Both the position numbers and the translations under genes were made by a program. A stretch of 57,277 nt of DNA from Asterionella formosa (lineage: Eukaryota), in the NCBI GenBank assembly GCA_002256025.1, contig NKIB01013446.1, forward strand, positions 1-57,277, in the 5' to 3' direction. Positions within the stretch are counted from its first letter, which is position 1, and every line of letters begins with the position of its first letter. Below are positions 1-57,277 of this stretch, in pieces. Below the pieces are notes generated by a model. That model was not told the DNA's origin, searched no databases, and saw only the letters and a program-made list of their open reading frames with translations.

Positions 1-973
1 GAAAAAATACATGCAGCACAATTCGAAACAGTCAAACAGGAAAGGCAAGACAACAAATCAGGTAAGACTTACGGTTCTGGTGTTGCGCTCAGAAGGGAAC
101 ATCAGGAAACAAGAAGGAAAGGAACAAATGTCTGCAATCATTGTGACCGCAATGATCATCAAAGGAAAAGCAGCGCACTCTGTCCATTCAATGTACCGGT
201 AGGCAAAGTGCCTGATCATACTGGTATGCTTATGATCAATGATGATCAGCTACCTACTGTGGATATTGTACCGGCCAACACCCAAGAAAATATTACATGT
301 GCATCCAGTATGGACAGCCTGCATTTGCAAGACCGTGCAAACCAGGCCAATCAATTGTCGGTAAGTAATTGAACTTGACCAATCAAAATATTAATAGTGA
401 AGCATGCACTTACAATGGAATTTTTTGTACAGGCGATTGTAGGACGAAAAATCGAATCACAAGACTCCTATTCCAATGATGACGTTTTGGCGATTAGTGA
501 TTCTGATTCCGACATTTTGGTGACCGTTGAAAAGGCCGATATTGTCGAATTTTTGGATGATGATAGCTCAACATTGGCAGGGTTTGAAGAAGAGTTAAGT
601 ACATAGGTAATCTGCATATAGCCCCAGAAGTTTACTTTCGGCGAGAAACTGCAGAAAGGAACTTCGGTTTTTTTACTAGGCCAAATAAACGAGTTGGCCT
701 GGTAAAATCCACTATTTTCAGCATAGTTTAAAAACCGAATTTCCTTTCTGCAGTTTCTCGCCAGATTCTATATCCTGACAATATACAGTGTTGACCCATA
801 CCCCTAATTTGTCAGAAGACTGTATCTAAGCCTATGGAAAGGGTGTATATTGGTGAAAGCTCCGTATAGCGATATACATTTACGTTTTTCTCGTAAGAAG
901 TGTGAGTTTGACTACTCTGACTCAATATTTGTTTTTAAACCCTACCTCGAGCTAGGGTTCAAATGCAGGAACC
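1..973 (+). mobile_element. 3' part of a DNA transposon (Kolobok-like, tentative): transposase C-terminal remnant plus long structured end finishing ...GCAGGAACC
   Basis: Frame 2 from base 2 reads EKIHAAQFETVKQERQDNKSGKTYGSGVAL...NVCNHCDRNDHQRKSSALCPFN (Cys/His knuckle). 720-973 recurs in reverse complement at 46589-46842, where it starts TTAA|GG. Family call is inference from the TTAA flank and GG..CC termini. Confidence 0.5.
640..762. repeat. Subterminal hairpin (about 33-bp arms)
   Basis: GGCGAGAAACTGCAGAAAGGAACTTCGGTTTTT (640-672) vs AAAAACCGAATTTCCTTTCTGCAGTTTCTCGCC (730-762); a degenerate copy lies at about 2370-2478. Confidence 0.9.
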
Positions 974-977
974 TGAA

Positions 978-2615
978 GTTCCTGCATTTGAATCCCTAGC
1001 TCGAACTCTGGTTAAAAACGTAATATTGATTCATAGTAATCAAACAGACACTTTTCACGAGTAAAACAAATTGTATAACTCTATGGGGAGCTTTCACCAT
1101 TTGGCACACTTTCCGCATGCTTTGATGCAGTCGTTGGTCAAAGTATGGTTACATCTCTGTACAGCCCCGAAGAAAATCGAGAGCATCCGGTTTGGCAAGA
1201 GCTTGGCTAAAATTTAGGGAGTCAGAGTTTGCAGGTGATGCCAAGAGTGTAAAAGGATGTATAAAGTTGATGGTGTTATCCAGATTGTCATAAATGCTCT
1301 CTAAAACTGGAGAGCAATTGCAGCACAGGTCATAGGAAGACTCGCTCAGGAAGGCGAAAAGACCAAGGGTGTGGCGAAGTGGAAGATTTTCAGCAACACG
1401 AGTAGACGGGTACCAGATGCAACCAAAACGGGAATTGGAAAGGGCAGAAAAGGAGGAGTTTCTGGAGGAGGGACAAGATGAACTCCTCCGGGAGGAGCAG
1501 TAAGCGCTCCCTCGGGAGGAGGAGCAGGAGTTCCCTTGTTGGGAAGAGCAGTAGGAGCTGCCATTCACACCTGACCCAACTCAATCCGTTCATTGTTTTC
1601 GTGGATGCTGATTTCGCTGGTTTCTGGAAAGTTGGTGACTTTCAAGATCCCATTTCAGTCCTGTCTTGCACTGACTTTGCCATTTCTTTGCTGGATGTCC
1701 AGTTATACTATGGCTTTCCAAGCTCCAAAATGAAGTGGCTATCTCCAACATGATATTCTTTTACTCGGTCTCCTTGCTGAACTACAGAAGGTCTTCACCT
1801 TCACTACCTCGCCCGCTGTCCTCTCTTGCTTGCTCTATTTTTGAAGACAACGCTGGTGCTCTTGCTTAAGCTCGTGACCACAAATCTCGCCCTTGTACTA
1901 AACATATTGGCCTGAAGTACCATCATTTCTGTTCGCGCATCACTTTGGGTCTAGTCAATCTTTTCCCTATTTCTACATTTGAGCAGGTTGCGGATATCTT
2001 CACTAAACCTTTACCTGTTGTTACCTATATCTATCTCTTGGAGAAATTAATGGGTTGGTAATCTTTTTCACCATTATTTCTCTTCGCTTTTCCTACATTA
2101 CCCTTTTCTGTTCTTTCACAAAGGAGTATGAGATTATCGATTTATGTCTGCCTTGGTGACATCATCTGTCATTGGTATATATTCTATTCTACAATTGCTC
2201 TCGTGATTCTGTCTTTCCATTTCTCTTTATTTTCAAATTCTATTTCAATTCTACTTTGTCAACCTCATTCAGATAGATTAATTGTCTTATAATTTCTAAA
2301 ACTTAGTCAACAAATAAACTGTTTAAACCAGAATATTAGCAGTATATAGTGAGGACATTGGATCTGGTGAGCAAGGAACTTCGGTTTTCCTACTATGCTG
2401 AAACGACTAGAAATTACTGGGCCAAATGGTTTATTTGGCATAGTAGAAAACCCAAGTTCCTTTCTTCAGTTTCTCGCTAGAAACTACTGATGCTAGTACT
2501 TGAATCTTACCTAGCTATGTGATTTTTTCAAACTCTGCCAATGTTGAGCAATCCTCATCCAAAAAGTTGACAAATCAGTATTTTCAAATATTGCCAAAAT
2601 ATTGGAATCAAAATC
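978..2615 (-). mobile_element. Second, inverted copy of the same transposon end, interrupted by a Copia fragment
   Basis: 978-~1155 mirrors ~790-973; after the insert, ~2340-2615 mirrors ~497-785 (e.g. CTCAACATTGGCAGGGTTTGAA vs TTCAAACTCTGCCAATGTTGAG). Confidence 0.75.
1155..2330 (+). mobile_element. Truncated, internally inverted Ty1/Copia fragment: integrase-RT linker and RT start on minus, RNase H on plus, PPT and probable 3' LTR
   Basis: Minus 1155-1570: PPPEGA linker and HPFTLLAS..NSDSLNFSQALAKPDA. Plus 1590-2060: FVDADFAG, FEDNAGAL, TKHIGLKYHHF, EQVADIFTKPL, KLMGW*. AAAGGAGTA then TG at 2129 marks the LTR start; the LTR end (2312 or 2330) is uncertain. Confidence 0.8.
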
Positions 2616-2649
2616 TGATGTGCCAATGGTTAGCTACACTACAGTAGGT

Positions 2650-2880
2650 GCTTTTATGTGACTGGACTCAGACCTCTTGTAATTTGGTATAAACGTGAGG
2701 GTGATGCACCAGTCCCAAGTAGCTACAAGGCAAAAGCTGCTTCAAAGGTACACCAAAACTTGCCAATGTGGGGACCAGATTCCACAAATGCACTTGCTGC
2801 AGAACAGCTTCCTGATCCTCAGCATGCTGCTGAAGATGCAGGTGATGCTGTAGCCAATGGGATCGCAATGATCTGACCAT
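2650..2880 (+). pseudogene. Possible C-terminal remnant of a DDE transposase
   Basis: LRPLVIWYKREGDAPVPS resembles C-termini of diatom pogo/Tc1-like transposases as I recall them; no catalytic motif is visible. Confidence 0.25.
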
Positions 2881-3473
2881 TGGACTTGAAAGTCACAGGA
2901 ATATCATGATGGTGGAAGATGCGGTGCATCATGAATAAATGTTTAATAAAAAGGTACAATGAAGTATAAGTGTGTGAACACATGACCGAATCCATCCTCG
3001 AAAATGTATTTAAATGTATGTACATTTATCAAGAAAAAAGTATATACCGGTACTCCCGTGACCCATTAAAATCACTTTTTGGCTGTTCACATTGCTTGCC
3101 TGCTTATTATTACTCCTACATACGTAGTACCACACAATACCAATGATGCAGATGCTACCGGTACCTGGTAGCTACCGGTACCTGGTACTATAGTTAGTAT
3201 ACTGCTCCCACATCATGCATAGTGTACGGGGTAAATAGATCGATGCATAAATTATTACAAGTTATAGATGATGAAACCACGTGAGAACACGAACCAACGA
3301 GGCGACAATGCCACTTGCAATCCCAATTGAAAGTCTTCCGTCTTGATATTCGAGAACGGAGCACACAGTTACAAGACTTGATAAATTATAACTGGCATTG
3401 CTTTCCTTTGGAAACGAGAGCCTCGTCACAAGCGTATTGCATCGACAAGCATACACGACAAGAGCAATTAAAC

Positions 3474-6400
3474 ATGTACACCAAGAATGGCGAAGAGGAT
3501 GATTCCGTCACAACACTTGGTGGCAATGATTCGAATGCATTGATTTGTAGCGATGAATCATCTCATGCGTCATCCGCCCAATTACTGGGACTTACGCCAT
3601 TGAAGGATCGTATGTCACCGGAATCATTTATTTCCCCCGCCACGCATACACTCAACATTTTGTCGCAGCAAGATACCAATAACTTACGTTACGATTTCAG
3701 TCAAATGGAGAATGATGCAGCAACTCTGTACTCTCAGAGGTCCCCGAATTCTCCTGATGATGTTTCAAAATCAAGAACAGCTTCTATCAACAACAACTAC
3801 CAATCGCCCGTAGAAGTTGGTAATGGTACTCCGAACAAGGAAGGGTCTCGGCGTTGTGGCAGCATCCAGAATGTGACGATCTCACCGAAACCATCAGTTT
3901 TAGCCAATGATTTGGCTGAATTTGAGAAGAAAGCAGCGCTTTCAATGCTTTATACTCACAGAAATTCAGGTGGTCGCAGGGCAGCCGTCGTAGTCCAGGC
4001 CAAGAATGTTTTTCTCCTCGATGCAGCCACACCTGTTTCTGCAGTGGTATCAGGATTGCCCATCAAGTCTTACACAACAGAGAAAGTGTCAAGGAATACA
4101 GAGAAATCCACTACGATGGTCAATGACATGCATTCATACGCTCTCAAACTTCTTGACAAACTCCATGTGCATACCATTGTATTTCCAGAAACGGGAACTT
4201 TGGGTATGTCGATCCAACGCTGGGACTATGGCGGTCTAGAGCTATGCAAAGTCACAAACGTTCATAAAGGGACACAAGCTCATGGGAAGGTAGAGGAAGG
4301 AGATCTAATATGCAACGCATTCTCATGGGACAGTAACAAAAATTGGTTGAGTTTCCTGCAAACGTTGGAACTGATTCGTGCAAGGAAAAGACCGTTGTTC
4401 TTGTGCGTAGCAAGAAGGCAAGATGAAACAACGAATTCCACTGCTGCTAGTTGCTCGCCAGAGACATCCCTGAAGGATAATTCTAGACTCGACGCATTGA
4501 CGCAAGCAGCTGCAGAAGCATATTCTTCCTCCAAGTTCCATACATCGTCCACGATGACTGATGAATCTTACGCCGATGAAGGGGTTACATCAAGCGACAT
4601 CAACGTGCCTGACATGAAGGCAGCTGCAAAATGCTCCTTAAAAACGATTGATAATGATGTTGCAGTATCAACCGCTTCGGCCTTGAAAGTTGTGGTCGGT
4701 TTGACGCCATTAAACTCCTTGTCTGAGACAGTATTTAGTTGCTTCGATTGTAAGAGCAATGGTCATTCACTTCACGAATGTCCGAATTCTAGATGGCAAG
4801 AATCCCTCTTTTGCCAAGCTTGCAACGATGGCACAGTTGACCACCAAAATCTCTGTCAGAATCATGCTCAATATGACAGCGACATTTGCAAGAGCCAATG
4901 GCAAAAAATCAACGATGGTGTACGTTTGGACTGCAAAGTGTGTAAATTTGAATTGAAGCATGGATGGCGCTCTAGTAGCGGGAGGTATAAGCACAAGTGC
5001 CATCGCGCTAAAGGTGCTGATAAGAAATCTCCAACAGAAAAAAAGGCTACATGTAGTTCAAGGCCGACGATGTCTACAATCCCAATGAGGGAGAAAGGGG
5101 AAGCGAAAACAACAATGTCAAGTGAACCAACTAAGGCGGGGAAGAATAGGAACGAGAACAATATTTCTATAATCCAAACGAGGGCGATTAGAGAGGCGAA
5201 GTCGGACGTGGAAAGCCAACCGAAAGAAAAGGAGACAAGGAAAGGGACGATTATTTCTTCTTTAGCCCAAGAGAGAGCGACTAAGGAGGCGAATGAGGCC
5301 ATGAAATGCAAACCGACAGAAAAGAAAGAGACTTGGAAAGGGGAGAAGCTTTCCATAGTCCAGGAGACATTGATTTCGGAGGCGCAGGCGATCATTACAC
5401 GAAGGCTTCCAAGAGGAAAGACTTCTAGGAAAAGGACGAAATTCACTCAAATCCGAACAAGAGCAATTGGATCGACCATGTCCTGCAAACCAATGAAAAC
5501 TAGGAACGAAACCATGTCGATAATACAAACGAGGCCAATTGAGGAGCCGAATACGGCCGTCATTCCTTGCGACTCAATTGAAACGAAGAATATAAATACG
5601 AGAGGGATGTCTATATTCCAAACACAGGCGATTGGTGATGCGAATGCGACCATGAAAGGCGAACGGACTAGGAAGTCGATCGTGGCGGACCCTGGCAAGA
5701 CAACGACCGGAAACGATAACTCAATCAAAACAAGAACAACCATTCTCCAATTGGAAAGTCCAGTGGAATTAGAAGAGCCGAATATTGGTGCTGTGATTGA
5801 TAGGTCTATGAGCCAAACGGCTTCGATCGTAAAGGCAACGAGGGAATCAACAAGGAAATCGGCTACTCAAGATGTAGCTGGACAAATTCTGCGTGTTGAC
5901 GAATCCATCAATGTAAAGGACATCGAAGTGCAATTCTGTTTTGCGTGTAAAAAGAAGTCTAAGTATCACAATGCACTATGCCCACAGCATCCTCACTTTG
6001 AGACATCCGGTGCAGCCGAAAAACTCGAGCTGGTTCGGCGAGGGGTGAATCTTGCTTGCCAAGCTTGTGTCTTTCATTTTAATAATGGCTATCCTGACAA
6101 AAGTAGAGAGCACTCCACTTGCTGTGATTGCAACCTTGGGAAGACAAGCGACAATTCCAAAGATTCTACTTTGACTGTAAAAGAAACCAAAACATGCAGT
6201 ACAGCAGCCAATGATTCTCAAGTAACCAACAAAGGCAAGAAGCGTCCTCTGACAGCCAGTGAACGATTTGGGGATATAGAAAAGTTGCCTGACGGCTCGT
6301 TTCTATCCAGCAGGGGGCGCAAGGTGACGATGTCGCAAAAGGGAAAAGCCGTCAATTTCGAATTTCATGATCACTGCAGCCAAGATAGCGAGAGTTCGGC

Positions 6401-8226
6401 TTACAAACCCGGGAAAGAGGACAGCCAACGTATCAGCAGAAATAAAATACCGGCAGACAACGACGAAGTCGCAATTCCAGCGTTTCCAGTAAGCAGCATC
6501 ATAATCAAGCCAAGGTGGAAGAAATCTACGAATCCTTGGGGAATGTCGGAGCACCGAGAGGGCGACGTCGTCCTTGCCCTTCCTATTGATGGATTCACTT
6601 CCCACGAAGTTGCGTTTTCTGGAAAGCGGTTTGTCGAGAAGCCGTTTACTCCAGACTCCCCATACAAAGATACTCATGTCTCGCCAGAACAGGGCGTGCA
6701 ATTGCTTCAGCTTACTCGTGATCCCCTTGGTTTGACGCCATGGGGCTTCACATTTGCTTCGCATGTGTTCGGAGGCGCTTGCCTGGTAACAAATGTCGAT
6801 TCACTGTCGCCGGCCTCAACAGCAATTATACATGGTAGTACCACAAATTCTGCGTTGCACGTTCACGACATGGTATTATCTGTCAATGGAAGAAATATTG
6901 GAGGCATGACTGAGTTGGGTCTCGAAGTTGAGTTAGAAATCAGTGGCCCGATCGTCCAAGTAGCAGTTTCAAGATATAGATTTGCCACCAGCTACCGACA
7001 AGATGCCGAAGAAAAGGAAGAAGCTGAATTACAAGTGCTGGAAGAGATGCTCGGAGACAAAACAGAACTGGGGTGGCATGAAGTAGCTCTGACAGACTTC
7101 CCTCACGATGATTGTGTGCCCAAGTTGCTGTTGTCACCAAAGAAAATGATTGAAACTCAGGCTTGTGCAAGCTTAGAAACCAGAACCGAGCACATTGTTC
7201 CAAAAGGAGATTGTAACACCGATACTGATCGATCAACTAGTTTCATGATTGGAGCGGATAATATTACGAACAAACAGCCTAGATGGATCGAACGTGATTC
7301 GAAGTACAGATGTGCAAAGCACCCCTCACCTCACAAGGACCGACTAACGACTAGAGTCGCGACAATGACATGTGTTCGTGGAACTGTCGTTCCGGGTGAG
7401 AACGGAATAATTTATTCTCTCTATGGCGCTCCACACAATGATCATGGTAGCGAAACGGATTGTTCAGAGACTCTTGTTCGAAATGAGGAGCATCGTGAAG
7501 CTATAATTGATGTCGAATGCGAAAGCGTTAATGAATACGACGACGACGACAATCCTTGGTCTGGCTGCGTCTGCGGGGAAATTCACGAGCCACCGATCCC
7601 AGTTTTCTGGATTCAATGTGATCAGTGCGATGCCTGGTTCAATGTCTGGGAGAGATGCACCGGGTTGTCCGAGGAAAACGCCTCCCTACTTTCTGAGTTC
7701 AAATGCTGGAGCTGTCATCCTCCTGACATGCAATCTGTCGATGAGGGGAGTGGATATTCTTTGGCAGATACCAAAAATCGCGTGACAGAGGAAGGCGATA
7801 TCGAGAATGGCAGTGAAATGAAAACTGGTGACAACCGTGTCGTTCAAGGAACGCCACACGATGACAAACACTCTCATTGTCCATCACGTGGTTCTAGTCG
7901 GAATGGATTTCAAGGAGTTTGCATCGACGATCCAAAGTGTGATCCGCCAACTTTACTTTCATCATCCGAGCAACCGAAAAGGAAAAGAAATACAAGGATC
8001 GAAGTTGGAACTTTGGTGCAAGTAACAGAACGGAGGTCGCCTGGAATTAATGAATTAGGTGGTGTTGGACGTATCACGGATTCTCACGTGGAAGGTGGAC
8101 ATACATTGTATGACAATAAAATACATGATAGGGAATCACCGAGAATACGGAATTGATTCTGAATGGGTCAAGCTCCATGTCGGGTTTGAGAAGTCCCGTC
8201 GAAGTCTCACCCAAACCTCCCATTGA
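3474..8226 (+). CDS. Large multidomain protein: two PDZ-like domains, duplicated Cys/His Zn-binding module, PHD finger, C-terminal Tudor-like domain; one frameshift at about 8115
   Basis: ORF 3315-8156 with first ATG at 3474. PDZ-like: FPETGTLGMSI..VEEGDLI and TPWGFTF..LHVHDMVLSVNGR. PHD: GCVCG..WIQCDQCDAWFN..C..FKCWSC. Removing one A at 8115 continues the protein as YDIKYMIGNHREYGIDSEWV to TGA at 8224-8226. Confidence 0.85.
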
Positions 8227-8571
8227 GGCCGTTGCTAACTGTTGACCCAAACGAAAACCCAAAAACTAATTTTTGGATTGGTTTTGGTCAACTGACGCAA
8301 AAATGATGCTATCGGTTTTTGGGAAATCCTAAATGCTGTCAACCACCCATCTACTGTGACGTAGGATGACAAAACCATTATAAAAAAAGTAAAATATCTC
8401 TATTAGACTACTACTTTTATAAATGAAATATTAGAATTCCTATTTGGGAATTAGTTAGTTTTTCCCGCAATTTGAGCTGTCTTGTCATCAAACTACACAC
8501 CATTTTGTATATATAATATAGAGTCGTTAACATATACTCCAAGTACATATTACCAGGTACACAACAACAAC

Positions 8572-10018
8572 ATGAACATAACAACATCTGTCGATCACCA
8601 CTCAGAATCCTCGATCATGGCGCCAGCACCCCTTCCAGCCAAGATAGCTCTTTCTCCCTCTGCATGGCAAAAGGAGTTGCAACAAACTGCTGCTGTTGCT
8701 GTTCTGGACAAGGTATCAGGAGGGCCAACAATGACGATCAAAAATCTTCAGAATAAAATATATCTACTTTATCATGGCGATCCATCCATGAAAGGAAGCA
8801 TTGGATATTTAGAGCATCTGCTGACGAGGGGAACGGGTCAATTCGAAAACCTTTGGAGTAGTGGAGAGGAGCTGAATACCAACCTCCCAGGAAATGCAGA
8901 TCGCGTTTCTGCCTTTGATTTGGTCTTAAAAGATTGCTGTTACCTTGATTATCAAAACAGATATGTTGTTGGCTCCCAATTCACTACAAGCAAGATCTCT
9001 TTCAGGCACTTGAATGAAAAATATGTCCACTTTAATTACTGGTCGAACTCTTTTGAAGATGGCTCAGCATGCCCTGCTGAACTAGAAGAAGGCATTAGCA
9101 TTTGGTTCGCAATTTTTGCTCTCTGACGGGACTTAGCTCGCCTTCTGGGAACAATGTTGAAGACTATGAAAACCATGTATTAAGCCATATGTTTCGACAT
9201 CTGAAGGGTCGAACCAGCTACAGCGACCCAGCTAATGATGATGAGGAGGAAATCATGGTTGCTGCTGTGGCATTGAATGATGATGTTGGGATGCCTATGG
9301 ATTATTATATTCATGGCTGGATTGGATTCAAATTGTTTGGACCATTTGCTAGAGATGAGTTCAAGTCTATTCTCTTGCTAACAAAGGATTGTGTCTTGAT
9401 AATGGCAAGAAAGAATCAGCAGGCTGTGCATCAGCTAGAAAATTGGTTGCAGAGGAACGAAGTTTCAGTCGTTCTTCTTATATGTCAATTGATTGCTCCA
9501 TTGGAAGCAGAGGCCAGCTGAAAGTCGAGGACACATCAGTAGCTAGAAGCAGCAAAACTGGCTTTATCAGAAGATTTGATTAACAATTCAATTGGGGGAA
9601 ATGCATTGTCTGGTCTGAGTCAATCTGCTGCATGCACTCATGATTGGATGAAAGGTCTTCTGCAACAACAGGCTAGATACCCATTGGAACATATAATGTT
9701 TGCAAAAGCAAATCCAAACCAAGCTTGATAGTATGTTAGATGGAAAACTGGAATCTATTACAAATCAGATTGACAGTCTCCTGTCTTCTCAGAGAACCAG
9801 AAAACGTGAAAACATTGTTATGAGCATTACTCAAAGAAGAGTAGATTCATGTCATCATCAAGTCCATTGTCAGATGATACTCCCGGCTCAAGCCCCTTCT
9901 CACCTGTGAATGACTTGGGTATATTAAGTATGACTTCTAAAAATCAGCAGCTAGGTGACATTATCTCTCCTGTTGCAAGGCAAGATCCAAGTGGCAATTT
10001 GGATGACTTCGTCTATGA
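8572..10018 (+). pseudogene. Frameshifted ORF, probably the Harbinger accessory (DNA-binding) gene
   Basis: Consecutive ORF pieces 8482-9126, 9102-9521, 9389-9583, 9700-9909, convergent on the transposase. No Myb/SANT motif recognised. Confidence 0.45.
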
Positions 10019-10056
10019 ATGAAAAATGCGTTAGGCCTTACACTTTTGCTTAATTG

Positions 10057-10553
10057 TCAACTACCCAAAATTATCGCAGTATGCGTACCATTTAAAAGTT
10101 TCACTAAATAAATTGTTGTCTTTCTGATGTAATTTAAATCTGGAGGAAAGTGAGTCTTCCATAAAATCATCGCTGGTCCTATATGATTCCGAAATTTCTT
10201 TGAAGTTCCAAATGATGTTTTGTTAAACAAGCCAGACTTGAGGACCTGGCTGAATTTGTTGAGAACAAAATCCAGGACACTGTCATCTAGTCTCTCCTTG
10301 CCTTTGTCATCATGATCAAAGTATCTAACCAGGCAGTAAGAGTCGTTCCTCACTCTTTCGTTGTCTCTTGAACAGACATGAAATACGCCATAGAAACACG
10401 TTTTTCCTGATTGAACAATCTGCATTCGGTATCCCCTTCACAACCAATATCGTTCCATTCCTTGTAGCACTCGGAAAATTTGCCATTCCAGATAACAAGC
10501 GATATATTGCACTATCGATAGCGTGCGAATGTCAAGAGAAACGTGTTCTGTAA
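10057..10553 (-). pseudogene. Decayed ORF of unknown function, with a second copy at about 45765-46065
   Basis: 122-aa ORF extends upstream through one TGA (..YIACYLEWQIFRVLQGMERYWL*RGYRMQIVQ). 10125-10430 clearly aligns with 45765-46065. Confidence 0.45.
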
Positions 10554-10660
10554 CAGAAGGAAGTAGAAAGGGATAATGGTCTGTCAACAAAGGATTAGAC
10601 AGTGGGCGACTGCTGGATCGGTAAGCAGTGTCATACCGACATACTCAGTAATAGACATTA

Positions 10661-11210
10661 GATTGGTAGGGCAAGCCTACAGTTTCACAGTACCAGTGAA
10701 GAAATAGGTATAGTTTCACAGTTGCCACGTCATGTTCCGACAGGGTATTGAAACAAGGGGAAGACAGGAATGCTGGTAGGGCAAACTTACAGTTTCACAG
10801 TACTAACGTAGTAATAGATATAGTTTCATAGTAGCCACATCATGTTCTGACCGGGTATTGAAACAAGGGGAAGACAGGGATGCTGGTAGGGCAATCCTAC
10901 AGTTTCACAGTACTAATGTAGTAATAGGTATTGTTTCACAGTAGCCATGTCATGTTCCGACAGGGTATTGAAACAAGGGGAAGACAGGAATGCTGGTAGG
11001 GCAAACTTACGGTTTCACAGTACTAACGTAGTAATAGGTATAGTTTCACAGTACCCACGTCATGTTCCGACCGGGTATTGACACAAGGGGAAGACAGGAA
11101 TGCTGGTAGGGCAATCTTACAGTTTCACAGTACTACCGTAGTAATAGGTATGGTTTTACAGTAGCCTCATGTTCCGACTGGGTATTGAAACAAGGGGATG
11201 ACGGGAATGC
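10661..11210. repeat. Tandem repeat, 5 units of 110 bp
   Basis: TGCTGGTAGG recurs at 10771, 10881, 10991 and 11101 (variant at 10661); each unit carries two AGTTTCACAGT sub-repeats. Confidence 0.95.
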
Positions 11211-11305
11211 GGAAAATTTATTCACAGATGTTGGTGCCCAGTAATCTAATTTAGTTTATGCTCATACTACTTTTCTTTTAGTTTCTAAATTGATAATTGT
11301 ATGGT

Positions 11306-11959
11306 TTAGGGATGATCATTTACATCACAACGTGATGGCCAAACAATCTTGTTTTGTTTCCATAAAATATCAAAATGTTCAATGAGTTTACTCTTGAAGA
11401 ACTGTAAACTTAAATGCCAGACCACTCGAACTGTATCAACATTCTTTGTTAGCACTTCAATATTGAAGTTGTCATTTGGACCCGGCACTAAATTGCGAAT
11501 GGCATCAGGAATTTGTCCATCACCATCATTACCAAAACCCATTCCAGAGGTATCAATTGTTCGCAAGTTGGCTTATCCAAGTACCACCGGTCTTGCAACT
11601 GAATTTAGCCTTTGAATAGCAAAAGGTGCTTCAGCTCCATTTCATTGGCCTAATGGTCCTTCCCAGTCACTTAAAACACCATTTTGCCATTGCAGGTCTA
11701 AGCCATCAATATAAAGTAACATGTAATGAAATTCGCAACATGTTAGCCAGACCTTGTCAGGTTCTGTTACTCCATGTATTCGGATGCCTGATTTTAAAAT
11801 CCGCCAGCATCCCTTTAGTATTCCAAAGGTACATTCCACATCTTTTCTAAGTGACTCCAGCCATTCAGACCATCTAAGTTCTTGTTCAGTTTCTGGGTTT
11901 GGAGGACCCATATTCCCCATACTAGCATCATCCTTGTATCCTTGATTAATGCAAAGCAT
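11306..11959 (-). pseudogene. PIF/Harbinger transposase C-terminal fragment (DDE_Tnp_4/Plant_tran-like)
   Basis: WSEWLESLRKDVECTFGILKGCWRILK..WLTCC..; downstream KLIEHFDILW. Confidence 0.85.
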
Positions 11960-13303
11960 TCTCTTGTCTAAATGCTATCAATCGTCTCAATTCCAAGACA
12001 CTCTTATCAATTGTCTCATTTTAAATTACGTCCTATTGCAGTTGCAGTTTATGTCGTGATCCGTTTATCCTTTACTAATAACTATCATGATACAACAATC
12101 AACAACAGCACGAGCGATGCCAATGACATTTGCGATGGCGATATCCTTGGTCTGAGATCTATTATCATAGCTATTCTGGTATAATAATCATATAAATGAT
12201 GTGGTTGGTTTATATTAATATCCATCATGATCCAATTTGTAGAACCTACACAAATAAATACCGTTGTAGGATAAGGTATGAATGTGTATACACTCTAGGA
12301 ATCACTTTTGATGCCATCACGAAACTCGGGTGCGCCAGTGTACCAAAAATAGAAATTCTTTTGATTATAGCTAGGGACCATTTGAACCTACAACAACAAT
12401 ATATCTTTTAATGTTGCTATTTACGTTCTAGACTATGGAGAATGGTGAAGTTGGTTTTTCATAATGTTGGATGATCAAAAAAGGACCAATGTCTTGTAGC
12501 TAGTCCCATCTAAGTAAAATCAGTTTTGGCTGTGTACTCTGAGTGGTACATGACACCAAGTTTTATGGTACCAGGTACTATGGCTGGTTGTGTAAAAATA
12601 ATTATTATACTAGCCCATGTAGAGCTGGTACAAAATATTATCCTTCTGCCTATTGTGGCAAGCAATATCGCACCAACTTCTTGTTTGCTTTGATCGGCTC
12701 ACCATGTTGTCCAATATTATCATCGATACTTGTGCAAAAGTGATTCCCTAAACGCTTTTATGAACAGTCAAAAGTATAAAATGAAGACTTGGATACTCTT
12801 TCCATCAAAATGCTTTCGGAATATATACATGGCAAGGCCCTACCAGCGTTGTTGCATTCTACATTAAATTACCCTGTTGAGGAGTACAAGGAGCAGGGTT
12901 TCAGCCAGTGTTTCACTGCTTGACTTGGACTCTGAGGACAAGTACTATCTAATGAACTATTCTCCAAATGCTGTTTGCAGTTGTCAGGGCATTCATTTAT
13001 AGATAGACCCATGTCCACCTTACATTCATAGATCATCGATTGATAACCATTGACCATTGCATTTAAACTATTGGTTTTCTGAATAGTCTATATTGTCCGG
13101 CTCATTATACCAGAACAATATCATTTGGTTGATAGGGGCTTGATACACCCAAAGTCGACTCATTGGACTGTGAGTCATTACTATTAGGATGAGCTCACTT
13201 TGACACTCAACAAGGTGCTGTACCTGGTCCCAGGTACAAGGTACTGGTACACCGCCTATCAAACACAAATATCGAATAAGAATCCTACAACCTGTATGTA
13301 TAT

Positions 13304-13689
13304 AGTTGAAACAGATAAGACAAATGAATCTTGTTTGTGTCTCCAAATTAGTCCAGTCATGACCTTTTTGGGTCTAGTCATGAACATGAGTCAATCTTTA
13401 CTCATACATGAATCAATCTTTGAATCTTGTCATGAACATGAGTCGATTTACTCATATATGACTTAGTTTTGTTTGTTTGGTTTGCAAAAAGTAAATTCTA
13501 TAAGCTCACTTTATTTGGAAATACCAATAGAGTCAGATCTATCCTACAACATTCTCCTAAATTCACCGTAATCCTTCGATCCACTGCCTAGCTAGCACCT
13601 ACGTTGCTGAGTATATACATCGAGATATATATACTATTCTTCAATAAGTCGAACTCCTTTCAGGTTAATCTACGACTTCTCTTTCAAGT
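13304..13689 (+). mobile_element. Solo LTR of the Copia family found at 54821
   Basis: Near-identical to 54821-55206; flanks TATAT / TGTAT form a 5-bp TSD with one mismatch; no PBS follows. Confidence 0.85.
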
Positions 13690-13871
13690 TGTATGATTTA
13701 GTCATTCTGCGCATTGCAAGGTACAGGTGTTACACTGGCACACTGGTCCCAGTTACCCTGGTACCTGGTACCAGGGACATACTTACAGATCCATCAAACA
13801 CACTAAATCAAATCTACTTTTGATGTTCCTTCCTTTCGCAGGTATTTGTGGAGCTAGACATGCTATAGAAC

Positions 13872-15275
13872 ATGCCTACGAAAGTAATTCTTCAGCATTC
13901 ACCGCCATTGGGAAGACTTGCGCACAGTCTGCCTCAAAGTTATGAGCAAGGGCAAGGTGAGGACGACAGTGGGCGACGACAATCAACTACTGCCTTCAGG
14001 CCTTCGCTTTTGCGAGAGATAAATGCACCCCCCAACAGACACAGATCACCACAGTTCATCCCACTGTCGACGCTCAACTCGTCAGACTCAGCGGATGACA
14101 TCACGGGATCTCCTAGGCTGCTCGGCTATGTCTTCAATCTAGTTGCATGTGTAGTCATGTTGGTCTCGGTGGCACAATATAACGCAAATCTAAGGATTGC
14201 GACATTAGGATCCAAATCTGCGGTATTGGATAGTGGCGGAAAAATCATCAACCTTTCATCCCACCAAGAAGACGACACATTTGTGCCAAACTTCAATGTT
14301 GCGGTTTACAGGTGGAAACTGATTGGTACATTCGTCGTTTCTGGGTTCGGCGTAGTGACCAATCTGTTGATTATTCTCGTTCACTTTGACAAATATATCT
14401 TAACCAATCTTTGGACGAGAATATTTCATAGTGGGAGTCAGGGCGAACGAAACATATTGATATTTATGTTGATCTCTGCGGCAGTTTCTTTATACATTAA
14501 CACTAGTGTCCTCTCGGTGGGCGAGAACCAACCGAACGTATATTTCACGACATGGATTTCATTTGCAACAACTATCCTTACATTCAATATTTGGAGAGAG
14601 TCAGCGAACTTGCGTACTATTGATGACATGTTCCAGTCTCACCCAAGAAAGTCGCAAAAACAATGGGCCCTTTTGACTTTTACAACTCTCGTCAGTGCAC
14701 TCACTTGCCTTGATTCATACGTGAACCGTTATCACTTTGTGGCAGTCATTAATAATTTGCCACAAAGTGTTCCTCAGGTTGCATGGAACAGGGTGCTCAG
14801 TCTTTCATTCGGTTCATTAGCTGCATGCGTTATTGCCCTAATCGGCAACAGCATTTCTCAAGAGTCATTTGAAATGAAATTGTGCGGTTCTTACAGATTG
14901 ACTCTGGATTGGAGGCAAGTTGAAGGCGCCCTGGCGGCCGGGACACTGGGTACATTTCTTTATGTAATTTTTGTTCAAACTGGAGCCTCGGTCATATCGT
15001 CTCAAAATTCGCTTGGAAACGGGTATTTCTCAAGCTGGTTCAGTTTTCTCATATCCACAAATGGTGAGTTATTGTAAAAGTATGGGTTTGCCTCAGATGT
15101 ATCAGTGGAAACATCGATCCGCTCACAATTTATTGTTGTCTCCTGTTCTCCTTCAGTATTCGGGACTTGGATACGTGAGAACAAGCACTTCTTGATAGTC
15201 TCGCGAACTCGTGTTGGCCAAAGGTTACGACGGCGTATGAACATGAGTCCAAACAATAACGTAGGGAATACCTGA
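13872..15275 (+). CDS. Multi-pass membrane protein of unknown function (two repeated 4-TM modules); exons 13872-15063 and 15157-15275
   Basis: About 8 hydrophobic segments; repeated motif PNVYFTTWISF / GNGYFSSWFSF. Intron GTGAGT(15064)...CCTTCAG(15156), 93 nt, restores STNVFGTWIRENKHF and ends at TGA 15273-15275. Confidence 0.8.
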
Positions 15276-15332
15276 ATCCGAAAGAATTGTTGATTCATAA
15301 AAATATAATCAGATTTTCGCTAAAGAGTAAGA

Positions 15333-16352
15333 TTAGTTATGCTTGTCCATGACCCCGCTATTTCCGCGTATATCACTCAGTCTTCCCTGTCGGACGGGAG
15401 GTGCACTGACTTCGATTCTACCACGTCCACTGGCGTACCCTCCCTGACGGTCAGTAGGATCTAATACATGAACCATAGAACCCGCGGCTTTCTCTTGTTT
15501 CCTCTTTTTACGATTCTCCTCTAGTTCCTTGCGCAACCAATGGTCGGCAATTGCCAACATTTTTGCAGGATGGTTCGTGGCCTTGAGATCTTGGTAGATT
15601 TCGAGATCTTGAAGCTTCCCCTGCCATCCACATTCACCTTTGTCAGTCAAATAATGCAAGTGAGTAGCCCAGTCGTCAAGTCCATCAAAAATATGAGTAG
15701 CATAAATGATTGTTGCATGGCGCTCCTCACTTTCGCGGACCAGCCATTGCAACAAATCTTGTCGAACGCAGACATCAAGACTTGTGGTAATCTCATCCAA
15801 GAACAGCACCTTGAACGGACGAATGAGCCCCAGCAACAGCTGCACCCGACGACGTTGGCCATCACTCAATTGATGCATTCTCCAGTCGAGGTCAATGCCT
15901 AGCATATCAACGAGTTCATCTCTGCGCTCAGGATAGCTCGCTTGGAGACGCTCCATCATGCCGTGAACAGGAATGTCGGCCATTAATGGGACACCCGCTC
16001 CGGCAAATGCCACGGTTCTCATACCCCAATCGCAATCTAGATATGCTCTATGAAAGTTGAGTTTTGTTTCACGAAAGGCGTTCATACCCAACACACGAAC
16101 ATCCTCGTCATGCTTGGTCAAGTGACGGCCAGCCAAGATTCTCATCAGCGTGGACTTCCCACTTCCATTCGCACCGATCAATAGGCAGCGCGATCCAGTT
16201 CCCAAATTAAGGTTGAGGTCGTTTAGAATGGCACAGGGGGCGTTTGTATCGTAGGAGAAGGTGAGGTTCGTAACCTCAATAGCATTAGCACCATAGTCCT
16301 TGACAGGTGGAAGGGGCTTCGGTTTGTAGTCTGCGGGTATGAGGGCTGGCAT
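15333..16352 (-). CDS. Soluble ABC ATPase, yeast CAF16 / plant ABCI19-21-like
   Basis: Walker A GANGSGKS, signature-like WRMHQLSDGQRRRVQL, Walker B VLFLDEITTSLD, H-loop YATHIFDGL; no TM domain; first ATG at 16352. Confidence 0.92.
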   Translation of the reverse strand: MPALIPADYKPKPLPPVKDYGANAIEVTNLTFSYDTNAPCAILNDLNLNLGTGSRCLLIGANGSGKSTLMRILAGRHLTKHDEDVRVLGMNAFRETKLNFHRAYLDCDWGMRTVAFAGAGVPLMADIPVHGMMERLQASYPERRDELVDMLGIDLDWRMHQLSDGQRRRVQLLLGLIRPFKVLFLDEITTSLDVCVRQDLLQWLVRESEERHATIIYATHIFDGLDDWATHLHYLTDKGECGWQGKLQDLEIYQDLKATNHPAKMLAIADHWLRKELEENRKKRKQEKAAGSMVHVLDPTDRQGGYASGRGRIEVSAPPVRQGRLSDIRGNSGVMDKHN

Positions 16353-16722
16353 TGTTAATATAGAGCTATATTTTGGATTGTGAGCAAAATGGAAGGAGAG
16401 TGACAAACTTTGAAACCATTGTGCAGTTCAGTCAGTGTATGTAATATAATAGTGACCACGATGTTAACTGAAAGTCAGAGGGAACAAATTCGGATCGCAC
16501 GTTCCAGTAGAACATACCTTGACCGTGTACCGGAAGGACTCATGCGTTCATCATGGTGTCTGTATGTACAATTTATGCACGCCGAAATATAATCCCTGTG
16601 AGTCAGGGTGATGACATTCTGGAATCAAGATATCAGGTCCAATCCCACCTCATTCATCAGCGAGTGGTAAGCAACTTCGTAAATGTTGTCAGACATACAT
16701 CGCATGGTGGTAACGTTCTTAG

Positions 16723-19700
16723 TATTAATACCTGCGTCCAGTGCACCGGGCGAGCGCAGTGCAGACCAGACCAGTGTAACCACCAGATTAGGTACATCTA
16801 GGTACACCGGCAATCATGCCCCAATGACAGCAAGAGAATAGTCATAATATTGTAGCTCACCTTTGTTATTGACAAGGTTCCCCTCAACAGAGCTACAATA
16901 TCTGTTCTTCCTCCCTTTGTCTCCCTCGACGTTGTGGCTTCTTCTCTTTGCTCCTCCATAGCAAAGCCACCGCCATGCACACGAGCATTCAATCAAGCGC
17001 CCGATTCCTAATAATCACCGGCTTTCTTGCTGCATCTCCACCACCTTTCAACCACTGCATCCTTCATCCAAATGGCGGCTCCCTTGGCTTCATCAGTCTT
17101 CTCTTTCCCTCATACGCTTTTAATGCCGATTGTTGGTAAACCCACAGTCCTCACCGTCACCCAGGCAGTTAGCTAAGGAAAGAGATATTTGCCAATACCC
17201 AGCACTCAGTCCACTGCACCAGTGGTGGTGGTGCAAATGGTTTCCTTGGGATTGTCATGGCTCATGCGACATACATCTTACATGCCGGTGAAGCTTTTGT
17301 TCCCCCCACCCATCCTGGCAACCAGCCCAATCATCTTCCAGCTGCTACTCAATCCCAAATCACTGCAGCAAATTGCCAGTATGATAATCTCCTTGAATCT
17401 TTTCGTCACTACACTCAAGTTTGTGAGGCACTTCGCCAACAAATTCTTCTTGGCATTGATACTACATACTATCATTTCCTTGAGGATGAAACATTTGCTA
17501 TGCCAATGTCACTGTTCTTGCCCTCCTTACTTATTTGGAGACAAGCAACATATGCTACTTTGAGTGCCAACAATTTAGAATTGAATTGTATGCGCCTCAC
17601 AGACATATGGAATCTCAACGAACCCCTAGAAAACTTATGGATCTGTATTAAACATCTCCGTGCTGTTGCAATTGCTGGCGGCGAACCTTTATCAGACAGC
17701 ACTGTCATGCAATTGACATGATCTGCTTTAGAACAGGCAGGGGTGTACACTCACAGCATCTGCACCTGGTGCGATTGTCCTGAACATGATTGTATTTGGG
17801 CGAATTTTGGTCCGCATTTCACTCATTGCGAAAAAGAACATCTCCATTCCTTAACTGCTAATACAGCAGGCTATCATGGTGCGCGTGCTGTTCTTCATCA
17901 TTTGAGTCCTGCTCCACCACTCGCCATTGCTTCATCTTCTCTCACTGGTTTGGCTGCTGCTGCTTGAGGAGTTACTAACATATATTCTTGCAACAACATT
18001 CCCCTGGGCTACTTTTGGAGGCATGGTCTGACAAAAAATCATGAACACACCAGCACCACGTGTGCAAACCCTGTCTCTGGCCATCAAACAACTGCCACAC
18101 TTGACAAACACATGAGCGGCAGTGGTCGCATGTTTAGTGATGGCACTCGACGCAACCGCCCTTCCTCTGCTAGTCTCAATACGGCTATCAACCCCATTCA
18201 ACCTGCCTGACCAGGAGGGGAGCAAGTCATGCTATTGGATAATACTAGTAAACCTAGTTTATCTGCTATGCCCGCTTGTCCCCCCATCATGTTAATTGCA
18301 GATTCTGGTAGTTCCGGCGACTACGCCACCTTGGACCTACCTGTGGTTAACCAGCGCCATACCTCCTGCCCTGTCACAATTCAACTTCCCAACGGAGAGC
18401 AAATATTGTCCACACATGAGGCTGAACTTGATCTTCCTATGCTTCTTCCTGCTGCACCACATGTCCATCTTGTTCCTGGATTATAAAACTGCTCATTATT
18501 ATCCATTGGTCAACTTTGTGACTCGCTGATCAGTGCATTCTCCAAGGCCACCGCTCTGCATCCACCAAATTATGGCATGTTTCCTCACCACCCCTGCACC
18601 CACTGTTCCTGTCCCAATCAACTTTACGGCCGCCGCCATCAGTCCCACGCCCAAAGCTGCCGACCTTGTTGCTTTTGCGCATGCCACACTGTTTTCCCCA
18701 GCCTTATCGACATTGGAAAAGGCCCTTGTCAATGGGTACCTCATAAATTTCCCTCGCTTAACTTTAATAACCCTGCGAAAAACACCCCCCCCCCCACATT
18801 CCATTGCCACCATTAAAGGCCGCCACCTTGATTAGACCAGACAAAACCAGCGATCCACTCAACTCTCACCAATAATCCCTGATCCTGCCCCCACTCTAAC
18901 GTGTCCAATTGATACAGATGCGCATCCCGCCGGCAATGAGATGCCCACGCACATGTGTTATGCTGCAGTTGTAGCCCCTACTGGCCAAATCTACACAGAT
19001 CAAACTGGAAAACTCGTCATACCGTCCAGCACTGGTAATAATTATGTCATGGTGTTGTATGATTTTGATAGCAACTTCATTTTCACGCACCCATTCCGCA
19101 ATCGCACTGCCCCTTGCATCCTTTAGGCTTACAAACACCTCCATCAACGCTTATGATGCAAAGCTGGTGGTCTTCGCCCACGACTTCAACGCTTAGACAA
19201 TTGTAACCAACAACAGCACTGCTAGTGGTATTGCAAATGACACTGTTGGCCAAAAACGCTCCAAAGCCATGGATATGATTTTCTATTGGGTGCGTGATTG
19301 GGTCTGTCAGGAAGCTCAATTCCTTGTTTACTGGAAAAAAGGCAGTTTAAATCGCGCGGATTACTTTACCAAAGACCATCCTGCCTCCCATCACAAATCG
19401 ATCCACGCTCAGTATTTACACCATTCTCCCCTGTCCTAAGCTTGTCATCCTAATTAATTTACTTGTTTGGATTGTTCTGATGATGCTACTGTTACCACCT
19501 GCCCTTGTGGCACCGCCACTACTGTCCATTGGTCTCCTGCATTTGGTGGTGAGGGTGTATTAATACCTGCATCCAGTGCACCGCCCGAGTGCAGTGCAGA
19601 CCAGACCAGTGTAACCAGCACCAGATTAGGTACATCTAGGTACACCGGCAATCATGCCCCAATGACAGCAATAGAATAGTCATAATATTGTAGCTCACCT

Positions 19701-19727
19701 TTGTTATTGACAAGGTTCCCCTCAACA
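16723..19727 (+). mobile_element. Internally deleted diatom-type Ty1/Copia (CoDi-like) element; LTRs 16723-16889 and 19558-19727; TSD CTTAG
   Basis: Direct-repeat LTRs; CTTAG at 16718-16722 and 19728-19732; PPT GGTGAGGGTG. Gag GGGANGFLG, protease ADSGSSGDY, HATLFSP, integrase IYTDQTGK, deletion near 19200 removing RT, RNase H end KRSKAMDMIFYWVRD..NRADYFTK. Confidence 0.93.
16890..16901 (+). promoter_or_regulatory. Primer-binding site complementary to the element's own LTR (candidate self-priming PBS)
   Basis: GAGCTACAATAT abuts the LTR-terminal CA and is the exact reverse complement of ATATTGTAGCTC at 16847-16858. Confidence 0.7.
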
Positions 19728-20688
19728 CTTAGTCCCCTTTTTACGTCGAATATTATGCTTGCAGAATTTGGTACTCAGTTACAAAGTGCGACTGGCGCAA
19801 CAATATATTGTGTTCCCAGTAAACCGGAGACAGAGTTACTCTGAGGACTCAAAGGTAATAGTTCGCACTGTTCTGACCTAGAGTACCCTTACACATGCTG
19901 CCGCAGCGAGCTTGTCTGTGGTAAAGGTAGAATAATATCCAGTTGTCCAGAAGTGGAGCTGGTAGTTGGCACGTGTTGCTGGAGAGGAGCTCATGGGAAG
20001 AAACCCTGTCCACATGTAATTTCTTGTAAAATGACGATTCCAACAATCAAACTTTATTGATTAAAGATCATCATTAGTTCTGGTCTGAAATGGTTGCCAG
20101 TAAAATTAGATAACAAATGCGCGATATTTCGTTCCTTTGAGCATATTATTAATATCAATTTATCCTACACTTAAAATATCTTTTGATTTTGTAATTGCTT
20201 GTTCATATGAATGACACCATAGATCATAGGACTTTGATTATGTGCATACTAGGATATAAGAATCAAACTTTATTGATTACAGATCATAATTTCTGGTAAG
20301 AGAGCGACATTGCATGATAGCCAGTAGTAATATAGATAATCGATGTACAATATACAGTTCCATAGAGCATGAATGTGTATTCTGGTATGTTAATCTCTAT
20401 AAAAACATAGGTGTCTATTAGAAACACAGGTATTTCCCTTACGTAAACAGTGTTAACTCTATAATAACTACTACTAGTTAGGGTGCATTTCCATTATAAT
20501 GACACCTGCATATTGAATATGGAAATGATCACCACCAGGCTACCAAAATTATACATCCTGTAAGATCAGTGTCACATGAGAACACAGATGAAAGGGAGGA
20601 GTCATGTATGCACCTGCTGTATATGCAATATGGAAAAAATCGAAATATACTTGTATACATAGTAAGTATGATCAGTATCTCAATTTAA

Positions 20689-20870
20689 GGTTGCGGCCCC
20701 GCAGTTACACATCGCAAGGTCTGTTTTTCCCCAAAATAATTTTATGATGTACTTCAATCTACACAGTATGTACAACTAAATAAAATAGTTAAAGGAAAAA
20801 TTAGCTTTCACCAATACGACCACTTTGCATATGCTTAGATACAGTCATTGCTCGATTTGGGGGGTATGAT
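20689..20870 (+). mobile_element. Diverged relative of the TTAA|GG transposon end
   Basis: TTAA at 20685-20688 then GG; AGCTTTCACCAA..CATATGCTTAGATACAGTCATTG is shared with 46701-46748. Confidence 0.5.
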
Positions 20871-21397
20871 ATGTATTCAGATATGGTAAGGACCTCATTT
20901 GTGGAGAGAAGTGGCAGTTATCCCCCGTAGATTTTTTAAAAAGCTTCTTCGTAACTCCTTTTTTGGGATAGCTACGATTCCTAGGGGATAACTGCCACTT
21001 CTCTAAGTTTTTAGTTTTATCAGCCCTAAGGAAATGAACCTGCAATTTCTTTAAGTTTCCTTACATTTCCTGAAATGTCCTGAAAGTCATATTCAATTCC
21101 TGGAATTCATAATTATTTCCTAAAAGTCATAGTCATATGCTGTTCTCTCATTTTTGCTACTGGAGGAATGTCGCTATTTATTTCGCCGGATCATGCTTTT
21201 AATTGAAGATGCTCTTTACCTATCTCTCTGGCAACCCATTGTCCATTTCAGGAAAATGACCGCAACTTCCCTGGTACCGAGTATTGTTACCTTGTATAAC
21301 CCACCTGGTAGACTGGACTCTTGACAATCATATCTGTTGCATACATATTTTGAAACTCACTTATAACGCGCTTTTTAAGACCACGGAGTTACACGTG

Positions 21398-21710
21398 GAA
21401 TTTCATAGCACAGCCTGCCAACAAGTCTGTCTGCTTCCCTAGTTTTTTTAGCATAGGTGAGTCCCCAACCATCTTTCGCAAAGGGTGATCATCTTAGCTG
21501 TAGCATTAGGGGAAACTCCGTCTGCCTAGGAAGGCGACACACTGCTTGTAGGGGGGCAACCCACTTTTCCTTGCACACCAGGCAAGATTGCGCAGGACAG
21601 TGAGGAGTGTGGGAGTCGAACCCAACAATGGTTTCTCAAAACAATTGCGGGAATTGAACCACACAACTTCAAATCAAAGGCAACATGCCCAACCAACTGA
21701 GCCATTCCCC
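21398..21710 (-). mobile_element. tRNA-derived SINE-like element, copy 1
   Basis: Minus strand: GGGGAATGGCTCAGTTGGT (A box), GGTTCAATTCC (B box), second B-like GGGTTCGACTCCC; aligns along its length with 52910-53225. Confidence 0.75.
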
Positions 21711-22283
21711 TACCTGTTGCATACATAGTACTGAGTACAGAGATATGAAATAGTAAATCTCGGGGTAGTATGCTATCCTTTTGTAAAAAAACTCGACATT
21801 GTGGAGGTTGACAAGTCGCACTTGCCACCAGAGGCTTCCACAGTAGACCTGCATGTTTTCTGCCTCATGCCAGGAACCCTTGGGACTACTGGTATATGAA
21901 CAAAACAGGGAGAATGTGGGAAGCGAAGCAACCCACTACCTCAGGTGTGCATACTGAACAACCATTTCCCAAAAGCAAATAGGGATATTTATTAATATAT
22001 GATGGTAGACTAGCCCAAACAGAAAGTATGTCTGTTATTAAATACCTCTGCAGCATCACACAGTCTTTACATACATGAGTATACAGTATTTTGAAATCTA
22101 TAGGTAATTGTATGTGATGGGAAGTAATTAATTAAGATTAGAGTGTCAATCAATGAGCTGGAGTTGATCTACCCCATAGATGGAGGCCACGATCTAGTGA
22201 GTCTGATGTATGGTGAAACAATAGCATAGTTGAAGGGCTGTCCAATGCAATTGTTAGTTGTTAAAGTTTTCCAGTGTATTTCA

Positions 22284-23768
22284 TTACCTTTTCAATGACC
22301 GACCACCATCCCACTCCACAACAAACTTGGCCAAACTCAAATAGAGCAATACATGTCGGGTCAGGTAAAGTAGAGTCTCTATGGAGGCATCAATATAGTC
22401 ACCAGTTTCTACTTCCTGGGTTACATCTTGCAATACGGCAATCCAGTCTATTCCTCCAATAAGGAAATATAGTGGCAGAACAACCAGACCGATGATAATG
22501 GCATTGGGAGAGACTATGGAAGTGAGGGGGTTTTCAAGTGCTCCACCAATGCTTTTAGAAGGTCCGAACGAGGGAATTTGCACTGACCAGACAGTTCTCC
22601 ATGAGGTTTTTGCAGAGATGAAACCAAGATCGATTAGCTTGTCCCTCAAGTGTGAACAATGCATACTACCATATAACACAGCTAGTCGATGATTGCTTCC
22701 AGTTTCAAGAGACTTCTTGATACTCTCAATCGCTTTTTCATTTCTCCTGATGATGAGCAATTTTTCATCGGTTGAACTTTGTTGCCCACTAACAATCATT
22801 TGTGCAAACACGAGCTTTCGCGCCTCGTGGAAATTACCAGTTAAAAACGACTCTAGTACAGGCAAGGCCACTTGGGAAATACCACCAGAAGGTCGTGGTA
22901 ACATAGAACTCCAATCTAGCACCATAACAAAAAGCTCTGGTGCAGGAATGGCCAACCAAAAGAGGGACCGAAAGAATGCCGTTAATGCATTTCCAGGAAG
23001 GAATAAGTTAGAAAAAAGTCGCCTATCCACTGGTGTATTCATTGGTGCTGATGGAGTCAAGGGCCGAAATAAAGCACTTACTGCTTCTGCACCAGGCCAC
23101 GTAGACGCCGTTGATGTCAAGGACCAAAGTGGTTGTAGAGTATCAGTCGTCCCGGCAGCCGCCAATAATTCCTGTCGCGTCATGTCAGCATGAATCCAAA
23201 TCGGATTGCCATAATCTATACAATCGACTTGGCAATTCAGTCCGAATTGTTGTGCAGTTCTTTGATCCGAAGGAGATGCCATCAAGATTGGGCTACCGTC
23301 AGGGCAGGCTTTGAGTTTTCGCTGACAGGATTGGGTACTCTCCATGAATCCGTCGTCGATGAGCAACTCATAATGTATTGAATCATACGATGAAGAGAAC
23401 TCCTCCGTGTTAAAATAGTCAAAATAATCTTTTTCGCCAAAGTGGAGCTGGGCATGAAGATCAATTGATTGTCGTTTCCCTTCCTCATTCACTTTGGTGA
23501 ACGAAGTGACAGCAGTCTGAAGTTCAAAGCATTGTCGAGATCCCAAACATGTTCTCGATTGAATTCGAACAAACTGGTTCGATGGCAGCGAAGAACGTTC
23601 CGCGTTGAAAGACGATCGTTGAGCACTGAGCCGAATTTTGGAGCTCCTAGCATGAATACTGGTTGTGGAAGGGACGGGAGTCCACGAAAAGCCATCGACG
23701 GCATTGATCAGAAAAACGGAAGAAACAACAGCAACCTTGCACTTTGGGACGAGGATTTGTTGCTTCAT
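22284..23768 (-). CDS. Conserved-looking protein of unknown function, probably plastid-targeted, with C-terminal TM segments
   Basis: Uninterrupted 494-aa ORF; hydrophobic signal then VDG-F and a Ser/Arg-rich transit-like stretch; motifs LHAQLHFGEKDYF, WIHADMT, RRN, AVLYGSMH (TraB-like fold is only a guess). Confidence 0.85.
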   Translation of the reverse strand: MKQQILVPKCKVAVVSSVFLINAVDGFSWTPVPSTTSIHARSSKIRLSAQRSSFNAERSSLPSNQFVRIQSRTCLGSRQCFELQTAVTSFTKVNEEGKRQSIDLHAQLHFGEKDYFDYFNTEEFSSSYDSIHYELLIDDGFMESTQSCQRKLKACPDGSPILMASPSDQRTAQQFGLNCQVDCIDYGNPIWIHADMTRQELLAAAGTTDTLQPLWSLTSTASTWPGAEAVSALFRPLTPSAPMNTPVDRRLFSNLFLPGNALTAFFRSLFWLAIPAPELFVMVLDWSSMLPRPSGGISQVALPVLESFLTGNFHEARKLVFAQMIVSGQQSSTDEKLLIIRRNEKAIESIKKSLETGSNHRLAVLYGSMHCSHLRDKLIDLGFISAKTSWRTVWSVQIPSFGPSKSIGGALENPLTSIVSPNAIIIGLVVLPLYFLIGGIDWIAVLQDVTQEVETGDYIDASIETLLYLTRHVLLYLSLAKFVVEWDGGRSLKR

Positions 23769-25024
23769 TGTTGTACAGTATCTGAATAAAGCGAGGAGAC
23801 AATAGCTATAGGTATTACTTTATTGCGATCGACTTTTGGATTTGATAGACGAAGGCTCTATGGAGTTCTGATACTAGTTTTCTCACCCTGTTTGACAAAA
23901 GCAAGAAAAGAGCGCCATGGTAATTGTTGGGATTAACCAAATTCTTCCCCGAATTGCATGAGTACCGGTCGTGGTACCGGTTTGTTTTTCATGATGGTCG
24001 TGTCGATGATGATTGTCAGAATTCGCGATTAGACTTCTAGTTGGCAGAGGAGGCAGTACCTGGTACCGGTAACTGGAAGGTCCTATACACCACTTTCTTA
24101 CTTATGCAAAGATTCAGCTAAATATCTCGATTACCAGACGTGGTTGGAGGAGGTATGTGGATTTTTGAACTCACCATCAAGAGACGATTTTTCCCTGTTC
24201 TTCAATTGTCCTAATTTATGTGTTCCATCCTTTATGTAAACTTTCATACTCGGAGTACCGTACATGATATATAAATGCAAAAAATATTCCGGCATGTACA
24301 TACTGTATTTCATATGTATTATGTCCTAGATAAAGAAATTGAAATTTGCAGCCTTAGTTGAAACACATAGAGATTCCTGATTCCTGATCAGGTTATGAGA
24401 GTGCCAATATATTTTCGTCTCTAGTGACCTGATTAGGAACATGTACCACAATCCACTAGATGATTGAGTCAAGGACACATGGTTAAATATTGCGTGTAAA
24501 ATGCCACAGTTGAGAGAGGAATTTTCAGGAGAAGTTCTCTCTAACCTATTAATTGGACTCTAGAAGACGATCAGACCTAGAGGCCAAATCAATAAATGAT
24601 TGACTAGACAATTACAGATATGTCCGCAACATCAAGGAACATTTTAAAGAAGCAAACTAGATATGATCTAGTTATGATTAACAGGATCATTCTGTAAGCA
24701 GTCTTCGATCAAACAGCATCTGGCCTAAGTTGAGACAGGCCAAGATTAAGACAAATGTGTATTTAGGAAGAGGATGTAGTTTATTCTCAGGTCAAGTTGG
24801 GAACACAAATGAACCTTGCCTCCAAAGATCACCTCTATTTTGAAACATGCATGAGCTTGGAAGTTTCAAAATTATACATTCAAATTTACATTTACATTAA
24901 GCTCACTCTTTTATGAAAACAATTATTAGCAAACAAACTAAAACAAACAAATTGTTGTGTAGAAACATTTTTCTAGCAAATTTTACTGCGTGAGAGCTAC
25001 AGATATCTAGCATCTACCAACTGC

Positions 25025-25095
25025 CTTCTGCTTCTTTTTCTATATTGTACTTGTTAGAGTTATCGCTGTAGACTATTTGTATCCACTCCGAAAAG
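25025..25095 (-). repeat. Dispersed inverted fragment of the terminal ~195-bp satellite
   Basis: Reverse complement TACAAATAGTCTACAGCGATAACTCTAACAAGTACAATATAGAAAAAGAAG matches ~57027-57077. Confidence 0.8.
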
Positions 25096-25359
25096 CTATA
25101 TATGACTGAGCCATATCTTACAGGGTCACAGACGTGCATTCTATAAAGCGCTCGTAAAAACGTCGACGTGTGTATAGATATATGGGTTAATAGTATCAAT
25201 ATGCCGGTATTATAAAAGTGATAAATGCAAACTTGAGAATGAATGATGACAAGTTCATTACTTGTTCAATGGATGCGATGATGTACCGGTAGGCGTCTAG
25301 GCTATCAATACCAGTATTATATAGTTTTAAGGTTTTTGGAAATAGAAATAACTTCCTCG

Positions 25360-27288
25360 TTAAACATACTCTATAGAATCAAACTCATCATCATCAAAGT
25401 CCTCGCCGCCTAGCATACCCTCTCTTTCAGCAACTGCTCGCATAATGGCGGCTTGCATTGGTGTCAAGACAGTTAGACCGCCCAAATCTTTGTTTCCATC
25501 CAATACTCCTACTTGGACAGCACATCCCAGGGCCACTGCCTCATCTGGATTAACCGTTCTCTGAGGGACAACCCCTGTCAAAGCTGCTAATAATCGACCA
25601 ATAGCGGGCATTCGAGTGGCTCCGCCCACCAAGACAACTTGGGAAATAGGCCGACCGCTTATGCCGTCTCGAACCTTCACATCTGTCACCTCGGCGTCAA
25701 CCTTACGCTTTTCTGCTCTGAATTTCTTTTCTTCCTTAGCCATGGTTCGTGCCTTCTTTCGACCATTCTGTTGGTCCTTTTTGCGTTGTTTTGTATCTGC
25801 TACCCGCAATTGAAGCAAAATATTAGGGTCCACATCTTGGACATCTGCAGGCGACGCTATATTTGCAAAGGCAGCAAGCTCAATCCCTTCGGGATCCATG
25901 TAGAAGTCTTCAAATGACAGGTTGCCGTCTCCCTCTGACATAGCCCTTTCCATTTCTTCCTCCATTTCTAAAGCGGCTTCGACCACACTCGGGCGTGCGT
26001 CCCCAGGCAAGAGTGCTTCTGACATGATCGCTACTTCTCTAATTGGCCGAAGAAGCTCTTGGAATTCATTTTTACACAATGTTTCCATATCCTTTCTGGT
26101 GAAAACGCAGAGAACATGGGTTGTATTGCATGTTCCCTTTTCTGTTAATTCTTCGTCCAGGGCTATGGCATCATTTCTTGAGACAATTATATCTTGTGCC
26201 TGCATTAATGTTTCCCACCCATTCTCTGTTAATGGGAGAGCCAAGGGGACCTTACGATTATTGCTCAAATGTATTCGAACAGCTTCAGCTGATCGCACCA
26301 TGGCATCGGCAACTGCACCTCCACTGTTCAAATAATTTCGTTTCGCCCCGTGGTCTCGCATGATCTTTGAAAATTGCTGTGCCACCCTCAAATCGAAGTC
26401 CGCTCCACCAAGATTTGTGTTTCCTGAAGTCGAAATCACCTGGGTCAATCCACCTCCAACAAGTAACATGCTGACATCGTATGTGCCGCCACCAAGATCA
26501 AACACGAGGACCAACTCATCCTTGTCGCCTTCACCGAGCTGCTCCCTGCCAACACCATATGAGAACGCTGCGGCTTCTGGTTCTCGCAGGAGTCGCACCT
26601 GCTCCACACCGGCAAGTTGGCAGGCACGAATCGTGGCGTGTCGTTGACCGTCGTGAAAATAGGCGGGAACACCCACAACGGCACGGGTGACGGTCTGGTT
26701 CGTCTCTTGTTTGACGGCGTCGAAGAGTTTTTTCAAAATGTGAGACGAAACGACTTCAGGTAGAAGGCTTTTGCTCTGGCCTTCGAGAGTAGGTAAATTT
26801 AGTAGTGCGGGGTCTTCGATAGACTCTTGAATCCTTGTGGTGAGGGAAGGTGGCTTGTTTTTGTACCACTTGCTCGATTTTTTGGGCGCGACATCCGGAA
26901 GAATTAGGTTGGGGACGACTTTACAGACTGCAGCAGCTTCTCGACTTCCAATTCCAATCACACGCTTGAAATTACGGTACGTACTGGATGGATGGTCTAC
27001 TTCTAGAACAATCGCTTCGTGTCCAACCAGGACTGATCCATCGCTGTGGAAATGAACGACCGATGGCATGGTCCGCCCGTTGTTGGGAACAGAGATGATA
27101 ATCGGAATTCCATTTTGTAAAATTGAAACTGCCGAATACGTCGTTCCTAAGTCCACACCAACTCCAATTCCTTCGTCATTTTGGTACAATCGAGATGATC
27201 GAAACGAAACTGGACGCCGCTGAAACTGAGATGACAACGGCAAAGAACTCAAGGAGAGTTGCAGGAGCAGAACGCTTGGTATTCTCAT
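25360..27288 (-). CDS. Atypical Hsp70-family protein: ATPase domain only, with N-terminal presequence
   Basis: GVDLGTTYS, VPAYF, EPEAAA, FDLGGGTYDVS, LGGADFD, VVLVGGATRMP, NPDEAVALG; ends about 50 aa later with no substrate-binding domain. Confidence 0.9.
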   Translation of the reverse strand: MRIPSVLLLQLSLSSLPLSSQFQRRPVSFRSSRLYQNDEGIGVGVDLGTTYSAVSILQNGIPIIISVPNNGRTMPSVVHFHSDGSVLVGHEAIVLEVDHPSSTYRNFKRVIGIGSREAAAVCKVVPNLILPDVAPKKSSKWYKNKPPSLTTRIQESIEDPALLNLPTLEGQSKSLLPEVVSSHILKKLFDAVKQETNQTVTRAVVGVPAYFHDGQRHATIRACQLAGVEQVRLLREPEAAAFSYGVGREQLGEGDKDELVLVFDLGGGTYDVSMLLVGGGLTQVISTSGNTNLGGADFDLRVAQQFSKIMRDHGAKRNYLNSGGAVADAMVRSAEAVRIHLSNNRKVPLALPLTENGWETLMQAQDIIVSRNDAIALDEELTEKGTCNTTHVLCVFTRKDMETLCKNEFQELLRPIREVAIMSEALLPGDARPSVVEAALEMEEEMERAMSEGDGNLSFEDFYMDPEGIELAAFANIASPADVQDVDPNILLQLRVADTKQRKKDQQNGRKKARTMAKEEKKFRAEKRKVDAEVTDVKVRDGISGRPISQVVLVGGATRMPAIGRLLAALTGVVPQRTVNPDEAVALGCAVQVGVLDGNKDLGGLTVLTPMQAAIMRAVAEREGMLGGEDFDDDEFDSIEYV

Positions 27289-28480
27289 TTCGCTCTACAT
27301 CAATTCGAACAAGAGAAAGATAGCAATGACGAGGATGCTGATGAATCGAGTGGTAGTGGAGGGTGAGAGTAATGAGTTTCGTTTACCATGGACAGTGAAA
27401 TACTGATGATTTTTTCGAGATGGATTCGAGTTGTATTGGAGGTTGAAAGTACACGCCATAATGTCAAGAAAATACCCGTAGCATCAATGCGTATAGTAAT
27501 GAGTCACAAGGGACTCGACTGCAGTCCAATGAGTCAAATGGTGCGTTCCCATGTCAAGAAGCTTGCTAATGAGATTGATGTTTTAGATCAATCAGAAGAA
27601 GGTTTACATCAAAGAAAAGGTTCTCAAAGTTTGATGAATGGGATTGAAACTTAGTTTTTAGTTTAGTCTTCTTATTAAGAAACAGGAGAATGGACAGAGT
27701 AGTAGCTACTAACAAGGAGGTCAATAGCGAAAACTAGCACAAAAGAAGGCTAGCAGCAAAATATAAGACTACTTGTAGTACAATACATAGTTAAGAACCT
27801 ACTTGAGAGTTCATGAGACAGGAAGGAGTACGAGAAATTTTAACAACCATACTACCAAGGAGGATGATAAGAAAATTGCCGTACTACTTACTTAGCTAGT
27901 AGTAGCTAGTAGATGTATTTATATGGGCTCAGCCAGCAGGGTAATATAAACATGCCCAATCCATACTAAATGATTCATACAGAAGCTTTATTACTAATAA
28001 TTCATACTTAGTATGTCATGCTTGTCTGAGCATTTCGATGACCATGCATGTGGTAGTACTGCTGGTAGGAGACTTGGCTGGAACGAGGAGGGGTGAAGCT
28101 ATAATGAGGTCAATTGGCATGGATATAAACTTAGGATGAAAAATCTAGAAAAAATTAGGATTTTGATGAAGAGATCGTAGATGGGACTGCAAAGAGCTGA
28201 GGCTTCCTTCAGCCAGCTGCCTCAGTCATCCCACCACCAAGAGAAGGTCCTGCCTGATTGCCTTGGAACAAAAAATGGAAGGAGTGCTTTTGACTTTGAC
28301 AGCACAGGGTAGAATCAGGCATATTTCTGGGATTCGATGGTTCACTGTCGTTGGGGTGATGCCAAACAATCAACAGCAAAATCGAAACCATTTTTAATAC
28401 TTCTATTCGCTCATTGGGTACATGTACTCTATGATTTCAGGCCATGCTAGTAATGCGTTAATTTTTCTAGTATGATATTT

Positions 28481-28482
<2 letters not shown>

Positions 28483-28511
<29 letters not shown>

Positions 28512-28512
28512 T
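28483..28512. repeat. (CAT)n microsatellite
   Basis: About 10 CAT units read directly. Confidence 0.9.
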
Positions 28513-28802
28513 TATTCTCATTATCTTCAGAATGCGTGTTGAAATCTTCTACACACCCATTCCTGATGGTCAGACCCTTGGTTTGATGGCCAGCAACAAT
28601 GACCACCGTCTGTAAATAAAAACTATCATGAATATAGGATCAAGGGCATTGTACCCTAAGTGGCACAGGATTTTTACATATATGATAGTTTTTCGATCAA
28701 AAATACGATCAATGTATCATATAATTATGATCATGCAGTAAATCATGCAGTAAACTTTTACCGAGCTTTAATTATGATGATACTATCATAGTTATAATAC
28801 CT

Positions 28803-29556
28803 TTGCATCATATAATTAGTTAAACATTGTCATATGATGTGTATTCTTTTGTCATACATCTATCTTTGCATGATCGTAATTCTCATTGATATAACTGTCT
28901 AAAATAGGATGAAATTGATCGAAATTTAGAACTATATTTAAGAATGGTTTTATTTTTTTATATCTTGAGTGGCTACAGAATGTTCTACAATGCTCTCATC
29001 GCAATGTTTGGTGCTTCAGCTTTCACTTCCACCTTGTTCCCCCCAATCCAATTCTGAAGGTTGTTGTACTGGTTGCCTTGCCGTTGTTCCCCTGCTTTGT
29101 TCCATTTACTCCTGACGGATCTGAGTTTGCATTCATGCATTTTCCTATTACTATTGAATCCGTTTCGTTGTTCCAATCAGCCATTGCATCATATAATTAG
29201 TTAAACATTGTCATATGATGTGTATTCTTTTGTCATACATCTATCTTTGCATGATCGTAATTCTCATTGATATAACTGTCTAAAATAGGATGAAATTGAT
29301 CGAAATTTAGAACTATATTTAAGAATGGTTTTATGTTTCTATATCTTGAGTGGCTACAGAATGTTCTACAATGCTCTCATCGCAATGTTTGGTGCTTCAG
29401 CTTTCACTTCCACCTTTCCCCCAATCCAATTCTGAAGGTTGTTGTACTGGTTGACTTCTTACCCTTGTTCCCCTGATTTCCGTTTATTCCTGACTGATCT
29501 AAGTTTGCATTCACGCATTTTCCCATTACTATTAAATCCGTTTCGTTGTCCCAATC
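28803..29556. repeat. Tandem duplication, 2 units of about 380 bp
   Basis: TTGCATCATATAATTAGTTAAACATTG begins at ~28803 and ~29184; first ~250 bp almost identical, distal part more diverged. Confidence 0.92.
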
Positions 29557-31391
29557 ATACTAACAAAGAGAATCAATTCATTGTTAGCTGTTCATTTTCT
29601 GCTTACACAACAAGATGCATCTTGCTTCTATCTTCATTTACTACAAATTGAGGAAGTAACTGATGCAAATTTCTGTAAAATAATGTGAGTGTCAGTTGAA
29701 GATTTAATGAGAAAGTATCGGTCAATAAATGGGTTCCAACACTGCTGTTTGTAACTTACAAATACTGTTTGTCTACCATTATCCTGAAGGAAGCAACACA
29801 CATGTGTCAGTTTTTCTAACAGTTCTTTATTGATCCAAAGATGATAGCACTTACATATTTCTTTTGTCCGCATTGATGGTTGATCACCAAATCGAAAAGG
29901 AGCTATTGATCACTGAAAGGGGACGAGTGATTCCGTTTTTGTAATCCAAACAATTGATCATCCTGGCATTTGCTCTTGATAAACCGTGATGCTATGCACA
30001 GCTTGTTGATTCCACCCTTCTCCATGATCATATTCACTCATTCTTAGCCGCATGGTGTATCATGCTGGTGTTGTATTGTCACTTCAGTTTTTCGCATCAT
30101 GTGTTGCTTGAGATCCTTCATTTCAGGAAGTGAATGCATGACAAGGAACATGAAAGGCATTTGCTCTTGACTTACCATCAATTGATTCCGCCCTTCTCTT
30201 CTAAGCCTCAAGTATCATTGTGCTGTATTATCACTTTCATTTTCAGTGTCATCATGTGTGATGATCCTTCATTTCAGGAGCAAAGGTGTATGCATGACAA
30301 GGAACATGAAAACATGATTTCAAATTTTTCAGCCATGAATACATCGCTCTATATAAAGATTTGTAAGAAGTTTGAATGTATATATATAGTTGAACATTTG
30401 CATAGTTTTAAACACGCTCATTATACAGCACATCCTGTGTATACTGATATCAATTTTGATTATACATAATTCAAATATATACAATGCATCATGATTTCAT
30501 AGTTTTCCACAACCTGTTGAATTTTTTCAATTTTTTCTGTCAATTCTTGTACCTACAAGTCAGTGGCTGATTTAATTAAGCCCCTTAATAAACGGGAGTC
30601 ATCACCAATTTTTCAAAAGGTCGAAATCATACATTCATGTACATAGACATATTGACCAAAATTCATATGGCCTACGGGTAGTACTGTATAATTGCTGGGA
30701 ATTACTTCTATCATAGAAATACTACAATAGTGCAGCGGAAAACTGAATATGCTCATGTGTTTAGGATCATTTGATCATATTTTTAAGATTAATTAATCCT
30801 GATTCTTGAAAATAAAATTTGATCTTTCATTTTCTCATCAACGACACCTTTATCATATGATCAATATAGGATAAACAAATAAAAATTTATTGATTAAAGA
30901 TCATAGTTTTATACCGGAGTAGTTGCCGGAGTAGTTGCTCATGCATGCAACCCCTTCCCCCCTGTATACAGTGTGGAAATGATAATCCCCAAGCTACCAA
31001 ATTTTTATGTCTTGTAAGAATTATCGCAGCATGCATGCATACATGACTCCTACTGGTATACAATGCGGAAATGATGACCACCAGACTACCAATCCTATAG
31101 GTCCTGTAGAATTATCGCAACATGGTTGCATATCTAATTAAAGGGCGGGAGGAGTCATCCATGCTGCACCGCCTGTATAGTATGAAATATGGAAATGATC
31201 AAATATAGTCTACACCGGAGCAGTGCATCATATATGCCCTGTTATTTTATTTCCTATGAAATCTCTTGATCTGTTCTGCGCTTTTTCGCCACTTTTTTTT
31301 CATTGGCTGTTTCACTGGACAGCATTCGAATTGATTGTGCTTCGAATGAAGCAATGATCAAAGTCCACCCCATTGCAGAATGGTGAGTCTC

Positions 31392-31516
31392 AAAACTATG
31401 TATCAGCCAGTGGATTAAAATGGTACTGTCTTTTGTGCACCCTCATTGTGTTAAAAAACTATGTATCAGCCAGTAGATTAAAATGGGACTGTCTTTTGTG
31501 CACCCTCGTTGTGTTT
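31392..31516. repeat. Tandem duplication, 2 units of about 63 bp
   Basis: AAAACTATGTATCAGCCAGT.GATTAAAATGG.ACTGTCTTTTGTGCACCCTC occurs twice. Confidence 0.85.
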
Positions 31517-33599
31517 GTACTTGACTTGGAAAAAACTGTCAGCCAAGAGCAGCCATGATGGTATGCCACCATTTTTTTGTCTATACGAGTTTCGAATGCA
31601 TTCAGCTATGATTACTTTTGCTCCCCCCTCCTAAACACTATCTCACCACCCTTGTCATAGATTTTCTTTCTCCTTTGGCTAACCCCGATTTTCCTCACAT
31701 GCTCCACACATTGACTTCTTCATTGATGAAGTCGAGGTAGCTATATTGATGTCAGGTGGCGCAGGCTTGTGTATTGATTGATGATGCCGAAAGCATTGTT
31801 TCCTTTTCCCGTAGGTACCTATTTGTCAACATTGTTTGGGTCAATCTATTATTGTTCCCGCAATACCAGAAGCAATTATACCTTTACTTCTCCTCCCAAG
31901 AACCTTCATTTCGCTTTCATAATTGTACTGATTTTTTTTAGTTCTCTTTTGATTTTTCCACTTGTTCCGATCCCTTTTGCATTCAAGTCAAGAAACAAGC
32001 AACTCATTGAGCTTTCTGGAGGTTTTGGTCAGTGGCACCATACAGAAACAATCAATAGATAATGGCGGCTGTTCTCCGTTTTCTGTAGCAAGTGACATTC
32101 AAGAAGGGTCTGGGATCATTGGGGAGAAAAATTAGTAGGCTTCTCTGTGTTGGCCCCCGCCTGTATGGCATTCTACTATTGCTTCTTCTCAATCAATACT
32201 ACTAGTATAGCTAATGAAAACTGTAATTAGATGAAATGTGACTTCCGGTTTCTAATATTTTACATTGTTGCACTACTGAAACTTGAATCCATAAATGGGC
32301 ATTCAACTTGTGCTTCTTGCATTTTTGCAGTATAGACTGACTGGTGTTCGATAGGCCAAAGTGTCTCGCTTTTCATGAACATCTACAAAGTACTAGTGCT
32401 TTTGTCGAGGTTTGTTTCTAAATCCAACTGCTGCCATCCATTGAACTAGTAGAACGATGACAAAGGAAATCTGATGAGACATGAAAATTACGAAACCAGA
32501 ATCACTCTGTTACTATAAATAGACAGTCTGATGCTTCTTTGTCCATATCGCCTGCTATGCTGCGTTTCAATTCTAGATGTATTACGTTCTTGTTAGAGAG
32601 ACGATGTTATGGAGAAGTAGATTGTGCTGTTCTATAATGGATGCTGTTTAACTATGATTGAGGTTGTAACACTGATTGATGCTCTGGTGACAGACCGGCC
32701 GGAAATATTCGTCTTGTGTGATGAGCCATTTCGTTTTCATTGGATTTCTTTTCAAGCTCTTAACGGATTGCATACGAACATACTGTGCAATGTAGAGGAT
32801 GATTCATCGAAGACATATGATGACTTGAACGACAAATGAAGATTTTATCACAAACATTCGTTCCTCTCGACATGGCTGCTTCGTCGTTGTTGCAAGAATC
32901 AGAGTGAGGGCTGGTGAGGATGATGAGCCAAACCACATTACTTTCTTAACTGTTACATTATCCTACCAAGAAATTTAAATAAAGGAACCTAAAAGAAAAA
33001 ATACATATAATAATTCAATTTCCATAGTCAAAAGGGATTTCTATTTAAATTACGAGGGCATTTATCAAAATTATTAGATGATATAACGAAAAATTATGAT
33101 CAGAGGATCATAATGATGGTTTTTATTTGCAGACGACAGTTGCGCCCATAATCTTTGTTGCAGATCAAGTGTGAAGGTTGGCTCTGTGGTTTTCTTCTCT
33201 TTGTGCACAGTGTTGGACGAGCGAGATCCTACAAGAAATCGAGGACGCTATCCTGGTGACAACATCCATCCAGCCAGAAGGTCAAAGGTGCAATGTTGGA
33301 TATCTTTCCAAGAGAATCGCGCACAACAAAGTCGAGCAAGTGCAGTATGTTAATAAAAGTAGCTAGTGCTGTGGTGGATGAAGTTCTAAAAGACTCTATG
33401 GAGAGTAAACAAAAAGAAGAATGAATATGCGAGGTTATGGAGTTGCAATATTTACGTTTTTGATATAAGGGTCAAAGTCGAGGATGCTGTTAAGGAGGAA
33501 ATGATCACTGAGATAATAGCAATTCTACTTCTGTCTAGATAAATAAAATAGTATAACAATTAACAACCAGTGCTAGTATATATATGAAGGGGAATGTAT

Positions 33600-34570
33600 T
33601 TGATTCAGCAATGCAGCCTTCATGGCGCCAGAGACGCCGCTTTCCCAATGTGAGGAATCTCATAGCGGTTGTCACATTTCGACAGAATAATCTCCTCCAA
33701 GCAACCCTGTATTGTTAAAAAAGAACAATATTATTTCCTTGCATCAAACGTATGGAATGCTGCCTGTACTGCCTCCATCAAACCATCGACGTAATCATTC
33801 GCTTCTTCCATTGAGTATGATTGACCTGACTGTAATTAACTAAAAAGGATAGATCATTGATATTGAAATCTGGACCGCTTGCTGGTTGCTTAGTCAATCA
33901 AATATCCTAGCCTTCATCTGTTGCAGCTCTACAAAGGGAGTACAATTGGAACCACAGCATGTTGAAGCATTGTTGTGCTGTAGATATAGTATTTGTTTTT
34001 TCATCAGGTCACTTCGCTTTGAGCATAGGTAAATTTTGCGGCAAAGCAATGCAAACACGTCAGCATCACCATTGTAATAGGATTCGAACACGCAGTTCCA
34101 TATACTTTGTACAGTTGTTTTATCTACTTTGAACCATCCTGCCAAATATTTAACGGTTCCATGCACTCAAATGAGCTGACTGTCCATTCATCATCTCCAT
34201 CATTGGGTCCTCTTTTGAGGCTTGGGAAACCATACTCCAACACAATTTGACGCTCTTCTAGTGTTAGATCCTTTTTAATATGCTTGTTGAGAAGAGATGG
34301 TAGCAAGAAAAAAAGGAGGGGGGGTCTGTCATCTGCATTTCGCTCAAGATGTGCAAGAAAGGAAGTCGAAAAAGCAGAATAATGTTTTTTCATATGTTGG
34401 CTGTGTCAATTTTAATTTTAGTCTTTCTAGATATACATATCATATGCATGGATCTGTAGCTGAGAGAGCAAGTCACTCAATAGGGAAATTGAGCCGGAGA
34501 AAATCGTACGAGTCCAAATAACCCTGGATAAATTTGAATTATCGATTTAACTATTATTGGACGGAGGGGT
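33600..34570 (-). mobile_element. Plant-type (DD39D, Stowaway-related) mariner relic, internally deleted
   Basis: HTH-like GTVKYLAGWFKVDKTTVQSIW; KQPASGPDFNINDLSF resembles QPPNSPDLNxLDLGFF; end TGGACGGAGGGGT|TA (34558-34572) resembles the Stowaway TIR CTCCCTCCGT. Only one TIR found. Confidence 0.7.
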
Positions 34571-34997
34571 TAGGTAGCATACCTGTGCGAGGACGATCGG
34601 TATTTACGTTTGTATGATACTTTGTAATGTGTAATATTATATAGGTATTCACTTTTTATTCGACAGAGAATGCTACCCGTAGTGGAAGCTAGTGCACTAG
34701 TAATTTACTAGCACACTGTACAAAGCTAGCACCTGATCATGAACGTTTGCATATCATCAGTACGACTATCAGGAAGGAGTACCAGGTACCCTGGTACCCT
34801 GGTACCAGGGTACCTGGTACTTCGTCGTCCAATGCAAAATACCGGTATACATACATATGTGTACAGTGATTATTAACTCTATGTACATGTACAATACATA
34901 TTAACACATCAGTAAATGAAATCAAATGTATAACAACATTAAATGGAAACAATGAGAATGTAATAACGTGCATGCTAGTTAATGTGGTAGTAGTTAA

Positions 34998-37056
34998 CTA
35001 AATACGTAGTTGTGGCTTTCCACCTGTGCATCGATCAATAAGCATTTTGTTGATTATTTGGGTCACTGAAAGTTCTTGACCATACACCTCATAGATTCTG
35101 TCAATCGCTGTCTGAGCACTGTAACCACGTCTAATCTGCTCTGCAACTGAATCCCATACAACCTTGCGCCGATAATAAATGAATTTATTCCTCCCCCTCT
35201 CAACCCTTGTAAATAGCCTGGCTGCCTTTCTCCCTGCAATTCCGACTTCAAACTCCTGCCGTAGAACAAACAGTGACTTTGGAGTCTTGCTGAGACTACT
35301 GTTATAGGCTGGAACCATAAAAGTCAGCTAGCAAATTGTCACCGGCTTGTTCGTTGTTGATTTGTCCCTCTACATCTGCATCAATTCCAATTGTAGTTGG
35401 TGCTGTCTCAGCCAATGGAACCACCGCAACTGTAGGAACACTGGAGCCTCTAAACCTTTGCCCTGGTATCCTTGAGAATCTGTTAAAAGCCGTGCTGAGC
35501 TTGCGGATATCCTTTGCCATCAATTCGACTTGTGCCTGCAACTGCTTCACATCCCTTTGTGTTTCCTTCTGTTGACTGTACAGCCCAAGGAGCTCGTTCC
35601 TCTGCTGACTAACTCGGCGAATTTCTGTCCCTCTTGCACCTGTGAGTCCTACTTGCGCCACAACACCACCACTTCCATCCTCCTGTCCTCCAACTGTGTG
35701 CATAAATTCAGCATCAATTTCATCAATATACAGCTCCGCCTCTGAACCAGTGACAACAACCAACCGTTTCTCGGCAGGATTTTTGCCTTGTGGTAGACGG
35801 CGAACAAATGCGTATGCCAACCGAATTCGGCGCGTCAGTGCAGGTGGTAGGTACTCTTGTAGGGTTGACTCAAAAGAAGCCCACAAAAGTGGGCGGGCCA
35901 ACGTCAATGCTACAGCCCGTGGATACTGTAGGGAAATATTTGGAACAACAACATATTCCAGAAGCCACTCATCCAAGAGTCCGCAATTCTCAACAAGGAC
36001 ATACTTACATAGTCCTCCAATGCAAAGAGAAGCTGCAACCTTTGCATCAGGATAAGGAAGCTCCACATCAATGTAAGTATATCAATTTGTTTCTTTGTTC
36101 GTTTCCAGCGCCCTCTGAAGTCAATATCGTCTCGCAAGCAGCCGCATCGTCGTGAATATGTCGATGGATACTTTCGTAGACTGTGTGTTCCAATCGGACC
36201 ACTATTTAATCTCTGGAACTCACCATTGTTCCATTCCTCCTTCAGGATCTCAGATGCCCTCTTTTTCGCAACTGTTGGATTGTTGGTTTCAAGAGGGAAG
36301 ACCCAGGGATTTTCAGGGGATGCGCCTCTGTCCATTGATTCCGTCTCAAGATGGATCGACATGGAAAGAAGAACACAATAGAGCGGCGATATGGCTCCAA
36401 GGAGAATTTGTTTGGGTGCCTCTCTCTCCTCTTTCACATTCTTAGACCAGCACAGCTGGCAGATCAGAGCAAAGGGGAAGCGCACACAGGGCAGTACATT
36501 TTCTTTTTTTAGTTGACAACAATCATCAATGGGGCCAACCATTTGAAACTGGAATGTGCAAAGTGCAGGCATCTGGTAGCGCCGGACGCCATCAGAGCAT
36601 GATTGAAGGCAAGTAGTAATAGTGTTGGTGAACTCATCTGACTCCAGAGGCCGTACTGCTGCTGATTGTTTCCCTTGTTTTCTCACCTCTTTCTTTTTCA
36701 CTGCCTTTATCAGTTCGTTGACAGGAATTGACCTGGTTGGGTTGCCACACCTGATGAGACTATTCCAACTGAAAAGTTTGTTTGGCATAAAGTATGACAG
36801 TGCTTTTTTAATAGTACTGCAGGGAAGTTGATCGGCCTAATGTTGGATTGTCATCGCCATTTGGGTCTGGACAACCATACACTTTAAACGCCATCCATTT
36901 GTAGATGTCCTCTGGCTGCAATTCACCTAGCTGCTCTTGACTAAATTCAAAGTTGAAATCATAGTCCATTCCATCTCTATAGGACATCATAGCAGCTAGT
37001 ATCCTCTTATATTGAGCCCATTGTTGAGGCTCGTTCATTCCTCTTGTCCTTGTCAT
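34998..37056 (-). mobile_element. Crypton (CryptonS-like) tyrosine-recombinase transposon, pseudogenised, with C-terminal GCR1_C-like domain
   Basis: KALSYFMPN, GNPTRS, GTHSLRK, RGRWK, catalytic Tyr in TYIDVELPYPDAKVA; C-terminal LSKTPKSLFVL.QEFEVGIAGRKAARLFT..YYRRKVVWD. Stop at 36808-36810, frameshifts near 36080 and 35310. Confidence 0.85.
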
Positions 37057-37400
37057 GATGATTTGATATTATATTATTGTACGCCCTTATCCGCTAGAGG
37101 AGGTATTCTTGATTCACAAGGCATGATGGTTGATAACAATACAATGGGTAGAATTTTCGGCCTGGAAAATATCACTGTTAACCCTAACCTAGTTATTATG
37201 ATGAGGTAGAATATACTACCCAACCGAGGAAAAAATTCTACAAGGTAGAATTTTGAGCTGGTACATACCTCATACTGACCACGTAAATATTTGCCAATAC
37301 CTTGGAGGTATTTTCTGTCCTGTCCTGAGTAGAAGAGCACCAAGGCCTACGAGAAAATACTACGGTACCTTGGCAGAATTTCGGGACTACTATTGTGGTA

Positions 37401-38186
37401 CCAGTAAAAAACTGCCATGACCCATTGAGTTAGGGTGTTTGTTTGACTCCTCCGACTAATGGTAAAATCTACCGAATTGCGGATCCGTTTGTTCGATAGT
37501 GTCAGAGCAGCATCGATAAATCAAGCTGTCGTGTTAGAATTCTGATTGAACGATTTCATCAGAAGATACAATGATAAAAAAACAGCTAAAAAGTGATTTC
37601 AATGGGTCACGGCAGTATATACTTATTTTCTGGATAAACGTACATAAATTTATGTACATTTTCGAGGACGGATTAAGTCATGTGTTAAAGCACTTGCCAT
37701 GCGTGATATTAGAAAGGTGCGATGAAAACCTGGTATGTACTCCCTACCTGGTATTCCCGTAATCATACATAACGCATTTGCATGATGATGCCGTGTGCCA
37801 AAATAATTTGCCATCTCCGTAGAAGTCAATACCAAGACAAGATATACTATATTGTCACAAATGAGGTGAAGGTTCAAATCATTATCGAAATTATTATTAT
37901 ATGAATCATCGTATATCACATGATGCGGCAACCTTCTTAACTTACCCTAATCCGTGTTCTTCATGGTTTTTCGGCTGATCGACCATTTCAGGCAATCTAT
38001 CGAGATGAACAACTTGCTCCAAATCTCAAACTAATTACATAGCAGACTAGCCTATATGCTTGGGAAAGGGCCAGAACTCTCAAAATTATTTATTTAAGTT
38101 TTGATTGCAAAACATGTTATTCTGCATTCAATGGGTCACGGCAGTTCAAAAATATTCTCAATGGGTCATGGCAGTTTTTTTACTGG
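37401..38186. mobile_element. MITE-like non-autonomous element, 29-bp TIRs, TA target duplication
   Basis: TA|CCAGTAAAAAACTGCCATGACCCATTGAG ... CTCAATGGGTCATGGCAGTTTTTTTACTGG|TA; extra CAATGGGTCACGGCAG copies at ~37600 and ~38128. Confidence 0.85.
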
Positions 38187-38226
38187 TACCTGGTACTCCG
38201 CCCAGGTACCAGGGTACAGTACCTTG

Positions 38227-41200
38227 TGAGCAATCCTGCACATCGATAAAGTTGTGTATAGGGTTAGGGTTGTATCAAATATATCAGAACTCAATAATGA
38301 GAGAACTCGACTAACACGTATTCTATACTTTGATGTCAACTTAGGAAACAAGTTGTGCATACGAATTAGTTAATAAGCTCATATATTCAACAAATACTAC
38401 TACTTCTAGTTAGATACTTCACTTTGAATTCAAAAAGAGTCCAATTAGAAGAAAACAAACATGGCAATGTATTCAAGGGTTCCTGTCATTCCTTTGATCA
38501 AAGATTACAATGTATTGACTATCAAGACCAAAGCATTCAGAGTTGCTTTAACCGGTGGAAGGTTTGAATTGTTTGATCAAGATATGATCGATGGAAGCTC
38601 TGTGGAGGAATTGTTGATTGGAGTGAGTCAATTTTGTGGCATGACTAACACATGTACCTTTAGCCCTGCAGATACTTTTTCCTACTTTAAAAGGTGTTTG
38701 ACCAACATTGCCTTATCGGATTGGTTGAATGTGGAAGTACTCCCAGAAGATCAATCCTACGATAGTTTCGATGAAGCAATGGTTTTATGGTTAGATGATT
38801 GTTTACCAAATGAGAGTTTTCAACGTCAATGACAATGGATGCTACGCTACTTATCTAAACCCTTTTCTATGTTGGTAATGGATTTCGGAGCTCGCAATAA
38901 AAATTTGAACAGGCTACTTCAACTAATGCCTCATCCAGAAGATCAAAATGGATTTTCAAAAGAAGATCTAAACCCTTTTCGATGTTGGTAATGGATTTCG
39001 GAGCTCGTATTAAAACTTTGAACAGGCTACTTCGACTAATGCCTCATCCAGAAGATCAAAACGGATTGTCAAAAGAAGATATGCGGATTATCATCATCTG
39101 TTCTATGCCTGATGAGTGGCAACAAGAGTCTGAATTGAATCATGCTAAGACTTCAGACCAATCAATTCGCTCGGTTCTCGCTTACTTCGAGAGTCGACAG
39201 TTGTTTAAGGACCGAAACAAGCACCTTCCCAAGAACAGTTTTCAAACAATCACACAAAATCGTCTTTGTATTGATGAAGGCAATTGTGTGATGCGTCAAG
39301 AAAACGAACGTGTCAGTCGTCAATTCTACAACGATAATTTTACTCCAAGTGGTCGTGGAAGAGCGTGTGCTATTGTCAATGCAGCCGGTCGCACATAGGA
39401 TCGTCAGGCGACTCTTCGTCATCAAGCTCTACAAGCCAGTCGTACGTAACATGATTATTGTGGCCCTTGCCCGGTACATCCTGAAGGTACACATACTTGG
39501 GGCAATTGTTTTCAGAATCCTCGTACTCAAGGTGGTTGAGCAGGTCGTATGGCTGGTCGTCATAATGGATGTGGTCATTCCAGTTTCGGTGGACGAGGAC
39601 ATTTTGGTGGTCATGGAGGCGGCTCACACAGTAGTCCCACGGAAAGCTGCCATACTGACACTGCTAACCCTGTGCCTGTTCCACATGTTCGTATGTTAAA
39701 TACATGGGGTTGTAATACTCATCCATCAGGTTGGGGTACCGTGCCATGTGCCGATCCTACCAAGAATACATCGGCCCAGGAAATTTCAATGGTCACGAAC
39801 CCTCCTGCTGGTCAGATAGTGACTTTTGTCCCTACTACACAACAGCAGATTGCTGATCGCCATCACAGAGGTATGTGCGATGATAGCGATGCTATTTTTA
39901 ATGACTCATTGAGTATATCTCACGTTAGTCATCACCTGGATAATATTGTTTATTTACAGGTTGAATACACTATGAATACCGCTGTTGCTGTAATGCGGTA
40001 CATATATTTTAACCATTGATTTCGTAAATAACACCATGTCCTGTATGGATATGATTGTTCCTATGCATTCTCTCACATTCTTTGATGATGGAGAACGTTT
40101 ACGTGATGTATTATTGTATTTTGATGCACCTATGATTGTGGAATCTTCATATGCGCTGGAATTTATAGCTGCTGAATATAATTACGTGAATATTGATACA
40201 GTGGTGAATAAACAGATGCACTTAACAACAATGCAACGGTCATGTTTACGAACTATATTGTTTAAATATCAAACATTATTTGATGGAAAATTAAAAGTTT
40301 ATGCTCACAAACAGTACATTTGGAATTACTATCAAATGCCATCCCTCATCATCAACAAGCATATCCGGTCACTCATATTCATTTAGAAGTTTTCAAAACC
40401 GAATTACAACGATTGTGTGATATTGGAGTCCTACAAAAATGTGGTGCTTCTAAATGGGCGTCTCTCCCACTTTTATTAATCCTAAAAAGTATGGAAGTGT
40501 CCGATGGGTGTCCGATTTTCGTGAACTCAATAAAGTCATCAATCACAATATATACCCTCTACCTTGGATACAAAATATTCTCACTAAACGTTCTAGATAT
40601 GTATTTTTCACCAAATTAGATGTTTCTATGCAATACTATAGTTTTGCATTAGATGTGGAGAGTCAAAATTTGTGCGTTATTTTCACTCAATTTGGTTTAT
40701 ATAAATATTTACGTCTCCCTATGGGGGTGAAACAATCATCTGATATTGCACAAGAAACTATGGAACAGATTCTTAGTGATTTAGATGATGTGAAAATTTA
40801 TATTGATCATGTGGGTTTTTTTCAATGAATTTTTCGGATCACCTCTATTTATTGGACACTATTTTACATCGTTTACAGGCAAATGGTTTTACAACAAATC
40901 CATCTAAATGTGAATGGGCAGTCAAAGAGAAAGATTGGTTAGGCCATTGGTTAACTCCTAATGGACTGAAACCTTAGTCTAAAAAGGTCCGAGCATTGAT
41001 TAATATGTCTTCACCTACCAATCTTAAACAAGTCAGATCATTTCTCCGTGCTGTTACGTACTATCGAGACATGTTTCCTAGACGATCTCATGTTCTTGGA
41101 CCACGTAAGGATTTAATTGGAGCTAGTCCATTTGTCTGGTTACCTATACATCAACAAGCTTTTGAAGAAATGAAAGCATTGTTAGTTGCAGATACACTCA

Positions 41201-43060
41201 TGCGTTATCCTGATCATAATCTTCCTTTTCATATCTTTACTGATGCCTCTGATTATCAATTAGGGTCGGTAATTATGCAAAATGGCTGATCTCCCAGTCG
41301 TTCCTTATTATTCTCGAAAATTATCTGCTGCTCAAAAGAATTATACTACTATCGAAAAAGAATTGCTCTTTATGGTAGAAACTTTCAAAAAATTTCGCTC
41401 TATGTTATTGGGAGCAGCTCTACATGTTCACACTGATCATCGAAATCTTATTTATAATACTTTACATACTCAACGTGTTCTACGATGGAGACTTTACATT
41501 GAAGAATATCATCCTACTTTTCGCTACGTGAAAGGGACTGACAATGATATTGAAGATTCCATCTCTCGCCTCCCGAGGCTTGATTCTTTGGTGGGGGGGT
41601 GATATTGGACCGGAATCTCCAGCATCAACATCCACTTCTACCTTTTCAATTAAATTAGATGATGAACCTTTGCTTAACTGTTTCCTTAATCATCCAATCT
41701 TGACAGACAATATTCAATATCCTCTGGATTATAATTTAATAAAACAAATCCGTTAAAATTTCCCTCTATCAATTTTCATGATATATTTTTAATATGTTTT
41801 GTGAAGAATTCAGGAGATTCTTTGCGTATCGCTATTCCTACATCATTTTTGGATCCCATTATTAATTGGTATCATCAGATGTTAGTTTATGTGGGTATGA
41901 CAAGATTAAATGCTACAATTGCTACACATTTTTATTACCCTACATTAAAAGCAAGAGTGAAGCATGTCAACGTGCAAAATTACCTGGTACTGGTTTTGGT
42001 GAACTTCCACCCAGGAATGCATTGTTATTACCATGGTCAGAAGTCGCAGTAGATCTAATTGGTCCATGGAAGATAATAGTGGCTACTCAAGCGATTGAAT
42101 TTCGTGCTCTAACTTGTATTGACACAGTCACCAATTTAGCAGAAATTTCACGTATCAATAATAAAACATCAGAATATATTGCGATGAAATTTGAAAATGA
42201 TTGGTTAGCCAGATATCCCTGTCCAGAACGTTGTATACATGACAATGGAGGTGAATTTACTGGTGCTACTTTCTTTCACATGTTAGTGTTGAATGGGAGT
42301 AAAGATGTGACTACTACAGTCAAGAATTCACAAGCAAATGCTATCTGTGAACGTTTACATCAATCTATCAGTAATAGTCTACGAATTATATTAAAGGCTC
42401 ATCCTCCAATGAATGAATTTCAAGCCCAAAATATTGTGGATACATGTTTTGCAGCTGCATCATATGCAGCTCGAACTACTATTCATAGTATATTACGAAT
42501 TTCACCAGGAGCATGGGTTTTTCAACGTGATATGATATAAAATAATCCTTTGATTACAGATTTACAATTAATACATCAACGTCGACAAGTGATAATTGAC
42601 GAACGTTTGCGTCGTGTTAATTTCCGTCGTCGATCTTATGATTACAAAGTGGGTGACGAGATTTTAATACTATTGGATAATCCTACTACTTTGGATGATC
42701 GTGGACGAGGTCCTCATACTATTATTCAAGTACATGCCAATGGTACAGTTACTTTTCAACGCACTATGCATATTACAGAACGAATTAATATTCGTCGTAT
42801 CAAACCTTTTCATAGGTAAAATTTTTTCCTTAAGTGTGGGAGAGTGAGCGATCCTGCACATCAATACAGATGTATATAGGGTTAGGGTTATATCAAATAT
42901 ATCAGGACTCAATAATGAGAACTCGACTAACACCTATTGTATGCTTTGATGTCAACCTAGGAAACAAGTTGTTCATAAGAATTAATTAATAAGCTCATAT
43001 ATTCAATAAATACTAACTCATATATTCAACAAATACTACTACTTCTAGCTAGATAATTCA
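38227..43060 (+). mobile_element. Ty3/Gypsy LTR retrotransposon, near full length but decayed; LTRs 38227-38421 and 42845-43060
   Basis: TG..CA LTR pair, flanks CCTTG / CCTTT, PPT GTGGGAGAG. gag 38461-39600; RT (VSDFRELNK, RLPMG, YIDH); RNase H ([25 protein letters not shown]); integrase (VAVDLIGPW, HDNGGEF, QANAICER) and GP..GTVT..NIRRIKPF tail. Protease not seen. Confidence 0.95.
38856..39080 (+). repeat. Tandem duplication of about 113 bp inside Gypsy gag
   Basis: CTAAACCCTTTTC.ATGTTGGTAATGGATTTCGGAGCTCG...CAAAAGAAGAT occurs twice. Confidence 0.85.
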
Positions 43061-43067
43061 CCTTTTA

Positions 43068-46000
43068 CCAGTTAAAAACTGTAAGCCACAGCTAAACGGA
43101 GTAAACGCACGGTTTGAACTTAGTTTGCAAGATACGTTAACTATTGTCACGAAGGAGTTGTTCAGATTTATATAGCGAGTAAAGACTGACGTACCGGTTA
43201 CTTGTATTGTTGCTTTGTGTAAGCTGTTAAATACTGGTACTTATTACGGCCCAAAGGTTGCTTGTTGCTGTCGACGCGAAATTGCGAAAGATTGATATTT
43301 TCACGTTTACTCTATTGAGCTGGCGTCGCCTTTCAATACGTGTACCGGTATATTTAGAAGAATGATAATGCTCTTCCGATAGAATTAATTTAGTATAATT
43401 AATTGGGTGTACAAGATCATTATGCTTTCGAATACGCTATGCGTCAGAAGCATTTGGTGATGATGCAAGCGCAAAAAGCATATTGTATCCCGCCTAACAG
43501 GTAATGTAACAATACAAAACAAATTTCTGTAGTATAAACGGAGTAAAAATAATCACGGTTAAGGGCGGGGGGAAATATACTTATGTATGAATAGAAAAAT
43601 ATGCACTGTAAGCCACCGCTATGCAACAATCTTGATGACTTTGAAAAAAATCTTAATGGCTTTATACGCCTGTGAATAGATTTTCCATTAGATCTAACAT
43701 TTTACTCAGCATACGTTAAAAACTGATTGATTATTCAAATATTTTGACATGTTGATGATAATTTTGATATATCAACGGCAGTGTCTGTATGATCAATCAA
43801 ATTTGTACGTTAGGTTAGTAGTATACACATATTAGGTTATACGTATATAAGAACTCATATATATTAGTTACCAAATCTAATCGGTTAACCAAAATTGTTG
43901 ATATATTGATCAAATGCTGTGTTATGTTGATGATAATTTTGATATATCAATGATCGTGTCGGTGTGGTCAATCAAATTTGTTTGTCAGATTATTTACTTA
44001 CACACGTCAGGTTACGCATAGATAGAAGCCATAAATATTAGTTATCAAAACTAATATGCTAACCAAATGTTTTAATATATTGATACGTTGTTTGATTGAC
44101 CAATAGCTGTTGCTCTTTGATCAATTATTGTTTTATCGAAGGTTATGACTTTACACAGATCACCTTATGTGCATGTAAACCTTGTACCCAGCGATGCTAT
44201 CAGAATGAATTCTGTGCAACAACGGTGTGTTCCTTGTTGCCATTCTGATTTGAATGCTCCACCGGTACATGCTTTGATCCAATTCTTGTACCGGTAGTAT
44301 TTGTCATTATCTCTCCATTCGCATATCAGTAATCTAATTTCTTACAAGCCATGTGCGTTCGTTGAATCCCTTACGAGCTACCTTCTTGCGGGGACGACGA
44401 TGATCTCAGTCCTATAACGAGTGATATAGTCTCGATATTGATGGGGAATTATGCTGGCGAAGTTTGATTGTTTGTTTGTTGCTTAAAATCAAAAGCTTTG
44501 TTCAATTTATACGACAGAATTGGAGAACGATGCATTGAAGGCCATACCCGATTCCAATTTTAACCGAAATCAAGAAGATAGTACCTTTTGATCATAATTC
44601 GACCATTGCGAACATCGATCCGTATTTCGAATCTGTTCTTCAAGATGAGATGTGGATCAAAGTGAAGATGGACCAGATGGCGGCGCAGTTTGTTGCTCAT
44701 GGCCTTAATCATGGGTCTTCCATTCTCATTGAATAGCTATTGGCGAGCACGTTTATATGCTGCAGAATTAGAGCCGCAACATCACTAATCAGGAAGTAGC
44801 TTCATTTCAATCAGGAAATAGTAGCAGAATATGAACCTTGAATAGCAGGAGGTTCGAAATAACAATCATAACTTTGCTTAATAACATTGGTCTGTACTAT
44901 CCCATTGTTTCAAGAAATCTCTTTATTGGCAACATCAGAGGCACTATATAGGACAGCCTAACCCCATTGCCACACATATACTTTCCACAAAGTGACCACT
45001 ATATTTATATAGATTATATATACTATGTAGTGTAGCTTGTCCCACACATATGTTCTCGTCACTCCGAAGAAGTGTAAAAAATTTATGAGGGTACCAGAAC
45101 CATTATTCAATCAATAGCTGATTCCAATGTCGTACAGCAACAATGGTTGTCGAAATGAGTCCAATGATGTTGATAACAAAATTCTCCATTATTGGGGCGT
45201 TTCAAATGATCCCTGTATTTTTACTCATATTGTTGGTGCTGGCTATTGCTACAGAAGAAAAGAGGAACAAGCTTCTGTGCACCATTACAGCCACATTTGA
45301 GAAGCATCGTCAAAATTGGGAAACTTTTTTTCCTGATGGGCCTATGGAATTAGTCATACCTGTCATACCTGTCATTCCAAATAAAGATCACCAACGTCAT
45401 GTATTCTCCGTTTATGCATTGACACAGGCAAGTGAAAACGAAATAGTTGATGCCAGTTCATCTTCTCCCAATACCAATCCAAGAAGTAAAGATCGTGTTG
45501 CTTGTATGCCCATGGTAGATCTTGTTTCTACTTTCTCAGAGCGTCTAATTGAGTCTATTGAATCTGATAGACTTGATATAAAATCTCCCCCTTCCAAAGC
45601 AAAAGCAATATGTAATTGGGAAAGTAAATAAAGAACAGGTCGAGGAGAAAAGTGATTTGTCCCATTTATACAGTAAGGAGTTGGAAATATTGAAACAGGA
45701 CATGGTCACCAGTTTGCATGTAGTTCATGGTTGCATTTGGTAGCATATTGTTGTCTTTCTGATGTAGTCTAAAATCTCGAGGAAAGTGAGTTTTCCATTA
45801 AATCATCGCTGGTCCTATATGATTCCAAAATTTCCTTGAAGTTTCAAATGATGTTTTGTAAAACAAGCCAGACTCTAGGATCACATAGAATTTGTTGAGA
45901 ACAAAATCCAGGCCACTGTCATCTAGTCTCTTCTCGTTGCCTTTGTCATCATGATCAAATTATCTAACCAGTAAGAGTCATTCCTTACTCTTCCGTTGTC

Positions 46001-46234
46001 TCTTGAACAGACATGAAAATTGCTATAGAAACACGTTTTTCCTGATAGAAAAATCTGCGATCGGTTTTTTTATTTACAGATGTAAACTAAATCAAAACTG
46101 ATTACTTATTCATTGAGTAGAGTGCATCGTCTAACATACTCTTTGTACTTGCATCAGGTTTCGATTATTAAATTACATAAATATTTTCAGTCGGAAGATG
46201 GAGTAAAATAACTGTGGCTTACAGTTTTATTCGG
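43068..46234. mobile_element. Non-autonomous TA-flanked TIR element (~3.2 kb) carrying cargo
   Basis: TA|CCAGTTAAAAACTGTAAGCCACAG ... CTGTGGCTTACAGTTTTATTCGG|TA; internal ~175-bp tandem duplication at 43750-44085; fragment shared with 10125-10430. Confidence 0.7.
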
Positions 46235-46588
46235 TACCTGGTACTCTAATGGGTAACAGTAAGTTGCGGTCATTTTGCCGAAAATGGAACACAGTGCCGG
46301 GAAGCACTCAAATTCGACTCCCCAGTTTCTCTATATTGTTCAACATACAACTTCATCCCAGCAATACTAATCGGCACTCCAATTCCAAATTGATACCTGT
46401 GTCTCATCTTGATTTCCGTTTGATAAACCAACCCGGCCAGCTTGTTGTTCCAATTCAGTTTTAGCGTTAATCTGATTTAGTCTAAAACATTGAGACCATT
46501 CTGTTTGCCAATTCTGCCATTTGCATCTGTTGGTTTTGCTTAATTAGAACCGTTTAAGCAAAATTTGCTTAAAGTATATTTGCCTTAA

Positions 46589-46842
46589 GGTTCCTGCATT
46601 TCAACCCTAGTTTAGAGGTAGGGTTAAAACTATAATATTGAGTCAGAGAACTCAAACACACACTTCGTACGAGAAAAACATAATGTGTATCGCTAAACGG
46701 AGCTTTCACCAAAATAAACCCTTTCCATATGCTTAGATACAGTCATTGACCAAAGTAGGGGTATAGGGCAATGCTATATATTGTCAGGATATAGGATCTG
46801 GCGAAAAACTGCAGAAAGGAACTTCGGTTTTTAAACTATGCT
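46589..46842 (+). mobile_element. Isolated TTAA|GG transposon end (Kolobok-like)
   Basis: Reverse-complement match to 720-973; preceded by CC|TTAA (46585-46588). Confidence 0.7.
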
Positions 46843-46873
46843 ATTAAGACCAAATGCTTTTCATCACTTGTAA

Positions 46874-49850
46874 ATGACTTGCGCAATGGCATCATTTGAA
46901 TCGTCGTCTTCGGACAATGAAACTTACTCTGCAGCAAGGAAACAGGATGACCAGTGGGTTGCAAGTATCACTCCTGCTGATTTTCTCATTGACAACGAAG
47001 GGTCTTTGACAATATTGAAAGACATGCTCATTCATCAGATATCGCTACAACGACTTCGTTGTATTTGCGTTCACTTTAAAATCGCCGCATACAGAAACAA
47101 AAAAGATGATAACAATTACACTTATTAAGAATTGGTTAAAGACTCTTGATCTTCGAGACATGATGGGGTACAACAAAAAGTTATCAAAAGAACCAAAGAA
47201 GTATCTGAAAAGAAACGGCGCTCCCTTTACTCCTGAATCATCAACAAGGAAGTCTCTTCGCCTACTACTATCAAAGCAACTTTCTACTAACAGAGAAGAT
47301 ATTGCCAATGACTCAAGTACAGATTCCAAATTATCTGCTTCCCAATTGGCTGCATTTACATCGTCTCCAGTTCCTGCTTTTTTTATTGGATGATGATTCT
47401 GAAAGATCCCACAGATAACTAAGAAACAGGGACGGCCTCCCAAGAATCAGAGGAAAAGAAATGCTGCAACTGCTCCCAAATATATTAAGAAGCATGGCAC
47501 ATACTATCGAGTAATTAATGTCTTCTTCGATGAGAAACATCGGCAAGATGCTTTGTGTGTTGGGAATACACCAACTATGTGTGAGTTGGATGAAAGGAAA
47601 TTTCCCCATAAAGCAGTTTGGGACAAGTTATTGGATACCTACATGGACATAAACGATGATACAGTTGGATCCATGGCATTTAAGCACACCCAGTTTGAAT
47701 ACCACGGAATTGATGATAAGTATCCCCTCACTTTTGATATGTTGGATAGCACACAATTTTCAGAGGTTATGGAATTTCTAAATGCGCATTACAAGATCTG
47801 TTTCAATAATGACAAAGTTTCTGGTCGACACGATAACTTTGACAGTTTCACTCCTTATTGTTTGTACTATCACTTATGGCTTCAACAGGCAGGTGCCACA
47901 TTTCCGTGCCTATGCAGTACCAAGTTTAAGTGATGGTGTTGCTATGGACAGCCTTATTCAAATTCCTGCAGAGGATGATGTTTCCAAGCTACCTGTTCAA
48001 CGAAGAAAAGGTAGAAAATATGGCAGCAATGAGTTTGAAAACACATCCAAACAAGTGGTCGATGCGCTTATAGAACTTTCAAAAGCAAATGAGCGCCGTA
48101 CACAAATGACACTTGCCTTTCAAAGTTCCAATCCAGAATTTGCTCGAGCAACTTTTCTTGTAAAACGAGAGAAGGAACTAATGGATGTTGTAAGTATGTA
48201 CCGCGAAAAGTTAAAGGAAGCTCGAACTGAAGTAGCAAGCAATGAAGTGTCACAAAAATGTGATGGTGAAGAGTATCAAGAGAATGTCAGTTTTGTTGAA
48301 TTTTTTGAAGCCAAACTTTTGAAGCTATGGATGCACTGAACAAGAATTATGTAGCTCTCATACAAACAGCTGAAGAAAATGCATCTCATCATAATTAGGT
48401 TAACAATTATATTTCTACTTACTTCTTGTTATTACCTAATTCCTTCCAGTTGTAGTTGTATGCTACATTAATCCTATTTCAGTCAGTTCACGCTGTCGGC
48501 ACAACACAGTAGCCAGAGGTCTCCTAAAGCCATTGTTGGTGACAACATCAAGAATAATATGCCGAATCTGTGAAGTAGCTACCTTGTACTACATCCAACT
48601 TCCTGACAGTTGGAAGATAAGCCCATCCAAGAGGAGCATTGGGCATTGGATCAACAAGCTCCAAACTAGTCAGAAATTCCATTCCATTAGCAAGTTCCTT
48701 CTTTTTTTCATCATCCATGAGTAGGCAAAAGTTGTGTAAGCGGGCACAAGCAGAAAGAATTGCAACCGAGATCTTCATCCTGAAGGACAAGGATGTCCTC
48801 AGGATCCTCCATTTATTGGTGAGCAATCCAAACGTCATCTCAATTCTAATAAGGAGCTGTGTAGGGAAATAGTTGTATGCATCTTTCTTGTTTGTTGATT
48901 CCCTTTGACTTCCAACAAATGGACAGAACATTTGATCAGTCAATGTGTAAGCAGCATCACCTACTAGTATGTATTGTCCTGGACAAAGGTTGGATACAAT
49001 CTGAAAAAGTTTTGTTCTTTCAAATGCCTTCTGATCTGGACATTTTCCTGGTGCCAAGACACCAAAGTATTGGAAACCACAATTGTTCTCACAAACGGCT
49101 TGTCAATCCATAGGACATACAAAGCCCGATAATGCTGTGCAGGATATACCGCATCAAGGAATGTTTTAGTGATGGCATGAACAGATGGATAAGAAAGTTC
49201 ATAGACATGACGAATGTCTATGAGGTTTCCGCCTGCAAGCCAGCGAAATCCAATGGCAAGGATCAACTCAGGATAGCTAAATATCCTGATTTGAGCTGTA
49301 TAAACCGGAACTTGCATTTTATTTAACAACGTTAACTGTGTTGGAAGTTCGAAGGAGTTCCAGTAGTTGATTGAAAGCTTCAAGAGACATGCGATATTCA
49401 CGATGAAATCTATTCTCATGAAGAAGCTTTGTGACATGCTCATTCCATTCAATTCGTTGATGCTACCATTTTACAATTCGCACTGGCTTTGAGTTTCGTT
49501 CATAGGACTACAAAAATGAGAATGCAACTGCTGCAATTAACAAAAAGCTCTGTTGTTCCGCTTCTATATCAAGATTGTCAATGACATGATCCCAACTGTC
49601 AGGTTCTTCTGGTCGATTTGTCATTGTCGTTACAGTCATGATAATTGTCAGACATTTGAATAATTGAAGCGCACATTGCAAATATTTTTGCTGAGTCTGA
49701 TGCCTATAGTAGCTGTTTGCAGAGATATAAAGAAAACGGCTAACACTTTTGCCGCTACAGAGATAAATTTGTGAAATGTACTATCTCTGTAAAGATTCAA
49801 TTTTTTTCTGAAGATACAAAAAAAAATTGTATCTCTGTTAAGATTGGCCC
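46874..49850. mobile_element. Degenerate PIF/Harbinger element: accessory ORF on plus (46874-48339), transposase on minus (~48470-49640), right end ..GTTAAGATTGGCCC|TTA
   Basis: APGKCPDQ, ILVGDAAY, DAYNY..RIEMTFGLLTNKWRIL..ACARLHNF; HTH-like LAIGFRWLAGG; convergent two-ORF layout; TWA flank. Left TIR missing. Confidence 0.85.
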
Positions 49851-51159
49851 TTAACAGAGACAAAAAATTTAAAAAGTGTTGCTCGGCCCGATTTTTTGTA
49901 TCTCCAACATCCGGGTGGTATGTTGCTTCCAGCAACATATCATTTGTTGCTCCGAAATGTGTATCTGTGTGCATCGCTGCAGATACAGAGTTTAATAACA
50001 CTAATTTTATATATTCAATTTATTTCATGTAATTAAATTAATCAACAAAGACGCCATTTTTATCTCTAACGGCAACAACAGAAAAGAATTTTTGGAGGAG
50101 GGATCAACAGCAGTTGTCATTATAGCAACTTGTTTAATGACAAACAAAACTGGTTGCATGGTGGAAGAATGGCGACTATCTGCTCACCACACTGCCAAGA
50201 GCATTATGCTTCGATAATGTACACAGGACTCTGCTTGCATGGTCGGAGACAACAAGTCTAGTCGAATTTTCATTCACGATGGGGAAGGAATAGGACAGTC
50301 ACCACAATTGATGTTTCTGTTCGAAAGTCGGGATAGATTGTCCTATAAATTCCTTTTGGCGATGACATGCGACGACATTCGTCTTTTGTTAGGTCAAGTG
50401 TCCTTCATAAGCAAAGTTTTCATGATTTGTCCAATTGATTGCAAAAAATTTGTGCTGAGTTCTTGCAGTGTCATGCAAAAGACGTGGAAGGACAATTTAG
50501 TGCAGCAACGACCCCTACTATGAGGAATCAATTGAGACAATACATGTCGAAACATCAACCACCAAACAAAGAATCCGAATCGTCAAAGGCAACCAATCAT
50601 GGCAAACTGAAACGAAAAGATTGGGTATAAAGTCGTCATTGTGAATACAAGTGGATGAACTTGTACAATTTCTGAAGGACCTGTAAGGATTGATTTTAAC
50701 TTCATATTGGCTTGCAAGCCAGAATTACTGGGATGCATGTCGACAGAGATTTCAAATAGAAGTTTAGTGAGAGGTGTTTTGCTTTTGCGGAGATGAAAGC
50801 CATTGTCAGACGAATGAATTGAATAAAAGCATCTACCCCAGCCAAAAGACAAGAGGCAATTGCAATAACAGACGCACTCATTTTCTAATATAATAGAAGT
50901 ATATGTTGACGAAGGCTGATGAGTATCGCGATCACAATGGAAATAGTCTTTCTCCTTTGTGGTGTTTAACGCCAAGTAATATTATTAGCGACAAACTCGA
51001 ATGCTGAGTCTGATGCACATATTTGCAGAGACACGAAAAAAGGCTAACTGTTTTGCCATTACTGAGTTATATTTGTGAAATGTATCTCTGTAAAGATTTT
51101 TTTTTGAAGATACAATTTAAAAATAAAAAAATTATTTGTATCTCTGTTAAGACCTGCCC
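49851..51159. mobile_element. Non-autonomous Harbinger derivative of the same family
   Basis: Right end ~51000-51159 is a direct copy of ~49688-49850 and ends GTTAAGACCTGCCC; left end starts TTAACAGAGA, i.e. the TIR minus its outer 9 nt. Confidence 0.7.
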
Positions 51160-52909
51160 TATTTTAAGTTGAGTCCATTTGCTAAAACGTTAAATAGTTC
51201 CTTAGTACTTAAATCCAAAGTTACAATTCTTCGGAACCTTTTTTTCCTTGATCATCTGAATTTATCAAATTTTTTCCAGGCGTTTTTATCTGGCCAGCTG
51301 GCGCTAAAAGGTTATTGTTTGTTACTTTGATTTCTTAACAGCTGCGAAGTCGGGAAATATCTGTTGGTTTTGGGAATGTGTACACGAAAAGGCAAAATTT
51401 TCACGGCAAGCAATTTGCAGGTACCTGGTACCAGGCATACGCTCGTTGCTCGAACACCAGTACTTAGGTACATAGGACCTCCCAATTTTATTGATAGACT
51501 TTATATATAATGGAAACTCTTGAAATTTATTCTTGCACAGAGGCAGAACGCAAGTCGATGAGGTTCCTACCGATGACTGCGTGTTGCTAATTGCAAACTA
51601 AAGAGCTATACTGAGATGTTGTAATGACTGATCGAATATTTGTCATCCCCCTTGAGGAGGAGTTTAACCTTTTGCGGTGGTGGAGTTTCAAGTAACTAAG
51701 TCAATGAATTGATTGTTCACGCTTGCACTTTGTTTATGCTGACGTGATTGACCCTTCGCATGGGGATGTTCAATGGAAAATGCATCCCTTAGCCCGGAAT
51801 TTGTTTTCTGAGGCAGCAGCTGTGACCAGGTGCTGGCGAGCGAAGAATTGATTACTTGGGGGCCAAAACCGAGACATAGGCGCTTTTTGAGCCATGAGCT
51901 ATCAGCGCCCTGGTCTGGCACTCAATCGTTCCACGGTCCTGAATTCCGCCAGGAAATTACGCTCGGGGTAAAACGAAAGAAAAAATATCGTTGCCTCGTG
52001 AGCGTACACATCATGAGGTGCATGGCTCGAAGACATTACGGTTCTGTCTTAGCACGTTCATGTGTCCGCAATGCGAAGGACTTGCCTTTGTGGAAGTTGC
52101 CTCGAGCGACTTGACAAGCACCCCAGTCTTTTTATTGTTGAGGTAATGGGAAAGCCTCCCACGATCAACATCAAACCGTTCACTTCTCAAAGCGGGACAC
52201 AAAGACAGCTGAAGAATCGTAGACTTTGTGCAAAACATAGGGAAAGGACATGGGAACTTTGGTGGTTTCTTTTTGATTACTCAAATGTCCGGTCAGCACA
52301 ACACGATGAAAGGAAGAACTGGTGTGCCAAAAGAAACCAAGGCACGACATAATTCTTCTGCGTGCATTCAATATTCGTTATTGGATATTCTATTTTGCTA
52401 GTGTTCTTCTCCTTTCACGACGGAAACCCAACAAATATCCCGAAAAGAACAAAGCTATTCAAACAGACACTGCTGTGATAATACCTCCATCGATGAATCC
52501 CATTGAGCAAAAGGTAGCCGGTCCATCGATTTGATTCCTCTTAAAAATGCAAGCACTCTGATTGTGCGTCTTATTGTAGACATTGAATATTCAGGACAGC
52601 GGCATGTCGGCTTTTACCTGGAAATAAGTAGCTTTCCATGTAGTGCCTATCGCGATAACTACTCGAACTTAGGTTGATATTATCGAAAACTGGTTGCACA
52701 ACCTTGGAATCGCGAGGATTAGATTAGTAGCTGTACTTGAGCTCAAAGAATTAGAACGTTCAGTCAGCGAAACTACTCGAAACGCTGCACTATCCACTCT
52801 CACAGACATATGCATTTAAACTCTCAAACATGCAGGGTTGAAGATAAATGTTATGGATTTTTGCCTTCGAGCCAATGCAAAGTTGAGAACTAGATGGTGA
52901 TATCGTGCT

Positions 52910-53225
52910 GAGGGAATGGCTTTGTGGTTAAGCATGCTGCCTTTGATCTGAGGTTGTGTGGTTCGATTCCTGCAATCTTTTTGAGAAGCAATTGTTGGGT
53001 TCAACTCCCAGACTCCTTACTGCCCCGCACGGTCTTGCCTGGTGTGCAAGAAATAGTGGGTCGCCCCCCTACAAGCAGCTTGTGCCGCCTTCCTAGGCGG
53101 TCGGAGTTTCCCCTGATGCTGCGGCTAACACTATCACCTTTCGCAAAAGGTGGTTTGGGACTTACCTATGCTAAAAAACGAGGGAAGCACAGATCTTGTT
53201 GGCAGCAGTTAGCACAATGAAATAC
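52910..53225 (+). mobile_element. tRNA-derived SINE-like element, copy 2
   Basis: GGGAATGGCTTTGTGGTTAAGC (A box), GGTTCGATTCC (B box), GGGTTCAACTCCC; body homologous to 21398-21710. Confidence 0.75.
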
Positions 53226-54820
53226 TTGCCTAGAAATAGGGGAGTACGAATGAGCTATGAAACATAGTACACTTTAGTTGATATTATGCTAGACATGTAA
53301 GATATTGGAATATTCAACTACACATACTGATATATAATAAAAAAATCACACATGTACACATGGCTAAATGTTTTGGGAGTCGTGAGTAGTGCATGTTCAT
53401 TCTCATGCACGCTATCTGTAATGAAAGAAGAACAAACAGATCAACAGTTCATTACCGCCACAGATCAATGGCATACCTTGCGACTTCATTGGAAACAATA
53501 AGGAAAGGTGAACAGAAGACAGCTATGATAATAATTCAAGGAAATATGTCAGATTCTTCGATTTTTGGGTCAACAATAACTAAATGCGTGCTTTCTCTTG
53601 AAGTGATTCAATACCTGATCATGTGAAATTGGGGGAAAACTTTGATGTGAACAAATGACGGTCGGTATGTGCTGTTGTTAGATCAATTCACTGAAGAAAC
53701 AACTTTTAAAACATAAATAACACGTTTTAATCTATCAGGAACTTTGTATACAAACAAGAGTATATGTAAGTTCTAATCAACAGCGTGTGCACGATTTATT
53801 GATGAATACTTTCTGCGAAATTTGATTCCTACATTACTGTACTGGAATATGCAAAGCAACAGAGCATAAATTTGTGGTGGTAAGTGGCAAAACAATGACT
53901 TGGACTGCATGTTGTAATCTAATTAAAACAAACATAACAAATCATTGATTCCCATTTGTTAATACAGGAGTGAACAAACAAAATGGATCTACTGACACAT
54001 TGCGTTAAGGAAACATGCGAAAAGATTACATCTTTTTTTGGTAAGTGAAGATAGAATGGAACTGGATGTCGTAGCATAAAAAGAATATGACTAACAAGTT
54101 ATTGATTCGCATTTGTAGTGACATTGAATGAACAATATGAAGGCTAATTTAGAACGGAGTATAAAGGCATGGAGAGTGGCAGCCCGCTCCCAGTAACATG
54201 AGTGTTAAACTTCAGAAAAAGGGTACAATGGACAGGGCCATAGATAACAAAAGTAACAGTATCAGAATCGGGTTCTTAGCAGGGAAGCAGACAAGACAAC
54301 GGGCAGTGGGCGGGAGAAAAGGGGGGAACATTGTATAGCAACTCAAGATTTGAAAGCAAAATAAATCGTTTCTAAATATAGTAGCTAGTTAAAACTCAAT
54401 CCGATTCTACTTATTATGAACAGGGACTTTTATTAGAAGTGCGATGGTATTAATGTAGGTACAATATGAATGAATACACATTATAGGATTTCATTAAGCT
54501 AAATCGATGATGGTCTTGTAAATACAATTAGTATATATTGATCATGAGATGAGCAATTGATATTTAAAGAGGAATGACGATTTCGACGTGAATTGTTGTT
54601 ACGCAATCGCTGTATATTGTAGGACAACTTGTTGTTACAGTTATGAGTCTATACCGGTTATTGTTATGGCCATTATTTGAAGGATTTATATGATTGATGA
54701 TTCATTATAGAACTTCTTGATCAAAGATTATAAATAGTGTAGACTTATAAGCAAAATCGAACAAACATATAGTGAAGCTATCATCGTGTCGCAAAATATT
54801 CTGTGCTAGTTATTGTATGA

Positions 54821-56159
54821 AGTTGAAACAGACAAGTCAAACAAATCTTGTTTGTGTCTCCAAATTAGTCCAGTCATGACCTTTTTGGGTCTAGTCATGA
54901 ACATGAGTCAATCTTTAATCATACATGAATCAATCTTTGAATCTTGTCATGAACATGAGTCGATTTACTCATATATGACTTAGTTTTGTTTGTTTGGTTT
55001 GCAAAAAGTTAATTCTATAAGCTCACTTTATTTGGAAATACCAATAGAGTCAGATCTATCCTACAACATTCTCCTAAATTCACCGTAATCCTTCGATCCA
55101 CTGCCTAGCTAGCACCTACGTTGCTGAGTATATACATCGAGATATATATACTATTCTTCAATAAGTCGAACTCCTTTCAGGTTAATCTACGACTTCTCTT
55201 TCAAGTGGTTATGAGCCCAAAACGCTTATACCAGCGCATTCTTCAGTTGGTTTCTCCTGCTCCTTTGCTCCCAGAGCCATTTTCTAAAACCAGTTCATTT
55301 TCTTGTCCCAGTGACAGTGTCAAACTTCTTTCAGCAAACTTCATTGCATATTCTTTCATTGTTACCCAGTATTGCCCCTTGAGACAATTGCCCTGTCCTT
55401 TTTTCTTCTCTCTTTCTTCTTTCAGCAAGCTTCAATGCATTTTCTTTCATTGTTACCCGGCATTGCCCCTTGAGACAATCACCCAGTCCTTTTTTAAAAT
55501 CTCTCTTTCTTTTCTTTATTACCCAGTATTGCCCACTGAGACAATTGCCTGGCCTATTTTTTAATTTTTTCTTCACTCTCTTCTTTTATCACTGCTTTCT
55601 TATCTTTCCCATACACTCCCACTTCCTTGCAATGTCAGTATCCAATACTATTACTACTATTCTACCTACCAAGTTTGGCCAAGTGACCACTGGTACTGTT
55701 GTCAAATGGTACTCTGGTGGTCAACTGAATGATGACTTTACTATCACCAAGAAACCAATGTGGTCTCCTTACCAAATCTGTTCAGACGATTCCAGGGACA
55801 TCAAGACTGCATTTGAGTTTTTTACTCAAAAATGTGAAAAAGTATACAATGGCCCCAATGGTGACCCTATCAACAATCTCACTCTTGCTCAGCTCTGCAC
55901 TCTTATTTACAATGATGCAGAGACCGGCGGTGTGGACACTTTCCTCTATGCCCCTGACAGTTCTGGTAAAGTTTGGTGTATGACCAGACACCATACTTGA
56001 CTTACTTTTGAAGAGACAAAGAAATATGTTGATCATTGTATTGGTCTCAAGACATTCACACCAGACATTGAAACTAAAACTGGAAATCCCACAGCTGATT
56101 CTCTCACCAAGTCACGCCAGATTTTTGATGATCAGGCATTGGATGGCTTATTCTTCCCA
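54821..56159 (+). mobile_element. 3'-truncated Ty1/Copia element: 5' LTR 54821-55206, half-tRNA-iMet PBS, repeat-containing leader, gag start at 55632
   Basis: LTR matches the solo LTR at 13304; GGTTATGAGCCC (55207-55218) is complementary to GGGCTCATAACC, the tRNA-iMet anticodon-arm sequence used by Drosophila copia/Ty5; TTACCCAGTATTGCCC..GAGACAAT repeated three times at 55360-55548; ORF MSVSNT..WYSGG. Confidence 0.8.
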
Positions 56160-56615
56160 CCTCTTGCGTGTGATTGTTTCCTACATTTCCCCAAACCTCC
56201 GAACAGGTCTCCTTCATCTAAGACGCCGTTTACGGCACTTTTTCGAATTTATGTGTAAAGTGACGTATTTATGCTACTTTTTTAAAATATTATGTTACTT
56301 TTCTAAAATATTATGTTACTTTTTTGAAATATTATGCTACTTTTTCCCTAATTTATTCGGGTTAAACAAAAATTTATTTCACTTATCGAATAATTATGTG
56401 ATCACACCAATAATTATGTGTGTTCGTGACAATATATGTTGACCAACTAGCCATCGCAACAGTTTAAAAGCGAAATTATGCTGCTCTGCCGCAATATTAT
56501 GCTGCTTTCACCATATAATGAACGAAAGAGTCGCCAATTCCGATACACTTATTATTTTTTCCGCTCCGACATATCACTTTGATCTGAACTGGCAAAGAAA
56601 AACACATGCAAGAGG
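56160..56615. mobile_element. Possible small TIR element with 21-bp subterminal tandem repeats
   Basis: CCTCTTGCGTGTG (56160-56172) vs CACATGCAAGAGG (56603-56615); TTATG(C/T)TACTTT occurs four times at ~56269-56345. No TSD seen. Confidence 0.4.
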
Positions 56616-56762
56616 AAGATTTACACTGTAGAATTCAGCACACGTAGTAGTAGTAGTTGATGTTGTAGACACATAATTAAGTCATTGTTGATTGTAGAGA
56701 TTACAATAGCCTGCCAGATTGGAAATAAAGCACTGTTGGTCCTCGTTGAGCATCGTTTAGCA

Positions 56763-57277
56763 TTGCATGTCGCCGTAGCTAGTGAGTCAAAATTGAGATG
56801 CGCCGCAATGGCCTTCTCCGTTTCGGAGCAGCTACAAATAGTCTGCAGCAATAAGTCGAGCAAGTACAATATAGAAAAAGAAGGAAAGGATGCTGAGTAG
56901 CTCACAATAAGGAATTGAATCCGTTATTTCGTTAAGAAACAGCTGTTGCATATTTCAACCTTGGATGTCGCCGTAGTGAGTCAAAATTGAGATGTGCCGC
57001 AATGGCCTTCTCCGTTGCGGAGCAGCTACAAATAGTCTACAGCGATAACTCTAGCAAGTACAATATAGAAAAAGAAGGAAAGGATGCTGAGTAGCTGACA
57101 ATAAGGAATTGAATCCGTTATTTCGTTCAGAAACAGCTGTTGCATATTTTAACCTTGCATGTCGCCGTAGTGAGTCAAAATTGAGATGTGCCGCAATGGC
57201 CTTCTCCGTTTCGGAGCAGCTACAAATAGTCTACAGCAATAAGTCGAGCAAGTACAATATAGAAATAGAAGGAAAGG
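56763..57277. repeat. Satellite-like tandem repeat, unit 194-198 bp, running off the window end
   Basis: Units start at 56763, 56961 and 57155 (TTG.ATGTCGCCGTAG..TGAGTCAAAATTGAGATG). Confidence 0.93.

Follow-up and report, generated by a model that had tools for sequence, protein, structure and literature searches.

The window, meaning the whole stretch of 57,277 bases that was analysed, contains an LTR retrotransposon with the following parts.

16721..16889, + strand: 5' LTR of 169 nt, ending in ...CTCAACA, with direct repeats D1/D2
16842..16846, + strand: initiator-like motif TCATA (TCAYW type), with the predicted transcript start at or adjoining 16845
16847..16858, + strand: proposed self-primer arm ATATTGTAGCTC, a 12/12 complement of the site below, with C as its 3' end
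16859..16889, + strand: loop of 31 nt in the RNA fold, the remainder of the putative R-U5
16890..16901, + strand: candidate primer-binding site GAGCTACAATAT, beginning at LTR+1
17173..17721, + strand: gag-like open frame of 182 codons, terminating in a copy-specific TGA
18211..18528, + strand: protease region (LIADSG ... LLSIGQLCD), with the frame broken by a TAA at 18484
18836..19126, + strand: integrase core fragment, 48-57% identical over the full fragment to the pol proteins P0001, P0003 and P0007
19197..19439, + strand: C-terminal RNase H fragment, with a C-terminal motif common to P0001, P0003 and P0007
19548..19555, + strand: polypurine-tract core GGTGAGGG, adjoining the 3' LTR
19556..19727, + strand: 3' LTR of 172 nt, forming a repeat pair with the 5' LTR
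19685..19696, + strand: 3' LTR counterpart of the primer arm, with the same complementarity to the site at 16890-16901

The start of the LTR was set by a conserved motif, GAGGG followed by TGT, with the boundary between the two. The first base of the 5' LTR is an A, at the position where the 3' LTR copy and the relatives carry the T of TGT. Positions 16722-16889 and 19557-19727 are 95.3% identical over 171 columns, indicating a genuine LTR pair, and no further LTR copy was found in the window. The gag-like frame gave no Pfam match, and a Pfam search with seven fragments from the window gave none at E values up to 1. Contigs of related copies have a T at position 17720, which gives TTA in place of the TGA of the gag-like frame, and a C at position 18484 as opposed to the TAA stop of the window. 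In the alignment to the closest relative, L012, the coordinates jump from 2317 to 4976, with the deletion junction of the window copy near 19200. The first-pass annotation had described this copy as dead and devoid of reverse transcriptase (RT), and both descriptions were confirmed: approximately 2.66 kb is missing relative to L012, including the RT, and in-frame stops interrupt the gag-protease frame. The window copy could be copied in trans at most.

Relatives were collected as 79 metagenome loci encoding kin of the pol protein; most of these contigs are circular permutations with one LTR. The sources of the lineage are aquatic metagenomes and an alga-like host. The nucleotide motif GGTGAGGGTGT at the polypurine tract is present in exact form in the window and in 10 loci, and the core GAGGGTGT in about 30 loci. 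The motifs of the protease region recur in P0007 and P0001. In P0001, P0003 and P0007, the integrase motifs are followed by a match to RVT_2 and the RNase H tail comes last, giving the order PR-IN-RT-RNase H; in the window, the integrase fragment (18836-19126) likewise precedes the RNase H fragment (19197-19439). RVT_2 was the only RT family matched by the three proteins (E = 1.8e-7 to 8.7e-5), with scores of 22.7-31.5 bits that lie just below the cut-off of 31.6 bits, and the pol proteins of the relatives matched no integrase family. The nearest Atlas clusters also carry RVT_2. The earlier assignment to the Copia type is thus borne out by the full-length relatives, both in the domain order and in the RT family. 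The order PR-RT-RNase H-IN, typical of Tf1/sushi Ty3/Gypsy elements, is found neither in P0001, P0003 and P0007 nor in the window.

A link to the diatom CoDi elements had also been suggested. CoDi elements are Ty1/copia-like elements of diatoms, such as PtC34, Blackbeard and Surcouf (Maumus et al. 2009, PMC2806351). The site of the published primer PtC34-Rev was located with 1-3 mismatches in eight loci (L020, L022, L026, L033, L043, L062, L063 and L071), at one relative position about 115 nt after the hairpin described below. The other six of the seven primers from the 2009 study, including all those for Blackbeard and Surcouf, had no match in the loci or in the window. CoDi membership is indicated indirectly, by the subgroup of relatives with the PtC34 primer site. 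CoDi elements resemble the lineage analysed here in being Ty1/copia-like, in their short LTRs (153-844 bp reported for CoDi) and in their TG/CA ends (PMC2806351).

The candidate primer-binding site at 16890-16901 pairs at 12 of 12 bases with 16847-16858 inside the LTR. A repeat search recovered this pairing as 100% complementary with 31 nt between the arms, and also recovered the repeated arm complement in the 3' LTR at 19685-19696, as had been reported. The priming register holds as well, since the part of the LTR that is repeated stops at 16889 and the 12-mer begins at the next base, LTR+1. Allowing at most one mismatch, the 12-mer occurs at only three places in the window, the sites at 16847, 16890 and 19685. 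Shuffled versions of the window gave a mean of 0.29 matches, and three matches were reached in one of 100 shuffles. The RNA fold of the window leader has an energy of -19.1 kcal/mol (z = -5.3). Its minimum-free-energy structure contains the small inner stem previously noted in the 31-nt loop, formed by 16859-16867 and 16871-16878, and leaves 16879-16889 unpaired. In DNA run X4, a majority variant changes G16892 to A (426,141 of a depth of 467,445), and its partner position in the arm is 16856. One loose end in the DNA runs is an arm variant, G16855 to A, which was seen without linkage to the partner base.

In the strict family test, 31 of the 79 loci spanned the whole expected zone, and control zones were taken inside pol. 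A perfect helix of at least 10 nt was present in the expected zone of 26 of the 31 loci but in only 4 of 70 control zones; for helices of at least 12 nt, the corresponding numbers were 19 of 31 and 0 of 70. The remaining five loci (L027, L048, L050, L054 and L057) lacked a perfect helix of at least 10 nt: L027 has a helix of 9 nt, L048 and L050 each pair at 11 of 12 positions with one mismatch, and L054 and L057 have no helix. In a scan of whole loci, 45 of 80 sequences had one or more perfect inverted repeats (10 nt or longer, loop of 20-70 nt), as compared to 0.096 such repeats per shuffled sequence. The helix is located 1062-1414 nt upstream of where pol is estimated to start, and 122-318 nt downstream of the motif at the polypurine tract and LTR start (575 nt in L078). 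L047 is the only relative locus with a 3' LTR and its flank, and places the LTR boundary 0-4 nt from the site; the imprecision arises because the flank begins with GTTA, as does the site. A scan of viral contigs gave 162 pattern matches, none of which encodes a relative. The hairpin is not peculiar to the window copy.

These results bear on the alternative that the 12/12 complement arose by chance or as a local duplication artefact of a single copy. Only one copy of the element is present in the window, as such an explanation would have it, but the chance expectation is far below one, and the same layout is built from different sequences in 26 of the 31 assessable relatives. The reading is refuted, and we give it practically no weight. 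A chance inverted repeat was rejected both by the shuffles and by the strict family test.

The first-pass annotation had proposed, as a test set beforehand, that the 10-13 nt after the LTR should covary with a complement inside the LTR, and such covariation was found in the relatives. The 27 representatives have 25 different arm pairs between them; the arms vary by family, and complementarity is kept. The 28 sequences used for the covariation analysis and for RNAalifold were chosen by an inverted-repeat search, which means that pairing is partly given by construction in the following numbers: 94.6% of the cells were paired in the representatives, as compared to 60.9% after shuffling and 31-38% after sliding, changes on both sides were seen at 10 of the 12 helix positions, and RNAalifold, unaided, predicted the same 12 pairs. 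The unbiased test of the helix is the strict test of the 31 loci. L010-L012 are about 66% identical overall to the window element, and the sole difference between their arms and those of the window is a matched double change, from GCTC/GAGC to GTTC/GAAC. In all 27 representatives, the 3' end of the arm is C, the first base of the site is G and the last base of the LTR is A; the base following the arm is A in 24 of the 27.

No conventional tRNA primer site was found in the window element or in the representatives. As noted before, neither TGG nor GGTTATG is present at the window site. None of the 27 representatives has TGG in the first 8 nt of the site, none has GGTTATG, and no 9-mer was common to more than three of 25 leaders. 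The lack of a TGG start and of any leader sequence common to the families argues against a tRNA primer. ARAGORN predicted no tRNA gene in the relative loci, and the window has none. An LTR derived from a tRNA was considered and rejected, as Rfam gave no tRNA-like match in 16650-17100. One part of the window arm, TAGCTCA, resembles the start of a tRNA D-arm.

A host tRNA fragment might nevertheless act as the primer, for example a 5' piece that terminates in the D-arm, or a tRNA from an organelle, with the complement in the LTR as a by-product. TAGCTC, which is like the start of a D-arm, occurs in several of the arms. Against such a fragment, the sites vary widely by family (examples are GAGCTACGTAAA, GATTTAAACAAT, GAAGTGTTAAGA and GTCGTTAGTAACT), every one of them matches the LTR of its own element, and TGG and tRNA-like Rfam matches are absent. 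The paired changes on both sides go beyond what a fixed host RNA can explain. We consider priming by a tRNA fragment to be quite improbable.

All ten leaders that were folded retain the helix, with z values from -4.2 to -5.3. The window, L010 and L007 each fold with the inner stem; the family consensus lacks it. Because its second arm is not part of the LTR, the hairpin could form at the 5' end only; the arm copy in the 3' LTR has no downstream partner, because the flank begins with CTTAG. This arrangement would also suit an RNA structure that is conserved and specific to the 5' end but has a different purpose, for example in packaging, in dimerisation or in hiding a promoter-proximal poly(A) site, in which case a different RNA would prime. 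The conservation concerns the helix, and its function in priming is deduced from sequence. Moreover, the fungal Copia element GalEa has a hairpin of unknown role conserved at the primer-binding position (PMC5445492). However, the second arm begins exactly at the primer-binding position, LTR+1, in 27 of 27 representatives, the leaders contain no other conserved or TGG-type site, and the invariant C/G closing pair together with the LTR-final A suits the priming register. A role of the hairpin other than priming thus appears unlikely, albeit less so than a tRNA fragment.

A CAYW motif is located within 12 nt upstream of the arm in all 27 representatives, in 23 of them in the TCA form; TCAYW-type motifs lie 1-7 nt before the primer arm. 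The motif fits the Inr-like consensus TCAH(+1)W that has been proposed for diatoms (PMC4686930). Contigs assembled from the polyA RNA-seq libraries X2 and X6, both of one study, and from run X3, of unspecified kind, match 16888-19727 with 0-4 differences; the LTR repeat accounts for the contig breaks at 16888. The public-run data consist of assembled contigs, which cannot show a 5' end and in which missing cover is no evidence. Accordingly, no evidence is carried by the zero contig cover of the flanks (16431-16692 and 19837-20200) in X2, X6 and X3, nor by the cover of 16693-16823 (4.1 in X6, 0.6 in X3 and 79.7 in X2, as compared to 231-421 in the next bin).

Taken together, we conclude that the window element is likely to derive by deletion from a divergent LTR retrotransposon of the Copia-like type, whose lineage probably self-primes with its own RNA in the manner of Tf1. 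On the best reading, this self-priming lineage would include relatives of the diatom CoDi element PtC34. Transcription would start within the LTR, at the TCAYW motif that precedes the arm by 1-7 nt, giving a predicted R-U5 of just 44-76 nt (45 nt in the window). The 5' end of the RNA would fold back in vivo, so that the arm of 10-13 nt pairs with the 10-13 nt adjoining the LTR. By analogy with Tf1, the RNase H of the element would cut past the invariant 3' C of the arm. The freed 3'-OH may then be extended past the LTR-final A and on into U5 and R, after which the minus-strand product would move to the 3' R.

Several observations count against the self-priming reading. With an R-U5 of about 45 nt, hardly any R is available for strand transfer, and the inner stem, the would-be equivalent of the U5-IR of Tf1, is not conserved. 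In addition, five of the 31 assessable loci have no perfect helix of at least 10 nt, and the arm variant G16855 to A was seen unlinked to its partner.

The layout resembles that of Tf1 and Tf2 of Schizosaccharomyces pombe and Tj1 of S. japonicus, which also lack a tRNA site and in which the site adjoining the 5' LTR is the complement of a segment further upstream, near the 5' end of the element's own RNA. The Tf1 transcript pairs with its primer-binding site through its first 11 bases and is cleaved by RNase H at the junction of bases 11 and 12 (PMC7175516, PMC4600332); the arm length of 10-13 nt observed here is similar. The lineage differs from Tf1/sushi elements in its order PR-IN-RT-RNase H and its RVT_2-type RT, and is thus not a Tf1/sushi element. 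Further differences from Tf1 are the 1-7 unpaired nt predicted ahead of the arm, the short implied R-U5 (44-76 nt) and the lack of a conserved inner stem like the U5-IR stem-loop that Tf1 needs. Moreover, in contrast to Tf1, the system described here is known from sequence alone.

The first-pass annotation knew of no description of self-priming for Copia, but such descriptions exist: PMC6317226 states that it was proposed for the plant elements Houba and Osr-1, citing Capy 2005, and predicts it for the TAR lineage. Self-priming in the present lineage is thus not the first for Copia. The TAR lineage of plant Ty1/copia elements, which includes Houba and Osr-1, is similar in combining the Copia type with proposed or predicted self-priming (PMC6317226), whereas the lineage described here is far more divergent (RVT_2 scores of 22.7-31.5 bits and no integrase family). 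The main text of the CoDi paper is silent on primer-binding sites, tRNAs and priming (PMC2806351). GalEa shares with our lineage the Copia type, the lack of a tRNA primer-binding site and a hairpin at the position of that site, termed the conserved hairpin site, CHS (PMC5445492). The CHS, however, is a local palindrome that starts from the LTR-final A and has both halves downstream of the LTR, whereas the partner is inside the LTR here; the GalEa study reports no complement within the LTR and rejects the Tf1 model (PMC5445492).

We lean, with less confidence, towards self-priming as the universal, and probably ancestral, mode of the whole deep-branching CoDi-like lineage of Copia-like elements in diatoms and other aquatic algae, with the arm coupled directly to the initiator and an R-U5 of about 45-75 nt. 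LTR elements ordinarily need a host tRNA at a single step, priming, and silencing based on tRNA fragments exploits this dependence. For diatom genomes, the layout would provide an annotation rule: an initiator-like motif, an arm of 11-13 nt ending in C, a loop of 30-70 nt ending in A, and a complement starting with G. The 25 natural compensatory variants offer ready material for testing which RNA features self-priming requires. If the self-priming reading is true, a large algal Copia-like lineage avoids dependence on host tRNA, and the range of self-priming extends beyond Tf1/sushi elements and the plant TAR lineage. If self-priming is ancestral in the lineage, it would have arisen at least three times, in Tf1/sushi Gypsy elements, in plant TAR Copia elements and in the lineage described here; alternatively, it may be a relic of the hairpin-primed ancestor that has been suggested for LTR elements (PMC3601003).

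One LTR element is present in the window, at approximately 16721–19727. Its two LTRs show 95.3% identity across 171 columns, and no third copy was found within the window. The 12 nt following the 5' LTR are the exact reverse complement of a segment inside the LTR, with a spacer of 31 nt in between.

Features of the LTR element in the window
16722–16889, 5' LTR, direct-repeat partner of the 3' LTR
16847–16858, arm inside the 5' LTR, candidate self-primer
16890–16901, site after the 5' LTR, candidate primer-binding site
19557–19727, 3' LTR, direct-repeat partner of the 5' LTR
19685–19696, the same complement inside the 3' LTR

Allowing at most one mismatch, the 12-mer was found at three places only in the window (16847–16858, 16890–16901 and 19685–19696); shuffled sequence gave a mean of 0.29 matches. 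The LTR repeat stops at 16889, and the pairing thus begins at position LTR+1. Folding of the RNA from 16843 to 16905 produced the 12-nt helix and a small inner stem (-19.1 kcal/mol, z = -5.3), and the helix was retained when folded in a 148-nt context. The first-pass annotation had claimed 12/12 pairing, this register at the LTR boundary and a small stem in the spacer, all of which were confirmed. The target-site duplication is ambiguous. If CTTAG at 16718–16722 and 19728–19732 is taken as the duplication, the 5' LTR would begin at 16723, without TG. A start at 16721, corresponding to that of the 3' copy, would give the 5' LTR an initial A in place of T and mismatched 5-nt flanks (TTCTT vs CTTAG). 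An ABC-transporter reading frame on the minus strand (15333–16427; ABC_tran, E = 4e-15) stops roughly 290 nt short of the element, which is located either upstream of this gene or within an intron.

Internally, the element retains a gag-like frame and a protease region, together with a core fragment of the integrase and the tail of RNase H. No window fragment searched singly gave a match in Pfam. The integrase fragment identified full-length pol proteins of 1208–1310 aa with 48–57% identity, in which the gene order is PR, IN, RT, RNase H. The sole RT family matched by these proteins was the Copia-type RVT_2 (E = 1.8e-7 to 8.7e-5), with scores of 22.7–31.5 bits, slightly below the curated cut-off of 31.6, and RVT_2 is also present in the nearest ESM Atlas clusters. 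These results agree with the earlier placement in a Ty1/Copia lineage. In four of the pol proteins (P0001, P0003, P0005 and P0007), a D, D, E-type core is clearly visible on inspection of the integrase region, yet no Pfam integrase match was obtained at E values up to 0.01; current profiles cover the lineage poorly.

The window's copy is an RT-less, degenerate derivative, in line with its earlier description as dead. Approximately 2.66 kb are missing relative to its closest relative, the metagenome locus L012, with the junction near 19200, and the single gag-PR frame contains four in-frame stops (17719, 17965, 18208 and 18484; three TGA, one TAA). Contigs of related copies have T at 17720 and C at 18484, both giving sense codons, and at least two of the stops are therefore private to the window's copy. 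Contigs of two polyA RNA-seq libraries from one study (X2 and X6) match the window up to 19200 and then run into sequence that differs from it, starts with GAATG and extends the integrase motif of full-length relatives, which shows that such relatives co-occur with the deleted copy in the same libraries. Contigs of these libraries and of a run of undefined kind (X3) span 16888–19727 with nearly no differences; being contigs, they reveal neither the transcript start nor transcription of the window's copy.

When metagenome contigs were scanned once with A1, an alignment of pol proteins, 79 loci encoding relatives were recovered, with 39–66% identity to P0007. A scan of a viral contig collection found none. 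Across the family, the polypurine tract and the beginning of the LTR can be recognised by a nucleotide motif. GGTGAGGG followed by TGT, where the LTR begins, occurs unchanged in the window and 10 loci; about 30 loci contain its core, GAGGGTGT. The pol frame stays open across the polypurine tract and extends into the 3' LTR (window 19545–19565; also L001, L004, L006, L007, L010–L012, L016, L027 and L072), and the motif GGTGAGGGTGT(G/A)TT translates as Gly-Glu-Gly-Val-Leu at the C-terminus of P0001, P0003 and P0007. Since the flanks on either side are unrelated, this motif is conserved at the nucleotide level. Many of the 79 loci are circularly permuted, carrying just one LTR and terminal overlaps, which are exact over 91–790 nt, several of them over 127 nt (L004, L006, L007, L010, L012, L025, L028, L042, L047 and L048). 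They could represent assembly collapse of both LTRs or one-LTR circles. In L047 (120–130, 5700–5712), the 3' LTR is followed by GTTA, the same four bases with which the primer-binding site behind the 5' LTR begins. This agreement may be coincidental (1 in 256), or primer or site sequence may have persisted at the end of the cDNA.

A whole-locus scan of 80 sequences for perfect inverted repeats (arms of at least 10 nt, loop of 20–70 nt) identified at least one in 45, as compared to 0.096 per sequence in shuffles (7.7 in all). The relevant repeats share one place, 1062–1414 nt upstream of where pol is estimated to begin and 122–318 nt after the LTR-start motif (575 in L078). A stricter test was confined to the 31 of 79 loci in which the expected zone is complete, and scored the best perfect helix in that zone. 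The helix was at least 10 nt in 26 and at least 12 nt in 19 of these, as compared to 4 and 0, respectively, of 70 control zones, each 500 nt long and taken from within pol. The five misses comprise a helix of 9 nt (L027) and two with 11 of 12 bases paired and one mismatch (L048 and L050); no helix was found in the expected zone of L054, nor any hairpin within 650 nt of the polypurine-tract motif in L057. The helix is also present in 12 further loci, excluded solely because the site is near the contig start. In L057, the motif is followed by about 1.2 kb of G+C-rich, coding-like sequence (3328–4539), which may reflect an additional reading frame or an exceptionally long LTR. L016 (1–8911) holds two diverged elements (78% identity) in tandem with one common LTR, and the hairpin is intact in both (second arm at 70 and 5551).

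The arms vary by family (for example TTTACGTAGCTC, ATTAAGTAGAAC, ATTGTTTAAATC, TCTTAACACTTC, AGTTACTAACGAC and ATCAGTAATGTC), each with its exact complement after the LTR, and 27 representatives contain 25 distinct arm pairs. When 28 representatives were aligned, pairing was seen in 94.6% of the cells, as compared to 60.9% when shuffled and 31–38% when the partner was slid; the representatives were picked by inverted-repeat search, so that this level is partly by construction and the strict zone test provides the unbiased count. Changes on both sides were observed at 10 of 12 pairs, the covariation score was 0.80 vs 0.17, and RNAalifold without a supplied structure returned exactly the same 12 pairs. 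L010–L012 are about 66% identical to the window element overall and 90% across the last ~63 nt of the LTR, and their arms differ by a single matched double change (GCTC/GAGC to GTTC/GAAC). In the many-copy DNA run X4, most of the depth carries the site-side change, G16892 to A. The co-variation between the post-LTR nucleotides and their LTR-internal complement, which the first-pass annotation had proposed as a check, is thus observed.

Sequence context of the hairpin in 27 representatives
Site begins with G: 27/27
Last base of the upstream arm is C: 27/27
Last LTR base is A: 27/27 (CA 16, TA 11)
A directly after the arm: 24/27
CAYW motif at most 12 nt before the arm: 27/27 (TCA 23, CCA 3, ACA 1)

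This CAYW motif agrees with TCAH(+1)W, an initiator-like consensus for diatoms proposed in passages of Kadono et al. (PMC4686930). A start placed by this motif would be located 1–7 nt (mode 3) before the arm, giving a putative R-U5 of 44–76 nt. In X4, the 3' part of the LTR and the site reach about 250 times the depth of the single-copy flanks, with a summed contig depth of ~165,000 at 16824–16954 vs ~665 in the flanks and 2,000–10,000 in most of the interior. This segment is a conserved module of putative promoter, R-U5 and site, common to many subfamilies. A second peak (~161,000 at 17217–17347) is without explanation.

A fixed host RNA serving as primer cannot account for 25 different sites, each matching its own LTR. 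The absence of a TGG tRNA site and a GGTTATG half-tRNA site, noted at first for the window, extends to all 27 representatives. No 9-mer was common to more than 3 of 25 leaders, and Rfam detected nothing tRNA-like over 16650–17100.

The layout of the hairpin is that of Tf1, the self-priming Ty3/Gypsy element of S. pombe. A Copia-like gene order and a Copia-type RT place the element outside the Tf1/sushi group. The first-pass annotation knew of no description of self-priming for Copia, but passages of Neumann et al. (PMC6317226) already give it as proposed for the plant elements Houba and Osr-1 and as predicted for the TAR lineage, and the present case is not a first. The fungal GalEa Copia elements differ in having a local hairpin, for which the authors ruled out the Tf1 model (PMC5445492). 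For diatom or CoDi elements, no description was found in the literature searched, including the main text of Maumus et al. 2009 (PMC2806351), which addresses neither primer-binding sites nor tRNAs. In eight related loci, the published PtC34-Rev primer has a match with 1–3 mismatches, always at the same relative position some 115 nt downstream of the hairpin, suggesting a link of the lineage to the diatom Copia-like CoDi elements. The proposed self-priming mechanism is strongly supported by the comparative evidence, and the lineage of the window element probably primes its own reverse transcription.
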